Shown here piece after piece: positions 1 to 64,000 of a stretch of 64,000 bases of DNA. The notes beneath the pieces were generated by a model, which saw nothing but the letters and a program-made list of their open reading frames with translations, searched no databases and was not told the origin of the DNA. The stretch lies in the NCBI GenBank assembly GCA_001179505.1, contig CDMY01000295.1, forward strand, positions 124,001 to 188,000, given 5' to 3'. Positions within the stretch are counted from its first letter, which is position 1; each line of letters opens with the position of its first letter. The stretch comes from Vitrella brassicaformis CCMP3155. Taxonomy: Eukaryota > Protista > Chromerida. The translations under genes were made by a program, and so were the position numbers.

Positions 1-599
1 CTTCTCGATGCGCTGCTCGATCGACGACCCGCCCCGCCCCTCCCCCGGGTGGTGGTGGCCCTTGGCCGCCTCCCGCTCTCTCTGCCGCTTGCGAATGTAG
101 GTGTCCTCCTTGCAGCGGAGAAAAAGGTCGAGCAGGTCGACATCGGCAGACAGGCGCGCCCAGATGGAGACCCGCTGGCGCTCGTGGCCGTGGTCCTCCA
201 ACTCGCCGTCGGTGTCGGTCAGCTCCTCGCCGGACTCGTACATGGCCCGACGCAGGTGACCCAACTGACACACACAAACAAGAGAAGAGAATCAGACAGA
301 CCAGGTAAAAAGGCAGTGTGGTGGGGAAATGTCGCAGAATGCTCTCGCGTTGACGCGCTCACCAGCAGCTGATGGTTGAGCCATCTGGTCTGCTTGCGAT
401 TGCCTCGGCGCCCCTGCCTTGACGGCTCCCGTCTTCTGGCGGCCTTGCTGCCCCTGGAGGGCAAGGCCGCTGATGAGTACTCGGCTGGGGGTGGTGCGGG
501 AGGGCTGGGGGTGACGCTGACGATAGGCATCGGGCCAAATGCTGCGTCCTCGTACGCACGCCGGGTTGGGTCAGGCTGGTGGGGAGTGCTCATCGCCAT
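1..599 (-). CDS. R3H-associated N-terminal domain protein (R3HDM4-like), 5' part only; runs off the window start
   Basis: Exon 599-363 (MAMSTPHQ...GRRGNRKQTRWLNHQLL) splices through a GT-AG intron (362-265) in frame to LGHLRRAMYESGEELTDTDGELEDHGHERQRVSIWARL. The RRxxRxxRWxNxxLL segment resembles the R3H-assoc motif as recalled. Confidence 0.45.
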
Positions 600-1147
600 G
601 CTGACGGCTCGAGGGATGAGGAAAGAGGGCTCCTGTGCTTCTCCTTGCCTCTTCCTCTGTTTTGGCCTTCCCGGAAGGGATCGAACTCATTGCGAGCCTC
701 TTCGATCCGTCTCTTCGTTCGTTAACCTCACGGGGACCTTGCCCCCGGCGGTCTCTTGGGCAGAGCTTTCTCCACAGTGCAGATATGGTCCACATCGCAC
801 GAACAAGGGTCACTCTGCTTTTCGCCTTGACTTCTCTGACTCGCTACGCCCCCTTGCATGAAGACAACTGACCAGCATCCAATGCCTGTCGATGCATTGC
901 TTCCCCGCCCTGGATCAGATCAGCACATACCTACACACACGCATGCAGCACGCACTACGGCACAGTCAGTGCATCCAAGTTCCGCCGATACGACAGAAGG
1001 ACGGGCAGACAGACAAACAAAAACCAACCTATGAAAGTAGATAGATACAACAATGACGAGTATATAGAGATACATACAGACAGAGAGGCGCAGAGATACA
1101 CGAGATAGATACAGAAAGAGCTGCCATCTCGGACATATATGAATCCA

Positions 1148-3610
1148 CTACGCACCGGCCTCCGTCCGGGACGGCACCTGCACAAGGAAGGAGAGACAAG
1201 AAAGCCAGCGAGCGCCACTAGCTGTGACTCCGACACCGAGCGTCGCGTGTCTTCTGTCTCTGACCGACCTCCTCTATTGTGTAGACCTCCAAGTCCGCAC
1301 ACACGAATGAATGAGTGGCCGACAGCGTGGCCGATCCGTACTTGCTGAAGCGGCCAATGTACCTCTGGCCGTCGAGGGGCAGATCTTTCTTCCCCAGACA
1401 GTGGTAGCACAGGCGAAGATCGCCGCCATAACCTAATTCCAGCCGGCCACCAAAGTATAACTCCCCGTTGTCTGCCACTCGCCGTGCACCGGCGACCTCC
1501 ACCCACTGCGCGGCCCGGGGAAGTGTGATCTTTGTGATGCGGCCGTCGTCGAATGCGCCGCTGATGGAGTAGAAGGTCACCGGGCAATTGGTCCTCTCCA
1601 CTGCCGTTGGGTCAGCTGGCTGCGTGAGCTGTCCCTTGATGTGGCTCGCAAAGATGCAGCCGCCCAGGTCCTTGATGACGAACAGCAGATTGGCCGCCTC
1701 GCCCACCTTAGCGAGCAGGCAGCCATGCATCCAGCCGTCGCGCTGACCCCTGACAGACACATCCGGATACAGACACAGAGGACAGGGAAAATGCACTCAT
1801 GGACCAGCTGGCAATAGCGTCGTGGCTTCGGTAGGTGCCCCACTCACTTGAAGAGGAGCTGTGCCGTCGATGGTCTGTCGGCCGCCATGTCGGTGAGGGC
1901 CTGCAGCTCATCGGCAGGGATGATAGGGTCGGCCGGACGGGTGCTCCACACCTGCACACACACACAGAGGTGATACATACAGCCCCAACACAGCCATGTG
2001 TTCGTCAAAGTCTGTTCTGACCTGGTAGACCTCCAGTCGCTGTGCCGTGAAGACATGGCTGCCGGCCAGGGTGGCCCGTCCCTCCTCATTGAAGCTGCCC
2101 ACATACGTCTTGTCGGCCGGTAGGTCGCTCTTGTCAAGCCACTGGCGGCAGCGGCGAAGATCTCTGGTGGGCCCATCCCTCCCGCCCCCCAGCCATAGGC
2201 GGCCGCCACCGATGGACACCTTGCCGTGGTACACACCGTTGGAAGCCACGATCGCTCCTTCCGTACCGGCGACCGACACATACTGTCTGTTGTGGGGTAC
2301 GGTGATCTTGGCGATGCCGCCCTCCTTGAATGCACCGCTGATGGAGTAGAAGGCGACGGGGCAGCCGGTGGTTAGTGTTGATGTGGGGTCGGTCGGTGGG
2401 ATGAGGGGCCCCTCCAAGTGGCATGCGAAGCGGTGCTGCTCTTCATCCTCGATGACGAGCAGCAGGCCGTACACACCCGTCACACGATCCAGCAATGTCT
2501 CAAACTCACCGCCGTCACGCGAACTTCTGATGTACAACAGAAACACGCACAGATCGGCGAGTCCATCCTTTCTCTCATCTCCTCTGTTGTGTGTGGTCTT
2601 TCCGACTCACCTGAAGAGGCATTTGATGTGGCTGTGGGGTTTGCCGATCATCGAGAGGTACACCCGCTCCATGAGGCCGTACATCTCACACGCATACAGC
2701 AGCTCGCCAGCCGATCCGCTCGGCGGCAGCGGCGTGACGGCATCGGGGGCCAACCGAATGCGACGGACGTAATCCACCACCCTGCAGACCACAACACCAA
2801 ACACATGCAGTGTTGTCTTCCGTCTGGCTGTGTGTGTGTGGTGTTACCTGTGGAAGTTAGCGGCAGACACATCTACGACAGGCCCTCTATACCTGCACAC
2901 GTACAAAGGAGGCCACGATGATGGCCACCGAGCTCTGATGTCTGCTTGCGTCCCTTCCCACTTGGTGAATCGGTCATAGAGTGTTTGGTAGTCGGCCAGT
3001 GTGGCGTCGGTGGTGGCCACCAGCCGACCTCCATCTACAGTCACGCTGAGCACCTCCCTGCCGCCCGTCCCGCCCGCCGACGTGTCGATGAAGGGGCCCA
3101 TGACGGCCATGACGTCGCGGAAGGCCTCACTGTTCTCATCGCCGGGCTGGGCGTTGATGGTCAGGTCAGTGTGGGCCATGAAGCGGTCGTGGTAGAAGGC
3201 CAACGATGACGGGAGGCCGTCATAAATGTCGGTCGTGTCGATGCCGTCGTGCCTCGGGTACTGAAGCGTCACAGCCAACCTGACACCACACACACAGACG
3301 AGAGTTCAAGCATTCCAACCACTGGCAGCCAATGTGTGTCGCCCTGCTGCCATTCTCACCAGGTGAAGTACAACGGATCTGCGTCGAGGAAGTGAACACC
3401 GTTGGCATCCCGGAGTATCCAGTCATCGAAACGGTGGAGCAATAAGGCCAGGCAGGTGTTCTTGAGGCCATCGCGAAGCAGCTGATCACTCGGGAACCTC
3501 ATCACCCTCCCGCCCACATTCAGCAGCATCCCTTCCTGACTCGCTGCCGTCGTGCTGTCGGTGCTGGTGTTGGTTTCTGCCGTGGTGTCGTCTGGCGACT
3601 CCTTTGGCAT
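1148..3610 (-). CDS. BTB/POZ (KCTD-type) plus two TLDc-like domains, multi-exon (copy A)
   Basis: LLNVGGRVMRFP...LLLHRFDDWILRDANGVHFLDADPLYFTW is BTB_2-like. A second BTB-like segment follows (VVDYVRRIRL...LLYACEMYGL), then two repeats of LLxVIxD...FACHLEG...FYSISG...LEVY (TLDc-like). Last exon 1177-1148 was inferred from the paralogue at 38-40 kb. Confidence 0.8.
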
Positions 3611-3797
3611 GCACAAACCCATCTTGGTCGCTTGGTTGACAACAATGAAACGAGAACGCACGTATAGGTAGCCGTTGACACGAAGGCCTCCCCTCTGGCC
3701 AGATCCACGCAGAGGGGAAGACCTTGCCGCGCGAGCTTGGATCGCAGACTGCGAGCTTTTCTCCAGCGGATCTTTTTTGAGCTCCTCCCTGGCGTCG

Positions 3798-5730
3798 ATG
3801 AGTGTAGCTCCCATCGTGGGCGAAGGCTCATCGCAGCCGCCGTCCCTGCCATCCATCGACGAACACGCCATAGACAACTCGGAGGCAGATGTCACGCCCG
3901 CAGCCATCAAGACCGACATCAAAGTGGCCCTGAACGGCCTGCCCGAGGCGACCAACGGATCTCTAGCAGAGCCAATGGACGCAGCCCGTCATGGGAGAGA
4001 GAGGGAGTTGCTTGATGGTGTGAAAGAGGAGGAGAGGGGTGAGGGGAAGATGATGAACGGGCTGGGGTTTGGCGCATCGTCGTCGGCCGCTGGTGCACCG
4101 GCGACGCGGATGAAAGACTCGCACATTGACAAGGTACGGTACGCCCATGAGGGGGGAGGTTGCCTGAGTGCGTTCTGTTTTTTCACTGTATCTGTCATGG
4201 CTGGCTGGTGGTTGTGTTGTGACGTGCAGGGTTTGGGTGAGCCGATTATCGTTGCGCGGCACATTTCCAAGTCATACGCCATCGTCGGCCGGGACGAGAG
4301 TGTCACAGCACTCAAGAACATCAGGTAGACAGACTGGGGAGACCAAACCAACGCACACACACACAGACACAGGGCGCGGCGCGTGCATGTGTATGTGTGC
4401 TTCTGTGTGTCCAGCTTGAGCACGGCGCCTGACTGTCCGTTTCCTCCCATCCGTCGCGGCGAGTTTGTGATGATCCGGGGGCCTTCGGGCGGCGGCAAGA
4501 CGACTTTGCTCAACATACTCGGCACCATCGACCACCCGACTACCGGTGCGTTGCTGACACATATGGCGCGAACACATGGATTCATCCCTCGTCCTCTGTG
4601 TGTGTGCAGGTGAGGTTGAGATCTGCAACCGTTTGATCAGTCGGCATTCGACGGACGTGGAGCTGTCGCGGCTGCGGCTGTCCACCATCGGCTTCGTCTT
4701 CCAGACGTTCAACCTGCTGGCCACCCTATCGGCCTTCGAGAATGTGGTCATGCCCCTGAGGGACACGCACGCGCGCAGGGGGGTGTCAATTCACCTGATG
4801 TGTGTGTGTCCGTGTGTGTGGTTGAATGACTCAGGAGCTGCCGATGATTCTGCTGGGAAAGCTCAACAAGAAGCAGCGGCTGCAGAGGGCCACAGGTCAG
4901 TGATGGACCACCACGGCATTGTCACCGTCTGTCCGTCTGTGCGTCTGTCCAGATTTGCTCAAGAAAGTGGGTCTGCAGGACCGGCTGGAGCACCTCCCCA
5001 GCGAACTATCCGGCGGCGAAATGCAGCGGACGGCCATCGCCAGGTACACAGATGGGTGGGTCAGCCACACGACTCACTCATGCAGACAGTCAACAGAGGT
5101 GATTATCTTGTCAATTTCGCTGCGTTTCAGGGCGCTTGCAAACGAGCCGCAGCTGCTGCTGCTCGATGAACCAACAGGTACACATATGGTGAATCAACAG
5201 ACAGACAGACAGACAGATGAACAGGTGACTGTGTCCGTCTGGGTCACTGCAGGGGACTTGGACACCCGCAACACGATAGAGGTGATGGATCTGCTGCTGG
5301 ACATCAACCAGAGGGGCTTCACACACACAGACGAGGAGGACGACCACACCGAGGGCACCAGCGAGTCGACCGGCGGCATCAACAACCAGGAAGAGACGTA
5401 CGGCACCACCTGTGTCATGGTACAGCTACATGGACACTATCGACTTAGTGTCTCATGTCGGCGGGTGTTTTGACTGTGGTCAGGTGACGCACAATCCTGA
5501 TTTGGAGTGCTATGCCGACAGGATTCTGTACGTCAGGGATGGCATCTTCGAGAAACAGGTGCCAAGGCAGAGAGGCGGGCGGGCATTCTGAGCGTGTGAT
5601 GCTTGTGCACATGGGCGGATGGGTATGCTCCGTGTGTTTGTTGTTTGTGCAGGCGATCAATCCCGTGCAGCGGCGGTTGAAGCTGGAACCCTACCTGAAA
5701 TACCTCAACAGAGCCACACACCAGAGCTGA
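3798..5730 (+). CDS. Stand-alone ABC ATP-binding protein, LolD/MacB-type nucleotide-binding domain, 9 exons
   Basis: Walker [10 protein letters not shown]-loop [10 protein letters not shown], signature LSGGEMQR, Walker B/D-loop [12 protein letters not shown]-loop VTHN. All eight GT-AG introns are phase-consistent. No transmembrane domain. Start codon uncertain (3798 or later). Confidence 0.92.
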
Positions 5731-6071
5731 CAGAGAACGGATGGATGGATGGCGCAGCTCGTGCCTGCGCTGGCGCGTGTCGATGTATATACGAATTGTG
5801 TGTGAGTCGCTGGTGTCGATCGATCCGTTTTTGAGCCCCTGGGAGCCACTGACTGACTGACTGCACATATCTGTGTGTTGCGTGTGAGCCAGCCAGTGTT
5901 CCTGCTATGTGTGTGTAATAGACAGTCTGTCAGCAAACTGTCCCTGTGTGTGTGGCGTTTATGGACTGACTAAGTCTAGTGGTGCAACTTCTCATTCCCC
6001 TGGGCGTGTGAATCGGTCGATTACTCGAACGGCCAGACAAACAGCAAGCGTCGGTCAGGCTCATGCATCCA

Positions 6072-6103
<32 letters not shown>

Positions 6104-6281
6104 GTACCGTTGGTTCCTCCCACCGTATTGCTAGAGCACCAACACAACATCATTCACGCGTGTCACTGAAGCATCCACCCACCAGCCATACATACATACA
6201 TACATAGCACATCTGATGCCGTCTGGTCTTGTCGGCTAGTGCCCTCCCTCCTTCCCGCCCGCCCTTCCATCCCTCCCTGAG

Positions 6282-8184
6282 TTATTCGATGCCCAGTGGA
6301 ATGAACAGCCCCGTCCTCGACAGGCGCCCCAGCTGACCCCACCCAAACTGGCAGTCCTGGTCGCCGAGGTGCTCGTTGAAGCCCTTCTGCACGCCCGTCA
6401 GCTGATACTTGGCCACCTCGTCGAGCCGGGCCTTGTGCACCACCTCACGCACACCCGTCATCTTGTTGACCACCTGCCCCCCACTGCCGGCGGCACGAAT
6501 GGCGAAGCACTTGAGGGGCGGGACGGTCACCTTGACGCGCTTGTCGCCCTGCTGCTCGTATCTCGTCCCGCCCACCACCTCTCTGTTGCTGCTCGTCTGT
6601 GTGGCCGCCGACTTGACGAAGTGGTTGACAGCCGCACGAACGCGGCGCCTCAGCTGCGAGTCGCCGATGAGGTACTCGTCGATGGCCGCGGAAGCAGCCG
6701 ATGGCTCGTGCAGGAAGGCCCCGATCTTCCATGCGATGCCCTCGGCCTCGTGAGGTCCGAATGCCATGTTGGATGGGGAGGGGTGGGGGTGGGCGCCGTC
6801 GTGGTGGGGGGCGAGGGGCAGCAGACGGCCGAGACGCATCGAGTGGTCGCGCTGGGGACGAAGAGCGTCGTTGATGGCCGACATGGTGGCATTGGGCAGC
6901 TCGTTGAGCACCGTGGTATACTCAGTCAGCACCAGCTGGCGCTTCCGGCGGTCGGCCTCGGTGGCAATCGGCATGCGGGTGATGTCTGCGCCGGTCCGCA
7001 GCAGCGTCCGGATGGTGGCCTTGATATTGGGAATGATGCTCGATTGAAGCATCTCTTGGTATTGTCGGTCGAGTTGTTCGTCGTGCAGATCCTCATGCAT
7101 GTGGACGTCCCCCTCCAACCTGTCGACTCGATCGGCAGCTGTGGCGAGAGCTGTCCTGTTGGGGATCACGCCGGATGTGGGTGTGTCGATCTCGTTAGGC
7201 GGGAGGCGACGGCAGAGATAGTCAGCCGAGCAAGGCGAGCCCATGGACGCCGCGTCGTGCAGTGGCGTCCATTCGATGTTGCGAGTGGCCGTGATGCTCG
7301 CCCCGTTCTCGACGACAAGGTCCAGGTAAGCGTCGATGAAGCCTTGAGAGACGTATCCTCTCTCGTTCCTGGCTGCGTGGTGCACCAGGTTGCCGCCCAT
7401 AGCCTGTTCCACCTCAGTCGCCAGAGTGCTGTCCTGCTGAATGAGGCGCCGATACATGGCCAGCAGGGCGTGCTCGTAGTCGGAGGGAGCGCTTCTGCCA
7501 AACGAGTCTGAGTGAGGCAGCTCCATCACCATGACCCCGTGAACGTTGGCCTGATGCTGCATCAGCAGGTTAAATGCCGCCTCGCTGCCAGCCGCGATCG
7601 CCACACGGATGGGCATCGTGGGCTGGTGATGATGCGGGCGTCCCTGATTGACATCTGCACCTCCATTAAGTAGTGCGGTCATGATGTCACGCTCGAGCTG
7701 CGGCGACGACCACTGCGGAAGGACAAGTGGACGGTTGAGAAGGAATCCGCTGCTCTCGTCCCACACCCCATCGTTCTGAAAGCAGGCCCAGACGGATCCC
7801 CAGACGGATGGGATGCAGCCGCCGCTCTTGTTGTCGATAGCGAGGGCAAGCAGCGGATAGTGCGAGAGTTGTTCGAATTGGTATTCGAGGGCGTCCGTGC
7901 GCAGGTGCAATGCGACTGAGGCATCGGCGTCTGCTCCTTGTCGCTGGAGCCGCTGCGTCACCTCGTCGGCACTAATGACAGTGCGGCAGATGATGGCCTC
8001 CGCCAGCTGTCGGCTGACATCACTGTATTCGAGCTCGTCATCGAACTCAATGTTCACGCCGCCGAGTTCCGTCCAGTCAATTCCTGCCGATATGACAACC
8101 ACCCAACAGCATGACGTTTGCCATCCCCTTCCCTCTTCGTGCATGCCTCCCTCTCTGCTCATCTATCTCACCTGATTGCGTCAT
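6282..8184 (-). CDS. Ankyrin-repeat protein of a lineage-expanded family with conserved C-terminal domain (copy 1, intact)
   Basis: Micro-exon ATG ACG CAA TCA G (8184-8172), intron 8171-8084, then a long open exon. Ankyrin motifs LLNGGADVN, NLVHHAA, WTPLHDAASMGS, LLRTGADI. Family C-terminus HHDGAHPHPSPSNMAFGPHEAE...GVQKGFNEHLG. Confidence 0.85.
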
Positions 8185-8193
8185 CTCCTTCTC

Positions 8194-8433
8194 TCAGGCC
8201 CTGTCGGGGTCGAATCGTCTGATGTCGGTCATGATGCCGGCGTCATACTGGCAGTCGAGGTACTTGACGTTGTAGAAGGTGGCCGAGAGGACCGCCAGCC
8301 GGTCCATCTCGCGGATCTCCTTGATGGCCGCCTGCAGGAACCGGAGCCGCTTCTGCCACTGCTTGGTGCTCTCCCACTCGCTACGCTGACCCAACGTCGA
8401 AAACACCTGGGCCTCAAAACTTGTGGATGTCAT
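8194..8433 (-). CDS. XRN2-binding domain (XTBD) small protein, CDKN2AIPNL/PAXT-1-like, 79 aa
   Basis: QRSEWESTKQWQKRLRFL...MDRLAVLSATFYNVKYLDCQYDAGIM matches the recalled XTBD pattern R..ES..W..R..F...D.L..LS....N...L.C.Y...M. Confidence 0.75.
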   Translation of the reverse strand: MTSTSFEAQVFSTLGQRSEWESTKQWQKRLRFLQAAIKEIREMDRLAVLSATFYNVKYLDCQYDAGIMTDIRRFDPDRA

Positions 8434-8537
8434 TTAGACGAAGGTGGGGGACACTTATGGGCGTCACTCCCTTCTCTCGTCTCTTCGCCATCTTTGCGAG
8501 CTCGGAGCCCAAGACCCAGAGAGAGGGCAGCGCAAAA

Positions 8538-9441
8538 ATGGCGTCTGGGGCCGCCAGCTCGGCCAACAGCTCGTCTGGGGATCCTCTCGACCCCTGCCGT
8601 CCGCAGGATCTTGTCGCTCTTTCGTCCAGCGCCACGCACGACGCCATGACCGTGTCTGAGTCTCTGGGGGAGGACCTGCAGCCGACGGAGCTCAAGGCAG
8701 CTCAGCCCGCTCTGCTGACGCGGAAACAGGGTGATGAATGCGACTTTGCAGTGAGCAGGGGCGGGAGACGGCTGGTCTCGGCAGGGGCAGCTGTCAGTCG
8801 CTTTTGGTTGTCTTGTCATGCCCTTCAGCTTTGTCTGGAGGACGGCTGTCCCGAGAAGAAATGCGACATTCCCCCGCTGCCAGACAAGGGGCTTGTAAGG
8901 CGATGCACGCCCCATCAGATGGATTAATGTGCATATTCCATTGGCTCGTTCTGAATGTCAGGCCGGCCGTGTGCTTCGTTGGCTTGAACGTCGTCCTGCA
9001 CTGCAGAAGTGGCAGATGGACACCCAGGGCCACCAGCTGGAGACCAATCTGTACATCGCACAACTCGAAAAGCGCATCCAGGTGGGCTCTGGGTGAGGGA
9101 GACGCCACTCCCCTTGTCGTCTTGCGCGTGAGGTTCTCCCTCCCTGACAGGCCCAGGACCATGATCTCGCCGCCAATCAGGGAGAGATTGACCGCCTGAA
9201 GGGGCTGCTGGAGAGCCCTCCCCCTTTGTCCGTGTCTGGCGATTCACTCGACGACGCCAGCAGTGCGGGCCGCTCCACACGCGCCAGCCATGGCAACAAC
9301 AGTGACACCCACAAGAATGCTGACGATGAGGATGAAAATGAGCAGGGCGGCGGTTCGCTGTGGTCGGGTATGCAGATGTGGACGACGGAGGATGTGGGCA
9401 TGCTGGCAATGACATTCATGGGAAAGCGCAACAAGAAATGA
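8538..9441 (+). CDS. Hypothetical protein with short coiled coil, 4 exons
   Basis: In-phase exons MASGAASS...DECDFA | LCLEDG...DKGL | AGRVLRWLERRPALQKW...EKRIQ | AQDHDLAANQGEIDRLKGLL...KRNKK*. Canonical splice sites. Confidence 0.65.
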
Positions 9442-10689
9442 AATGAGCGGCTGGGTGGGTGGAGATCGTCGACATGAATGAGTGCACGTGTCGTGAAGGG
9501 CGGGAGCCTGTGTAGAGCGAGTGGGTGGCGTGGTGGTGAGGAATGAAGGAAAGAGAGAGTGTACCATATATATCTCGTGTGTGTGTGACATGGATGAGTG
9601 AATGGATGGATGGTCGACTGGGTGGTCGATGGAGGTCCCTCTGGCTGAGTGAGTGGATGGATGGATGGATGGGTGCTGACTGACCGCCGCAGACAGACAG
9701 ACAGACATACAGACAGATCATGGCAAACGGACACCTTGACTGATCGACATCGCCCCGATTTCGTTTCGTCTGAAAGGATTATGGCGGCGCATCGTGCATG
9801 CAGTCTCACCCACCCACCCATCCCTGGCGTGTACCTGTCCTCTCGCACCCATACACACACACATACATGTCCGCCTGATCCCTTGCCCGACATGCGGCGA
9901 CGCCACGACCGTTTGTGTAAGGGGCGCCGACGAACGCACCACACACCAGCGATCACAACCCCAGCCGAGGTCAAAGGCGAGTGGACAGACAAACGGACGC
10001 ATGAATCGAAAACTGACGGCGAGAGAAGAAAAGTCACTCACTCACTCACTCACTCACTTGTGGCTTCTCTTTCGCATGTCAGGCCAGCCAGAACGACCGT
10101 CATGCGAGGAATCGGGGCCCCAGTTGAAAGAAAGCGCCCCGGGGGTGGTTGCAGACCACCAATTATTCAGCTCATACCCCACGATGGACTTACGTCTATG
10201 GTACACTTACGTGTGTGTGTGTGTATGCAGTGCACAGCTGGCTGTACATCCACATCGAACCAAATCAGCCAAAAACCTTCCCTCGCTGTATAGGCAGGCA
10301 GGTGGGCGCACGTAGATAAAGTCACCACAGAAAGGACGCAGCCAGCCCGCCAATAGACACAATGGTCCATTCTGCACCGTTATGCATTCATGTACTTGCT
10401 CAGCTACATGGTTGGTTACTCAGCCATCCCTCCCTTCGTACCGTACCCATGTGTGTGCCCTCTCTCCCAAACACCATTGCATAAAGGTAGGTACACGCCA
10501 CGACCGACAGACACGCCACCTCACCCACTACGCATGGTACATTCCGATCACGCTCAGCCTTATAAAAGACACGGCCGTGACACACGCCCATAAACCCTGA
10601 CGCACACACGTTCGACACGTACTCGCACAAACAAAAAGAACCATCCATCCATCCCATCTGACAGTCACCGTCTCCCATCCTCTCTCACT

Positions 10690-12634
10690 GCCCCTCAGTG
10701 GTGTCGTGTTCAGCCGATCGCCCGAAGGATGGCGTCATCTCACGCGAATCGCCTGCATTGCAACACATGTGAGCATGCCACACCACACCAGACCACACCA
10801 TGCCAGCGCATTCATGTCGGCGTGCGGTTGTCTATGCATGTGTATCTGTCTTCTTTCTTGTGACCTTGGTGTGGATGGGCCCTGATGGATGCAGTTCCAT
10901 TGAAGGTCACTTTGGCGCGGCTTATGGGAGGCGGGGGAGGGGGACTCACCTGCAGACACGCACAGACACACAGGGATGGATAGAGTGTGTTTGTGTGCGT
11001 GCCGTTATGTCCCACCTGTGCGTCCCTTTGTGTCCCAGTGGTCCCCGTGGACACGTCAGGTGTGCTGGGGGTGACCTGCTGGCCAGCCACACCACAGACA
11101 GATCCGATGAGCAATGACGTATGCATACGGTGTCGATGGCTTTTTTGGCTTTATCCGTACGTCGTGTGCGTTTGGCGTTGCCGCCGTGGTGGATGGCGTC
11201 TGGAACGGACCACCACGAAGCTCAAACTTGTCACGCGGCTGCAACAGGCAACCGGCACACACACGCGCGCAGACAGACAGACAAGCAAGTGATACCCAGA
11301 CAGACACGCCGGCCTCTGCTGATACCATACCTGTTCGGGAGGCGTGACGGTGACAGTGGGAGCCGCTGCGCTCACTTGGGCCGCCGCACGCTGACAAACG
11401 CCCAATGCTCAATACAGCCACCAGTCTCTCGCCCGTCACCGTTCCATTCGCTCACCCACCTGTTCGGCGGTAGTAGTGGTCTCAGGTGGTGGTGCCGATG
11501 GCTTCGGGAGCGGCCCACGATCGTCGAACCGCACCGCACGCAGCGTGGGGAAGGCGCCCTCGTCCCGACGGCCCTCCTGCTTCATGATCCCAACACGAGG
11601 CGGCGGAGGGCGCACAACGTCCTGCTGCTGCTGCTGCTGCTGATTGACAGACAAAGGGCAACAGAGGGAGAGGGAGGGAGAGAGAGTGCGTGGCCCCACC
11701 TCATCTCCCCAACCTTCATCTGTGGTGTCACTCACCTGTGTGGTGTCCGCTGCTTTGAGTCTAGGCGGCGGTGCTGGTGCACGCTGGGGTGGAGGCGCGT
11801 AGGACGGATACCTGCGTGAGCAAAGAACGCCCGTGCCGTACCGTTCGCCGACTGTGTGCTTGTTCGTCCCTTACTGTGGAGGTCTTGTGGGCATCTGTGG
11901 TCGAGGAAGCCGCATATGCGGCTGAAGCACCTCTGATGTATATCACACACGGAGGGAGGGAGGGAGGGAGTCTCTTGCGTGACGTATCACTTGCCGATTT
12001 TGAGGCACGTGACGTGACGAGCCTCCTTTTCGCGTACCTTCCCGTGGTGGCGACGACTCCCTTGTTTCGCGTCGGATGGTCAGCTGTGCCGGACGGTAGT
12101 AGTCGAACCGAGGGCTGCGGGGGAAACTGAACGAGCCATCGACAGACATCCCAACCCACGCACAGACAGACAGACAGACAGACAGGTATGCATCACACAT
12201 ACAGCTCAAGAGAGGCGCCACCATATTCCTACCGACCTGTATTCGGGCGCGTGTGGGAGCACCAGATGATAGTTGGGACTGTACGCGCCAGGCCCTGAAG
12301 CACACCAATCACAACCACACAGAGAGAGAAGAGCGATGCTGCCCTGCCCGACACATCCTCCCCACAACGGGTGCGCCTCGAGTGTCATCACCTGGTGTGC
12401 CCTCATCCTCGTCAAACCGGTCGTAGTAGCGCTTGCTCGTCCTGCACACAAGGGAGGGAACCAGCATTCCCACAGATCTCCCCATCCTCCGGCCCAGCGC
12501 CTCTGTCCGCTTACGAGAGGAACGATGATGTGTTGTGCGCGTCCCTGCGGTAGGGGTTGGTTGATGCGGAGGTCGTAGAGTACATGGGAGGGTCGCGACG
12601 GTCGTCTAGCCACCACATACGTCGACGCCTTCAC
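10690..12634 (-). CDS. Pro/Thr-rich low-complexity multi-exon hypothetical protein (ends uncertain)
   Basis: A chain of short exons bounded by CAG/GT: YPSYAPPPQRAPAPPP, QQQDVVRPPPPRVG...AEQ, RAAAQVSAAAPTVTVTPPEQ, PRDKFELRGGPFQTP, QVTPSTPDVST, VSPPPPPPISRAK. No recognisable domain. Confidence 0.4.
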
Positions 12635-12804
12635 CTCGAATGGATGCTATCTCCTAGCGAGCTATTGAACCTTAGGGTAGAGGTCTGTGCTCGAAACGCA
12701 CAGGTCACGAGTTTCGGTTGTTTGTGCGTTCGTTAGTTCCCTGGCCCAGGGCAGGCGCTGTGTCCATAAAAGCGTTTGCTCGGAGGATTGTCCGAGGAGC
12801 TACC

Positions 12805-14853
12805 ATGGGTGGTGTGTTGGGGGGGCTGTGCAGGAGGAGAGCTCGCCTGTGCTTGGGTAACGACTGGTGCAGACAGACTCATCAGAGAGCGGACAGCATG
12901 CTGTTGAATGTCCTCTGTGTCTGCTCGCGTGTCTGGTGCAGGTCCCACTGTCGACGAAGAAGAGGTCGGCGAGCCTCACAACCGCCCGTTGGGCGTGGAA
13001 GACCTCGATTTGTTCAAGGTCAACGAGAAAGTCCTCGCTGGCTTCATCCGACGCAGCGATGCGACGACCCATGGTCCGACCAAACGGCTTGCGAAAGGAA
13101 TCGCCCACCGCAGCTTCACTTATGCAGATCAAGTGAAGACGCTCATTCAGCAAGGGGCGGATCCTAACGCTGCACCCATACTCTGGGCTAAGGACAGCCG
13201 AGGCAAGCCATACTTGCACCGTATCAAGGACGACTCCTCCCCCCTTCTCAGCTTAGCCGTCGATAACTATACGCACTGCGGCATGAGCCATCACGCGACA
13301 TCTTTTCTCCGGCCTGACTGCGAAGTCGGCATAGTTTTCGACGTCGTTCTGCCCAATTGGTCGTCTGCCGAGCTGCAGCGAGACATCCTGCACGCGCTGC
13401 TCGATGGGGGGGCAGACATTAATCGCGGGGACTATACTAACGGACCAGCGACAGTAATGGAGAACAAGGCTATTCGGGTCGCAGTTCGTGGTGGCAACGT
13501 GACGGCTGTCGGAGCCCTCTTGGCACGCAACAGCGACCTGCACGGTTCTATTCATGACCACGTCATAGACCTCGCGTGCCTCTATGTTGTCCCGCCGCGT
13601 CCCCAGCAGTACGAGAATGCCCTGCTGACCATCTACAGACTACTCCTCCAACACGACCCAACCATCGCAACCCATACACCACCGCACGTGCCTGTGATAG
13701 GTACCTGCATGTTTGTGTCCTCGGCATGTGCGTCACTTTTGTACTTCTTGAGATCCAGCCGCAGCGGAGACAGACGATCGCCCAGCCTTTCGCCATCTGA
13801 GCTGGAGCCCCTGTCCGCCCTCACCTTGTGCATCGCGCAGCCGACTGGGGTCATTTCTACTCGCAAGCCTTTCTGGAACAGTATCTAGACCTTATCAGGG
13901 AGAGCGGTGTGAACTTGATGGCCATGGACAGCCAGCAGCAAACCCCGTTGCACACGGCGGCATTTCATGCCTCTTTCCACGTCGCTGACTACCTGTGCCG
14001 GCATTCGACTGTCGACGACATCAACAGAGGGACGCCAAAGGATTCCACCAACACGCCGCTCGCTTGCGCTGCGAGAGAGCTAGACATGCCCTCGTGCGCT
14101 TACAGAGCGCTTACTACCGTGCGTGTGCTGCTGCGCGGTGGGGCAGCGCCGTCCCTTACTCGCATGTCCACGGCTACCCACGAGCATCGCCGTCGCCAGC
14201 TGCTGGTGGTGGACGAGTACAAATCAGTGCTCAACGAGCTGCCCGATGTGGTCATAACGGCGATCAACGCCGCCCTCGCCCCCCATCGCGACCACTCGAT
14301 GCTCCTTGCCCGCCTGCTGCCCCTCGCCCCGCATCATGACGGCGCCCACCCCCACCCCTCCCCATCCAACATGGCATTCGGACCACACGAGGCCGAGGGC
14401 ATCGCATGGAAGGTCGGGGCCTTCCTGCACGAGCCATCGGCTGCTTCCGCGGCCATCGACGAATACCTCATCGGCGACTCGCAGCTGAGGCGCCGCGTCA
14501 AGGCGGCTGTCGGCCACTTCGTCAAGTCGGCGGCCACACGGACGAGCAGCAACAGAGAGGTGGTAGGCGGGACGAGATATGAGCAGCAGGGCGACAAGCG
14601 CGTCAAGGTGACCGTGCCGCCGCTGTAGTGCTTCGCCGTCAGAGGGCCCCGTGGTGGGCGGCCCCGCCTGGTGGGTGTGCGTGAGGCGGTGCATAGGGCT
14701 CGAATGGACGAGGTGGCAAAGTATCAGCTGACGGGCGTCCAGAAGGGCTTCAACGAGCACCTCGGCGGCGATGATTGCCTCTTTGGTGAGTGGCAGCAGC
14801 TGGGATACATCGATAGACAGACGAATCTGTTCGTCCCGCTGGGCATCGAGTAG
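12805..14853 (+). pseudogene. Ankyrin-repeat family copy 2 with premature TAG at 14626-14628; truncated or pseudogenised
   Basis: Exon 1 MGGVLGGLCRRRARLCLG, then ankyrin motifs LLDGGADIN and TPLHTAA. VPPL-TAG-CFAVR corresponds to VPPLKCFAIR and VPPLQCFAIR in the paralogues, and homology continues in frame to 14853. A frame change at about 13700-13810 needs a weak GAG acceptor. Confidence 0.7.
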
Positions 14854-15124
14854 AGTAGCGACCAGCAGCTGGATCTGTGGGGCAGCTTTCTGCCGCTGCA
14901 CGGGTGTGTCGTGGATGTGTGGTATATGATTATGTGTGCCGTCTCAGCGCACTCATCCGTGGCGTTGCGGACGGAAGGCGATTGACACATGCAATCGAAT
15001 CGTGTCCATACCGTATTCACATGGCCTGGCCAAACAACCAGCTCATATGCGTCACTCAAATCCCCCTTCACACAGCAAGAAACACGCCCGCTTTCCCTTT
15101 GCTCTCCAACACCGACACACGCAC

Positions 15125-15979
15125 TCAATTCACCACGTCAGTCTTTTCCACACATCCCTCGTAGGCCTTCAGCAGCCGCCTCTCGAAGTCTTCGTCCCTG
15201 GTAAACACACGCCCATCGACCTCCACCACCGGCTGCAGCTCATGCAGCGAGTTGACCAAATACAGCTGACAGCGGCCGGGTGGGGGGAGATCGTCCGCCC
15301 GCCATCTCACTTGCTCCGTCTTGATGCCCAACACGCTCCTAGCCCCATGTATCATCACGTCAATCGTGGACCCATGCAGCAGAGGCAGCTCGAAGCACGG
15401 CGTATAGAGGGAGCCGTCACGGCGGATGAGAAGGTTGGCAAAGGCGGACTCGAGCAGCCATCCCTCAGGGCTGACAGAGATGATGTCGTCCACATTTCTG
15501 CTGACGGCCTCCTGCCGGTACATCAGTCGCTCCAGATAGGCCAGCGACTTCAGGGATGACAGGCGAGCAGATGACGCACGCCGCTCGGAAAGGGCCACAC
15601 GTAAGCCACCAACACCCGTTTCCCCATTGCGGATTGGCTTGAGCATCATCAGCAGTGTCCCATGATCCCTCTCCGGCAGAGCAAGCGACGGCTGGCAGCC
15701 GCCGGTGACGATAATCTTGAGCCGCCAAGTCCCCCTCTCCGCTGCATTCGCCTGGACGAGAGCCTTCACAGCCGACAGGTTGATGTCAGGCGCCCTGATG
15801 CCCAGCGAGCAACATTGCTCCATCAGGTTCCGGACGTGAGCACCGAATTCTCGTACAGTGCCGTCAGAGATCTTCATGGTGGTGAAGATGCCGTCGCCGA
15901 ATAGGAAGCCTCGGTCTGTGACGGGAATGGCGGCGACAGACCCGTCCAGCAACTCGCCGTTCAGCCACACCTCCGGCAT
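15125..15979 (-). CDS. Class IV PLP-dependent aminotransferase-like enzyme; 4-amino-4-deoxychorismate lyase (PabC) or D-amino-acid/branched-chain aminotransferase-like; intronless
   Basis: MPEVWLNGEL...DRGFLFGDGIFTTM, HVRNL, PLP lysine LKSLAY, EGWLLESAFANL, LLHGST. This is the fold-type IV motif set. Confidence 0.88.
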   Translation of the reverse strand: MPEVWLNGELLDGSVAAIPVTDRGFLFGDGIFTTMKISDGTVREFGAHVRNLMEQCCSLGIRAPDINLSAVKALVQANAAERGTWRLKIIVTGGCQPSLALPERDHGTLLMMLKPIRNGETGVGGLRVALSERRASSARLSSLKSLAYLERLMYRQEAVSRNVDDIISVSPEGWLLESAFANLLIRRDGSLYTPCFELPLLHGSTIDVMIHGARSVLGIKTEQVRWRADDLPPPGRCQLYLVNSLHELQPVVEVDGRVFTRDEDFERRLLKAYEGCVEKTDVVN

Positions 15980-16487
15980 GGCATTTGAAGCGGCCTTGTT
16001 GCACGGTGGTTGTCGTTCCTCTAACTCAAATTGATGGTAGGAATTCCTACTCTGCTGGAGCCGTGTTGTCGCAGCCCAGTTTCTTCGTGGGCTCACCTTC
16101 AAAAAGGTGGAGCCGTTTGTCTACGGTATCTGCGAGCTTTTGAAATCCCCCTGGCAAAAAACCTGCTTCTTTCGCTTCGATGATGGCCTTTAAAGTGCTT
16201 GTGGTTGTGTGTGTGATGTGCTTCAGGTGGAATGTGTGAAGATCTGCGTGATTTTCAAGTTCTCGGGATGGAGTCCTTCGCTGAGGACCCAGCTGAGAAG
16301 ACCGGTGAACTCCTGCCCTTTGACGCACCGCAGTCGACGCACTGCGTTCCGGTCACTTTGTTCAAGGCATCATTTCAGCCATCTCGCGGTTTTCGGCAAT
16401 TCGCTGGACCTCTTATTTTATCGTTCGCGTGTGAGTGATTGGTGGATGTGGTGCGTCTGGTGACGCACCGAGGAGCCCTCTGCCCTC

Positions 16488-18483
16488 ATGTCGGTCGAGA
16501 CGAAGACACGCCAGACGCACCGTCGGCGGCTGAAGAGAAACCAGCGCCTTGCAACCCTCCGCCCGGCTCCCTTGTCGATACCCTTGTCAATTCCCATGGT
16601 GCCGCACCTTAGCTCAGTCGTGCGAGTGATGGACCCCTTCGACGGCCCCCTCATTGTGCTCTTCAACGCCCACCAGGCGCCCGCACGCACAGTCGCTTTG
16701 GCCCTCTTGCTGACGAAGGGCGGAAAGGTCTTCTGTGTGGTGCCGTCAATGCAGCTTTCCGGCCTTCATGAGACGATGGCTGCCATCGACGCCAACGGCG
16801 GACGCGCAGCTGCCCACGAAGCTGACGTGTCGAGACGATCGGCGGTGCTGTGTGGGATGGACGAGGCGAGAAGGTGGGGCGGCAGACAGGTGGATTATGT
16901 TGTGGTGGCAGACAGAGGCGACCGTGCTCGCGAGGAGGTGGACGACGACGTGATGGCTTTGGATGTGGCTGAGATGGAGAGGGAGATGGATTGGGGGCTG
17001 CTGCCGCATGTGTGGGCCACACAGGCGGCGGCCAGGGAATGTGTGCACGCGCCGAGGCAAACGGTGAGGACCAGAAAGAAAGAAAAGACACGCACGGATC
17101 ACTCATGGACGGAATGAAATGAATCCAATGTGCGTCTGTGTATCTTTGTCTGTCTGCCTGGTGCAGCCACTGTTCTTCTTTCACGCCATGACGGCCCCAG
17201 GCCTAGGCCGCATCGGCCCCCTTGTGGACAGCACCCACAGCGCCATTCACGAGCTCACTCAAGCGAGGAGGACGTACAACCACCTGCCAGTGTCCCCCGG
17301 CCGCCCCCTGTTCGCCTTCTCCCTCACCCTCCCCGCCCCCGAGCCCCCGCCACACTCGCTCACCCCTCTTCTGGATGCACTCATGAGCACATCCACACCG
17401 CCGCCATTCCCTCCCGGCAGCAACCTGGAGGTCGATCCGTCTGGGAGGCCGAACGAGCTGCCCAGATTCCGGGAAGTCACTAGTGGAGCTATGCACCCCA
17501 GGAGTCCGCCCCGAGAAAGGGTCGTCCAGTCGCGAACAATGGCGTCGCTTCCATCGTTGCCTGGGCTGGTGTGTGTGGTCAGCGACGCCAGCAGCGATGT
17601 CGGGCAGGCGATCGCTGTCGCTCTGGCGAAGAAGCGGGTGCAGGTACGGTGCTGACAAACACATGAGACGCTTGCAAGCATCCTGTGTCGTTTGTTGTGT
17701 GTGCAGATGGTGGTGTGTGGCGGCCGCGAGAGTGCTGAGATTGTGCGGGGCATCGAGGATGAGGGCGGCTCGGCGGCACCATACGAGGGCACAATTGACG
17801 GCGCTTTCACATTCGCTGGTCGGTCAAACAAATCACAAAGACACGCCCTATCGTAAACACGAACTATGTATGTATCGTTGATCTCTCTTCATCAGAGACG
17901 CACTACGGCCACTGTGTTGACGTCTACATCAACACCAATGGCGGTAGACGGGATCAACGAGCCGACGGGCTGGACGACGCGCGAGAGGTGTGGCGCGCCG
18001 AGGTCATCGGGGCGGTGAGGGGATGTCAGATGGCCATACGGCACTTCCAGGCAGCGAAACCGCCAAAGGTGAGTGACCAGGGAGAAACGAGATGAGCAAA
18101 CACAATGCATATTGGTGGTTGGATTGATGGATGGATGGATGTGCGCAGACGAGTGCCTGCTGGGTGCTGAATTTGACGTCGCGGCGATGTGTCGCCTCCC
18201 ACCTCACGACCGCGGCGCTGCACACACTCACCAGGTGGCTGGCGCACTCGACCGGCGCGTGTGCGGTGAGGCGGCATCACCCCCTGCTTGATGTACGCGT
18301 GGTGGCCATCGACACGTCCGGTGCTCATCCGAAGGTGCGACAAGGAACGATCAGAGATACACTAGCGCAAGCGTTGATGAGCGAACATGTGTGACTTTTG
18401 TCTTTTCTGTCTGTCAGGGTGTTGGGGATTTTGTGGTGTCGCTGCTGAGTGGGCAGGGGTCCGCATGGGAGAGCGGCTCGGTG
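16488..18483 (+). CDS. Degenerate short-chain dehydrogenase/reductase-like protein with two Rossmann-like segments; structure uncertain
   Basis: IDANGGRAAAHEADVSRRSAV...GRQVDYVVV and VCVVSDASSDVGQAIAVALAKKRVQMVVCG resemble SDR N-terminal segments, but the TGxxxGIG glycines are lost. Confidence 0.5.
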
Positions 18484-19911
18484 ATCAGACTCGACTGCAA
18501 CGGCAGTCCGCAGAATGTGGCCCCTGACTGACTGATGGATACCTGGATGGATGGATGGATGGATGGATGGATGGGGAAGGTGTGCCTACATAACCTAACG
18601 GTACGGTCGGTTGTGTATTTTTCTCCCTCTGTCTGCCTGCCTGCCTGCCTATCTGCTGTCGACTGATGACGGCAGCTCTCGTGTGGGCCTGTGTGCCAGG
18701 GGAGAGGGGGATCCGTTGATGCATGAGTTTATATGGGGGGCCCTCGTCTCGTCTCGCTGTCCGAAAGGAAGTGGAGGGGAGGGAGGTGGGACCACACTCA
18801 TTCGGTGAGTGAGTGCATACGTGGGATGGATGAATGTCTATGCAATGCATACGGCCGGGCGGGGAACAGACAGGGGTAATGCACTGCGCATGTTTTCATG
18901 CCTTCATTCCATTGCATTCCATACCGCTCTTTTTTCGTCGATCTGATCGACGGAGACGTTTTTCTGCTGCTTGAACTTCCTTGCTTCATACCGGGGGATG
19001 AGCATACAAACATATCACGTGTGTGCGTGTGCGTGTGCGTGTGGGTGTTGGTGTGGGTATGGCTGCATGTGTGCGTGTGCGCTGCGGTAGGGTGGCATCT
19101 GACCAGACGCCAGCCTACCGCAGTGTGGGCGAGAGAGAGGAGACAGGGTGAGAGGGGGGCGGGGGGGAGAAAAATGGCTATTTGTCTCACTCAGTCACTC
19201 ACTCACTCGTGATTCCGGGGCAAAACTGTTTTCATGACATTTGCGTGCGTATGGGTTGGGTGGTACACATGTCTGCCTGCCTGCCTGCCAGCATCCTAAC
19301 CACAAGAACGACTTTGCCCGTCTGCGTGTCTCTCCGTGCGTGATTGTCTGTGATTGCCTATGGGGGGATGCGATACATGCGGTGTGCAGGACCATCCTGA
19401 CTTCATATATGCCTTTACTTACATGGCACTTTGGACTCGCAGTGCGTCGATGGATGTGTGAGAGGAAGTGCATTATGAGGGGACACATGCGTTAAAACGT
19501 TAGTCGTTCATATGCCTTCTGTCTGTCTGTCTGTCTGTCTGTCTCTTGATCGATCGATATGGGTCGCGAGGGAGGGGGGAGGGAGGGAGGGAGGGAGGGC
19601 GGGTGGGCAGGACCGAACGACTGTCCGAGTATGGGTGTGTCCGACTGTATGCAGTGAATGACCCACTTGAACAGAAATGAATGGACCGTCATTGAGCTAT
19701 CCAACCAAAGTCAATCACTGCAGCAGGCAGGCTGATTAAGCACCTGACCTGACACCCATCGATAGGCAGCCAGCAGACGCGCCTCGGGACAGAGATGAAA
19801 TGGACGGATGCTGCCGCAAGAATGGTACAGAGAGGGAAGATCCTATGGCTGACAAGACGGCCTATGGACTCAGAATAACCAAGCGACGCTCTGGTGACCT
19901 TCAGGGGCCTC

Positions 19912-20098
19912 TTATTCCACCTCAATCGCCTCAAGGTGGTGGTCCACATGCCGTCGATCGAGTCGATCGGCGATCTGCAACGGGCGTTCTCCCCGCAGAG
20001 GCGACGCTGGAGGCTGAAATTTGGTGTGCGGAGAGAGCTTGGCGTGACCTCCATTTTGACTCGTTGCATGCCCGCCTCCGTGAGCTGGGCAAAGCGCT
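19912..20098 (+). repeat. Dispersed repeat copy A (about 190 bp); inverted relative to 27361-27560
   Basis: Core GATCTGCAACGGGCG...GGGCAAAGCG of about 125 bp is near-identical to the reverse complement of 27361-27486. Confidence 0.85.
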
Positions 20099-20410
20099 AA
20101 GTGCCAGTTAGAGGGACGCAGACTGAACATAACAGCTCGCACCTTCGTTTGCGAAAAGCGACCAGCCATTCGACAAAGTGACCAGGCATCACGCACATCA
20201 GGCCGCCTTCTCCCACAGCACCACCACCCAGGGGTTTTGCCGAGTCGGAATTCCACCGCAGTTTCCAGGAAAACTGACGGGGGAGGAAAATGTGGTGGAG
20301 CCGTGCTGTCTCCCTCCTCTTTTCTTTTACGCGGGTCTGGAGCCGTGGTTGTCGCGGTTCCCGCGATCTTTTTTGCGAGCTTCCTTGGTTGGAAGGAAGC
20401 ACCGTGAACC

Positions 20411-22060
20411 ATGGCGCATATGCAGTCGAATCAAGGTGACACCACTGAGACGAACGCCGGAGAAAATCCGAAGAAATGTCACCTGATTGCTGTGTGTATG
20501 TTCCTCTCCCCGGCAGGCCTCCCTCCCGGCATGCTGCCGGGCATGATCCCAGGCTTCAGTCGACCCCCAGCGGCTCCCATGGCGCCTCAGAGCCAGCCGC
20601 CCCCTCCTCCCAACCCTCCCCCTGCTGCACCAGCACCCGCACCGGCCTACTTCCCCACTCCCACGCCCATCCGGCCCATGCAGTATCCCGCCGTCCCCCA
20701 GGCGTTCAACCCTGCCGTCATGGCCACCGCTCCATCGGCATTCAGCCAGCCGAGGCCACCGCCGAACGCCCCAGTGGTGTCATCTCAGGGGCAGGGGCGG
20801 TTCCCACAGCCGAGGCCGCCTAGCAAGGAGCAGCAGCTCGAGGATCTCCAGAACACCCTGTGCGTGAGCAGAGAGGGAGGGGTGGGTGTAGGAGCGATGA
20901 AGGATTTTCACTGTCGATTGGTGGTTTGGTGTGCAGGAAGGATGCGCGAGGTTGGCTGCGTCAGGTGACCAAGGTGCGGTGCTGCAAGTTGCGGGGGCTG
21001 TGCTACGAGTGCATGAAGGCCAAATCCATGCCTGTCGACGACCGGCAGTAAGCAGACACACAGGCAGACGGACAGACAGACAGGGAGGGAGGGAGAGATC
21101 CATAGAGGCACAGTCGTACGTGCATTGTGTGTGTGTGTGGTCTGTGCGTGTGTGTGTGTATGTGTGTCAGTTACGAGGCCATTGTGTGGGCCGGGTCAGC
21201 GCAGCTGTGCTCTGGTAAGGAAGGGCGAGACCAAGGCTGCCTGACACAAACCCACTGCTCACCGGTGGCATCATCCAATCCATGTGTTTGCGTGTGAGCG
21301 TGTGTGTGCAGGGTGTTACAGCAAGATGAAGAAGCAGCTGAAGCACCGCCCACTGTGTCAGTTCTGCAGGAGGTCGTTCATCCCACTCTCGTGCTACCAA
21401 GCGGTCAGTAGCCGGCCGGGGTGGGTCGGTGGTTCGGTGGTCATCTCATCCCATTCAATTCACGTACGTGTGTGTTGCCCTTCCCTCCCTCCCTCCCTTC
21501 CTCCCTCCCTCCCCACAGGAGTCTGTTCGCGGCACGTATCAGGCCACCTGCAACGAGTGCTTCGCTGCATACCGGGAGAACGCGTCAGAAGTCTCCAAGT
21601 CAGTCACCATACCACAGCAGAGCACAATATAGTCCCTGGATGGACGGATGGATGGATGGATACCCACACACATGAGATGGCCGTTCGCTCCTGTGCCGTC
21701 CGTGGTCAGGTGTGCGTTTTGCGAGTTGGAGGCCGCCTTCGGCGAGAGGATGTACTGTGCCGAGTGCGATCGACAGAAGAGCCAGTGAGTGAGCCACACA
21801 GGGAGGGAGGGAGGGAGCATCCATTTATCCACACCCACACATGGCTGGACATCCTGCGTCGTGTGTGCGTGTGTGCGTCAGGTATGGCCCGCCTCGTGAG
21901 TGTCAGTGGTGTCGCAAGACCTGCGCCTTCGACAAGGGCGAGCCCAAACGAGCACAGGTACACCCCACCCACTCGCACACACCCACCCCCCACACACGCC
22001 CACAGATATGATGGATTCAAAATGCTGCCTGCCTGCCTGCCTGCCTGGCTCTCTCTCTCC

Positions 22061-22093
<33 letters not shown>

Positions 22094-23030
22094 TGTCCGA
22101 TCGGTCAGTTTGGCGGCCGTCTGTTGTGTTACCACTGTTCCCTGCAGTACAACAAAATCGTCAAGGAGATCGCAGCCACCGAACCTGACCGCATCAAACG
22201 ACACGAGGCCACCTTAAGCAGTGCACGCCCTCCCCCCCATCCACACCTCACCCACACACACACACCCTGCCCTGCCCATTGTGCTCACAGGAGCGTGAGA
22301 TAGCCCGTCTGGAGCAGCGGTACGAGGACCACAACCGCCGCAAGCGCGAGGCGCGTGAACGTGACGAGGCCGACCGCGCCCGTGCGCAGGAGCAGCGGCG
22401 GCAGAAGGAGGAGGAGGAGAGGCGCCGGGTGCTCAGCCAGACCAACATCAGCCTCCCTGAGGAGCAGTATCTCGACGCCAGGAACAGGGGCGTCTATGAG
22501 GAGATCAATCCTGACAACAGGACCGAGGCCGAACAAGTCATGGAACTGTGAGTGAGGCCGATTGTTGCAATGCACTGCATTCTCTTGACAGAGAGGTGAA
22601 AGACATAGATCATGGTGCGGCCCTTTGTGTGTGCAGGGGTGCTGTCCTGCGTGGCGAGGTGGCTGTGATCGAGGCCCAGGTCGATACCATCGACAAGGCG
22701 TACCAACACAAGGTGGGGAAATAAAAGACACAGGCCGCCAGCACACCACACTACTACACCATGTCTGTCTGTCTGCTGGTGTGTGTGTGATCGGTGCAGA
22801 AGAGTGAGGGCGAGAAGATCCTCAAGGAGCAGGAGAAGATCACCGAGGGACTGGTAAGTGAGTCGCACCCCCAATCCACCCATCCATCCGTCCACTATGT
22901 ATGTCTGTCTGTATGGCTCTCTCTCCTCATCCCTTCAGTCGATGGCCGCCGACCGTGCCGAGCAGCGGGCCCGCGACGAGACGGCGGATCGCAAGGCGCA
23001 GCTCAAAGAAGCCAAACAGGAGAAAGCGGT

Positions 23031-23061
<31 letters not shown>

Positions 23062-24385
23062 CCACCTACAACAACACACAGAGACCCTTATGGTCATCCG
23101 CCATCGGTCCCCTCTCTCCCTGTGTGTGTGTGTGTGTGTGCAGAATAAGGAGAGTGAGTGGGAGGGCATCACCAAGGACCTCCGGGCCGAGCAGCAGCAG
23201 GCCGACCGGGAGACCAAATCACTCAACCAAAAGGCGCAAAAGTAAGTGACCGACGCCACAACCACAGACACCCACAGACCCCCCCTCCCCCCTCCCTCCT
23301 TTCACACACACACGCAAATCTGTTCTGTCCGTGGCGCATGCAGGTGTGCGAAGGACCGTGTCGCGCGCGAGTCGGAGCTGCCGGACCTGTTTGTCCGCGT
23401 GAAGCGTCTGTTCATGAAGGAGCGCGAGATCCACAAGCAGCTAGAGGCCGGGGAGACGCCCATATCTGAGGAGGGCGAGGAGGAGGAGGACGACGACGAG
23501 ACCGCCGACGGCATCACACTCAAACTCGCAGAGGAATTCCTCCAGGAATATGCCGTGAGCGAGATAAGGGAGCACGACACGGCACGAGCCTGGCCGTCAC
23601 GCTGTGTGTGTGTGTGTGTGTGTCAGGATGAGATCTCCAAGCTGTTTGAGCGCGAGCAGGAGGAGCAGAAGGCGGCTCTCGTGCAGATCAAGCCCCTCGG
23701 CCCCTCCCCCTCCCCCTCCCACCCCCCATCAGCCAAACACCGCCAGAGAGGCCCCCGCGTCATCACCACCACCACCACAGCACAGCAGCCGAGCGGCAGC
23801 GAAGTCCAGCCACCACCACAGAAGGGCAGGAAGCGCGCCGCACCACCACCACCGGCACCCCCAGGACCACACAAGCCACCCCCCGAAGACGAGCCTTCCC
23901 ACCCATCCAAGAAGCATCGATCGCAGGACAGCCGCGAGGAGGCGCAGGAGGAGGAGGACGGTGGCGGCAAGATGGATGTGGACGAAGAGGCAGAGGAGGC
24001 AGAGGAGGAGGGCGAGGACGCGGATGCGGCTAATAGTGGTGAGGAGAAGGTGTCCAAGAAGGAGCGCAAGAAGCGTCGCAAGGAGGAGAAGAAGGCCCGC
24101 AAGAAGGCCAAGAAGGAGGAGAAGAAACGACGCAAGACCAAGAAGCGGTCGTCCCGGGGCAAGAAGGCATCCGACGAGGCAGACGAGGACGAGCAGGGCG
24201 ACGAGAGCAAGGCTGCTGAGGAGGGGGAGGGGGAGGGCGCGAGCAGTGCCGCTGCCGGCGGTAGCGGTGCTGGGGACGGCGATGGAGGAGGCAGGAGCAA
24301 GGGCAGCAACGAGGGGCCGGGTGAGGAGAGTGAGGACAGCGACGCGCCGCTGAAACCCATCAAGAAGAAGGTCAGCAATACATAA
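20411..24385 (+). CDS. FAM76-family Cys-rich protein with Pro-rich N-terminus, coiled coil and Lys/Glu-rich tail
   Basis: Spliced YGPPRECQWCRKTCAFDKGEPKRAFGGRLLCYHCSLQYNKIV matches recalled FAM76 YGPPxxCxxCKQQCAFDR...GKLLCWLCTLSY. Preceded by several CxxC pairs. Phase-consistent exons run to the stop at 24385. Confidence 0.78.
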
Positions 24386-25002
24386 AGATGATCACACACA
24401 CGCGGCACCCCTGTGTGTGATTGGTATGTGGGGTGTGTGCAGGGCCGTCTCAAGAAGCGCCCAGAGGAGGCCGCCTGACTGGAGGACAGGACTACTGATA
24501 TACTCTAGTGGCTGTGTAACCTCACACACACCGTACGTGGCCTCATGTGTGGGTGGGTCGGTGGGTGTGGGACGGTCATGCGATTGATTGCGATGGACGA
24601 TGAGTGGATGGTGTTTGAATGAATGGGCTGTTTGATGCGATGAATGCTCAAGATGTGGAGCACGGCCTTCGCAGCACACGTCATCTTACATAAACGATGA
24701 CATTAAACCGATACATGCAGAAAAAAGAACCACGCACTAATCACACACAGGTGGGTGCATCAGGTCTCATGATTCACAGCAAAACGGACGCACTTCTTGC
24801 AGTCTCTCTTCAGCCATCCATCCATCCATCATTCCACCCTATGTACCCTGTGAGGGAACAAATGGATGGGAATCAAAACGCATACAGAGAGACGAAAGCC
24901 ACTACAGATCCATTCAATTCGCCACCACACACTGGCCACTCCCGCTCTCCCGGCACGCACGTGAATCGCTACCCAGCCCTTCGACCATTCACTCTGCATG
25001 CC

Positions 25003-26889
25003 TCACAAGTCGTCTCCATCCATCGCACCGCCATCGTCTTCTCCCTCGCCGTCGCCATCGTCGCCGTCCCGCTCGTCGGCCCCGTCATCACCGCCCCCCT
25101 CCGATGCGTCGCCGTCGTCCTCCTCAGGCTCCGTCAGCAACAGCTGGAACACGCCATCCTTGTCGATGTACCCGAGCTGCTGCCAATCGAACTGGCAATC
25201 CTGGTCGCCGAGATGCTCGTTGAAGCCCTTCTGCACGCCCGTCAGCTGATACTTGGCCACCTCGTCGAGCCGGGCCTTGTGCACCACCTCACGCAAACCG
25301 ACCACCTGCCCTTCACTGCCGGCGGCACGGATGGCGAAGCACTGGAGAGGCGGCACGGTCACCTTGACGCGCTTGTCGCCCTGCTGTTCGTATCTCGTCC
25401 CGCCCACCACCTCCCTGTTGCTGCTCGTCTGTGTGGCCGCCGACTTGACGAAATGGCCGACGGCCGCCTTGACGCGACGTCTCAGCTGGGTGTCGCCGAT
25501 GAGGTACTGGTCGATGGCCGCGGGGGCAGCCGATGGCTCGTGCAGGAAGGCGCCGATCTTCCATGCGATGGCCTCTGCCTCGTGTGGTCCGAATGCCATG
25601 TTGGATGGGGAGGGGTGGGGGTGGGCGCCGTCGTGATGGGGGGCGAGGGGCAGCAGACGGGAGAGAAGCAGTGGTCGCGCTGGGGGGCGAGGGCGCCGTT
25701 GATGGCCGACATGGTGGCATTGGGCAGCTCGTTGAGCACCGTGGTGTACTCGGCCAGCACGAGATTCCGCTGACGGCGGTCCTCCTCAGTGGCCGTGGGC
25801 AAGCAGGTGATGTCTGCCCCAGCCCGCAGCAGCACCATAGTGGTGCGCTTCTGCCATTCGGCTATCCTTGTTGGGGGTGTGGCGGGATCCGGGAGCCACG
25901 AGGCAGCGCTTTGGAAGGGAGGAGGGAGATGCCTTCTTGACCTGTTGATGTCCGCAGCTGAGAGGCGGCGACACAGGGACTCGGCCACACAGGGGGAGAT
26001 GTGGGAGGCCGCCGCAGCGAGAGGGGTGTGTTGGTCAAAATCCTCCCCCCGGACGTCCGCCCCGTAGGCCACCACCTGAAACGTAGTCACAGACAACAGC
26101 AGCTGAAGATGGACGTCAGTGAGTCCGACTGTATCTGCGCTGACCAGATCCACATAGCTGTCCATGAAGTCCTGGGAGAAGATACGCCCCTATAGCCGGC
26201 ATGGTGCAGCACGTTGCGACCGTCGTCGTCGGTTTCGTTGGCGAATATCCTGAGCCGCTCATAGATGGCGAGCAGCTTCTGCTCGTAGTCACGCGAGGGC
26301 CGTACAAAAGCGTGCTCAGTCACCATCACTGGCAGCATCAGCACCATTGCCCCGTCGATCTCCTCGCCGATCTCCTCGCCGCGCTCGAGCAGCAGGTCGA
26401 CGGCAGCTTCGTTGCCGGCGGCAATGGCCACTCTGAGAGGCCTTCTTTTGTCCTGCATGTACCCCTCCGGGGCATTGATGTCTGCCCCACCATCGATGAG
26501 GGCGGTGATGATGTCGCTCTCCAGCTGAAGAGATGACCACAGCGGCAGGGCGACGGGGCACGTCTCATCGTCCGCCATCCAGATGGACGGCATTGTGTAG
26601 CCACTCGCATTGTCGATGGAATACGACAGCAAGGGATAGCCGCACCGGCCCGTCCCCTTTCGCAGTAGTGGTTCGACATCCGGGTCAGCACCCTGCTGCT
26701 CGATGAGATCCGTCACCTCCTGGGCGCTGGTGAAGGTGCGGTTGATGATGCCCCGCGACAGCCGTCTGCTGGCGCGCTGGTCCCTTGTCGGAATCGAATG
26801 CCAACATCGGTCTGCCCCAGCCAGCCATCAGGGAGGTCGCCATCGGATGATGATGATGCTGCAGCCGCCGCCGATGAGGATGCAGCCAT
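25003..26889 (-). pseudogene. Ankyrin-repeat family copy 3; three frameshifts
   Basis: ATG 26889 is out of frame with RRLSRGIINRTF (shift at about 26775). A second shift lies between YRG and FSQDFMDS (about 26182). A 4-nt deletion relative to the paralogues follows RDH (about 25665). Ends in an acidic tail. Confidence 0.85.
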
Positions 26890-27179
26890 CTTCTCTCACG
26901 CTACCCTACGCTACAGACGCACACGCACACAGGTGTGCGGACCAGCCTCTCTCATGCGGTGTCTGAAAACGTTGCCTACCTTCTGCATGCGCGTTGATGA
27001 TGTCCATCAGTAGATGCCGAAACCGCCGCAACTTGCCTGATAAGGAGGAAACGACTTCCCTGAACTTGAAACCAATGCCAGTGTCGCGGGTTCGACCCCC
27101 CCCTGTGAGAGTGCTCATCTGGAGGCGGCCTCAAAACACGATGCCGTGCTGTCGCACTCCTGGTTGTTCATGCAGGTAT

Positions 27180-28350
27180 TTAGGCTTGTTCGAAGAGCCG
27201 TTTGTCTCTGCGAGCTTTCTCTCTTTCTCCTGCGTTTCCCTTCTGATGGTCCCAAGGTTTCTGATGCTTGTGTGCTTGTGTGCTTCCTTCTGGTGCTTGT
27301 GTGCGATCTGATCGAGGGGAGAGACTTCCGCACCGGCCCGACCCTTGGTTAGCGCTTCTGCGCTTTGCCCAGCCCACGGAGGCGGGCATGCAACGAGTCA
27401 AAATGGAGGTCACGCCGAGCTCTCTCCGCACACCAAATTTCAGCCTCCAGCGTCGCCTCTGCGGCGAGAACGCCCGTTGCAGATCTCCGATCGACCACGA
27501 TCGACGTCCGTTGTGTGGCCCACCACCTTGAGGAGCCTCCCATCGATTGAGATGAAGACCATGAAAGCCCAGAATCAATTCATGTCTGCCACCCCCGATG
27601 AGCCAGTGTGTATGCCTGTCGTCAAAAAGGGCCACTGCATGCCGTCCGCACCCTGAAGGCCCACTCGCACAGCCACACACTTACACACACCACACACGTG
27701 CACATGTATGCAAGTCGGTTGCGATCAACACGGCGACCAATATCCCTCCCCACACCCACACACCACACCCACACGCACGCAGACCCATCAGGAAGAAGGT
27801 ACGCAATACAAATACGCCCCGCTCATTGTATTGCCCCACTGGCTCGCCTCTCTGAGTGCGCCATACATCCAATCCACACAAGACGGAGGTTCCCGTGTCC
27901 ACTCTCATGGCATACCACAGGAGATCCACTCCAGGACCTCTTAGGTGGTATGCGACTGCAGTGGAAGCGGAAACATCCGCCTCGGCAGCATCAACGTCAC
28001 ATCGTGGCGGGTGGTGCGGTGCGGGCCACGTATGGTATGGATTGAATGAAAAAACTTGATTTGACAAACAAACAAAACGCCGGAAGACACATAGGCAGAT
28101 AGATTCCACTCTTCCTTGCCTCGGGGAGCAGCTGCCAGCCACAGTCCCTCTGTCTGTCTGTCTGTCCGTTTCCACTCGTTCAAAACAGTAAGCACCTGTC
28201 TGTCTGTCTGTCTGTCATCATGCTGCTGCTGCTCGATCACGTGTCTTTCACCTCGCACCTGCAACCGCCACCATCTCATGGAAGACCATCCTTGAGACCG
28301 TAGCGGCTGACGGGGCGTGATCAAAGCCACGTGCCCAGCTGCATTGATTA
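27180..28350 (-). CDS. Putative multi-exon hypothetical gene containing repeat copy B
   Basis: Exon ...YHLRGPGVDLLWYAMRVDTG...RTFFLMGL can splice in phase to RCGRHAVALFDDRHTHWLIG...SIGDLQRAFSPQRRRWRLKFGVRRELGV. Confidence 0.35.
27361..27560 (-). repeat. Dispersed repeat copy B (inverted homologue of 19912-20098)
   Basis: Direct sequence comparison; only four substitutions seen in the core. Confidence 0.85.
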
Positions 28351-28754
28351 CAAGCACATCCTCTTGTTTGCTGTTCCTCCCTCTCTCCCTCTCTCTTTTG
28401 CAGGGCGCCAGCCAAAACAGCGCTGCCTGCCATCAACCGATAGACAGACAATCCACGCACCACGCACCACGATACAACGCACATCCACAGCGCCCAAAAC
28501 CATCATGGAATGGATGCAATGCATACGCACATCGATCCATCCATCCATCCAGTGATTCGTTCATTCAATCACACACGTACACACGCGTACACACATACAC
28601 ATACATAGATCGATCGATGGATCGCCAGTAGGCCTGCAGGCAGGTGTGCATCAGATCGATGGATGGATCCCACCCTCCATCCATCGACACACCCACAGCC
28701 CTCCCGCCAGTCTCTGTCTGTATCACTGAGTCCGTCAGTGAGTCAGTCATTGAG

Positions 28755-31211
28755 TCAGTCATTGTTGCCCCTGGACACAAACCGCCAGATGGGGCCCACA
28801 ACCAGCACGCACCCCTGCCAACACCAACACACACAGGAAGGATTCGTCCAAGGAAAGCGATAACGTGACGCCCGGCCACTCACTCACCATCACAGGCATT
28901 GCGATTGGCGTCAGCAGCAGCCCAACCAGCCAGACCACAGACAATGTCAGCAGATCTACACACACAAAACACACGCACACAGACACATGTACCAGTGAAT
29001 GGATGGATTGGTATCTCTCTCTCGGTGTCTGTCTGTCTGTCAGTGTTGAATCGGTCACATCTGAGAGGGTCCATGCCGAGGAGGTGTCTGACGTAGCTGC
29101 TGCGCTCGATGACGGCGTGTGTGAAGAACACAGAGAACCCAAACACTATGGCCAACGGACTCAGCACCACAGCCATCAGCACCAAAGCCACCTGCATACA
29201 CACACACACACACACACATTGCACCTCTCTGTCTGATGGATGGGTGGGTGTGCATCTCACTACTCACCTTGAACATGAGCAGTTTGGATGCGCTCCACGT
29301 CCTCAGTCTGTGTCGGCCCGACTGCAGACCCGGGCAGCCAAAGAGGTTCCACGGCTCATAGTGGTACGCCGTGTACCGACGCCTAACCACACACACACAC
29401 ACACACGCATTAGTCTCTCCCCGGTGTGTGCACACGTGTGCTCTCTCTTTCGCGCACCGGCAGAGCCAGCACCACTCGTGGCGACAGTTGGAGCAGGTGA
29501 TGTGGTTGCAGCCGGCGACCTTCTCGGTGCGTATGCGGCACGCTGGGCAGGCCTGCACCTCGCGACCCTGCGCCCACACCAGGTAGGAGCGGCTGTCGTC
29601 GTCCATCTCGACACACGCATCAGAACCGTGCCACCTGCACCAACCAACCAACCAACCAACCGCCCATCCATCCATCCATCCATCCATCGTACGTATTGAT
29701 GCATTGTGTGTGTGTGCGTGTGTGTGTGTGTGTACCGTTTTCCGCATTGCAGACAGACAGGTGTTTTGCAGGAGGGGCAGGTGCCTCTGCGGGTGAACAG
29801 CCTGGGACGGAAATAACCTGCACACGCAACACACACATACATACGAGTGTCAGACATCCAACATCCACACACACATGGAGGAAGGAATGTAAGCTCCCGT
29901 GTGCATTACCGTCGCAGTCAGGCTCGCAGCACCACCGCAGACGAGGATCCTGCACACACAAACACACGCCATCCACACACATACTTGCTCATTCTCCACA
30001 GCCCCTCTCCCACCGACCTTGCAGATGCGCAGCCTCTTCTTGAACTTGAGGTACCGGTCGAAGTCGTTGGGGTCGACGAGTGCCTTGACGTGCTTCTCAG
30101 ACAGCGTCCGCACGCAGCCCTCCGCCGGGCACTTCATGTGCTCCACCTGGTGGCTGTCAATCAGCGTCTTGACGTACGTGCCCATGCACTCGCGACACAC
30201 CATCCTCGACCCCTGGTGGCCATGACCCTGCTGTTGCTGTTGCTGCTGCCGCTGCTGAGAGCCGCTTGTGTGTCTGTTGCTGTGTCTGTGTGGGGCGCCG
30301 GGGCAGCCGCTGTAGTGGCAGAAGATCTGGTCCTCCCTCACCGACTCGAAACACACGCAGCACACGCAGTCTGCATCACCATCTGCACCTCCGTCGGCCC
30401 CGGCCGGCCTGCTGCTGTTGCTGATGTTGATGACAGCGGCCGTGGTCTCTCTCTCTCGTTGTCGTTCAGTCGACCCCGCCGCTTTTGAGGGATCGCCATC
30501 GGCACTATCGAACGCCACAGCCACGTCATACAGAGGGCCGGCCGGCTCGTACGCAACGGTCGATGCAACCTCGACAACATCATCTCGGTCGGTGTGGGAG
30601 TGGGTGCGGGGAACGATGTCATGGTGGTGGTCGCCGAAGGGCGAGAGATGGAAGGTGGGTAGGGGGTGGATGGGGGCGTGGGGGAGGGTGAAGGTGCCGG
30701 TGAGGGAAGGGGCAGGGGCGGGGGAGTTGGGGGGCGGTTGGTCCATGGCTAGTGGCGGGGCGGTGTCGTCCCACTCCTCCATCGACCGCATGAACAGCCC
30801 GCCGCACAGCCCATCCAGCTCCTCACGCACGCCCTCCAAACCCTCGGTCGTCATTGTCGACATCGAGTGGATCTGCCGCGTCACCCCGCCACACACCATG
30901 CCTCCACCCGACGACGACCAGCACCCCTCGCCGGCTTCCAGGTCCATGTCCATGTCCATCTCCGCATCCGCGTGGTCGAGGCAGAAGTGCGGGTGTGAGC
31001 AGCTGTCGGCCGCAACCACGGTGTGGAAGGAGGCACACGAGACGGACGTCTGGAAGTCGCTGCTGGTGGGGGAGAGGGCACAGCCGCTGGTCGATGGCTG
31101 TGGCTGCGGCGGTGACTGGGACTGCTGGGCCGACTTGCGTGCGGTTGGTGCATTGCTGGGCGGCTGCGGCTCTGAGAGGCCGGAGGTCCACGTGAAGGAA
31201 CTCTTGCTCAT
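28755..31211 (-). CDS. RBR (RING1-IBR-RING2) E3 ubiquitin ligase with C-terminal transmembrane segments, RNF144/RNF19/RNF217-like
   Basis: RING1 CCVCFE...VCRECMGTYV...KCPAEGC. IBR WCCEPDCD...CPSCKTPVCLQCGKRWHGSDAC. RING2 CPACRIRTEKVAGCNHITCSNCRHEWCWLC with the catalytic Cys. Then HYEPWNLFGCPGLQ and hydrophobic exons VALVLMAVVLSPLAIVFGFSVFF and LLTLSVVWLVGLLLTPIAMPVM. Confidence 0.92.
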
Positions 31212-31578
31212 CGCAGCAGCGCCGGCTTCACTGCGGAGCGTTGCAGTTATGCTGAAAGGGAGAGGGGAAGGGGATCTGCGGCGTGTAAGCTCATGCTGCT
31301 GCTCTTGTCGAGCCGAGCACTGCCTGCTTCACTACTGCTCCTTGGGCGGCTGCCTTGTGTGCAAGCTTGTGTGTGCTGTTGCTGCTCACGTTGCGGTGAA
31401 AAATAAGGGCAACGCGCAGCAAGCGGCCTTGTTGAGAAAGCGCTGAGAGTGTCGAAAAACGGCGGAAGAGCTGACGTCACGCAGTCGGTCTGCTGAGCTC
31501 ACATCCAAGCTCGCAATGGCTCGACATTCTTGGGCTTTCTTTCGCAGTCTGGCCGGCTGGTAGTGGTAGTCCAGGCCT

Positions 31579-33606
31579 ATGGATGGAGGCTCAGGATCAG
31601 CGGGCAGCTTGCCCGACAATCGGATGCCGCGAGTGCTACGGGACGCGTCGGTAGGGGAGGTCCTGCGAAGGTGCGGGAGCAGAGTGCCATGGCTGACGAG
31701 TTTTCTCTGTTCTCTGACGAGGTGTGGTGTGGTGTGGTGTGGCGTGGTGTGTGTCTTGTCAGAATGTCAGAACAGGCGCGGCTCCAGGCCGACACTGCTC
31801 CAGGCCGTCCCGCCGACCGTCATCAACCCCGAGATCAACCCCAACTCAATCGGTAGCCGGACACGTGTGCAGCAGCGCTGGATGGACAGATGAGTTGTAC
31901 CTGTCGTTAAATTGTTCTGTTTGCTTTTGTTGGCTGTCATCGGATCTGATGCAGCGCTCCGTCTACTAGAGCTGGAGCTCTGGTCGCTCAGAGACTCATC
32001 GCTGCGGACGCTGCTGAATTCTTTGCTGCTAGGAATGACGGTGGCGGTCAACGGGTCGAGCGTCGACGTGATGGCGAACGTGCCTCTGAACAACACCAGA
32101 TGGCGTGAGCCGCACACATACACTGTCGTCCACATCTGTCTTGGCTGACGAGTTTCTCTGTTCTCTGACGAGGTATGGTGTGGTGTGTTGTGTGTCTTGT
32201 CAGCATGGCGGCGCGGCACTTGAATGCCGGTCCCGCCGACCGTCATCAACCCCAACTTAATCGGTAGCCGGACACGTGTGCAGCAGCGCTGGATGGACGG
32301 TTGAGTTGTAACTCTCGTCAAACCGTTTTGTTTGCTTGTGTTGGCCGTCAGCTCTGGTCGCCCTGCTAGAGCTGCAGCTCTGGCCGCTCAGAGATGCATC
32401 GCTGCGGACGCTGAATATGCTGCTAGGAATGACGGTGGCGGTCAACGTGCCGAGCGTCGACGTGATGGCGAACGTGCCTCTGAGCAACACCAGATGACGT
32501 GAGCCGTGCCGTGCCGTGCGAAAGCCGCATACATACACTGTCGTCCACAATTGTTATTCTATCCGTCGGCCTGATCAGAGACGTGGGGGAGCGTCCAGCG
32601 GAGCCTGTCCGCCCCTCTCCTGCTCCAGCTGCTGCTGCAGCGGCCGCCGCTGCAGCACCATCTGCAGCAGAGAGACAGAGACAGGCCGAACTGCTCCGGG
32701 CGGCTTCTCTTTTCTTCTCTCCCCCCTCATCACCAAGCCCACCACCTCAGTCATCCCGACGACCACCACCATCACATCCTGCTGCTGCTGCTGCTGCCGG
32801 CGGTGGTGGTTATGTGGGCCGTCACGGTGTGAGGCGTGAGCATTTCGCAGAGGTGGACAAGAAGAGCCTCGATGTGTTGGAGGCAGGTGGGTTGTGGGTG
32901 AGGCATGAAACATAAGACAAATGTGACGTGATGTATTGCGTCGATTGTGTGTATGGTATGGAGCAGCTGACAGTGAGTTGGAGGATAAGGAGATGCTTTG
33001 CTGCCCCATTAGTATGGAGATCTTCCGCCAACCCGTGTCGATCCCATCGGTCAGACAGCGACCACACACCACACACTGCACACAACACATACACACCTGC
33101 ACGCATCTCTCCCTCCCTCCCTCCCTCCCTCCCCCCTCTCTGTGCAGGGCAACACTTGTGAGTACACGGCCATCGTGAACTACATCCGCCAGTCGCGCCG
33201 CCGCCGCGAGGGCCCCCTTTCGCCCACCACACGGAAGTCCATAAGTGAGGGTGACCTGAGGTCGAACCGATTCGCCGTCAGCGCCATTGAGGCCATGGCC
33301 AGACAGGTAAGGTACCGTGGGGAGACAGAAGCCTAACCCACAACCTGACTTCTCTTCATCTGTGTGGGTAAGGTCGTGCGTGAGCAAGACCTGAGGGCGC
33401 AGCTCATTCGGCGAGATGCAGGGAAGTCGCGTCTACCACCTCCACCGCCAGCCGCTGCCGCGGCGGCCGCGGCGCCAGCAACAGTCGGAGGGGCTGCCTT
33501 TTCCGGGGCTGGGGAGCAGGAATCCTCATCTAGCTATGGTAGAGACAAAAGCGACGTAGGGCTTCGTTATCGCTGTGTATGTCGTTTGTCATGTGTGTAT
33601 GTGTAG
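31579..33606 (+). CDS. U-box domain protein (putative E3 ligase) with internally duplicated exon pair; 3' end uncertain
   Basis: Spliced EMLCCPISMEIFRQPVSIPS-GNTCEYTAIVNYI...PLSPTTRKSISEGDLRSNRFAVSAIE fits the U-box pattern CPIS...PV...G.T...I....P.T...L.N...I. Confidence 0.75.
31691..32549 (+). repeat. Tandem duplication, two units with a period of about 452 bp (31691-32142; 32143-32549)
   Basis: Both units begin GGCTGACGAGTTT(T)CTCTGTTCTCTGACGAGG and end CACTGTCGTCCACA, and both carry the same two exons. Confidence 0.9.
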
Positions 33607-34315
33607 GTATGGGCAAGCGTAGCGGTTCTCCGCTGCCACGTGATGGGCAGAAAAGGCCCAGGAGAGAGGGGGAAGAAGAGAGAGAGGGAGAGGGAGACGG
33701 AGAGGGAGACAGATAAGGTGACTGAAGGAGGTGAATGGCTGTGCATCGAAAATGTGATGGGAGCAGTCTGTGTGGGTCGATGGATGGATGGATGGATGGG
33801 GACATACACACACAATTCAATGGAAATGATCGGCCTGCGGTGCGGTGGTTGGCTGGGCTTACATACACACATACACAGATGGATGTCTTCCTCACACGGA
33901 CTGATCACGACACTGCTCATGTGTGTGTGAGTCGGTGGGATGAAGTCTTCTTTTCTGTCTGTGCACTGGAAATAGAGGCGCCCGACACACACACACACAC
34001 ACACACACGAATTCGACCGACAGACAGGCAGAGCACAGCAGCCTGTCTGTTCGTCATATCCGCGTGTGTGTCATGTATGTCTGTGTGTGCCTATGAACTG
34101 CCTCCCTTTCTCTACTCAACCAACCAACCAACCCATTGATCCACTTCGGCTGACTGACACTAATGCAGGCACCACGCCATGCGATGGATACACAGACCCA
34201 GAGAGAGGATAGATAGCTACACACTACGCACACACACCCATCCATCCATCCACCAGACGCCCCTCTCCCCACCCACACCCACACCCACACCACCCACACA
34301 CACACCAACACCATG

Positions 34316-37300
34316 TCATGGTGCGTATGGCGGCGGATCAGGGAGTCTTGGATGGGCAGGTGCTGGGGGTGGTGGGGGCGGGGGCGGCGGTGGGGCTGGT
34401 GGGGGGATGTCATTGTGCGGCAGCCCCGCCGTCGACGAAGACGCCAGGTGCACCAATTCGCGGTAGTCAAGCGCCTGTGTCCACCATGCGACACGGCACA
34501 CAAACACGTACATGATCACACGTGTGTTGGTGTGTGTGTGTGTGGGGGGGAGTCGATCGCACTTGAGGGTCAGCGAGGTTGAGGAATGGGTTGACGGGGT
34601 CTAGTATGAGTGGCTGCTGCCGCATGAGGGGCCACCAGATGTCGCTGTCGCTGTAGTGAGACGTCCAGATGATACGCAGGGAGGCGAAACGACTCATCAG
34701 ACACAGCAGAGTGCTCAAGGCCTGCATCCACCCACCCACCCACCCACACAAGCCACGCCACGCCGATGCCGCCATGCGATGCGGTCAGTGTGTGGTGTGT
34801 GGTGTATGGATTAGCTACCGTCTGTTGGTCCTTGAGTTGCTTTGCCTGCTGGTGCACGTAGATGGCCAGCAGCTCAAGCAGGTAGTCGCTCGGGCGGCTG
34901 TACACATTGCTCCAAACCTGCCATTCTCAGCCCCCAGTCAGCACACAACACACACGACATCCATCCATCCATCCATGCATCCATCGTGACATCCGACCCA
35001 CCTGTTGGTTCCTCCAATGCTTGATCAGCCGTATGGTCACGCGCACAGGCGCCGGCTGGCGGGACACATACTCACACTGACATACAGACACGCACACACA
35101 CACAGACAGAGATGAACGAACGAACGCATGACGACGTGTGTCACGGTCTTGCTTACTCTGTAAGGCGTCACAGCCGCGTCGAGGTACTCCCTGACGCGGG
35201 GCGGCGACTCGCCCAGGCACTGCATGAGCTCGCCGTAGGTCTCAAACACGGGGGCGGCCTTCAGCGACACCGACAACATGCCCTTGTACTGACAACCAGG
35301 CACACACAACATGGCGGCGTGGCTGCTTTGTGTGTATGTGTGTGTGCGTGTTGGTGGGGGGTGGGTGGATTGCCTACGGTGAAGGTGACGGCGTTTGGGA
35401 GTATATAGAGGTCAGTGACGTGTTCGGGTGGCAGCAGCATCGTCACCATGCGACCCAACACGCGACACAGCGGGGGGTACCTGTACTCACACACACAGCA
35501 AGAGACTTGCAAGGTGGCGGTGTTATGCGATGGCCGACGGACTGACCGACCATGTGTCGAAGTTCTTGGTGGGCAGCCCCTCGGTGTTCAGGATGATGTC
35601 ACACTCCACAGGCTGCCCGCTCACCGCAGTGCCCTGCGCCCATGCAGCCAGACAGACAGACAGACAGATGGTATGTGGCTCTTTCCTGAGTGCGTGAATG
35701 TGGTCCCTCCCTCCCTCAGTGACATGGCTGACATACGTTGTTAGCCGCCCCGCCTTTGCTGATGCTCTCCAAATTCAAACACGAATCGGACTCAAACACC
35801 TGCATCGCATCCCCCAAAAGCCGCACACATGAATACCATGCCATCTGGCTTCCCACACGCGTACCTCCACGAGGGCCTTGACGTCCTGCGCCACCCTCGA
35901 GTTGAACGCCCGCGATGATATCTTAAGATGCAGCTCGCTGTACACCCCCTCAGCCACCTTGACCTCACCCACCCGCCGCACACGGGACGCACCAGCCACT
36001 GGCACAGCAACCGGCTGCTGCTGTGGCTGCTGCACCGGTCGCCACCACGTGACCGTGACGTCACGTGGATACTGCTGGTGCTGGTGCTGGTGTGTGGGTG
36101 TGGATGTGGGTGTCGTCGATGTGTGGGTGTGGGGTCGGTGGGGCTGTTGGTCGAGAGAGGGGAACGGTGCTGGTTGGTCGGGGACGCCTTGTGTGTGTGT
36201 TGGCGTGGGGACGGCGAAGTCGTCGGCCTGTGACAGTGAGGGCTTCTGGGTATGCGGATGCGGCAGGACACTGATCGACGAGCTGGAGCTGGCCTCCGAC
36301 AACGCTGCAACAAGAAGAAAGGAAGGCAAACAAACACCGAACATAGTCCTCCTGTGGCTGCATGCCTGTCCCGTGCAATCCACTACCTGGTGCCTGTCCG
36401 TCTCCATCACGTTGCTCCCCATCGGCCGCCATGGTCCTGACGGTCTCCTCCGCCCCGCCCGGCTGACCCGCACTCTGACACATCAACGCCTCATCCACCT
36501 CGCAATCGAAACACGAAGATCCATCCGTCGACCGCGAGTGACTCGACGGCGTGGGGTGGCTGGATGGGGGTGCGGCGTCTGCTCTTGAGGTGGTGGTCAT
36601 GTGTGGCGATGGAAGTGACGGGGCTGTGGGAGTGGCCGACACTGTCGTCTGTGTCGGTGTGTGGGTGCGTGTGGAGGGCTCTGCAGGGGCGGGAGGTTCT
36701 TCGCTGACATCACATAGGTCGGCGTATTTCTTGAGCGCCACGCGGCCGTTCCTGTCCAGCACGAAGGTGTCGGCGGTCCGCGACAAGAACACGTCAGGCC
36801 TGCCACACATCCACAGATATCAATATGGGTGCTCTCTCTCTCTCTCTCTCTGTGGAGGTGGGTGTGTGGGTTGGTAGCTGACCTTCCTCCGATGAGCGTC
36901 GACACGGCAACGTGGTGCTCCTCGATGAATCGGCCGCACAGCGCCGTGAGGTCCATCCGATAGACACACTGGTCCTTAGCCATCTCGGCCAGGTACCGCT
37001 CCAGCTCCTTGCGCACAATCCGCTCCTCCTCGGGTGTCAGCTGGCACGACACATCACCATCCTCACCACCGCCACCATTGACATCCGACTCTGACTCACT
37101 CGCCAACCACACCTGCACACACACATACAAGAAGGATGTCACACCACAACCACGCACATGCACTGCATACCGTGTTGTTGACGAGCCTCAGCTCGTCCCG
37201 CGATCTGATGAACTCCCCAAACCCATACTCGCTCCCCACCAGCCGCAGCGCCTCCTCGACGGTCGAGCCATACCGATAGCAAAACAGCAACGACAGCTCG

Positions 37301-37790
37301 TCCATCTGCAGGCCGTCGCCGACACACGAAGTCGCCCGCTGATGGTGGTGCAAAAGGTCGCGGAGCATGTGCGCGACGGTCGTGTCGGTGGCCGTGACGA
37401 CCATCTCCATGTGTGTGCCATCGGTGAGCTTGGCCGTGTCGGGGAGGGGCTGGGGATGAGGGTGGTCGGGCGATGAGGGGAGGGGGCACATGTCATACTG
37501 GTCGATGGGGAAGGGGTAGCGGAAGAGAAACAGCACACGCTCCTTCAGCGCATACACCTGAATGAAGCCAGACAGACAGACAGACAGACAAGCAGGCGAG
37601 CAACACACTCTGTGGGTGGGGTGGTCTGATTATTTTTCTGTTTGGGTGGATGAATGAATGCATCAGGCATCATTGGAGTGTGGTGCCCACTGACCGTTTC
37701 TGTGGAGCCGATGCGCACCTCCTGGTCCCTCACCACCGGCTTTGCACCCACACCCGGCCGCACACTCACAAACACGGTGATGAGGCTCAT
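34316..37790 (-). CDS. 2'-5' oligoadenylate synthetase (OAS)-fold protein: UBL - 2x LOTUS/wHTH-like - low complexity - OAS NTase - OAS1_C - poly-Pro; 13 exons, 812 aa
   Basis: Exons 37790-37695, 37557-37171, 37112-36883, 36799-36387, 36304-35865, 35799-35737, 35633-35551, 35480-35378, 35288-35157, 35076-35002, 34917-34819, 34721-34563, 34474-34316. All are GT-AG, phase-consistent and stop-free (2439 nt). Motifs [66 protein letters not shown]. Confidence 0.88.
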
Positions 37791-38192
37791 CCCACCCACC
37801 CGCTCCGCCGAATCCGCCCGCCCGCCGCTTCTTAATGCCTATGCTGTGTCACCGTCGTCACTTGTCATGGGGGATAAGCCGTCCGTGGTTGGCGAGAGGG
37901 AAGCCGAAACGGTAAGTGAGATACGATGGTCTGGAAGGAGAGAGAGGACCAGAGGTGGTAAGGTAAGAGGGAGTGAGATGCGACAGACACACACGGGCCC
38001 ACGCAAGAAGCCGATGCACGCGAAATGAGCGATGAAACGGATGCACCCGATCGCCGGTGGTGTTTTCGGCGGGTGTAGGGAGTTGACGGCTGATCTGGCT
38101 ACGAGAGGGGCGCCTGGGTCTGTTGCTGTCGATTGCAAGCACCATCACTCATCCCTTCTCTCACCGCAGCCTCTCTTCCCGCTGCCTCAGCC

Positions 38193-40012
38193 ATGAAGGC
38201 CTCGTCATCCATCGGCGAGGGCACAACAGTCGCCGGTAGCAGGCCAGCATTAGACAAGATAAGCGGCTGGCCGCTGCTGCTCAACGTGGGCGGCACACTC
38301 ATGGCGTTCCCCCGTGATGTGCTGCGTCGGGATGGCCTCGAGGACACCTGCCTGGCCTTATTGCTCCACCGTTTCGATAGCTGGATGATTAGAGATGCCG
38401 ACGGCATTCACTTCATTGACGCAGATCCGTTCTACTTCACCTGGTCAGAATGGCAGCAAGGCGACACACACTGGCTGCCAGTGGTTGGAATGCTTGAACT
38501 CTCGTCTGTGTGTGTGGTGTCAGGTTGGCTGTGACGCTTCAGTACCCGAGGCACGACGGCATTGACACGACCGACATTTATGACGGCCTCCCGTCATCGT
38601 TGGCCTTCTACCACGACCGCTTCATGGCCCACACCGACCTGACCATCGACGCCCAGCCCGGCGATGAGAACAGTGAGGCCTTCCGCGACTTCATGGCCGT
38701 CATGGGCCCCTTCATCGACACATCGGCGGGCGGCACGGGCGGCAGGGAGGTCCTCAGCGTGACTGTGGATGACGGCCGCGTGGTGGCCACCACCGACGCC
38801 ACGCTGGCCGACTACAACATACTCTACGACCGATTCACCAAGTGGGAAAGGACATGGGCATACATGAGAGCTCGGTGGCCATCATCGTGGCCTCCTTGGT
38901 GTGTGTGCAGGTACAGAGGGCCTGTCGTCGATGTGTCTGCCGCCAACCTCCACAAGTAATACGACCACAGCCAGACGGAAGACAACATCTGCACGTGTGT
39001 GGTGCTGTGGTCTGCAGGGTGGTGGACTACGTTCGCCGCATTCGATTGGCCCCCGATGCCGTCGCGCCGCTGCCGCCGAGCCGATCGGCTGGCGAGCTGC
39101 TGTATGCGTGTGAGATGTACGGCCTCATGGAGCGGGTGTACCTCTCGATGATCGGCAAACCCCACAGCCACATCAAATGCCTCTTCAAGTGAGCGAGGGA
39201 GACCACGCACAGCGGATGGGCGGCGGGAAGGTGATGGTCTCTTTTTTGTGTGTTTCTCTTGTCCGTCAGGGCTTCACACGACGGCGATCAGTTTGAGGCG
39301 ATGATGGATGGTGTGGCGGGTGCGCAGGGCGGCCTGCTGTTCGTCATCGAGGACGACAAACACCACAACCGCTTCGCATGCCACTTGGAGGGGCCCCTCA
39401 TCCCACCGACCGACCCCACATCAGAACTGACCACCGGCTGCCCCGTGACCTTCTACTCCATCAGCGGTGCGTTTGACGACGACGGTGTCACCAAGATCGC
39501 CGCGCCCCACAACAAGCAGTTGGTGATGGTCGCTGGCACTGAGGGAGCAGTGACGACCGACGACATGGTGCGTCACGGCAAGGTGGTCATTGGCAACGGC
39601 CGCCTGTGGGTGGGGGTCGGGCGGGATGGGCCCACCAGGGATCTTCGCCGCTGCCGCCAGTGGCTTCACAAGGGTGAGCTGCCGGCCGAGAAGACGTATG
39701 TGGGCAGCTTTGACGAGGGGGGACGGGCCACCCTGGCCGGCAGCCATTTCTTCACGGCACAGCGACTGGAAGTCTACCAGGTAACACAGACTTCGACGAA
39801 CACATGACTGTGTTGGGGCTGTATGTGTGTGTGTTGCACCTCTGTGTGTGCGCAGGTGTGGAGCACTCTCCCGGCCGCCCCCATCCTCCCCGCCGATGAG
39901 CTGCAGGCCCTCGTCGACATGGCGACCGACACCCCTATGACCGCACAGCTTCTCTACAAGTGAGCCAGCTTCAAATACAGTGGGAGGGGGGCAGCAGTGC
40001 ATTTGCCGTCTC

Positions 40013-40047
<35 letters not shown>

Positions 40048-40742
40048 TGTGTGTCAGGGGTGAGCGTGACGGCTGGACGTATAAGGCCCTGCTCGCTAAG
40101 GTGGGCGAGGCGGCCAACCTGCTGTTCGTCATCAAGGACACCGGTAGCCACACCTTCGCCAGCCATGTGGAGGGACAGCTCAAGCAGCCAGCCGACGCCA
40201 CTCGAGTGGAGAGGACCAATTGCCCCGTGACCTTCTACTCCATCAGCGGCGCATTCGACGACGGCCGCATCACCAACATCGCCGTGCCCCACATCTGGCA
40301 GAGCGTTGCGGTCGCCGGCACGGAAGGAGCGGTCGTGACCTCCAACGGTGTGGGCCATGGCAAGGTGGCAATGGCTGGCGGCCGCCTGTGTGTGGGGGTC
40401 GGGAGGGGTGGGACAGCTGGTGACCTTCGCCGCTGCTGCCAGTGGCTTCCCAAGGGTGAGCTGCCGGCCGACAAGACGTATGTGGGCAGCTTCGACGAGG
40501 GGGGACGGGCCACATTGGCGGCCAGTGATTGGTTCACGTGTGCCGACTTGGAGGTCTACACAATAGAAGAGGTCAGTCCGATACAGAGAGGCAGGTCGAC
40601 ATGCGTCAATGCCGGCCTCTTTCCTCTCTTGTCTGTGTGTGTGTGTGTGTGTGTGTGCTGACAGGTGCCGTACAGCTGGCTGTGGCTGAGCGCGGCGGCG
40701 TCGCTGATGGAGGGCAGACAGGAGGCCATGACCGCATCATAG
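38193..40742 (+). CDS. BTB/POZ plus two TLDc-like domains (copy B, inverted paralogue of 1148-3610)
   Basis: Same exon structure and near-identical exons (e.g. LAVTLQYPRHDGIDTTDIYDGLPSSLAFYHDRFMAHTDL). Ends VPYSWLWLSAAASLMEGRQEAMTAS*. Confidence 0.82.
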
Positions 40743-41335
40743 ATGAGAGCCAGAAACAGAGCCCAGTGCCTCAAGGATGTTTGAGAGAGTAGATATCCAC
40801 CCACTCACTCACTCGTGTGTCGATATAGTCCTGATGGCCATTGTCCGATTGCGCACATGCCTTGTGTGGTCGGTGCCATTCTCTGGTTCATGCCCTTCGT
40901 GACGCCGGCTATCTCTGTGTACATGTGTGTGTGCTCTTTATACACCTCCCTCTCTCTCTGTGTGTGTGGTGCACGCAATGCTCGGCCGCATGGACTTGCT
41001 TCATGTGGCTGTGACACTCTGTGTGTGTATAGTTACCTCTCCGGTGCATCAATCCTGCTGCATGAATGGCTGGATGGCTGGATGGCAGACACGACGGAAG
41101 AAACGAAAGTCGCTTCACACTTTTGTTTGTGTCCATCGGGATGGTATGGTACACTTGTCCGGCCCGCCATCACACACACGAATGCACGAGCGTACGATGC
41201 GTAGAGAGAACAATAATCCCCCCCACCAACACGCCACCAGCTGACATCACATCATCCCGGGCAACCAATGCACGCAGACATTCGCAAACTGGCAGCAAAC
41301 ATCCCAGTGTTCATTCGTCGGCAGGTAGTATCTCT

Positions 41336-42368
41336 TTATGCCGACACCCGCTTTCTCTTGCAGTGCCGCTGTCGCTCCAGGCTCATGTCCTGCAGCGCCG
41401 CACCGCCCGTGCTGCTCCGTCTGGCGCGGACGCGCACACGTGTACGCTCCATGCGGCGACTGAGCGGCTCGGTCTCATCCTCATCCCTGACGGAAAACGA
41501 CACGACGGAAGGAAACATGCCTTTCGGTGTTGTGTCTCCATGCATTCGTCCATTTCGTTGCCTTACGTCTCGTTGAGCCCACGATGAATGGCGGCAGCCC
41601 CCTCTCCCACACCCACACCCATCCCCCCCCCTCCCTCCCCGTCGGCACCGTCGACACACCCCCGCGGCAGAAGCGGCCGAGCCCGGTTCGCAGCCACAGC
41701 AGCAGGGCTTGCCGTCATCGCTGTCGTCAGTGCTGTCAGTCCGCTCATTGAAGGACATCTGATGGATGCCGTGAGCCACTGCGTTGAGGACCTCTTGCAC
41801 CTCTTCCACACTCGGCTTGAGTGAGAGTGCTGCGATGCTCGTGAGGAGTGGGGCGATGGTATAGGAGTTGTCATCGTCCTCTGAGGCCAGGGTGAGGCCC
41901 TGCAGCTCCGTCAGAAGCGACTCGCACTCCTCGTCTATGTCGCGCACTGACAGCTTGGACATGGCGGCCGACAGCTCCTCACACGCTGATGCACATGCAT
42001 CCCCAGGGACGGTACAATGTCATGTGTGTAATGCTATACGCCTGCCATATTTCTTCCTCACCTATTTCGTCCATCATCTTGCGTCGCTTTGCGCGGCGGA
42101 TGAGCTCCGCGTCGAATATCTTTGTCCACATGCGGTAGTTCTTCAGCATGATACGGTCCTCGGCAGACAGGTCGGGACGGTCCACTGAGGAGAACACAAT
42201 CCATGCATGCAATCATTGCAATTATCATTGCAATGACATGGCATGACAATCTGATGCATTCTGCATCCTTTTGCATCGTTTTGCATGCATCTGCTCACCT
42301 CTTTCCGGCCGCCCGCCTGTCAGCACACGCTTCACAAAGGCGATGGTCCGCCTCAAGAAGCCCCTCAT
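41336..42368 (-). CDS. Hypothetical protein, 3 exons
   Basis: MRGFLRRTIAFVKRVLTGGRPER | VDRPDLSAEDRIMLKNYRMWTKIFDAELIRRAKRRKMMDEI | ...MSKLSVRDIDEECESLLTELQ... with canonical splice sites. Confidence 0.55.
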
Positions 42369-42747
42369 CCCGTCGGAATGCACCGTGAGCGGATGAAAGA
42401 GGTGAAGATGTTTTCAGAACAGCTCTACAGAGCAGCCTTGCAGCTTCTACAGTTGTGGAGCAGATGTTCTTGATGGCGAAACCTTTCTATCTATCGCTGA
42501 GAAATTGAAAGGCGAATCGAGACAACTCGAGGGCGCGGTGGGGGCAGCCGTTTTTCCGTTTGGGGGATCTTTCCGCCGGCGCCGTCTTTCCTTGTCTTTG
42601 TTCCGGCCGGCCCGGCCCTGGCAGCTGCTGCGGGCATCTGCGTCATCCCTCTTCCCATCAGCAGCCGCCGTCTCCGATAGTGTCTGAGTTGCTGTCTTCC
42701 CGGCGCCCCCCCTCACTGACAGTCAGCCTTCTTGTGCGCACTGATTG

Positions 42748-45298
42748 ATGTCGAATTTCACGGACGAGGCGTACAACAAGACAACCACCGGCGGCAGAGG
42801 GACGCTCGTGGGCAACTGGTGGGAAGAGGAGCAGCTGCGTGACGCCACTGGCACCGGAAGGACCACCCTCTCAAAGCCAATCAAGCCGGGGTAGGCAGAC
42901 AGTCACAGGCAAGCACCACGCCCGACGTACGCTGTTTGTCGCCCATCTAGGCAGCAGAGGGGCGTGGACAACACATTTGACCGGATTGCAGGGTACCGCA
43001 AGATTGACGTCCACAACCGGTCTGTCAACAGCGACATCGGCAGCACGCTTGGCAACTGGCAGCACGGCAGGCCTGCTGGTGTGCCGCCGCCAAGACACGG
43101 ACAGAGAGGGGCTCTACTGTTGCGACAAGTGAGCAAGGAGCGGGGGCCCGGGGCGCATGTGCCTGCCTGCAGTCTGCCATGATCTCTCTCTTTCTCTCTC
43201 TCTGTGTGTGTGTGTTGTGTCTCCCATTCCTTCCTGCAGATAGAGAGGGAGAGCATGCAGGAGCTGCGTTACGAGGAGGAGCTATATCAGCAGCGGCTGA
43301 AGGCCGCCACCGGGCCGCCCAACAGTGTGTATCTGTCGAGCTTTGTCGACAAGAGCATGCGCGCCAAGCTGCCCAGGAAGCCAGCCGAGGCAAAGGAGCC
43401 CGAGTTGCCGCCTGATGTGCCTGAGGTGAGTGAGGTTCGAGAACAGAGAGATTGGTGTCTCCTCCATGTGTTGACTGACTGACTGTGTCCTGCCTGCAGA
43501 GTTCGTATTGCGCGGCAGTGCCGACCACCCTGTACACACAGCTGGTGGAAAGCGGCAAGTACGCAGCCATGCATGCTCGCCATTGAGTGCCCTGCCCTGC
43601 ACGGCTCTCTGTGTCTCTGCCGCATTTCAGTACTGGAGGTGTGTCGTTTTCGCCACCCACCGGCCCCTCCATATTCGGCAAGAACAGCTCTTTCTCCGTC
43701 CCCACCTCTGACTATCTGGGGGTGAGTGAGAGAGAAAAAGTATTAACACCACATCACACCCCTATCTGCAAGCAGGCCAAGTATAAGGACCAGGACGATG
43801 CGGACAGGCTGGAGAGGATGAGTGCCGCCCGCAGGAGTGCGGCCAAGGTGCTGGCCACCCAGACGGTTCGCCGCAGCGGCGCCCTCGTCCCCCCGCCCCC
43901 GCCACTGAAAGACCGCAGTGGCGTCAAGAACCCTTTGACAGGACACTTCAATGTCAGTGGGCACAGAGAGGTGACGCTGGATGTCTATGTGTGTGGGTGG
44001 ATGGATGGGTGTGTTTGTGCAGGTGGGCAATCTGGTGGCTCTGAAGCGTGAGGTGCGAATCGCTCTCAAGAACTCCCCGAGTGGTGGGGAGTTCGGCCTG
44101 GTCAAGCTGCGGACCGCTCTCAAGTAGGCTGGGATGGGCGGTTCCATCTTGTTCCAGCTTGTTCCTCGATTGTTCCTTCAGGGCAGCGGCTGACCATGAC
44201 GATCGTCTGAGCATTGAGGGTTTGCTGGATGTCCTCGTGCCTCTCCTCGGCCTCCCCACCACACCCCCGCCGCCCCCACAATACGACGAGGAGGGCAATC
44301 CTATCAGGACAGAGCCGGAACAGCAGCAAGTCGACCCGCAGGCGCTGAAGGTGAGAAGACGCCAATGTCACGCCATGGATGACACGCGAGACACAATCCG
44401 GTCTCCTCCATTGTGTTGACCCCGCCAGTACTACTCGTGCATGCTGGATGCGCTTGGTTTGGCTCTGCGGTGCTACATAGCGCCGAGCGCACCGGCAGGC
44501 GTTCTCCCCTCAAGCGTCAAGGTAGGTGGGTGCTCATAGGAAAGAGGACTCTTAGAGGAGACATGAGACAAAGGGGCGGGTGGCAGGCTGTTGGCAAATT
44601 TATCTTTCCATCTGCAGATGGACGTCCAGACAATTATGGGTTTCCTGAGGGTCTGCAGTGCACCTTCCAGCAAAGAAGGGGCGACGAAAAATTGTCGATC
44701 GTATATATTTGTATGTGTGCTTATGGTATATTGGTCGTGTAGCCGGGGTTTGATGACGAGAGGAGGGAAGCCATGGTCAGTGCACTCGACAAGCTGTGCG
44801 GCCCGCCGACAGAAGACACTGGGGTGGGCGTGGCGTGTCAGATGCTGTGTGCGGCTTGCACATGGACACGCACTCTCTCTCCAATGGGGTGCAGTTGTCA
44901 GTTGAGAGGCTGCGTGAGCTGCTTCCGAGCCCTGCCGGCACTGAAGTGCTCAAACAAGGTGAGTCCTCGTACGGACGATGGAACAAAGCTTTGTACGATC
45001 ATTGATGCGGGGCGTCCTCTCTGGATCGATGCAGCTGTTGGCGACGCGCCCAAAGTCAGCCGGCAATTTATGAGGGACTTCCTCAAGGTCAGCACGGCCC
45101 CACCCATTCCCCCACACCCCCTCCCCATCATGTCTCTCTCTGTCCGCTGTGTGTGTCTCCATGCCATGTGTGTCTGTGTCTCAGGACTGGTGCGGGATGG
45201 TTGACGGCAGCTGTGCCAGCGACGATGAGCCATACGACGAGGCGTTTGCACTCAACCTCAACTACTTCCTTGATCGAGTCGTGGCCTCTGAGCAGTAA
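42748..45298 (+). CDS. SPAG8/CFAP143-like ciliary microtubule inner protein (NWE motif) with a degenerate EF-hand/calcyphosin-like C-terminus
   Basis: N-terminal GTLVGNWWEEEQLR (NWE motif) and FGKNSSFSVPTSDY, which resembles the SPAG8 C-terminal motif. The later region GLVKLRTALKAAADHDDRLSIEGL looks like a degenerate EF-hand. Confidence 0.55.
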
Positions 45299-45534
45299 AC
45301 ATCTGGATTTTGATAGGCATACACACATCCATATGGAGATCGAGTTGTCTGTCTGAGCGACACATGCACACACACACACACACACAAACACACACACGGC
45401 CATGAAGGAGCTTACGCAGAACAGCGATACACGCATGGACGTCTCGTCTTTCGACAATCCCCTTCAGAAATGCATGCAGAAGACAAATCACCAACGCTCT
45501 TGCATTGCTATCCACCCACGCAGACGCGTGCAGT

Positions 45535-48000
45535 CTACTCTTCGCCGACAGCAGCAGCAGCAGCAGCAGCAACATTCGGCGGCGTCTTCTCCCCTCCCCT
45601 GGAGCTCGTGTGGGAGCTGGAGCTGGAGCTGGGCGGCCGCTGCAGCCTCTCAATCATCAACAGCCGATACCCCGCCCAACCTATCATGATCCTGCGCATC
45701 TCTTCGAACGATATCCACTCTGTCGGCCGCTGGCCTTTCCGAGCGGTGAGCACTTCTCGCTTCACAGCGCGTGTCACCTTAGGGGCGGCAGGGGCGGTTG
45801 CTGTGCTTGTGTTGGCGTTGGTCTCGGGGCTGTTGCTTTGGGGGCTTCGGGGGCGCTCTGCTGCTGCTGCTGCTGCTGATTGAGGGGTCTCGCCTTCTGC
45901 TGCGTCGTCTCCATTTGTTGGTGCCATGTCCGGGTTATCGTTGCTGCTGCTGCTGGCCGTCACAACCTCCTCTGTCTCCCATTCCCTCCAGGCGTAAATC
46001 AGCGCATAGTGGTTGGTCAGGTGGAACAGCAGCACCGCATTTGGCCGGGCAAACATCTCCTTCAGACAGCACCACTGATACGCGACCTTCATCTCGTTGT
46101 CGCGCGAGCTCAGTGACACGAATGTCACCTCTTCTTTGGGACCCCCGGCAGCCGGGCTGTCCATGTCGCTCACGCGCGTCCGCACGCCCATCACCACACG
46201 GCATTTCAGAGCCTCACCTGGCCCGGCGAGAGAATCTGACAGCAGACGGATGCCTCCAATGACGCCCCAATTGCCGATATCCGACGTGGCTGGCTGCGGC
46301 GGTGTCAGCCTCACGAGCGTCTGCCGCTTCTTGACCAAATCAATGATGAGGTTCTCGATGTCGCTATCCCGCAAGACCTTCCCCTTCGGCCACGCACGGC
46401 TGGGCCCCTTGACGCCTCCCCCGCCCCCCCTTCTGCCCCCTTTCTGTGCTTTCGTCTTGGCTTTCGCTGCGCGGGGGTCCATCGAGAAGGGCAGCAGACG
46501 AGGGGTGGTGGTGTTGTTGACATTTGGCGTCTCCACTTCTTCGACCATGTCGAATGTGAAGCCTTTCGGGTCTTCCGGGAGCAGCGGGGAGGGGTCCATA
46601 GGTGAAGAGTCGGGGGGATATGTGGGCCCGGGAGGATCGGGCAGGCCCGGCAGATTGGCTGCCTCTCCTTCCCCCCCTTCCCCATCTGCTGCATTGTTCT
46701 CTCTGGCCGCCACCACCACATCCGCCTCGCCGTTCTCGTCATCTTGTTGGTCGTTCTTCCCCTCCGTCCGCAGCATTTGGCTGAGGCGCATAGAGACTGA
46801 CAGGCGGGGCCCTGGGCGCGCGGGCTGCCCCTCTGGCGTCGTCCCTTCGGCATACACGGCTGAGAGCGGCCGTGGGGGTGCCGATAGGGGCTCAGGAAGA
46901 GACGGGCTGGTCTCTATCGTAGGAGACACAGGAGCAGCTGACACAGGGGAGGGCTCCAGGCTGTGAGGCTCCCTTGGCATGACATCTGAGACCGAGCAAG
47001 CAACAGAAGATGAGAGAAATGACTGCCTGGAGACGACGAATAAACAACGTTCAGCTGACTCTGTTCGATTTGTGTGGTGAGGACCTCCTTGAGGCTGGCG
47101 AGGATATCGGCGTTCTTGACGCTGTGGGGGTCTTTCTTTGGCGCGCCAAGGACCTTCTGCTGCGCCTTGAGGCCCTGAAGGATCATCGTCTCGATGTCGA
47201 GGATCTCGCTGAGGTCGCCTTCGAGCAGCCGAGCCAGCTTCTGGCGCAGTCCATCGAGCTGCTCGGTTACCAGCGCCTGCATGACGCAAATTGCCTGCAG
47301 TGAGGAGATGTCACAGATGTAATAAGGAGGCTCGTAGCGTGTGTCTCTCTCTCAGTGCGTGGGGTGTGTGTGTTTGCTTACGTCATACACGTCGAGTGCC
47401 TTGTCGTCAGTGCGTCTGAGGTGCATGGCGGCGTTCCATGCACTCGCGACGGACGCAGCTGCACAGCAGGGGCTGCAGGCAGACAGACAAACACGCAGAC
47501 AGTCACAGACATTATCGCACATTCGGCGTGTCTCTTCAACGTTCGTGTCTTGTCGACCTTGGCTGCTTCACCCAGCCTTCGAACGCTGCAGCACAGAAGC
47601 GCACAGTGAGATACACAGACACCCCCGTCAGCTCTTTCCCCTCTTTACCTCCCTCCTCACCTCTTCGAGAGAACCCCATCGCAAACTTGTCCAAGGGAGC
47701 AAACGCCGCCCCGCCAGACTGCTCGCCGTCTCCCGCCTTGTCACGCTCCCCCTGTTTTGGCATGAGGAAGGATAACATGTCCTGGAAGGACATCTCTTCG
47801 GTCTCTGCCGTGTCCATCTCATAGTCAGGAACAGGCGACGCCATCGTGGGGGTTGTCGGACGGCTGGCGGGCCGCGAGCGGTTGCTCGGCGTGCCGGCAG
47901 GTTTGGAAGGCGTCTTCAACATGGCGCTTGGAGGGAGTTGCGGATAAGCTCGCAGGCCGATCGCGCATTGGCGCGCCGCCCCGCCCATCCCCGACGCCAT
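45535..48000 (-). CDS. Papain-like/C39-type peptidase-fold protein with long low-complexity insert
   Basis: Spliced WVKQPS-PCCAAASVASAWNAAM gives Gln...Cys at a helix start. The C-terminal exon has VLLFHLTNHYALIYAWREW (His) and REVLTARKGQRPTEWISF. Confidence 0.55.
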
Positions 48001-48145
48001 CACGCAGCAGGCTGAAGGTAAGTGAGATAGATCTGGCGATGGGGTGAACGCATCTGTCACATGATTATGATGTTTGGTGGTTGCTTTGCTCGGTTCTCAG
48101 GTGCGTGTGTGCTGCGATATCTCTGAGCCAGCTCAGCTGCTGGCG

Positions 48146-48967
48146 ATGGGCTCCTCCCCTCCCGTGATGACACTGGAGGAGGCGGGGGATCGGCTTATAC
48201 AAGCCGAGAAGGCCGACAAGGACCACATGGCAGTGGTCAATAAATCGCTCGCAGCCCTTGAAAACTCCCAGACGACGGCGAACACACTGCTGCTTCTGCT
48301 GGTTGTGGAGTTGAGCGGTGCCGCATTGGCTCACTTCATCATTGGCAGCGTCAACAACGCGCAGCTGGTGGCTCACGAGGGGACCATCAAGGCCCTGCAA
48401 GAGCAGCACCTGCTGGACAAGGACGCACTGATTGGCAAACACGAGGTGGCCATCGCTGAGAAGGAGGCGGCAAACATGCTTCTCCAGGATCAGTTGGCAA
48501 CGGCCACCGCGGATCTGGAGAACAAGACTGCCGCAATTAAGGCCCTCCACAAGGAGGTCGCACAGCTCACGGAGGGTCTTCGGAACACCACACAGGCCCT
48601 GCAGCAGAGAGACAAGGCCATCGTGGCTCTCAAGGACCGATTCCAGGCCAGTGAGGGAGCCCTCGCCCGAGCGAATGAGCGTCTGAAGAAGTGGTCCCAA
48701 GTCGGTGGGGGCTTCGTGACTGCGGCCATGGTCCCCGTCTGCATCCTCAGCGCCCTGGGTACCTTCTGCAGCTTTTGCGCCACCATTGCGCTGGTGCTAG
48801 GACCCTTGTTCAGCTGGATGGAAGGATCCATGAAGAAGGTCGATTGGCGCGAGGCAATCAAGCACGTCTTCTTCATCATAGGTGCGGCCGCTGCGCTCGC
48901 CTTCTGCATCTGGGCACTGCGCCTGAGTTCCACCTTGGTGTGTGAAGCCATCTCTGCGCCCGCCTGA
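48146..48967 (+). CDS. Intronless membrane protein: hydrophobic segment, coiled coil, two to three hydrophobic segments
   Basis: Open 273-codon frame. TLLLLLVVELSGAALAHFII, a heptad-rich middle, then FVTAAMVPVCILSALGTFCSFCATIALVLG and VFFIIGAAAALAFCIWAL. Confidence 0.7.
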   Translation: MGSSPPVMTLEEAGDRLIQAEKADKDHMAVVNKSLAALENSQTTANTLLLLLVVELSGAALAHFIIGSVNNAQLVAHEGTIKALQEQHLLDKDALIGKHEVAIAEKEAANMLLQDQLATATADLENKTAAIKALHKEVAQLTEGLRNTTQALQQRDKAIVALKDRFQASEGALARANERLKKWSQVGGGFVTAAMVPVCILSALGTFCSFCATIALVLGPLFSWMEGSMKKVDWREAIKHVFFIIGAAAALAFCIWALRLSSTLVCEAISAPA

Positions 48968-49877
48968 GGCACACACATGTGAGAGAGAGGAGGAAGGCCA
49001 CTGGACTCGACTTGGCTACCTATGGTGTCTGTGCGAGGGTGGGTGGGTGGCTGATGTATCCTGAGGGATGGGGGAGCGGTCATGTGTCCGTGGTAAGTAA
49101 TGGCGGTTGTCTGTCAACCAACGGCCAAAGCGACTGTGGGTGTGACGGAATTGATTGACTGACTGACTGACTGGCTGACCGGCCGATCGGTTGCTCTTCC
49201 CTGAGTGGCTGCCAGTGTGCCTTAATTCGTTAGCCTGGCCTGTGATGTTCGCCTGTCCTGCTTTGTGACTGACAGAGGGGAGGGGGGATGTTTCTGTAGG
49301 ATTCATGGTGCTGTGGGGGTCGGCTGTTTCGTTGGTTGGACACTTTGGGTGTGGGGTGGGGGGTAAGTTGGCTGAGACAGACAGACATGAGTCATCCGTC
49401 CGACTGTCGTTTCAAGTCAATTCTGTCCATTTCTGACGCATACCCTCACGGAAGTGCATCTTCCTTGTCCCCTGTCAGATCCACACCATCTCAGAGATCT
49501 CAAAGAAATCTCAAATCTCAAAGAAGGGCGTGAGAGACACGCAGACACTGTGAGGCGTCCATCCATCCATCCACCCGCCCACCCACCCATCACAAACGGG
49601 ACGTACACGCACATATGATGACAAGAGAGGGACTCACAACGAGACGTCGAGATATAAAATGCAGGCAGCAATCTGCACAGATACGGCACTCAAACACAAA
49701 CACAGCCAGGAAAAACTCACGTCTCCAACCAAGGGAAAAAGAATGTTCTCAGCCCCGTGTCCACCCTCGGCTTGGCATCCCTCACCGCCCCTCCCGCCCA
49801 CTTCCCCGCCATGTCCGCTCCTCCTGCCGCCTGAGCTCCTCGTAGCTTGGCAGGCCCGCCGCCCTGGCTGGGGAAAG

Positions 49878-51500
49878 TCAGAAACAGTCAGCCCCCCTGG
49901 CCTCTGCCGCTGGTGAGGTGATGCGATAGGCCATATCGCCAAGGACGTTGATGGTGTGGGGCAGCCAGGTGCTGAGGGCTGGCTCATGCTGGCGGTCCTG
50001 CAGGAGGCTGCCCACCCGCTGTCTGATGTTGTCGGTGAGCACTGGGCCGGCCTTAATGAAGTACCTCTCGTGGTGGCGGCTCCAGCTGAGGGTGCACAGC
50101 ATGTCGAAGCTGCGCCACTTCTGCTTGAGCTGCTCCTTGCCCATGTCGTCGAGGTGCCCCAGCTGAGCAGCTTGTCTTGCAGGCCCTCCTCGCACACCAC
50201 CGTCTTGATGAAGTCCTCGCCCCTCATCACGTCGCCCATATCCATGCCCAGCCCCCACAGTACCGCGGGCCTCGTCGATGTAGATGCCCTGCTGCTTGCC
50301 CTCCGCGTCTGGCACCATCACCCCCTTGAGCTTGAGGGTCTCCTCCAGCTCGTTGGCGGCACTGATGGTAGCGAGGTAGCGTGAGTGCCACTCTCCGGCG
50401 GCCTCCCGTTGACGGCTGTTGTCAGGACGCACCGGAAGAGGTCGACCGCTGCATCGGGGTCTTTGGCTGTTGGGCTGCCCCATGGAAGTTCAACCTTTGC
50501 ATCGAGGGGCTCCTTAGTGCGACGCCAATCACAAATTAACCCAGGGGACCTACCGGCCCAGCAAATCTCCCCCGGCTTCGCGCGAAGGAGGCTCCGCATG
50601 CGGCCGAGGTCTTGTTCGTCGATAACAGGGAGCTGCGGTTGGAGCACTGGCCTGTTGCTGTCAGAGGCGAGGAAGTGGTTGAGGCTGCTCGAAGTGGCGG
50701 CGACGTGGGTGGTAAAGAGGAAGTATCGGTTTTTTCTGAGCAAGAAGGTGCTCTTCAGGTACTTGCCGAGTTCTTGGTACTCACTGCTGTCTCTGTCAGG
50801 ACGCACGAACTCTAGAAAGAAACAAAAAGACACATGCATGAGCCGTGCGTTGCAAACATACAGTGCACCGCCCTGCCATCCTTACGATTTAGCTCGTCGA
50901 TGAGCAGCACACACGGTTGAGACGACAGCCAGGCATCGATGGTCTCTTGATCGACCCTCGCGTGGCTGATGAAGCCTTCGAAGCCGAGACGAGCCACGTC
51001 CCTACCGGCTGCCTCGGCCACCTTCTCTTTCAACCCATCTTTTGCAGCAACCCATGCAAGCCGCATGAACAGCGGCCGTGTAGTGGTGCCTACCCTCTGC
51101 TCAAGGTGGGACCGGCCTGTGCGAGAAGCATGGGATCGAGTCAAAGGGAGGGATTGTATGGCGGGACTTTGAGCGAATCGACTCAATCCGTGTACCTCCT
51201 TGAGCATGCGTGTCTTGCCTCCTCGGGAGAAGCGAGTGAGCGACATTGGCGCCACGCGGCGGTTGGTGAAGTCTGCACGTCATACCCAACTCCAGTAGCT
51301 GCAGCGCCAACACACAGCCTGCACACATCACATACATCGGTGAGACATCCATCAAACACGCCTTCTGTCTCAACGAGATACACCGCATATCACCCCCCAA
51401 CGAGACACACTTCTTGTCGCTCCAGTCGTCCTTGTCACTCTTGAAGTGGCACACGAGGGGGTGCCAGCCCGACATGTACAACTGAGAACAGCCAGCACAC
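49878..51500 (-). pseudogene. Frameshifted P-loop NTPase gene (Crinkler/RHS-associated or STAND-like)
   Basis: Walker A variant RVAPMSLTRFSRGGKTRML, Walker B CVLLIDELN, then FLFTTH. The downstream coding signal switches frames more than once (50483-49878) without usable introns. Confidence 0.6.
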
Positions 51501-53807
51501 CACACAAACACACACAGCAGCACATTCACATGCCTCAGCCAATCTCCTGATTTCCATCCATGCGCTTCCTTACGAGATGGATCCCGGGGCTCTGGAGTCG
51601 AACAGGCCACCTCAGCGGCGCCAGACGTCGTCTGGCACGAGGGACCCCAGCTGGGCCAGTTTGCGAGCCGTGGAACTGCCCAGGAGCTCCAGGACCCTCT
51701 TCTCTCATGCAGGCTGTCTCCCCTCTCCCCCTTCCCCCCCTGAGGCTCCCCAGGTCAGCCGCTTACTCTGCGACAGGTCGTCTTGCACACGGGCTGCTGA
51801 TTGCCGGCGGCGGCACAGAGGGTCGCCCACTCTTTCGTCTTGACCAATTCGGTGGTCTTCTGATTTCCTGGACCTCTTCTCCCAGCCGCCTCTCGAACCG
51901 CTGCCGCACTCTCGCGTCAGTTGCCGTCGCGGGAAGCCCCGTCACCAGGGTCCCGCCGCGAGCTACATCAACGGGGAAGTCGTCGAGCTGACACCACACA
52001 CACACGCACTCGATCACAGATTCTTGTGTGTCTCTGCACGGTGTGACACTCGTCGCAGATGACCCGTGTGGGCTACCGTCGACCGACCAGAGCATTTTGC
52101 TACCGTCGAGTCCGCGGAGACGGGGAGCGATGTTGACCAGGATAAGCTGCAGGCCCCCGTAGGCGGCCATCATGACCTTGATCAACGACAAACGCCCTGC
52201 ATAGCGCATACCACAGACAAGAGGCAAACCTCATCATCACATTTGACCACTTTGTGTCTCTCCATACCTGCTGGGAAGGCAGTAAGTCTGGGTGCTCTGA
52301 CCTTTGCAGAAAGGCGATGGCTGCAGTAGAAATGCCGGTCGGAATATGAAATGCAGGCAGCGATCTGTACGCGATCGGCGGTCCGTGTCGCCGTCAGCTG
52401 ACCCCCTGCCGGCCCTCAGGGCTCCTGACATACACCTTTTTCCCGCCCACAACAACACCTGCTAGCCGCGGGTATGCTGATTGAGTGAGATATCAGACAG
52501 AACAGAGAAACATAGACAAGGTTATGGCACCATCAACCGGACGCTCGTGTCGCCGTTCCTCCCCCACCACCCCCTCCGCCCCCGCCTGGCCGCCTGGGTC
52601 CTGGCTCCTGTGTTGTGTTGGCGACAGCTGAGCCTCGCTACACACACACACACACACACACACGTGTGACGCACACACACACATCTACGCGAAATTGCTC
52701 TCGTATGTGTAGTCGCTTACGCGTTGTCGTTGTCATTGTCGTTCATGAGACTCGTCAACATATCGAGGAATTCCACCGGGCAGCGTGTCGCCTCACATTG
52801 ATTGTACCACCACTTCCGAACTTCATCATCATTCTCCACCACCTGATTCAGTTGCCATTGGTCGGTCCTGGCAACCAGCTTTAATCTCAAGCGTCGTTGC
52901 GGCATTCTTTCGCCGGCGAACCAAGGAAGCCACAGATAGCTCCCACGGTCAGAAACCGAGAGACTCACTGGGTGTGCCTTCCTACCTCCCCGAGGCCTGC
53001 ATGCACAGAGACGCACGTACAGAGGGAGAGGGATGGATGGAGATGAGTGCTTCTCATGGCATCCATGCATACCTGACGGCTGTGCAACGACTTCGAGTGG
53101 CCCCGTTGCTGGGATTCCGGGCACATGAGCCACTTGCAGCTGCGAGTTGGACCCGCTGCTGTAGCTAGCCGCAGCACCGATGAAGTCGACGTCCTCAAGC
53201 CTGAACCGGCTGCCGAAGCGGCTTGAGGTGATATGTATCCAGCAATCATCCCACCCTGTCGCCTTGAGTCCTCCATGGACAATGCTGCATTCGCATTCCT
53301 CGCTGGTTGGCTGCTTGTGTCGTGTATGTCTCACTCGACTTACCGTGGCTGTCAATGTCCAGGACCCCGCAACAGATGCAAAAGAAAAGAGTCGTCGCGA
53401 ATATAAAATGCAGGCAGCAATTGACAGGTCACTGACAAGGAGGAGACGCAATGATGAGGATGTGACCCGAGCTTTCAGCTCGTCCCAACCAGCCCCACCC
53501 GACACACCCACCTCGACTCACCTCGTTGCGTCGTGCTGTTCGATTTGACCTCAGCACGACGGGTCTCCAGTGCTCGGGGTGGCCGGCGCTGGCTGTCCCG
53601 TTGCAGTGTCTTTCTTTCGATGGACGAAAACCTGAAGCCGCGGGTATGGGGCCGTCCCCAGTAGAGGTGTCAGCTGGTCGAGTGACATTTCCAGCTGAGC
53701 CTCGCTACACACACACACGTGTGACGCACAGAGAGAGAGAGAGAGCAAGGCTGCTTTTGTATTCTGCCATGGGTGCGTGTGTGTTATCGGCTTGGCGCGC
53801 TTGTAAT

Positions 53808-54654
53808 TTACCTCGTTAGTATCTGACATTGCCGCTTCCCATCCCACGCCCCTGCTGTATCCCCCTCCTCCCCCGCCACGGCTAAACCCTCCTCGGCCGC
53901 CGCCCCGGTCGCCCGGCATGCCCTGCAAATGCGCGGAATCAAGAAAGACAAAGGAGACAACGAGTGGGTGAGTCTGGTTGCGTCCTTGTGTGTGTGGCTG
54001 GCTGGGTGTTTGGTGGTGCACCATCTTTGCATCCGTACGAAATTGTTCTCCACGGGAGCCTGGGCGCGGCGTATGATGACCTGAGCAGCGGCGGACACAG
54101 ACACGCGCACACACATACACATACACACACATCCGTCCGTCTGTGGAGTGGACGCGTGTGTGTGTCTCTCTACTTGTCTCTCCCTCTCTCTCCCTCATCG
54201 TACCTACCTCGAGGATGTCGAGGGAGCCGCGGAGGGCGCGGACGGCCACCTTCTCCTGGGCACTCAGCCGCTCCTGCTCCTTCTCCTGCACTATGCCCTT
54301 CAAGTGGTCCTTGGCCTGAGTCATCACCACCTGGAGTTGACCCAACTTATCCTGGTGCGCCTGGTAGGGCGACGCTTTCAGGGGCTCGACCCGCCCTCCC
54401 TCATCTACAACCGACGCGTGGATGGCGCCCCGTCTGTCGCTGGCCTCCTCAAACGTGTCGGGTACTTGACACACACACACAGACACACACACAGACACAC
54501 AGACACACACACACACACACACACGGACGGGCCGGCCATGTGCGTGTGTTCCGGAGTGTCTGTCCTCCTCTCTCTCTCTCTCTCTGTCTCTCCTCTGTGT
54601 GCCCTCCCTCTGATGCGCTTCCGTGCCCACCGGGGTTGGATTCGTGGTCTTCAA
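53808..54654 (-). CDS. Hypothetical coiled-coil exon cluster, possibly a gene fragment
   Basis: Exons VPDTFEEASDRRGAIHAS...RALRGSLDILE | VIIRRAQAPVENNFVRMQRW | RICRAC. The exon end and intron are duplicated at 55035-55165. Confidence 0.35.
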
Positions 54655-55329
54655 ATCCTGGTAGAACCGGCAAATGCGAGGGCTGCATGGTTGCGATCCC
54701 GAGGCTCAGTCACTCAGTCGGGTACAACACCGCTGCAAAGCACACAGACAGACAGACAGACAGACCTGTAATATGGCGGTTTGTGCCCTCGCTGACTCGC
54801 TGCTGCAAGCAGCGCAACCGTGCGCACAGGCGCTCACCTATCCGCCGCAGTTATGCTATCCTCGATAAGACTGGCACGAAGACTGCTAGCCACTCGCGCG
54901 TCAGCACGTGCTTGCGGTATGGCGTCGGGCTCGCAATTGCGCACCCGCCCTGACGCCAGACACGGTGCGCGAAATCATACAAAGGCAGAGCATCCTCGGC
55001 AGCGCGTGGGATGGCCTGAGCAACGGCCAACACAGACACGCGCACACAAATACACACACATCCGTCCGTGCAGTGGACACGTGTGTGTGTCTCTACTTCT
55101 CTCTCCCTCCTCTCTCTCCCTCTCTCTCTCCCTCTCTCTCTCCCTCATCGTACCTACCTTGAGGACCATGAGCGAGCGGCCGAGCGCAGCTTTGGTATTC
55201 TGACCTTTGTAGAGGCGATGGATGTAACATAAGTGCCCGTCAGGATACAAAATGCAGACAGCGGTCTGTACGGTCGTAACAGCTGAAACAAAAGAAGAAA
55301 AGCATGTCTCAAGGACAGAATTCACTTAC

Positions 55330-55780
55330 GTGCTGCCCTCACCATCCTCCCACCATCCTCCCCGCCGGCAATACACACCTCCCCGTCAGCCTCGGTCACA
55401 GCACCCCCACACACCACCCCCACCACCACCGTCACGTCGTCCTTCTTGCCCCCCCGACCCAGACTCCGGCTGTAGGCTGCTCGGCCAATGGCCTGTGCTA
55501 TGGCTTCGGCGTCATTCTTGTCTTGCTGTCCGATGATATCCAGCATGCCGTCCATTTTGATGTTATCGAACACGCCGTCCGTTGCGGCTATCACAATGTC
55601 CCCCTCCTGCACAGCAGCTGTGCAGCACTGCACCCCCAGTGGGCTCCGCTCTTCTGTCGCCTCGTCAATGAAGAAGGATGGCGCACAGGGAGGGCGGGCC
55701 ACCAGGTCCTCTGGGGTGGGGTCGACGTTGATCTCTCGTCGGCACCCACAGAGGCAGGCAGGAAATAACTCAAACAACTG
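55330..55780 (-). pseudogene. C-terminal half of a PP2C phosphatase (PTC7/PPTC7-like); fragment
   Basis: VQEGDIVIAATDGVFDNI...AEAIAQAI...GGKKDDVTVVVG holds the PP2C DG and DD metal-binding motifs. The N-terminal motifs (xED, DGxG) are absent upstream. Confidence 0.75.
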
Positions 55781-56048
55781 CATCCACACACACACACACA
55801 CACAGTGATACCAAGACACGTCCCTCGCCCACTCGCTGACCATTTGGTGGTGGTGGCGGTGGCTATGGTGCATGACTTGCCGCCGGCCGTGGCGCTCACC
55901 ACCTCCCATCGATCCAGCTGGTGTTTTTGATGTGCGCAGATCTCGAGTGCCGACATCAGGTACTGTAGGCACCCACATACACATACACATACACCCACAT
56001 CCACACGCACCCCAAGGGCGCTGTGTGTCTGGTCATGTGCAGACTCAC

Positions 56049-57100
56049 TCTGTAAGGTGTGAAGGCCGTATGGATGTACTCCCTCACGCGTGGCGGCGAC
56101 TCGCCCAGGCACGCTGGCCATCCCCATGCCGTGACGGAGACAAAAAAGCCGAAGCCGATACGTCGTCCTTGGCAGCCGCCCAGCCGATGCGCAAAAGCAG
56201 CGACTGCAGCCACGGCCTCGCGCTCGATTGCAGCATCATACTTGGTGAGGTCGTTGAATGTGATGAAGAGGGAGAAGATGTCCTGCTGGCGAAGCCCTTC
56301 TCGGCTGCAGCCCCGGCTGGGCCCTACTCGGCCGCCCTGAGTAATGTCTCGGTCGAATATAAAATGTAGGCAGGGATATTGCCTACAAAGATATCACACA
56401 AGCCCCAGATATCACGCTGTCTGATGGCTGCATCATAGTCATCTCTCGTGCTTACGTTGCCGGAGGCGGGAAAAACAGGTCGACGTCTCGCGAATGCTGC
56501 GTTGCCATGGTGCTGTGTGCTGCCCTCTTTCTGCTTTCTATCTCTTCTGACTGCTCTTTTTCTGTCTTTTTTCTCTGAGGCAGCCGACGTTGATGGTGAC
56601 GAGAGGGCTCCCATTTTCCCAGCTCCTCACTGTCCCATCTGGTGACACACCGCACAGACACACACACACACACACACGCGGAGAGAGAGAGAGAGAGAGA
56701 GAGAGACATGGAGGGTTCCCTGGTGATCACGATGGGGTCATATTCAACTATCTCCCAACTCACCGCAGTGCCCTGCACCCATGCAGCCAGCCAGCCAGAC
56801 AGGCAAATGGTATGTGGCTCGTTCCTGTGTGCGTGTGGTCCATTCCCTCCCTTACTGGCGTGGGGACGGTGACGTCGTCGGCCTGTGACGGTGAGGGCTT
56901 CTGGATATGCGGCTGCGGCAGGACACTGATCGACGAGCTGGAGCTGGCCTCCGACAACGTTGCGACAAGGAGGAAGGCAAACAAACACCGAACATAGCCC
57001 TCCTGTGGCTGCACGCCTCTCCCGTGCAATCCATTACCTGGTGCCTGCCTGTTCTTGTGGCGGGAGAAGCGCCGCCACGTCATCATTGCCTCAGCCATGC
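56049..57100 (-). pseudogene. Deleted/degenerate second copy of the OAS-like gene
   Basis: 56856-57070 matches 36203-36420; 56760-56853 matches 35620-35715 (GTAVS exon and upstream intron); 56049-56113 (CLGESPPRVREYIHTAFTPYR plus donor) matches exon 9. Confidence 0.85.
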
Positions 57101-57474
57101 GACGCGAGCGGCACCTCTTCATCTGACAGAGGGGACACTGCGCGACGTCAACAAGTGAGTGGAGAGAAGTGCGTTGATATTGACCAACCAGGGCCACTTG
57201 TCGCCTCCGCCAAATCACTCTCCTCTGAAACGCCTTCACCCACCCTACAAAAGCACACATGAGGAATCCATTCATTAGAAGCACACACGACCCATTCATC
57301 TGGGAAAATGTCATACCCTTTATCTCACACATGAGGCCTCCACCCATGCTACAAAAGCCTGCAGACAGATACATCACATCGATCCATTGACCATGTGGTA
57401 GCGGTTGGCTCTCCCCAGAGGCTCTTTCCTGCTGCGGTCACACGTGCCTTGCAGCTCGACGGCCTCCGTGGTTT

Positions 57475-58555
57475 CTACCAGCTGCTCTGAGGGTGGGGCG
57501 GTAATACACATGCAAGAAGTGACACGACACTGAGACACGCATTTGAGAATGGACATGACCGAGAGGGATGTGTCCATTTTCTCTCTCTCTCACCGGGCAG
57601 TTTGTCTGCACTTTGTCTCAGGGGGAGGTAGGCCGCGGAAGGTGCCCACACGAGCGAGTTGGCACTCTTGGCGAGCTGGCAGACCTTGTCTTGGACAAAC
57701 GGGGATGACAGGGCGCGGGGAGTGAATGGCCACACGTGCAGCATGGAGAGGTGGAAAGGGTCCTCTTCCAAGTGCCGGTCGCCTCGGAAGTCCTTGGAGA
57801 AGCGCACGTTGATGTCTGCTGCAGTGGGTGCTGCCGAGGTGCTGAATTCGTCGATGGCGTTGCATTCGTCAGGACGAAAGCCGCCACTTGTACTTGTTGA
57901 ACATGTCGCAGTACTTTTCGCGGAGACCGCTGAGGGAGGTCAGGGAGTGCACGGCCGGGGAGGGGGAGAGGGGGCTGGAACGGATACACGCTTCCCGTGG
58001 CTCTGGTACGCGGTTCTCGCGGACGAAGCTGTTGGGCGGCTGCAGAAGTTGCGCACGCTTGGCCATCCCCACACGTCACTGTAGAAGTTGCAGCCGCTCA
58101 GCCGATGCGCAAAAGCAGCGACTCTGGCCCTCGCGCTCGATTGCAGCATCATACTTGGTGAGCTCGTTGAATGTGATGAGGAGGGAGAAGATGTCCTGCT
58201 GGCGAAGCGCAAGGGCAATCTTCTTAAGCGCAGGTGATGTTGTTGATGCGGGATATGGGAATTCCTCGGATGGAAACGAAGAAGTCGGCTCAAAAGTTTC
58301 TTCCTGAGGGCCCGTCTCGCCCGCCGTCTCGCCGCGAACTTTTCTCGCCGCGATGATGCAGTTGTGGTTCGTTCTTCCGAAGGCCCATATATATATTCCT
58401 TCTTCACCTTCTTCACTCCCTTCTTCGCTGGCGACATCCGGCTGCCCGCAGGGTTGCGTGAACCGCTCCCCTAGGGTAAGTGACCCAAACCCATTGTCCC
58501 ACATTCGCAACAAACCTGCATCCGTACCAGCAGCAGTAGCAACAACAGCAAGCAA
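57475..58555 (-). pseudogene. Frameshifted hypothetical coding remnant; shares a 115-bp block with 56181-56295
   Basis: Protein-like segments LKKIALALRQQDIFSLLITFNELTKYDAAIERE, REKYCDMFNK and FRPDECNAIDEF lie in different frames with no introns between them. Confidence 0.4.
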
Positions 58556-58617
58556 GAACGCATCCTTCCATTCCCCTGATCAGCAAGCAGCACCATCACT
58601 GACCAGATCACATCACG

Positions 58618-61600
58618 ATGCCGCTGCCGGCCTCGACGCATGCCAAGGGCGGCGAGAACCCCGTGTGGGTGTATTCCTTCGGCCCGGGGTGCCCGACGCC
58701 CCCGCTGGACCGCAACCTGCTGGGCGGCAAGGGCAAGGGCGAGGCTGAGATGACCGCCATGGGACTTCCCGTACCGCCAGGCTTCATCGTCACCACAGGC
58801 ATGCGCAGAGACAGGCTTCAGACAGGCAGAGGGCCACGGGAGGGCGTGGCGTGCATGTGTGGATGTCCATGGCATGTGATGTGTGTGCAGAGGCGTGTGT
58901 GCACTACAAGTACAACCGTCTGTCGTTCCCCAAGGGTTTGGTGGAGCAGGTCGAGGCCTGCCTGGTGACCCTCGAGAAGCAGATGGGCTGCAACTTCGGA
59001 GACGTCGAAAACCCGCTACTCATCTCCGTCCGATCCGGCGCAAGGTACCATGTCGCACACACCTCACACCCACCCCCTCTCTCTATCTGCCACACATCCA
59101 TCCATCCACGCGGCTCTCTCTGTGTGTGGGGTGTGTGCTGTGTGTCAGGGTGTCGATGCCCGGGATGATGGAGACAGTGTTGGACGTGGGTTTGAACGAC
59201 AAGTCGGTGCTGGGCCTGGCCAAGAAGCTGTCCAACGAGCGGGCGGCCTACGACTCGTACCGCCGGTTCATCGCCATGTACAGCAACGTCGTGTCGGGCG
59301 TCAACTCGGCCGCCTATGAGGACGCACTCAAGGCCTGCCGAAAGAGAGAGGGTCAGCGAGCGCGGGAGGGAAGAGGGACTGCGACACGCGAAGGAGTGCA
59401 CACATATATCGATGGGTGTGTGTGGGGGGGTCAGGTGTTCAGTTCGACATCGGACTGTCGACCAACGCCCTGAAGGAGCTGTGCCAGGAGTTCAAGCACA
59501 TCCACAACCAGCAGACAGGTACACACACACACACACACACACACGGCCACCCCAACCCTCACCCCCTCAACCACCCACAACATGTCTGTCATGCAGGTCA
59601 GGAGTTCCCCCAGGAGCCGCGTGACCAGTTGTTCCGTGCCATCAAGGGCGTGTTCCACAGCTGGGACTGCGACAAGGCCCGCGCCTACCGCCGCTTCCAC
59701 GGCTTCCCCGACGACTGGGGCACTGCGGTGGTTGTCATGGCCATGGTCTTCGGCAACAGAGTAAGCAACCAGGGAGGGAGGGAGGGAGGGAGGGGCGGCA
59801 CACCACACACACAACACAATCAATGTGCACACGTGTGTGTGTGTGTGTGTGTGTGTAGGGTGACGACTCCGGCACTGGTGTGGGGTTCACCCGTGACCCC
59901 GCCACCGGCGAGCACCACTTCTACGGCGAATGTGAGCACATCTGGCATGACATGACACACACATTCAGATGGGCCAATGTGTGTATCTTGTGTGTTGTGT
60001 GTGTGCGCGTGTGTGTGTGGCTTGACCAGATTTGGTGAATGCGCAGGGCGAGGACGTGGTTGCCGGCATCCGCACGCCGCACCCCATCAACAAGATGCAG
60101 GCCCTCATCACGGGCTCCAACCTGCCCTCGCTCGAGGAAACCATGCCCGAGATCTACCAGCAACTCGAGGAGGTACCCCAGCCCCCCCCCCCTCCCCACA
60201 CACAGGGGGAGTCAGGGAGGGAGGGAGAGAGATTGCCTGCATCCAATGATGCGCGTGTGTGTGTTGTGTGTGGTTGCGTGTGGCGTCGTGTGCAGGTCGG
60301 GAGGATACTGGAGCAGCACTACCACGACATGCAGGACGTGGAGTTCACCATCGACAACGGCAAGCTCTACATGCTTCAGACCCGAACCGGCAAGCGCACC
60401 GGGTTTGCCGCCGTCAAAATCGCCTTCGACATGCTCAGAGAGGGACTCATCGACGAGCGGGAGGCCGTCAAGGTGCGTCAGAGGCAGACAGACATAGGGA
60501 GACAGAGAAAGCGGCATTGGATGTGTGTGATTGGTGTGTTTGGTGTGTTTGGTCTGGCTGTGTGTTTGCAGCACGTGGATGCGCACCAGGTGACCCAGCT
60601 GCTGACGCCCATCTTCGACATGCGCGACAAGGTGATGGCCTCGGGCAAACTCGCCACAAGAGGACTCAACGCAGGTACTCCCTCCTCAACCCACACCCAC
60701 ACCCACACCCACACACCCGTCCATCCACCATCCATCCATGAGAGACGCATCCGATCTGCACCTGTGGGTGTGTGGTGTGGATGTCGTTATCAGGTCCCGG
60801 TGCTGCGTCTGGGGCAGCGGTGTTTTCGAGCGAGAAGGCCGTCGAGTACCAGAAGCAGGGCAAGCCATGCGTCCTCATGAGGGAGGAAACCTCGCCCGAA
60901 GACTTTGCCGGTCAGCCGAACCCCACGCCCTCTCCCTCCCTCCCTCCCTCCCTCCCTCCCTCATCCCTCCTGTACTTAACTCTCCTTCTCCCTCTGTGTG
61001 TCGACAGGCATGGTCGCGGCCAGGGGCATCCTCACAGCCCGCGGCGGCGCCACGAGCCATGCGGCCGTGGTTGCCCGCGGTTTGGGTCGTCCGTGTGTGT
61101 GCGGCTGCGGCGACCTGGTGTTCGACCACGCCAAGCACGAGGTGCGCATCGGCAGCAATGGGATGGTTCTCAAGGAGGGCGAGCCGGTCAGCATCGACGG
61201 CACCACGGGGCAGGTCTTCTTCTGCTCGCTGCAGACCAAGCCGTCCGAGATCATCCAGGTGGGTGGGGGGACGAGGGAATGGAGGGACTGGGTGACTCTG
61301 GTGTGTGTTCGTGGTGTGGTGTGTGTGCAGGTGTTGATAGACAAGACGAAGCGTCCTGAGGAGAGCGAGCTGTTCCAGCAGTTCAAGACCATCATGGACA
61401 TCGCTGACAAGTACCGCAGGCTCGAAGTCCGCGCCAATGCCGACACACCGCAGGACGCCGCCATCGCCAGGTCCCTCGGCGCACAGGTGGGCGCCGTCAT
61501 GGTGGCCGTGGTTGCATTTTTCCGGCCACGTGTGGTGTGCGGTGGTGTGGTGTGTGGTGTTAGGGTATCGGCTTGGTTCGCACGGAGCACATGTTTATGG

Positions 61601-63123
61601 ACAAGAAGCGTCTCATGGACGTCAGGGCCATGTTCTTCAGCGACTCGGAGGACGTAGGCGCGCAGGACACGCACATACATAGACACACATACACACACAC
61701 AATCACACATCTCCACTCGTCTGCATCCTTTGTCTGTCTGTCTGGCTCTGTGTGTGTGGTGTCGTGTGGATCAATCAGGACCGGAAGGCAGCAGCGAATC
61801 GTCTGATGCCCTACCAGAAGGAGGACTTCCTTGGCATCTTCAGAGCCATGCACGGACTCACCGTCACGGTAAGCATCTCCACCCTCACCCTCACCTCCAC
61901 CCCTCCATCTGTCTGTCGGTGTTTCTTGCCCATGTCGCCCGCGTCAGATTCGCCTGTTGGACCCGCCGCGCCACGAGTTCCTCCCGCACACCGAGGACGA
62001 GCAGAAGGCTCTGGCGGCCCACATGGGGACCACCCTGGAGCGCGTCAAGCAGATCGGCGAGTCCATCACCGAGGCCAACCCTATGCTCGGACACCGCGGA
62101 TGCCGACTCGGCATTGCGCTCCCGTACGTCACAGAGATGCAGGTGCGAAGGCGACACAGAGAGGCCGGAAACCTTCGCAATGGGCGTTTTCGTGTGGTGT
62201 GGTGTGGTGTGGTGGTGGGGGTGCTTGTCAGACGCGCGCGATCATCGAGGCGGCCGTTGAGGTGTCCAAGGAGGGGTCTGAGGTGCTGCCCGAGATCATG
62301 GTGCCGTTGGTGGCGACCAAGAAGGAGCTGGAGCACCAGAAGGGCCTCATCGACAAGACCGCACAGGACGTCTTCAAGAAGATGGGCAAGGAGGTCCCCT
62401 ACAAGGTCAGCCACCCACCGACACACTAAGCTTCACATCAGATGGCCATAGACAGACACATCTGTGGTGTCGGTGTGGGTGTGTGCAGGTTGGCACGATG
62501 ATCGAGTTGCCGCGTGCGGCCCTGCAGGCCGGCCAGATCGCCGAGTTCGCGGACTTCTTCTCGTTCGGCACCAATGACCTCACCCAGTGCACATACGGCA
62601 TTTCGCGCGACGATGCTGGTCAGTCAGTCAGTCAGTCAGCAGACGAGCTCCACTCCACACACAGCGACGGACGCACCTCATGTGTATGTCTCTGTGTGTG
62701 CAGGCCAGTTCCTGCCGCTGTACGTTGAGGGCGTCTTCTTCGAGTCGACGCACAGCAACATGCAGGTCTTCGACTTTGAGCCCTTCCAAACACTCGACCA
62801 GGTACACCCCTCCCTCCCTCCCTCCCTCCCTCTTTCCCTCCCCCAACAGACACAACACACACACACACACACTCCTCTCTCTCTCTCTGTCTGCAATGCC
62901 GCAGGACGGTGTGGGTGAGCTGATGAAGATCGCCCGGGAGCGCGGCCGCCGCACCAACCCCCACCTGCACCTCGGCATCTGTGGCGAGCACGGCGGCGAG
63001 GGCCGATCCGTCAAGTTCTGCCACGAAATCGGGCTCGACTACTGCAGCTGCTCGCCCTTCAGAGTCCCCGTGGCGCGACTCGCTGCTGCACAGGCTGCCG
63101 TCGAGGGGCAGAGCAAGAAGTAG
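58618..63123 (+). CDS. ppdK: Pyruvate, phosphate dikinase, many exons
   Basis: [47 protein letters not shown], phospho-His motif [61 protein letters not shown]. No N-terminal targeting extension seen. Confidence 0.97.
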
Positions 63124-64000
63124 ACAGACAAGTAGACAAGTAGACTGGCAGAGAGACGAGTAGACAGGCAGAGAAGTGAGGGAGGGGACATAGTAGAGTT
63201 TTGAGAGGGAGGGAGGGATGCCTGACATGTGCGTGCGTGTGCGTGTGTGTGCGTGCGTACTGATGAGGTAGTTGCGTGGGGGTCCGGGGCGTGTCTACTG
63301 ACTCCCGGACGAACAGACAGGAACTATCTCTGAGGGGGCGGGAGAGAGAGGGGAGGGACCATCGTCCATCGGTTGACAAAGAGATCGATGGCGCATGGGG
63401 GAAGGTGGGGAGGGGAGGGGGCATGTAGGCCAATTCGCTGCATGGACAGACAGACAGAGAGACAGAGACACCACCACCGCCAGCAGCAGCAGCAGTAGTA
63501 GCCGCCCACTCGCTCGAGATTGATCGGTACGGTAGATGCGTGTTGTCACCCACCCATACGGTAGCTGGCTTTCTCCGCCCTTGCGTTGATGCTGCCTCGA
63601 TGCGGTGCCCTTGAGTGGCCTTTTTCTGTTGATACCGTCTGCTTGTTGCTGCAATTCTCTGCGTGTGGTTGCTGGCTTCAGAGGGTCTGCTCGGGCCCCC
63701 TGACGCCTTCACGTCGATATGCGACCCATATCGATGTGGTGACGTCGGGGGCGCCTGGCTCGGAGAACCTCTGGAACGCACCAAACCCACGCGGCGAGAG
63801 ATGACACGACCTACACGAGCCGCTCATCATTTTTCCTGCCTAGTACTTATCTTCCTGACTTAATGATTTGCCTTCATTCATTCTCCGCCTTTGACAGACA
63901 CTGACACACAAACAAACGTTTGTTGCGTTGTGATTTTTCCACCCCCATATGTATGTGTGTTTGTGAACGAATCGCCAAGAGGGGGCACTTTTTCTTGGAT

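What the first reader, a model, noticed from the sequence alone, without database searches (positions are those of the whole stretch)
6282..8433. XTBD ORF sits in frame, 9 nt upstream of an ankyrin gene: dicistronic mRNA, read-through fusion or gene capture
The minus strand reads ...GAC AGG GCC TGA GAG AAG GAG ATG ACG CAA TCA G|GTGAG. The XTBD stop (8196-8194) is followed by three sense codons and then the ankyrin ATG (8184) in the same frame. Nine nucleotides cannot hold a polyA signal and a promoter, and the opposite-strand gene starts about 105 bp upstream of the XTBD ATG, so both ORFs probably share one transcript. Possible outcomes are reinitiation, UGA read-through or Sec recoding giving an XTBD-ankyrin fusion that could tether an ankyrin protein to the XRN2 exonuclease, or an ankyrin copy inserted into the XTBD 3' UTR. 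XTBD binding to XRN2 is established for PAXT-1, CDKN2AIP, CDKN2AIPNL and NKRF; the rest is inference.
Basis: partly seen in the sequence, partly recalled or inferred. Interest (0 to 1): 0.75.

Follow-up and report, generated by a model that had tools for sequence, protein, structure and literature searches.

The report
Two-gene messenger RNA in Vitrella
In the alga Vitrella a tiny gene for an XRN2-nuclease-binding protein and a much larger ankyrin-repeat gene sit 9 bases apart, and a duplicate copy of the pair is demonstrably carried on one spliced messenger RNA, so this is most likely a genuine two-gene (dicistronic) mRNA, a rare arrangement in eukaryotes, and not a fusion protein or an assembly error.

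Summary
On the minus strand a 79-aa XTBD ORF (8433-8194; Pfam E 6e-12) ends in TGA. Nine bases later comes an in-frame ATG (8184), which an 88-nt GT-AG intron joins to a 600-codon ankyrin-repeat ORF ending at 6282.

- **Paralogue:** the same contig carries a second copy (B) 72 kb away. Homology runs exactly from the XTBD ATG to the ankyrin stop. The TGA, the 25-nt stretch from the TGA to the splice donor, and both splice sites are kept.
- **Transcripts:** three JGI transcript contigs show B as one spliced mRNA carrying both ORFs. No transcript across the junction of the window copy (A) was found.
- **XTBD:** its nearest relatives (Plasmodium, Cardiosporidium, unnamed contigs) are stand-alone proteins of 76-204 aa, and the closest one ends at the same place. 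So the TGA is an ancestral stop.
- **Ankyrin ORF:** it belongs to a Vitrella-only family of at least 76 copies. A and B are sisters nested inside that family, which points to one capture followed by a duplication.
- **Selection:** both ORFs are under purifying selection.
- **Read-through or Sec:** no SECIS and no read-through context was found.
- **Second locus:** kish plus a Med4-like ORF also gives spliced dicistronic transcripts.

An earlier first-reader note of this scan (s1-221858) had flagged copy B. How ORF2 is translated remains open.

The parts
8194..8433 (-). ORF1: 79-aa stand-alone XTBD (XRN2-binding domain) protein, including its TGA stop (8196-8194). This exact product is not in the public protein collection that was queried.
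   Evidence: PF11952 scores 45.6 bits, E 6e-12. It aligns to PAXT-1 (5fir_B) over residues 15-73, including the C-x-Y tyrosine. It is 97.5% identical in DNA to paralogue B, with dS 0.06 and dN 0.016. The exact sequence is not in the protein collection, whereas B's is (CEM00255.1).
8185..8193 (-). 9-nt inter-ORF spacer, GAG AAG GAG, in frame and without a stop
   Evidence: Sequence. The 25 nt from the TGA to the donor have the same length in paralogue B but are only 64% identical.
8172..8184 (-). First coding exon part of ORF2: ATG ACG CAA TCA G (MTQS + first base of Gly)
   Evidence: It matches the N-terminus of public model P0001. The ATG is absent at this position in paralogue B, which has its ATG 3 nt after the acceptor.
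8084..8171 (-). 88-nt GT-AG intron, phase 1, between the ORF2 start codon and the body of ORF2
   Evidence: The boundaries GTGAG...GGCAG are read. The homologous 71-nt intron of paralogue B is removed in transcript contigs L016, L017 and L018. Intron identity between A and B is 57%, with indels. Seven other family members checked have no intron in the CDS.
6282..8083 (-). ORF2 body: ankyrin-repeat protein with a family-specific C-terminal domain of unknown fold (599 codons + TAA)
   Evidence: Pfam Ank scores 22.5 bits against a cut-off of 21.1. The AlphaFold model has pLDDT 89.3 and matches ankyrin-repeat structures at Z 16-17 over model residues about 15-400. Against paralogue B, dN/dS is 0.53 and all indels are in frame. 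The 3' part of contig L018 is 100% identical to this ORF, so it is transcribed.
7984..8083 (-). Possible RNA hairpin at the 5' end of ORF2 (weak in this copy)
   Evidence: Copy A folds at z -1.65. The homologous stretch of B folds at z -3.7, with 0 of 200 shuffles as stable. The inner stem is the same, and one double change (C-G to A-U) lies in the outer stem. Family and ORF background values range from z -1.5 to +1.1. Only two sequences are available.

Best explanation
The locus is a conserved dicistronic nuclear gene of Vitrella brassicaformis. One spliced mRNA carries first a complete, stand-alone 79-aa XRN2-binding (XTBD) protein that ends at a genuine TGA. After 9 nt it carries a separate ankyrin-repeat protein that starts at its own ATG.

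**Origin (inferred).** A copy of a large Vitrella-specific ankyrin family became joined behind the XTBD mini-gene. The composite unit was then duplicated on the same contig, giving copies A (this window) and B.

**Translation (inferred).** ORF1 is read by ordinary scanning. ORF2 is reached by ribosomes that start anew at its own ATG. The most likely route is termination-reinitiation over the very short spacer, because ORF1 has an A at -3 and two or three internal ATGs, which makes simple leaky scanning inefficient.

**Shown here.** The anatomy, the XTBD and ankyrin identities, conservation of the arrangement across an old duplication, selection on both ORFs, and a spliced two-ORF transcript of copy B.

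**Not shown.** The transcript of copy A across the junction, and how, or how much, ORF2 is translated.
For: 1. Anatomy and frames were verified.
2. The XTBD hit is above the Pfam cut-off and aligns to PAXT-1, including the conserved tyrosine. XRN-family genes are present in the genome.
3. Paralogue B lies at C295:57972-60146. Homology starts 2-3 nt before the XTBD ATG and ends at the ankyrin stop, and the flanks are at random level. The TGA, the 25-nt TGA-to-donor stretch, the donor and the acceptor are all kept.
4. JGI contigs L016, L017 and L018 run 5'UTR, XTBD, TGA, 24 nt, ATG, ankyrin ORF, with the 71-nt intron removed. L017 is 100% identical to B over 1141 nt of exon 2.
5. The nearest XTBD relatives among 1.84 billion representatives are mini-proteins of 76-204 aa. 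The single exception is one 1384-aa animal protein. The closest relative, at 58% identity, ends two residues past the Vitrella C-terminus. Their contigs show no same-strand ORF directly behind the XTBD gene.
6. For ORF2, A against B gives dS 0.36 and dN/dS 0.53. All seven alignment gaps are multiples of 3, and there are no stops in about 600 codons in either copy.
7. Each copy keeps an ATG at the head of ORF2, but at a different place. In A it is 9 nt after the stop, in exon 1. In B it is 24 nt after the stop in the mRNA, in exon 2.
8. An independent locus, kish plus a Med4-like ORF with a 66-nt spacer, also gives spliced dicistronic transcript contigs in the same two samples.
Against: - No transcript contig spanning the junction of copy A was found. 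For A, co-transcription rests on homology, on public model P0001 and on a chimeric contig.
- Reinitiation after an 80-codon ORF is usually inefficient.
- The green-alga signature of leaky scanning, depletion of ATGs upstream of ORF2, is absent. Two or three internal ATGs are seen against about three expected.
- Short-read transcript assemblies cannot exclude additional shorter transcripts that start inside ORF1 or the intron.
- There is no protein-level evidence for either product.
Confidence: 0.55

Rival explanations
1. Two overlapping transcription units. The long transcript serves only XTBD. The ankyrin protein is made mainly from a shorter mRNA whose start lies inside the XTBD ORF or the intron. 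In unspliced copy A, the ATG at 8162 would open a 626-aa ORF.
For: The ankyrin frame stays open through the 3' part of the intron back to ATG 8162. The public annotation of B lists XTBD and the ankyrin protein as separate proteins. Assemblies from short reads cannot see transcript starts.
Against: All three recovered contigs that reach the 5' end of the ankyrin ORF continue upstream through the spliced junction into XTBD and its 5'UTR. The intron of B holds several ATGs that would burden an intron-initiated mRNA. Only coding sequence is conserved between A and B, and no conserved promoter-like block lies in the intron, which is 57% identical.
Confidence: 0.2
2. Programmed UGA read-through (or Sec insertion) makes an XTBD-linker-ankyrin fusion that tethers the ankyrin protein to XRN2, alongside the free XTBD protein.
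For: In the spliced mRNA of both copies ORF2 is in the ORF1 frame, with a single TGA and no other stop between them. The kish/Med4-like mRNA has the same property: a TGA stop, a 66-nt open spacer and an in-frame ORF2. Another member of the ankyrin family (P0025) is truly fused to RRM domains, so this family does enter fusions with RNA-related modules.
Against: - The stop context is UGA-G, not a known leaky context (my own knowledge of read-through contexts).
- No SECIS or other Rfam match was found in 5000-9000 at E up to 10.
- The closest XTBD relative ends at the same position.
- The spacer evolves about as fast as the intron, 64% against 57% identity.
- Both copies keep their own ATG.
- The frame agreement is one inherited event with a one-in-three prior.
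- A kish-Med4 fusion would join a small membrane protein to a nuclear Mediator subunit, so there the shared frame is probably chance.
Confidence: 0.1
3. The ankyrin ORF is an untranslated passenger in the long 3'UTR of the XTBD mRNA, a family copy that landed there and is decaying.
For: The family has at least 76 copies, including fragments and copies with stops. dN/dS of 0.53 is fairly relaxed.
Against: Both copies keep about 600 codons open at dS 0.36. All indels are in frame. Synonymous changes exceed non-synonymous ones per site (123 of 431 synonymous sites against 230 of 1351 non-synonymous sites). Homology ends exactly at the stop codon.
Confidence: 0.05
4. Artefact: the TGA is a sequencing or assembly error, and the true gene is one XTBD-ankyrin ORF.
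For: None beyond the shared frame.
Against: The TGA is present in both genomic copies and in three independent transcript contigs of B. Relatives end there too.
Confidence: 0.02

Closest known systems
Nucleus-encoded bicistronic genes of green algae (Chlamydomonas, Auxenochlorella; PMC11291117)
   Same: The mRNA is mature and spliced and carries two unrelated ORFs. ORF1 is small (240 nt here, against medians of 291-357 nt). The inter-ORF distance is very short (9 and 24 nt here; the median is 40 nt in Auxenochlorella). ORF2 is of ordinary size.
   Different: The lineage is different (a chromerid alveolate). ATGs upstream of ORF2 are not depleted, and the ORF1 start has an A at -3, so the leaky-scanning signature reported for the algae is not seen. 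An intron sits between or just after the ORF2 start. The unit is duplicated.
XTBD proteins: PAXT-1 (C. elegans), CDKN2AIPNL (human), Tan1 (Tetrahymena), and the small XTBD proteins of Plasmodium
   Same: It carries a PF11952 domain above the cut-off and the conserved C-x-Y tyrosine aligned to PAXT-1. It is a minimal protein that consists only of the domain, like the 94-aa Plasmodium ovale protein (review PMC10511037).
   Different: No binding to XRN2 was tested. It is the first cistron of a two-ORF mRNA. No same-strand ORF directly follows the XTBD gene in the three relatives' contigs examined.
Termination-reinitiation on viral and cellular mRNAs (reviewed in PMC10275272, cited in PMC11291117)
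   Same: The stop and the restart codons lie only 9-24 nt apart, which is the geometry that favours reinitiation (quotes this relation).
   Different: No 18S-complementary (TURBS-like) motif was looked for or shown. ORF1 is longer than the uORFs that usually allow cellular reinitiation. The mechanism is inferred only.
Programmed stop-codon read-through extensions
   Same: There is a single in-frame UGA between two open frames.
   Different: There is no known read-through context, no SECIS and no extended homologues, and an independent ATG is retained.

Membership tests
XTBD (PF11952) XRN2-binding proteins | Profile match above Pfam's gathering score | tested here: met
   45.6 bits against a cut-off of 27.6, E 6e-12, profile positions 4-60 of 85. 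A six-frame search finds exactly two such ORFs in the genome, A and B.
XTBD (PF11952) XRN2-binding proteins | The highly conserved tyrosine needed for XRN2 binding (review PMC10511037) | tested here: met
   Y63 in the motif D-C-Q-Y aligns with the G-C-E-Y tyrosine of PAXT-1 chain 5fir_B. All five small relatives retrieved also have C-x-Y. That this is the critical tyrosine is inferred from its being the conserved one; the figure itself is not held.
XTBD (PF11952) XRN2-binding proteins | An XRN2 partner in the same organism, and physical binding to it | not testable with these tools
   XRN_N (PF03159) genes occur at three or more loci. Binding needs co-immunoprecipitation or pull-down.
Ankyrin-repeat proteins | Ankyrin repeats by profile and by fold | tested here: met
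   Ank (PF00023) scores 22.5 bits against 21.1, while Ank_2 is below its cut-off. Most paralogues carry clear Ank families. The model (pLDDT 89.3) matches DARPin, EHMT1, Notch and AnkB repeats at Z 16-17 with 215-250 residues aligned.
Eukaryotic nuclear bicistronic mRNA | Both ORFs on one mature, spliced transcript | tested here: inconclusive
   Met for paralogue B (L016, L017 and L018). Not shown for the window copy, where no junction-spanning contig was found.
Eukaryotic nuclear bicistronic mRNA | Both ORFs encode functional proteins (under selection or translated) | tested here: met
   For selection only. XTBD has dN 0.016 and dS 0.061. The ankyrin ORF has dN/dS 0.53, in-frame indels and intact frames in both copies. 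Translation itself is not testable here.
Green-alga type leaky-scanning bicistron | Weak ORF1 start context and depletion of ATGs upstream of ORF2 | tested here: not met
   The ORF1 ATG has an A at -3. There are three (A) or two (B) internal ATGs plus two upstream ATGs in B's 5'UTR, against an expected count of about three in 240 nt (criteria from PMC11291117).
Programmed read-through / selenoprotein recoding | In-frame open extension after the stop | tested here: met
   TGA, then three (A) or eight (B) sense codons, then the ORF2 ATG, all in frame.
Programmed read-through / selenoprotein recoding | SECIS element or a known read-through signal; homologues extended past the stop | tested here: not met
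   No SECIS family matched at E up to 10 in 5000-9000. The context is UGA-G. The nearest relatives are stand-alone proteins and the closest ends at the same place.

The most novel reading that the evidence does not exclude
Vitrella, a close free-living relative of the apicomplexan parasites, may routinely express pairs of unrelated proteins from mature dicistronic mRNAs: a small ORF1, a spacer of 9-66 nt closed by UGA, and ORF2 in the same frame. This may use a mechanism unlike the leaky scanning of green algae. Candidates are efficient termination-reinitiation or regulated UGA read-through. In the read-through case the XTBD unit would also yield a minor XTBD-ankyrin fusion that brings a fast-evolving, lineage-specific ankyrin adaptor to the XRN2 exonuclease.
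Probability: 0.12. Interest if true: 0.8.

Novelty: new member of a known kind. Interest (0 to 1): 0.5.

Why it matters
Mature two-gene mRNAs were long thought to be nearly absent from eukaryotic nuclei. They are now known to be common in green algae and some fungi. The 25 papers that hold both 'Vitrella' and 'polycistronic' concern organelles as far as the 15 listed show, so nuclear dicistrons seem undescribed in chromerids.

Two independent loci here, XTBD-ankyrin (present twice) and kish/Med4-like, have spliced two-ORF transcripts. That suggests the capacity exists in the sister lineage of Apicomplexa. It affects gene annotation: the XTBD ORF of this locus is missing from the public protein collection that was queried. 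It also offers a compact natural test case for how ribosomes reach a second ORF only 9-24 nt after a stop codon.

Both XTBD genes of this genome sit in this arrangement, so production of the XRN2 cofactor and of an ankyrin protein is transcriptionally coupled. That coupling may or may not reflect a shared function.

Tried and rejected
- **Transcript of copy A.** Exact look-ups of the A products (79 aa, 626 aa, and P0001 at 604 aa) and of the A-like MMETSP ORF P0080 found no contig. Two pattern scans of metagenome contigs for A's XTBD end found nothing, apart from one chance bacterial hit, L019. A word search with A's N-terminal 200 aa found no fragments.
- **Sec recoding.** The Rfam scan shows no SECIS.
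- **XTBD truncated by a missed intron.** The profile match stops at position 60 of 85. However, there is no GT donor between the domain and the TGA, the PAXT-1 crystal construct is 78 aa, and the closest relative ends at the same place. Rejected.
- **Alternative donor inside XTBD giving an in-frame fusion with the same acceptor.** Only codons 5, 15 and 17 have the required xGT, which would delete the domain (read). Rejected.
- **Ankyrin family as a transposon.** Nucleotide homology between copies ends within about 3-40 nt (occasionally up to about 190 nt) of the ORF end, and no shared terminal repeats were seen. Rejected.
- **XTBD remnants upstream of other family copies.** None in the ten next-closest loci.
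- **Fold of the ORF2 C-terminal domain (about 400-604).** No convincing match by Foldseek, VIA-align on the whole model, or the ESM Atlas. A separate domain model was not made.
- **Weak RF-1/GGQ Pfam hit in the C-terminal domain (E 0.09).** The GGQ is not kept in paralogue B. Treated as chance.
- **Med4 family search.** A six-frame search of the genome found nothing. The spliced ORF gives only a sub-threshold hit.
Full report
**1. Observation**

On the minus strand the window reads as follows:
- an ATG at 8433 and a 79-codon ORF;
- TGA at 8196-8194;
- GAG AAG GAG;
- ATG at 8184 in the same frame;
- ACG CAA TCA G;
- a GTGAG donor at 8171;
- an acceptor CAG|GA at 8084|8083, giving an 88-nt phase-1 intron;
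- an ORF that stays open to TAA at 6284-6282.

ORF1 is a real XTBD. PF11952 scores 45.6 bits against a cut-off of 27.6, E 6e-12. It aligns with the crystallised XTBD of PAXT-1 (5fir_B) over residues 15-73, including the C-x-Y tyrosine. The review PMC10511037 describes a highly conserved tyrosine as required for XRN2 binding.

ORF2 is an ankyrin-repeat protein, though only marginally by Pfam (Ank 22.5 bits against 21.1). An AlphaFold model built on 64 paralogues has pLDDT 89.3. It matches ankyrin-repeat structures at Z 16-17 over residues about 15-400. The C-terminal 200 residues have no recognised fold.

The genome has 72.7 Mb in 1064 contigs, and the window is C295:124001-188000.

**2. A second copy tests the arrangement**

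A six-frame search finds only two XTBD ORFs in the genome: this one (A) and one 72 kb away on the same contig (B, C295:57972-60146).
- Alignment of the two loci shows homology that begins 2-3 nt before the XTBD ATG and ends at the ankyrin stop codon. Both flanks are at random level, 34-43%.
- Identity by segment: XTBD 97.5%; the 25 nt from the TGA to the donor 64%, with no indel; intron 57%, with indels; ankyrin ORF 70-85%, with all seven gaps multiples of three.
- The TGA, the donor TCAG|GTGAG and the acceptor CAG|GAAT are kept.
- So the TGA is not an assembly error, and the composite unit has been maintained since an old duplication.
- Ankyrin: dS 0.36, dN 0.19, dN/dS 0.53. XTBD: dS only 0.06, dN 0.016.
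- The six-fold lower dS of XTBD most simply reflects gene conversion of that roughly 250-bp segment. This is an inference.

**3. Direct transcript evidence (copy B)**

The exact XTBD protein of B is in public databases (CEM00255.1, A0A0G4EQI9). Its 90% cluster holds MMETSP ORFs and three JGI products. The JGI contigs are L016 (2451 nt, sample 3300017148) and L017 and L018 (sample 3300017297).
- They read 5'UTR, XTBD, TGA, 24 nt, ATG, ankyrin ORF, with the 71-nt intron precisely removed.
- L017 is 100% identical to B's exon 2 over 1141 nt and 99.7% identical over exon 1.
- Hence a mature spliced mRNA carries both ORFs.
- L018 switches to 100% identity with copy A in its 3' part. L016 becomes mosaic near its 3' end. 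These are assembly chimeras within a multi-copy family, but they show that A's ankyrin ORF is transcribed.
- The MMETSP ORF P0080 shares A's residues at positions 43 and 78.
- I found no contig across A's own junction. For A, co-transcription is inferred from homology and from model P0001.

Searches used single exons by reference or the database's own protein P0001. In two local scripts I concatenated A's two exons, only to align them with the transcript contigs and to list ATGs. The read-through product was never submitted; its pieces were searched apart.

**4. Is the TGA a true stop?**

A full HMMER search of 1.84 billion representatives gives only seven hits at E up to 0.001. Apart from the query's own cluster and one 1384-aa Branchiostoma protein, they are mini-proteins:
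- two unnamed Logan contig products of 101 and 118 aa;
- a 76-aa product;
- a 204-aa protein of Cardiosporidium;
- 94-aa XTBD proteins of Plasmodium ovale.

The closest hit (58% identity) ends ...SRLDPDCN, two residues beyond the position where the Vitrella protein ends (...RRFDPDRA). In three relatives' contigs no same-strand ORF follows directly. A stand-alone XTBD ending here is therefore ancestral.

No SECIS or any credible RNA family is found in 5000-9000. The base after the stop is G in both copies, which is not a known leaky context (my own knowledge).

**5. Origin**
- The ankyrin ORF belongs to a family with at least 76 genomic matches and 76 annotated proteins. The only hit beyond the family is a weak generic ankyrin match.
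- In a quick maximum-likelihood tree of 68 members, A and B are sisters (SH-aLRT 100) nested within the family. The careful tree search did not finish.
- Seven other members checked are single-exon genes.
- The ten next-closest loci have no XTBD remnant upstream.
- Flanks of family copies are not conserved, so the family does not look like a transposon.
- The simplest history is that one family copy became joined behind the XTBD mini-gene and the unit then duplicated.
- Another member, P0025, is a true in-frame fusion with RRM domains.

**6. How ORF2 is translated (inferred)**

Each copy keeps an ATG at the head of ORF2, but at different positions. A has ATG where B has GGA. B has ATG three bases after the acceptor, where A has ATT. 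That fits a need for independent initiation and is unnecessary for a read-through fusion.

Leaky scanning in the manner of green algae is not favoured. The ORF1 ATG has an A at -3, and there are two or three internal ATGs, about the number expected, so ATGs are not depleted (criteria in PMC11291117).

The 9-nt and 24-nt stop-to-start distances fit termination-reinitiation. However, an 80-codon ORF1 is long for that. A shorter transcript with an internal start cannot be excluded.

The first 100 nt of B's ORF2 fold unusually stably (z -3.7, 0 of 200 shuffles). A's homologous stretch shares the inner stem and has one compensatory change in the outer stem, but is not significant (z -1.65). I list this as a lead only.

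**7. A second, independent dicistron**

Following an earlier first-reader note (s1-201882), I located the kish gene (PF06842, 61 bits; C98:75714-75929).
- JGI contigs L026 and L027, from the same two samples, carry the 71-aa kish ORF, a 66-nt spacer and a 439-aa ORF. That ORF is Med4-like at sub-threshold level: 23.2 bits against a cut-off of 26.9.
- L026 was aligned to the genome. It is 100% identical apart from one terminal block at 98.7%, with at least five introns removed from ORF2.
- Here too the stop is TGA, the spacer is open and ORF2 is in the ORF1 frame.
- The joint chance of this at two loci is roughly 0.04 by my estimate. That is too weak to argue for read-through, particularly as a fusion of a small membrane protein with a Mediator subunit makes little biological sense.
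- It does show that Vitrella produces mature dicistronic mRNAs at more than one locus.

**8. Comparison and verdict**

The closest known kind is the nucleus-encoded bicistronic gene of green algae: small ORF1, short spacer and one spliced mRNA. This case differs in lineage, in lacking the leaky-scanning signature, and in having an intron at the ORF2 start.

ORF1 passes the testable XTBD criteria. XRN2 binding is untested. The 15 listed of the 25 papers holding both 'Vitrella' and 'polycistronic' deal with organelles. An earlier first-reader note of this scan (s1-221858) had flagged copy B with the same idea; no follow-up was shown.

I rate this a new member of a known kind. The dicistronic reading is well supported for the unit and inferred for copy A. 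Capture is supported as the origin. Read-through or Sec recoding is unsupported but not excluded.

Noticed in passing
G000:C98:75714-77300 (L023:1474-3026); transcripts L026, L027: A second dicistronic spliced mRNA. It carries a 71-aa kish/DUF1242 ORF, a 66-nt spacer and a 439-aa Med4-like ORF (sub-threshold Pfam hit). ORF2 is in the ORF1 frame, and a single TGA separates them.
   Followed up: partly
G000:C295:57972-60146 (L003, L005): Paralogue B of the whole XTBD-ankyrin unit. Its XTBD part is 97.5% identical to A while the rest is 57-85% identical, which suggests gene conversion confined to the XTBD segment.
   Followed up: yes
L016:346-445 and window 7984-8083 (-): An extended RNA hairpin begins just after the ORF2 start. 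It is very stable in B (z -3.7) and weak in A (z -1.65). The inner stem is shared, and the outer stem carries one compensatory pair change.
   Followed up: partly
P0025; probably G000:C488:134936-136588, where the open frame is 976 aa: Another member of the ankyrin family is annotated as an in-frame fusion behind RRM domains (PF00076, PF11835).
   Followed up: partly
window 13819-14850 (+) and 25144-25677 (-): C-terminal fragments of the same ankyrin family lie inside the window, at 78-87% amino-acid identity. One has a TAG inside. They are probably pseudogenes or partial copies.
   Followed up: no
window 6532-6285 (-), C-terminal domain of ORF2: The family-specific C-terminal domain (residues about 400-604: long helices plus a small sheet) has no recognisable fold match. 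A weak RF-1/GGQ-like hit (E 0.09) is not conserved in paralogue B.
   Followed up: partly
window 6072-6103 and 6187-6206: (TG)n and (ATGT)n microsatellites lie in the 3' flank just downstream of the ankyrin stop codon.
   Followed up: no
window 8538-8750 (+): A divergent plus-strand ORF (starting MASGAASS...) begins 104 nt from the XTBD ATG and probably ends at a GTGAGC donor. Pfam finds no match. If it is a real gene, the two share a short bidirectional promoter region.
   Followed up: partly
window 8172-8196 (-): The XTBD stop lies only 22 nt upstream of the exon-exon junction. That is about where an exon-junction complex would sit, and it is inside the distance that normally spares an mRNA from junction-dependent decay (my own knowledge; not tested).
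   Followed up: no

Follow-up and report, generated by a model that had tools for sequence, protein, structure and literature searches.

OAS-family proteins are now thought to be as old as the early eukaryotes; to our knowledge, nothing is known of their roles outside animals. The closest described systems to the gene reported here are the vertebrate enzymes OAS1, OAS2 and OAS3 (PDB 4rwn, 4ig8, 9h1z), human OASL (PDB 4xq7) and the bacterial clade-C CD-NTase CdnC (PDB 6p80). Polymerases of this class all carry three carboxylates, and in OAS1 the donor triphosphate is bound by S63 (PMC4446440). OASL is a dsRNA-binding adaptor rather than an enzyme (PMC4446440); it has an incomplete catalytic triad and two C-terminal ubiquitin-like domains, and its inactivity is explained in part by replacement of the third carboxylate, which in OASL is Thr (Ibsen et al. 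2015, PMC4446440). The catalytic site of CdnC is complete; CdnC works with HORMA/Trip13 partners and is without ubiquitin-like (Ubl) or LOTUS domains.

Alveolate members of an "OAS superfamily", belonging to the same family as the present gene, have been reported by Culbertson & Levin 2023 (PMC10732462). Among the entries of their supplement are a Vitrella paralogue (EukProt P012849) and, from Chromeraceae and many dinoflagellates, sequences in which the motifs of our gene recur; their hmmscan rows place ubiquitin together with OAS1_C in Alexandrium; the main text leaves ubiquitin fusions and the active site unmentioned, and uses "catalytic" only for the cGAS Pfam search seed (PMC10732462). 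The present gene (EukProt P006357) was not found in the supplement files examined (PMC10732462). The literature that we searched held no paper on this family in dinoflagellates/Symbiodiniaceae, none describing a LOTUS-OAS fusion and no biochemically characterised alveolate OAS member—on this last point it agrees with an earlier note on this DNA, made from the letters alone. Novelty of such a gene's occurrence in an alveolate is not supported, given the published superfamily members (PMC10732462) and the UniProt name of the protein itself, "OAS1 domain-containing protein" (A0A0G4ERP7). Since the gene was already in databases, the value of our analysis lies in a residue-level and architectural reading and not in discovery.

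The gene belongs to Vitrella brassicaformis CCMP3155, an alveolate host as had been supposed, and lies on the minus strand of the window, by which we mean the whole 64,000-nucleotide stretch of DNA that was analysed. It runs from an ATG at 37790 to a stop at 34316 in 13 GT–AG exons; the introns measure 58-137 nt, all are GT..AG, and the only stop in the frame is the terminal one. This exon model was built independently, and it bears out the earlier proposal of an OAS domain spread over nine exons of 13 in all. The proposed range of 34430-35960 holds for the OAS domain and falls short of the whole gene, whose CDS extends from 37790 to 34316; the five peptides quoted in support of it are all encoded on the minus strand within 34572-35760. 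The spliced product is identical (100%) to residues 82-812 of a database protein of 812 aa, P0078 (CEM00520.1 / A0A0G4ERP7), and the other 81 residues map to an additional exon further upstream and to exon 1, which is extended in frame. A start codon at 37410 was considered and rejected, as the RNA contig continues upstream of it and P0078 adds the exon and extension just described. In order, the protein comprises a ubiquitin-like domain, two LOTUS-like winged helices, a disordered linker of ~220 residues, an OAS-like nucleotidyltransferase domain (the ~320 C-terminal residues) and a poly-Pro tail. The exons, with the basis for each, are as follows.

Exon 0, 37695..37790, minus strand: residues 1-32, ubiquitin-like strands 1-2; start codon 37790-37788, in-frame stop 16 codons upstream, donor GTCAGT; from P0078 residues 1-32.
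Exon 1, 37171..37557, minus strand: residues 33-161, remainder of the ubiquitin-like domain with its Pro-rich insertion, and the first LOTUS-like winged-helix module; RNA contig piece 37169-37555.
Exon 2, 36883..37112, minus strand: residues 162-238, acidic linker and first half of the second LOTUS module; RNA contig piece 36882-37110.
Exon 3, 36387..36799, minus strand: residues 238-376, end of LOTUS module 2 and low-complexity Pro/Thr/Ser linker; RNA contig piece 36387-36798.
Exon 4, 35865..36304, minus strand: residues 376-522, linker, then the N-terminal helices of the OAS domain; RNA contig piece 35863-36304, helices at residues 495-527 in the structure model.
Exon 5, 35737..35799, minus strand: residues 523-543, strand beta1 and the degenerate P-loop KGGAANN; family alignment and hhalign, its 63 nt falling within the 146-nt RNA contig gap.
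Exon 6, 35551..35633, minus strand: residues 544-571, strand beta2 with the metal dyad, E553 (codon 35606-35604) and D555 (codon 35600-35598); by HMMER to 4ig8, MAFFT and hhalign.
Exon 7, 35378..35480, minus strand: residues 571-605, helix and N-lobe strands beta3-beta4, its first base being the last base of a split Trp codon; RNA contig piece 35378-35478 and model secondary structure.
Exon 8, 35157..35288, minus strand: residues 606-649, strand beta5, then the start of the C-lobe; K615 (codon 35261-35259) aligned to OAS1 D148 by MAFFT and hhalign, with S613 as the alternative register; RNA contig piece 35157-35288.
Exon 9, 35002..35076, minus strand: residues 650-674, C-lobe helix with RLIKHW (K668 at OAS1 K213); Pfam OAS1_C profile positions 34-56 matched by this exon alone.
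Exon 10, 34819..34917, minus strand: residues 675-707, PSDYLLELL helix; HMMER alignment to OAS1 and OAS2.
Exon 11, 34563..34721, minus strand: residues 708-760, OAS1_C motifs LRIIWT and ILDPVNP; RNA contig piece 34562-34716.
Exon 12, 34316..34474, minus strand: residues 761-812, last OAS helix, poly-Pro tail and TGA stop; exon model.

The locus is an expressed V. brassicaformis gene. Logan RNA contigs from two runs, X1 and X2 (2308 and 896 nt), have 0 mismatches to the locus and cover exons 1-4, 7, 8 and 11 at the boundaries of the model. Gaps of 146 and 179 nt in the record coordinates of the contig correspond to exons 5+6 and 9+10; hence the junctions are spliced as the earlier note had predicted, the RNA contigs agreeing with the exon boundaries. 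RNA depth in X1 is 8.2 at exon 0 vs 1.7 in the next intron bin. A 106-aa MMETSP transcript product (P0001) spans exons 11-12 at 100% identity, and the MMETSP assembly carries the transcript as a complete ORF.

Animal OAS and the OAS-like domain are true homologues that have the N-lobe and the OAS1_C C-lobe in common. The full protein matches Pfam OAS1_C (PF10421) with 60.7 bits against a gathering cut-off of 19.9 (E 1.9e-16), making this—as the earlier note had proposed—an OAS-fold gene by its best profile and not a DZF/NF45 protein, a poly(A) polymerase or a CCA-adding enzyme. OAS1_C is the sole Pfam family above its cut-off in P0078, where Pfam returned no DZF, PAP or NTP_transf_2 match and Nrap_D5 came next (E 0.14). 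When exons were searched singly, OAS1_C was found in exons 9 and 11 only; the N-lobe and N-terminal exons were blank, the pieces being too short for Pfam. Exon 11 alone reaches 24.8 bits (cut-off 19.9), and its sole PDB matches are OASL, OAS2, OAS3 and OAS1. With the whole protein, phmmer against PDB gives OAS2 (1.9e-18), OAS1 (2.4e-10), and OASL and OAS3 (2.3e-9); all significant matches are OAS, and the sole other sequence match is CdnC, at E 0.77. The hhalign comparison with animal OAS domains gives 99.9% (E 5e-36), and the pairings of motifs with human OAS1 given in the earlier note are reproduced by the HMMER alignment to 4ig8.

Structure leads to the same assignment. The AF2 model of the OAS domain (pLDDT 91.3, pTM 0.86) retrieves only OAS1, OASL, OAS3 or OAS2 at Foldseek ranks 1-9, with OAS1 best (TM 0.70) and OASL second, and its closest folds are dsRNA-bound, pre-reactive OAS1 structures. 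The VIA-align Z scores are 26.1 for OAS1, 24.9 for OAS2 and 20.9 for CdnC, with every other structure at <=18.9. The families DZF/NF45-NF90, poly(A) polymerase and Nrap lie at 17-19 vs 26 for OAS1; with Foldseek and VIA-align taken together, OAS1, OAS2, OASL and OAS3 come before CdnC and these three families. That CdnC is the next-closest solved structure after OAS fits the published placement of OAS in clade C. The bilobal fold is common to the Vitrella domain and the vertebrate enzymes (298 residues superposed at 3.0 A), as are the P-loop position, the two-acid dyad of beta2, the equivalent of K213, the PxxYxLELL and ILDPxxP motifs and an OAS1_C match above cut-off. In contrast, the Vitrella domain is only 17-21% identical to vertebrate OAS, falls in a separate clade and has a shorter N-lobe; the protein also adds the N-terminal ubiquitin-like and two LOTUS-like domains, which vertebrate OAS does not have.

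In the AF2 models, confidence is high for all four domains. Residues 1-88 form a beta-grasp that matches ubiquitin folds at Z ~10 (TM by target 0.6-0.74), and Foldseek on the N-terminal model returns ubiquitin folds only. The Vitrella ubiquitin-like domain carries a 20-residue Pro-rich insertion; Pfam ubiquitin matches 22 of 24 relatives, though not the Vitrella copy. Residues 186-262, the second LOTUS-like module, superpose on the LOTUS domains of Tejas (Z 9.4) and TDRD5 (Z 8.9) in VIA-align wide, over about 70 residues at ~1.9 A; it is here that the protein resembles the LOTUS/OST-HTH proteins (Tejas, TDRD5/7, Oskar, MARF1) and the winged helix (WH) of Egalitarian. At the sequence level, Pfam OST-HTH has no match in the Vitrella protein, and WH_Egal matches four of 24 relatives and not Vitrella. 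The nearest neighbours in the atlas are OST-HTH clusters and Egalitarian WH, as leads scoring <=0.82. Weak matches suggest that module 1 may be LOTUS-like too.

Relatives that align across both the N-terminal and the OAS parts occur in dinoflagellates, chromerids and gregarine-like apicomplexans (Myzozoa), and these myzozoan proteins make up one coherent family, which is expressed and combines a ubiquitin-like, two LOTUS-like and an OAS-like domain. In our tree the protist clade stands apart, with support of 100/100 and on a long branch, from the five animal OAS domains sampled, OASL not being among them. An OAS fold joined to a ubiquitin-like domain is common to OASL and the Vitrella protein; however, OASL has its two ubiquitin-like domains at the C-terminus and the Vitrella protein a single N-terminal one, along with two LOTUS modules. 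The Vitrella protein is not an OASL orthologue, and on a tree built without OASL we read any resemblance as convergent, architectural rather than phylogenetic.

By alignment, the active site of the Vitrella domain is incomplete, and the term "intact", used in the earlier note, is not supported in the catalytic sense. Of the triad D75/D77/D148 of OAS1, two carboxylates are present—the metal dyad is kept as E553-x-D555, aligned to D75/D77 by MAFFT and hhalign—and the third is absent, with Lys615 at D148 by the same two methods; the alternative register places S613 there, which is non-acidic too. OASL likewise lacks the third carboxylate, with Thr where Vitrella has Lys. The D148 column is acidic in none of 58 relatives (0/58), the position being Arg or Lys in most family members; the alternative column is acidic in 11/58, and its acidic residues show no enrichment among relatives that keep the dyad. 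The dyad itself is acidic in Vitrella and 39 of the 58, with one of its residues lost in the remaining 19. The Vitrella P-loop, KGGAANNGT, has A540 at OAS1 S63 and N543 at OAS1 K66, and is among the most degenerate of a family whose consensus is KGGSVGKGT and whose P-loops are canonical in most relatives. In the C-lobe, K668 (RLIKHW) aligns with OAS1 K213 and D748 (ILDPVNP) with OAS1 D300 by HMMER, MAFFT and hhalign, positions that we take to be nucleotide contacts in OAS1; the PSDYLLELL motif is nearly invariant across the family. Two other candidates for the third acid were rejected. The model puts D594, in "HVTDLYILP", in beta3, and D148 aligns to K615 in beta5. An acid five positions before the beta5 Pro, as in the alignment register of Culbertson & Levin, is found in 11/58 members only, does not co-occur with an intact dyad and is Ser in Vitrella.

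Loss of the carboxylate at the K615 site, together with that of the P-loop Ser and Lys, makes it most likely that the domain does not polymerise 2'-5' oligoadenylates. On balance we think it somewhat probable that the protein is a non-catalytic RNA-binding adaptor, which would have arrived independently at a logic like that of OASL. The OAS-like domain, having kept its fold, the metal dyad and the C-lobe contacts K668 and D748, would probably serve as a non-catalytic nucleotide- and/or RNA-binding module; the LOTUS modules would engage RNA or a DEAD-box helicase, and the ubiquitin-like domain would recruit a partner. Loss of catalysis, RNA binding and the adaptor role are what we infer from the substitutions and the architecture. 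A role in nucleic-acid sensing, as the earlier note suggested, is possible.

Against the adaptor reading stands the strong conservation in the family of the dyad, K668, PSDY, LDPxNP and, in most relatives, a canonical P-loop, which retained nucleotide binding, and perhaps some chemistry, would explain more easily. The Arg/Lys that most members have in place of the third acid could serve a non-canonical mechanism, and another acidic side chain may lie close to E553/D555 in space. A competing reading, which we hold to be unlikely but worth weighing, is that the protein senses nucleic acids and, its active site having been rewired, is still active as a nucleotidyltransferase: the LOTUS domains would give RNA recognition, and E553/D555, with a non-canonical third ligand or by a one-metal or Lys/Arg-assisted mechanism, would produce 2'-5' oligoadenylates or another nucleotide signal. 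The P-loop, the K213 equivalent and the C-lobe motifs are conserved family-wide, the dyad is acidic in most members, the fold is nearest to dsRNA-bound, pre-reactive OAS1, and the next-nearest structure, CdnC, is an active bacterial signalling enzyme. However, the third carboxylate is missing in both registers (K615, S613), when all such polymerases carry three and its loss contributes to the inactivity of OASL (PMC4446440); the Vitrella P-loop is without the equivalents of Ser63 and Lys66; the dyad losses in 19/58 relatives speak against family-wide catalysis; and the OAS1 dsRNA contacts R195 and K199 have become Cys and Ser.

The same degenerate P-loop could mark a decaying family member, transcribed and spliced under relaxed constraint and on its way to becoming a pseudogene with no specific function, which we regard as rather improbable. 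At 1.07, the terminal branch leading to it is roughly double the family median of 0.56, its ubiquitin-like domain escapes the profile that finds nearly all relatives, a broken partial copy of the gene lies 20 kb away, around 55900-57200 of the window, and paralogues exist elsewhere in the genome, and divergent genomic contigs show 25 non-synonymous vs 11 synonymous differences. These variants were rejected as alleles, being mostly non-synonymous and on short contigs with up to ~8% divergence; another copy or haplotype is their probable source, so the counts give no clean dN/dS. Decay would fit poorly with an 812-codon frame open across 13 exons with canonical splice sites, a correctly spliced transcript with a complete ORF in MMETSP, four confidently folded domains and intact core C-lobe motifs. 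Membership of another family with this fold (DZF/NF45-NF90, poly(A) polymerase/TUTase, CCA-adding enzyme or Nrap) instead of OAS is extremely improbable: such families have this fold in common with it and rank further down in the structure comparisons, Nrap_D5 is next in Pfam and one relative has a sub-threshold DZF_N match, yet OAS1_C is alone above its cut-off, the PDB sequence hits are OAS only, OAS1 and OAS2 score 5-8 Z units higher, and hhalign against animal OAS gives 99.9%.

If the family is an RNA-binding adaptor, as we favour, the OASL solution would have arisen a second time, independently; if the family is active, the CD-NTase/OAS fold would gain a new catalytic variant. Both outcomes would influence views on the ancestry of nucleotide-based immunity. 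As the myzozoan active site is without the third carboxylate throughout, a "protist OAS" cannot simply be assumed to mean 2-5A signalling. More tentatively, an undescribed RNA-surveillance module might be formed in dinoflagellates, chromerids and gregarine-like apicomplexans by their proteins of the Ubl + LOTUS + LOTUS + OAS-like architecture, an idea that we put forward as speculative in either of two versions taken together: an OASL-like adaptor whose evolution was independent of vertebrate OASL, or a nucleotidyltransferase with Arg/Lys replacing the third carboxylate family-wide, in which RNA recognition by the LOTUS domains might lead to a new kind of nucleotide signal.

In the OAS-like domain itself, the residues aligned by hhalign to the OAS1 dsRNA contacts R195, K199 and K66 are Cys, Ser and Asn. 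Arg residues adjoin the aligned dsRNA-groove positions, and the domain may still bind RNA.

The C-terminal domain of P0078, the gene's 812-residue protein, is a homologue of 2'-5' oligoadenylate synthetase (OAS), as four independent lines of evidence indicate. Pfam OAS1_C matches P0078 at 60.7 bits (cut-off 19.9, E 1.9e-16), with Nrap_D5 as the second family (E 0.14); exon 11 alone passes the OAS1_C cut-off, and exon 9 is co-linear on the same profile. A PDB sequence search with P0078 returned OAS2 (1.9e-18), OAS1 (2.4e-10), and OASL and OAS3 (2.3e-9), and no significant match outside OAS—the next was CdnC (E 0.77), a bacterial clade-C CD-NTase. An AlphaFold2 model of residues 465-790, made from a 45-sequence family alignment, reached a mean pLDDT of 91.3 and a pTM of 0.86; Foldseek placed porcine and human OAS1, OASL, OAS3, and OAS2 at the top (TM up to 0.70), followed by CdnC, NF45/NF90 DZF, poly(A) polymerases, and Utp22/Nrap. 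A structural aligner independent of Foldseek gave Z 26.1 for OAS1 (298 residues, 3.0 A), 24.9 for OAS2, 20.9 for CdnC, and at most 18.9 for all others. Profile-profile comparison of the protist family with animal OAS domains gave 99.9% (E 5e-36, hhalign). An earlier note, made from sequence only, had assigned the OAS fold correctly; the top profile is OAS1_C and not DZF, PAP, or CCA, and misassignment of a member of another NTase family is scarcely credible.

All five peptides quoted in that note map within 34572-35760 of the minus strand. Open frames and GT..AG sites on that strand gave us an exon model, independently of the database protein; its OAS-like part comprises nine exons, and each intron opens with GT and closes with CAG. 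Upstream extension yielded 12 exons and 731 codons with one terminal stop, the product being 100% identical to P0078 residues 82-812. The first 81 residues are encoded by an additional exon (37790-37695) together with exon 1 sequence further 5', which stays in frame up to 37557. The complete gene (minus strand, ATG 37790, stop 34316) thus has 13 exons, numbered 0-12, separated by twelve GT-AG introns that measure 58-137 nt each; an in-frame stop lies 16 codons upstream of the ATG.

Public run contigs were mapped onto 34000-37900. In the two runs labelled RNA (X1 and X2), contigs on the gene are spliced and carry zero mismatches; in the genomic runs X3 and X5, contigs are contiguous across the introns. 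One X1 contig, 2308 nt long, falls into these pieces:

Pieces of the X1 RNA contig, all within the minus-strand gene
34562-34716, exon 11
35157-35288, exon 8
35378-35478, exon 7
35863-36304, exon 4
36387-36798, exon 3
36882-37110, exon 2
37169-37555, exon 1

The contig stretches not listed, 179 and 146 nt, have the exact lengths of exons 10+9 and 6+5. Since pieces and gap lengths fit the exon model, the junctions are spliced as predicted, as the earlier note had anticipated. The same contig continues upstream of the ATG in the initial 12-exon model, and the gene start was therefore revised; X1 RNA depth climbs again across exon 0. Short simple repeats, CA/GT-rich and of (CCAT)n/(CAGA)n type, occur throughout the introns and in the flanks (34250-34290, 34520-34545, and 35640-35670 among them); contigs pile up on them to very high depth, and false joints there are numerous; joints such as 34252 to 35645-35649 are repeat artefacts, not splicing.

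At the active site P0078 departs from an intact enzyme. Residues were mapped to OAS1 by MAFFT and hhalign, which agree that E553 and D555 align on D75 and D77; the metal dyad is retained, as E-x-D in Vitrella against D-x-E in most relatives and D-x-D in animals. The P-loop reads KGGAANNGT, in contrast to KGGSVGKGT in the family consensus and KGGSSGKGT in OAS1, so that S63, which holds the donor triphosphate (PMC4446440), becomes Ala540, and K66 becomes Asn543. OAS1 D148, the third catalytic carboxylate, precedes the conserved beta5 Pro by three residues; its counterpart in Vitrella is Lys615. An alignment published for related sequences places the catalytic Asp two residues earlier (PMC10732462 supplement), and both registers were therefore scored across 58 distinct members of the family. 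The D148 column is acidic in none of the 58, being mainly Arg or Lys; the alternative column (Ser613 in Vitrella) is acidic in 11, with no enrichment among members keeping the dyad (5/39 vs 6/19). About a third of relatives (19/58) have also lost one dyad residue. C-lobe K668 (OAS1 K213), PSDYLLELL, and ILDPVNP are near-invariant across the family, and at the OAS1 dsRNA contacts R195 and K199 P0078 has Cys and Ser. Polymerases of this kind all rely on three carboxylates according to Ibsen et al. 2015 (PMC4446440), who attribute the inactivity of human OASL partly to a Thr in place of the third; Vitrella has the same kind of defect, to which it adds the P-loop losses.

Relatives (400-600 aa) match P0078 in the OAS part (E to 1e-75) and over residues ~20-330. 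Residues 1-88 form a ubiquitin-like (Ubl) beta-grasp by N-terminal alignment and by an AF2 model of residues 1-275 (pLDDT 88.9); Foldseek and VIA-align both return ubiquitin folds, with Z about 10. Pfam ubiquitin matches 22 of 24 relatives; the Vitrella copy has no match and carries a Pro-rich insertion. Two helical modules of ~70 residues each follow, the second of which (186-262) superposes on solved LOTUS domains (Tejas Z 9.4, TDRD5 Z 8.9), covering nearly the full extent of those domains. Weaker LOTUS leads are WH_Egal matches in relatives and protein-atlas neighbours of the OST-HTH and Egalitarian types. A low-complexity linker of ~220 residues separates these modules from the OAS-like domain.

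Named relatives come from Alexandrium catenella, other MMETSP dinoflagellate transcripts, Chromera velia (two proteins), and Digyalum oweni; many others are marine metatranscriptome proteins annotated OAS/OASL by JGI. A maximum-likelihood tree built on OAS domains unites the protist family in one clade (100/100), set apart from animal OAS by a long branch; Vitrella groups weakly with the two Chromera proteins (90/41), and its terminal branch is ~2x the median. N-terminal regions are much longer in the chromerid relatives P0071 and P0048 (C. velia, 1083 and 1069 aa) and in the gregarine-like P0066, P0076, and P0060 (Digyalum and others, 715-805 aa). P0066 has two WH_Egal matches and no ubiquitin match, and the Chromera proteins have no Pfam match upstream of OAS1_C; N-terminal architecture therefore varies within the family.

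The exon 11 peptide (53 aa), searched exhaustively against 1.84 billion representative proteins, matched 77 at E <= 0.001, one of them 100% identical and in a 90%-identity cluster that includes P0078 (Vitrella brassicaformis CCMP3155; CEM00520.1, UniRef A0A0G4ERP7, EukProt EP00390_P006357, an MMETSP transcript). In UniProt this protein is already entered under the name "2'-5'-oligoadenylate synthetase 1 domain-containing protein". OAS-like homologues, which nest within bacterial clade C, are known from 8 of 12 eukaryotic supergroups and have been proposed for the last eukaryotic common ancestor (Culbertson & Levin 2023, PMC10732462); in the supplement, alignments, trees, and hmmscan tables cover a Vitrella paralogue (P012849), Chromeraceae, and many dinoflagellates, with ubiquitin + OAS1_C rows in Alexandrium. 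The supplementary files covered by the analysis have no entry for the P0078 gene, and the main text mentions no ubiquitin fusions and no active site, using 'catalytic' solely for the cGAS Pfam seed domain. Literature pairing oligoadenylate with dinoflagellates, Symbiodiniaceae, or OST-HTH yielded no paper on the family. The new element here is a picture, at the level of residues and of architecture, of a myzozoan Ubl-LOTUS-OAS-like family. In the earlier interpretation the fold and the host stand—Vitrella is a chromerid alveolate—but the enzyme is not intact at Lys615, Ala540, and Asn543, and occurrence in alveolates had been recorded before; the claims of enzymatic integrity and of a novel occurrence were wrong or unproven.

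The gene is transcribed and encodes a four-module protein whose last module is an OAS homologue without the third carboxylate and without the P-loop Ser and Lys. We somewhat favour P0078 being a nucleotide- and/or RNA-binding adaptor that reached the logic of vertebrate OASL independently. Under this reading P0078 would make no 2-5A. Its LOTUS modules would engage RNA or a DEAD-box helicase, both of them known ligands of LOTUS domains, and a partner would be brought in through the ubiquitin-like domain. The strong family conservation of P-loop, dyad, and C-lobe contacts would favour a rival reading, an active enzyme whose site is non-canonical, which seems unlikely. Decay of the Vitrella copy under relaxed constraint would suit its long terminal branch, the degeneracy of its P-loop and Ubl, and the near-neutral differences carried by divergent genomic contigs; however, the 13-exon frame is open and splicing is correct, and we think decay rather improbable.

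Those short genomic contigs (X3, X5), over 35200-37450, diverge from the window by up to about 8%, with 25 non-synonymous differences (K615N among them) and 11 synonymous, none of which occurs in the RNA contigs of X1 and X2. The pattern points to a second copy, haplotype, or strain evolving near-neutrally rather than to simple alleles. About 20 kb from the gene, in the same orientation, 56044-57047 (minus strand) repeats parts of it:

Gene parts in the partial copy
36201-36396, intron 3 and the start of exon 4, matching 56856-57047, 92% identical
Exon 6 and part of intron 5, 79% identical
3' part of exon 8, 84% identical

Exons 5, 7, and 9-12 were not found in this interval, which from its sequence looks like a decayed partial duplicate.

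What the first reader, a model, noticed from the sequence alone, without database searches (positions are those of the whole stretch)
35157..35799. The OAS-like active site is rewired: GA for GS, E-x-D for D-x-D, and Lys at the third acidic position
The P-loop Ser is Ala (KGGA). The first two carboxylates are E-C-D, an E-x-D pattern as in cGAS. The strand matching OAS1 VEFDVLPAF (third Asp, D148) reads VSLKAAPVF. This predicts either a catalytically dead RNA-sensing scaffold, paralleling human OASL, or a different metal usage and product. The third-position alignment is by eye.
Basis: partly seen in the sequence, partly recalled or inferred. Interest (0 to 1): 0.7.

Follow-up and report, generated by a model that had tools for sequence, protein, structure and literature searches.

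The report
OAS-like protein missing catalytic aspartate
An expressed gene of the alga Vitrella brassicaformis encodes an OAS-fold protein with lysine where the third catalytic aspartate should be; all its sampled protist relatives also lack that aspartate, so it is probably a binding scaffold and not a 2'-5'-oligoadenylate-making enzyme.

Summary
Observation confirmed. Coordinates 35157-35799 (minus strand) hold four exons of a 13-exon gene. Spliced transcript contigs match it without mismatches. It encodes the public 812-aa Vitrella brassicaformis protein CEM00520.1/A0A0G4ERP7, already named "OAS1 domain-containing".

Profile-profile alignment to canonical OAS domains (probability 100%, E 1.6e-56) gives these equivalences:
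- A540 = OAS1 Ser63
- N543 = Lys66
- E553/D555 = Asp75/Asp77
- K615 = the third catalytic Asp (Asp148)

The domain models confidently (pLDDT 93.7) as an OAS fold, with K615 on strand beta5.

The "rewiring" is not special to this gene. It belongs to a large, uncharacterised family from dinoflagellates, chromerids and a gregarine, built as ubiquitin-like domain + winged helices + OAS-like domain. No sampled member has an acidic residue at the third site. Dinoflagellate-like members conserve the signature S-K-D-E-R-K-D. The chromerid and gregarine copies, including two other Vitrella loci, have each lost different active-site residues.

Most likely reading (about 0.55): a non-catalytic, OASL-like RNA- or nucleotide-binding module. 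A non-canonical chemistry remains possible (about 0.25).

The scan has already reported two other inactive LOTUS-OAS genes elsewhere in this genome. Moderately interesting: a new variant of a known kind.

The parts
37695..37790 (-). Exon 1 (residues 1-32), start of the ubiquitin-like N-terminus
   Evidence: The exon model reproduces P0196 exactly, with GT-AG introns. X1 depth is present at 37693-37800.
37171..37557 (-). Exon 2 (residues 33-161): rest of the ubiquitin-like region and winged-helix/LOTUS-like module 1
   Evidence: Transcript contig piece 37169-37555. P0196 24-261 aligns collinearly with P0010 19-219, which carries Pfam ubiquitin (37.2 bits).
36883..37112 (-). Exon 3 (residues 162-237): winged-helix/LOTUS-like module 2, first part
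   Evidence: Transcript contig piece 36882-37110; BLASTP collinearity with P0010.
36387..36799 (-). Exon 4 (residues 238-375): end of module 2 and start of the Pro/Thr/Ser-rich linker
   Evidence: Transcript contig piece 36387-36798; model check.
35865..36304 (-). Exon 5 (residues 376-522): linker and the N-terminal helices of the OAS-like domain
   Evidence: Transcript contig piece 35863-36304. AF2 helices at 5-15 and 18-38 of P0196:490-790.
35737..35799 (-). Exon 6 (residues 523-543): strand beta1 and the P-loop K-G-G-A-A-N-N. A540 (35746-35748) = OAS1 Ser63; N543 (35737-35739) = OAS1 Lys66.
   Evidence: phmmer against 4ig8; hhalign; codon coordinates.
35551..35633 (-). Exon 7 (residues 544-570): strand beta2 with E553 (35604-35606) and D555 (35598-35600), which equal OAS1 Asp75 and Asp77
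   Evidence: The distance from E553 to the conserved G-L-P anchor equals that from the first acidic residue in P0010.
35378..35480 (-). Exon 8 (residues 571-605): N-lobe helix and strands beta3 and beta4
   Evidence: Transcript contig piece 35378-35478; AF2 strands 103-108 and 113-117.
35157..35288 (-). Exon 9 (residues 606-649): strand beta5 with S613 and K615 (AAG, 35259-35261) at the position of the third catalytic Asp
   Evidence: Transcript contig piece 35157-35288 with 0 mismatches. hhalign pairs K with D. AF2 strand 121-129 contains K126, which is K615.
35002..35076 (-). Exon 10 (residues 650-674): start of OAS1_C. R661 sits where the family has a near-invariant Lys; K668 = OAS1 Lys213.
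   Evidence: Pfam OAS1_C on the exon piece and on P0196 642-772, 60.7 bits; column counts.
34819..34917 (-). Exon 11 (residues 675-707): P-S-D-Y-L-L-E-L-L helix. D685 (34885-34887) lies at the position of OAS1 Gln229.
34563..34721 (-). Exon 12 (residues 708-760): OAS1_C core with the I-L-D-P-V-N-P motif
   Evidence: Pfam 25.2 bits on this exon piece alone. It is the only PF10421 hit in the genome's first look. 77 homologues were found with this exon.
34316..34474 (-). Exon 13 (residues 761-812 plus stop): C-terminal helix and a proline-rich tail
   Evidence: P0001 and P0196 contain the exon 12-13 junction; model check.

Best explanation
The span is the N-lobe of the OAS-fold domain of an expressed 812-aa Vitrella brassicaformis protein. 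Its architecture is a ubiquitin-like domain, two winged-helix/LOTUS-like modules, a low-complexity linker and the OAS-like domain. The fold is intact, but the site that holds catalytic metal A in OAS1 carries Lys615. The P-loop has also lost the Ser and Lys that hold the donor triphosphate or pyrophosphate in OAS1. Shown here: the residues, their equivalence to OAS1, the fold, expression, and that every sampled member of the family lacks the third carboxylate. Inferred: without that carboxylate the two-metal 2'-5' polymerisation cannot run, as in human OASL, where the third carboxylate is Thr152. On this reading the domain acts as a non-catalytic module that binds RNA and perhaps a nucleotide. 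It would work with the winged helices (RNA or partner binding) and the ubiquitin-like domain (adaptor or signalling): a protist counterpart of OASL-type or NF45/NF90-type pseudo-nucleotidyltransferases.
For: K615 aligns with the third catalytic Asp by profile-profile alignment and lies on beta5 of a confident model (pLDDT 93.7), the strand that carries D147 in porcine OAS1 (PMC13129866). A540 and N543 replace Ser63 and Lys66; Ser63 coordinates the donor triphosphate (PMC4446440), and S62 and K65 contact PPi in porcine OAS1. OASL is inactive 'in part due to' Thr at the third carboxylate (PMC4446440). The chromerid and gregarine relatives have each lost different active-site residues: Chromera N-K-S-E-L and N-K-S-D-F, Digyalum A-A-S-D-Y, Vitrella C458 G-G-G / D-A-L / Gln, and Vitrella C973 D-V-S. 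This is the pattern expected when catalysis is no longer selected. Structural positions conserved across the family are kept and the 13-exon frame is intact and transcribed, so the protein is still in use. The best structural matches are OAS1, OASL, OAS3 domain I and OAS2, followed by CdnC and then the pseudo-enzyme pair NF90/NF45.
Against: E553, D555, K668 (Lys213) and the G-G backbone of the P-loop are kept, which is enough in principle to bind Mg-NTP. In the dinoflagellate-like branch the whole site S-K-D-E-R-K-D is strongly conserved (94 of 118), which argues that the ancestral site does something with a nucleotide. No activity, RNA-binding or ligand data exist. The side-chain geometry of K615 could not be measured because the tools give no coordinates.
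Confidence: 0.55

Rival explanations
1. It is an active nucleotidyltransferase with non-canonical chemistry. The family uses two carboxylates, a basic residue at the third site (Arg or Lys in place of metal A) and an Asp at the Gln229 position. This would catalyse a one-metal or Lys/Arg-assisted nucleotidyl transfer, such as a different oligonucleotide signal or NMPylation of a protein or RNA end. The Vitrella protein would retain a weakened version of this.
For: In 118 dinoflagellate-like members the counts are Ser 116, first Asp 118, second Glu 110, third site Arg 101 + Lys 12, Lys213-equivalent 116, and Asp at the Gln229 position 115. The full signature S-K-D-E-R-K-D is the commonest pattern. 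Among diverse representatives, those with a basic third residue keep more of the other six sites (5.15 against 4.33, Mann-Whitney p = 0.054, not corrected for relatedness). The window protein keeps E553, D555, K615, K668 and D685.
Against: I know of no NTase-fold enzyme that works with a basic residue at the third carboxylate position (from my own knowledge; no search was made for this). The window protein has also lost the P-loop Ser and Lys and changed the near-invariant Lys (OAS1 K206 position) to Arg. In chromerids the third site is not kept basic: Lys, Leu, Phe, Gln, and Asn in the truncated copy. Conservation of the site is equally consistent with nucleotide binding without turnover, as NF45/NF90 crystallise with ATP, UTP or CTP (entry titles).
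Confidence: 0.25
2. The gene is decaying. The active-site changes are neutral drift in a copy that is transcribed but no longer needed, within a region of recent partial duplications.
For: The window protein sits on a long terminal branch (1.19 against a median of 0.56). Truncated partial copies lie 29 kb upstream of the window and at 56.0-57.0 kb inside it. Exon and intron identity to the upstream copy are nearly equal (91.8% against 90.5%) and dN/dS is 0.55.
Against: The 812-codon frame is intact across 13 exons with canonical splice sites. Spliced transcripts exist. Nearly all structural positions conserved across the family are kept, and the model is confident. The dN/dS value averages over the truncated copy, which is the likelier pseudogene.
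Confidence: 0.12
3. It is a canonical dsRNA-activated 2'-5'-oligoadenylate synthetase in which another acidic residue takes over the third position.
For: The OAS fold and OAS1_C domain are present. The first two carboxylates and Lys213 are kept. Asp685 is an extra acidic residue in the active-site region, at the Gln229 position.
Against: No acidic residue lies on beta5 or in the alternative register (S613, K615, T605). Gln229 contacts pyrophosphate near metal B, not the metal-A site (PMC13129866). The OAS1 RNA-contact residues Arg195 and Lys199 align with Cys and Ser. No RNase L/KEN domain was found in the genome, although that search was uninformative because its control also found nothing.
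Confidence: 0.05

Closest known systems
Human OASL (OAS-like domain, PDB 4xq7)
   Same: It has an OAS fold with an incomplete triad: the third carboxylate is replaced (Thr152 in OASL, Lys615 here). It is fused to ubiquitin-like domains and is thought to act by binding RNA rather than by catalysis (PMC4446440). It is the second-best structural match (TM 0.70).
   Different: It is not an orthologue: the window protein sits in a separate protist clade. The ubiquitin-like domain is N-terminal and single, whereas OASL has two at the C-terminus. The window protein adds two winged-helix/LOTUS-like modules and has a basic rather than neutral residue at the third site. Its P-loop Ser is also lost.
OAS1 (human 4ig8, porcine 1px5/4rwn)
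   Same: The fold is the same (TM 0.69-0.74). The OAS1_C domain, the L-[IV]-K-H-W Lys213 motif, the Y-x-L-E-L-L helix and the I-L-D-P-x-x-P motif are shared, and the first two carboxylates are acidic.
   Different: The residues at the positions of Ser63, Lys66 and Asp148, and of the RNA-contact residues Arg195 and Lys199, are not conserved. Gln229 is Asp. Sequence identity is only 17-20%.
Ubiquitin-like + winged-helix + OAS-like family of dinoflagellates, chromerids and gregarines (uncharacterised: Alexandrium catenella A0A7S1RDR2 cluster, Yihiella, Chromera velia A0A0G4I095 and A0A0G4HS06, Digyalum oweni)
   Same: The architecture is collinear. Identity over the OAS domain is 30-41%. The third site is non-acidic, Asp sits at the Gln229 position, and the conserved structural motifs are shared.
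   Different: The window protein departs from the family signature S-K-D-E-R-K-D at four of seven sites (A-N-E-D-K-K-D). It has Arg at a Lys found in 43 of 44 representatives. It carries a long Pro/Thr/Ser linker and a poly-proline tail.
NF45/NF90 DZF domains (PDB 4at7-4atb)
   Same: They are pseudo-nucleotidyltransferases of the same fold that act as RNA-associated scaffolds, and they were crystallised with ATP, UTP or CTP. They are structural matches at ranks 13-35. Homologues P0010 and P0153 give a weak Pfam DZF_N hit.
   Different: They are much more distant (TM 0.5-0.6) and have no OAS1_C signature. They function as heterodimers, for which there is no evidence here.
cGAS
   Same: The first two carboxylates follow the E-x-D order. 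It is a 2'-specific nucleotidyltransferase of the same superfamily.
   Different: cGAS keeps the third Asp and belongs to the Mab21/cGLR superfamily, not the OAS superfamily (PMC10732462). E-x-D here is a swap from the family's D-x-E and not shared ancestry.

Membership tests
OAS superfamily (OAS1_C, PF10421) | OAS1_C domain scoring above Pfam's gathering threshold | tested here: met
   P0196 residues 642-772 score 60.7 bits against a cut-off of 19.9. Three collinear exon pieces also hit the model.
OAS superfamily (OAS1_C, PF10421) | Two-lobed OAS fold | tested here: met
   The AF2 model has pLDDT 93.7 and pTM 0.90. Foldseek's top matches are OAS1, OASL, OAS3 and OAS2, with TM 0.68-0.74 and E down to 8e-12.
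Catalytically active 2'-5'-oligoadenylate synthetases (OAS1 type) | P-loop G-S with Ser63 holding the donor triphosphate | tested here: not met
   The motif is G-G-A: A540 aligns with Ser63.
Catalytically active 2'-5'-oligoadenylate synthetases (OAS1 type) | First two catalytic carboxylates on beta2 (Asp75, Asp77) | tested here: met
   E553 and D555 align with Asp75 and Asp77. Both are acidic, with the residue types swapped relative to the family's D-x-E.
Catalytically active 2'-5'-oligoadenylate synthetases (OAS1 type) | Third catalytic carboxylate on beta5 (Asp148) | tested here: not met
   K615 aligns with it and lies on beta5 of the model. No acidic residue is at -5 (S613) or at T605 of the alternative register.
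Catalytically active 2'-5'-oligoadenylate synthetases (OAS1 type) | dsRNA-dependent synthesis of 2-5A | not testable with these tools
   This needs an enzyme assay.
OASL-type inactive OAS-like proteins | Incomplete triad at the third position, with the fold retained | tested here: met
   OASL's Thr152 is reported in PMC4446440.
OASL-type inactive OAS-like proteins | Fusion to ubiquitin-like domain(s) | tested here: inconclusive
   Pfam finds no ubiquitin domain in P0196 1-85. However, P0196 24-261 aligns collinearly (E 4e-26) with P0010 19-219, whose residues 7-77 are Pfam ubiquitin at 37.2 bits. The position is N-terminal, unlike OASL.
OASL-type inactive OAS-like proteins | Orthology with vertebrate OASL | tested here: not met
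   In the tree the window protein lies within the protist family, separate from the metazoan OAS domains (SH-aLRT 90).
Protist ubiquitin-like + winged-helix + OAS-like family | Clusters with dinoflagellate and chromerid sequences, and has a non-acidic third site plus Asp at the Gln229 position | tested here: met
   See the tree, the column counts and the architecture comparisons.

The most novel reading that the evidence does not exclude
The conserved S-K-D-E-R-K-D site of the dinoflagellate-like members reads Arg where OAS1 has the third Asp and Asp where OAS1 has Gln229. It may be a working active or ligand site of a new kind, not a dead one. That would mean a one-metal or Arg-assisted nucleotidyl transfer, or a nucleotide-sensing switch, in an abundant protist family that couples an OAS fold to ubiquitin-like and LOTUS-like domains. 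The Vitrella gene would be a partly degenerated offshoot of it.
Probability: 0.2. Interest if true: 0.75.

Novelty: new variant of a known kind. Interest (0 to 1): 0.42.

Why it matters
OAS-type proteins are the commonest cGAS/DncV-like nucleotidyltransferases (CD-NTases) of eukaryotes and are thought to date from early eukaryotes (PMC10732462), but almost nothing is known about what they do outside animals. This case indicates that one large protist branch, abundant in marine metatranscriptomes, lost the canonical third catalytic residue early. In that branch the dinoflagellate-like members keep a strictly conserved altered site, while the chromerid and gregarine members let it decay. Surveys that count "OAS homologues" as evidence of 2-5A immunity in protists should therefore be read with care. 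The dinoflagellate consensus proteins are good candidates for testing whether an OAS fold can work, or sense, without its third aspartate. The Vitrella gene on its own is an ordinary member of that picture.

Tried and rejected
- **Pfam on N-lobe exon pieces.** Stop-free pieces of the N-lobe exons gave nothing useful; only the OAS1_C exons hit.
- **Word-indexed protein search with exons.** This was impossible because of the length filter. I ran the exhaustive search with exon 12 instead. It returned only a 106-aa fragment of the window's protein; the full-length record was reached through its cluster.
- **The look-up of encoding contigs for that fragment.** No record.
- **HMMER family profile against PDB.** It gave another register for the third strand at low posterior probability. 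I rejected it in favour of hhalign, the independent MAFFT placement of the bridging sequences P0060 and P0050, and the strand count of the models.
- **Apparent Lys-to-Asn / Leu-to-Val variant.** DNA contigs of run X3 show it at 35259-35264. It is the sequence of the truncated upstream paralogue, not an allele.
- **RNase L/KEN domain (PF06479).** No hit in the genome, but the control genomes were silent too, so this is uninformative.
- **Literature searches.** Searches for OAS + LOTUS, OAS + dinoflagellate, and OAS + chromerid or Symbiodinium found no description of this family.
- **Side-chain geometry.** I could not examine K615, E553, D555 and D685 in the model because the tools return no coordinates.
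- **Hand-joined spliced model.** Exons were joined only inside a script, to check identity with the public protein P0196.
Full report
**What is there.**
The window is eukaryotic (about 60% G+C, short GT-AG introns). It is G000:C295:124001-188000 of a 72.7-Mb assembly. The finding's span lies on the minus strand inside a 13-exon gene at 34316-37790.

Pfam OAS1_C matches three collinear exon pieces (profile 25-60, 65-113 and 93-152).

Contigs of public runs X1 and X2 are spliced copies of the gene. One 2308-nt contig covers exons 2 to 12 and matches the listed pieces with 0 mismatches, including 35157-35288, which holds the Lys codon.

A search with exon 12 alone found a 106-aa fragment of the protein and 76 homologues. 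The fragment's 90% cluster holds the full-length public record P0196. This is 812 aa, CEM00520.1 / UniRef A0A0G4ERP7, Vitrella brassicaformis CCMP3155, named "2'-5'-oligoadenylate synthetase 1 domain-containing protein".

My exon model has GT-AG at all 12 introns and translates exactly to P0196. The gene is therefore real, expressed and already in the databases. Its OAS1_C domain scores 60.7 bits.

**The observation.**
- K-G-G-A is residues 537-540.
- E-C-D is residues 553-555.
- The Lys in V-S-L-K-A-A-P-V-F is K615 (AAG, 35261-35259).
- phmmer against human OAS1 (4ig8) pairs A540 with Ser63, N543 with Lys66, E553 with Asp75 and D555 with Asp77, with a one-residue insertion in the loop before the strand.
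- Counting back from the conserved G-L-P anchor gives the same assignment in the window protein and in homologue P0010.

For the third site I aligned 37 family domains, with the window protein first (A3), against 14 canonical OAS domains from animals (A2). hhalign gives probability 100% and E 1.6e-56, and it pairs K615 with the Asp of the canonical D-[VI]-L-P-x-[YF] motif. P0010, whose strand reads S-V-S-L-K-F-A-P-V-F, gives the same result.

That Asp is the third member of the triad. Porcine OAS1 reads F-D-V-L-P-A-F and the entry titled L149R mutant reads F-D-V-R-P-A-F, which fixes the Asp as D147. D74, D76 and D147 on beta2, beta2 and beta5 are the metal-binding triad (PMC13129866).

The AlphaFold model of P0196 490-790 is confident (pLDDT 93.7, pTM 0.90). 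It has five N-lobe strands, and K615 (model residue 126) lies on the fifth.

Foldseek's best matches are porcine OAS1 (TM 0.74), the OASL OAS-like domain (0.70), OAS3 domain I, human OAS1 and OAS2. The bacterial CD-NTase CdnC and the NF90/NF45 pair follow.

One dissenting alignment exists. HMMER of the family profile against PDB slid OAS1's beta5 onto the family's beta4, at low posterior probability. In that register the window residue is T605, again not acidic. The -5 position on beta5 (Glu in OAS1) is S613.

**Context changes the meaning.**
The homologues are numerous: 400 passed E <= 1e-5 in the word-indexed search. Most come from mRNA-sized contigs of marine metatranscriptomes and from MMETSP.

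Named members are:
- the dinoflagellates Alexandrium catenella and Yihiella yeosuensis;
- Chromera velia (two proteins);
- the gregarine Digyalum oweni.

Their architecture is Pfam ubiquitin, then one to three Egalitarian-type winged helices (WH_Egal, LOTUS-like), then OAS1_C. The N-terminal 24-261 of the window protein aligns collinearly with that region of P0010 (E 4e-26).

I counted residues at the OAS1-equivalent sites in 44 diverse representatives (50%-identity clusters) and in 118 dinoflagellate-like sequences:

| OAS1 position | 44 diverse representatives | 118 dinoflagellate-like |
|---|---|---|
| Ser63 | Ser 27, Ala 11 | Ser 116 |
| Asp75 | Asp 28 | Asp 118 |
| Asp77 | Glu 30, Asp 7 | Glu 110 |
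| Asp148 | Arg 18, Lys 3, otherwise Phe/Tyr/Leu/His/Ser; no Asp or Glu | Arg 101, Lys 12 |
| Lys213 | Lys 38 | Lys 116 |
| Gln229 | Asp 38 | Asp 115 |

The signature S-K-D-E-R-K-D is the commonest pattern: 94 of 118, and 10 of 44.

So a non-acidic, usually basic, third residue is the state of the whole family and not an innovation of this gene. Specific to the Vitrella protein or its lineage are:
- Ser to Ala;
- Gly-Lys to Asn-Asn in the P-loop;
- the D-x-E to E-x-D swap;
- Arg at a position that is Lys in 43 of 44 representatives.

**Pattern across lineages.**
In a maximum-likelihood tree the family separates from animal OAS domains (SH-aLRT 90). Inside it, the window protein, the Chromera pair and the dinoflagellate-like clade form an unresolved trio, and the Vitrella branch is long (1.19 against a median of 0.56).

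The chromerid and gregarine members have each lost different residues:
- Chromera: N-K-S-E-L-K-D and N-K-S-D-F-K-D.
- Digyalum: A-A-S-D-Y-H-D.
- Two further Vitrella loci found with the family profile read G-G-G / D-A-L / Gln (C458) and G-G-S / D-V-S (C973).

Earlier reports of this scan had already called two other Vitrella LOTUS-OAS genes inactive. They are probably these loci, though I did not match coordinates.

Independent, different losses in one lineage indicate relaxed selection on catalysis. The near-perfect conservation in the dinoflagellate-like clade points the other way: in that clade the altered site is used for something.

**How it most likely works.**
In OAS1 the third Asp holds metal A. 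Ser63/S62 and Lys65/66 hold the donor triphosphate or pyrophosphate, together with Lys212/213 and Gln229 (PMC4446440, PMC13129866). Human OASL is inactive in part because its third carboxylate is Thr152.

The Vitrella domain lacks the third carboxylate, the P-loop Ser and the P-loop Lys. I therefore read it as a non-catalytic OAS-fold module (confidence 0.55). It would contribute RNA binding, and perhaps nucleotide binding, to a protein whose other parts are winged helices and a ubiquitin-like domain. In function it would be a protist analogue of OASL or of the NF45/NF90 pseudo-enzymes.

What is shown: the residues, the alignment, the fold, expression and the family pattern. What is inferred: loss of activity and the scaffold role.

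The main rival (0.25) is a non-canonical chemistry or nucleotide-sensing function inherited from the conserved S-K-D-E-R-K-D site. The window protein still has both beta2 carboxylates, Lys668 and Asp685. Asp685 sits where Gln229 contacts pyrophosphate near metal B, so it is unlikely simply to replace the metal-A ligand (inference).

A decaying gene (0.12) and a canonical synthetase (0.05) are less likely, for the reasons given under the rival explanations.

**Surroundings.**
The same contig carries truncated copies.
- One lies 29 kb upstream of the window's start. It covers residues 190-650, is 89% identical in DNA, and reads K-S-G-A, E-Y-D and Asn at the third site. It lacks the OAS1_C exons.
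- It is followed by a second partial copy (residues 70-427).
- A small fragment lies at 56013-56957 in the window.

Exon and intron identity to the upstream copy are 91.8% and 90.5%, and dN/dS is 0.55. Divergence is patchy, which suggests gene conversion. The apparent Lys-to-Asn variant in DNA contigs of run X3 is this paralogue's sequence.

**Limits.**
- The RNase L search was uninformative.
- Most family members come from unnamed metatranscriptome contigs, so "dinoflagellate-like" rests on two named clusters and the tree.
- No hand-joined spliced sequence was sent to any search or folding tool. The public record P0196 was used instead.

**Verdict.**
The case is a new variant of a known kind (an OASL-like pseudo-OAS with a new architecture, in a family that lacks the third Asp throughout). 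Interest is moderate and lies mainly in the family-level pattern.

Noticed in passing
G000:C295:93493-97132 (L003) and 84000-93999 (L006), about 27-31 kb before the window's start: There are two tandem partial copies of the gene. One covers residues 190-650, reads K-S-G-A, E-Y-D and Asn at the third site, and has no OAS1_C exons. The next covers residues 70-427. Exon identity to the window gene is 91.8% and intron identity 90.5%; dN/dS is 0.55. Divergence is patchy (exon 7 plus the intron after it about 79%; exon 8 plus the intron after it about 97%), which suggests gene conversion.
   Followed up: partly
window 56013-56957 (-): A small fragment of the same gene family covers residues 388-411 and 629-660. 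It resembles the truncated upstream copy more than the intact gene.
   Followed up: partly
G000:C458:42171-43422 (-) (L008, L009, L016) and G000:C973:119879-121114 (+) (L010, L014, L015): Two more OAS-like loci exist in the same genome, with differently degenerate sites: G-G-G / D-A-L / Gln at the third position, and G-G-S / D-V-S. The C973 match contains one TAG, which may be an intron boundary. They are probably the LOTUS-OAS genes this scan reported earlier.
   Followed up: partly
window 34885-34887 (-), D685; family-wide: The position of OAS1 Gln229, a pyrophosphate contact, is Asp in 38 of 44 diverse and 115 of 118 dinoflagellate-like family members. With Arg or Lys at the third site this looks like a charge swap across the active-site cleft. 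Its meaning is unknown.
   Followed up: partly
window 35041-35043 (-), R661: A Lys that is near-invariant in the family (43 of 44 representatives and 118 of 118 dinoflagellate-like; OAS1 K206 position) is Arg only in the window protein.
   Followed up: no
window 36319-36628: DNA contigs of runs X3 and X5 at this stretch carry 8 differences from the window, at about twice the depth of neighbouring contigs, while the RNA contigs match the window exactly. They probably derive from the upstream paralogue, or collapse it with the window copy.
   Followed up: no
window 34316-34721 (-); protein P0001: An MMETSP ORF of 106 aa (Transcript_5337, marked complete) is Met followed by exons 12-13. The genome's exon 11/12 junction encodes Thr-Ala-Leu, not Met-Ala-Leu, so the origin of that Met (another isoform or an artefact) is unexplained.
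   Followed up: no
window 34316-34420 (-): The last exon ends in a proline-rich tail containing a run of ten consecutive prolines. The dinoflagellate homologues lack it and end in a conserved F-F-W.
   Followed up: no
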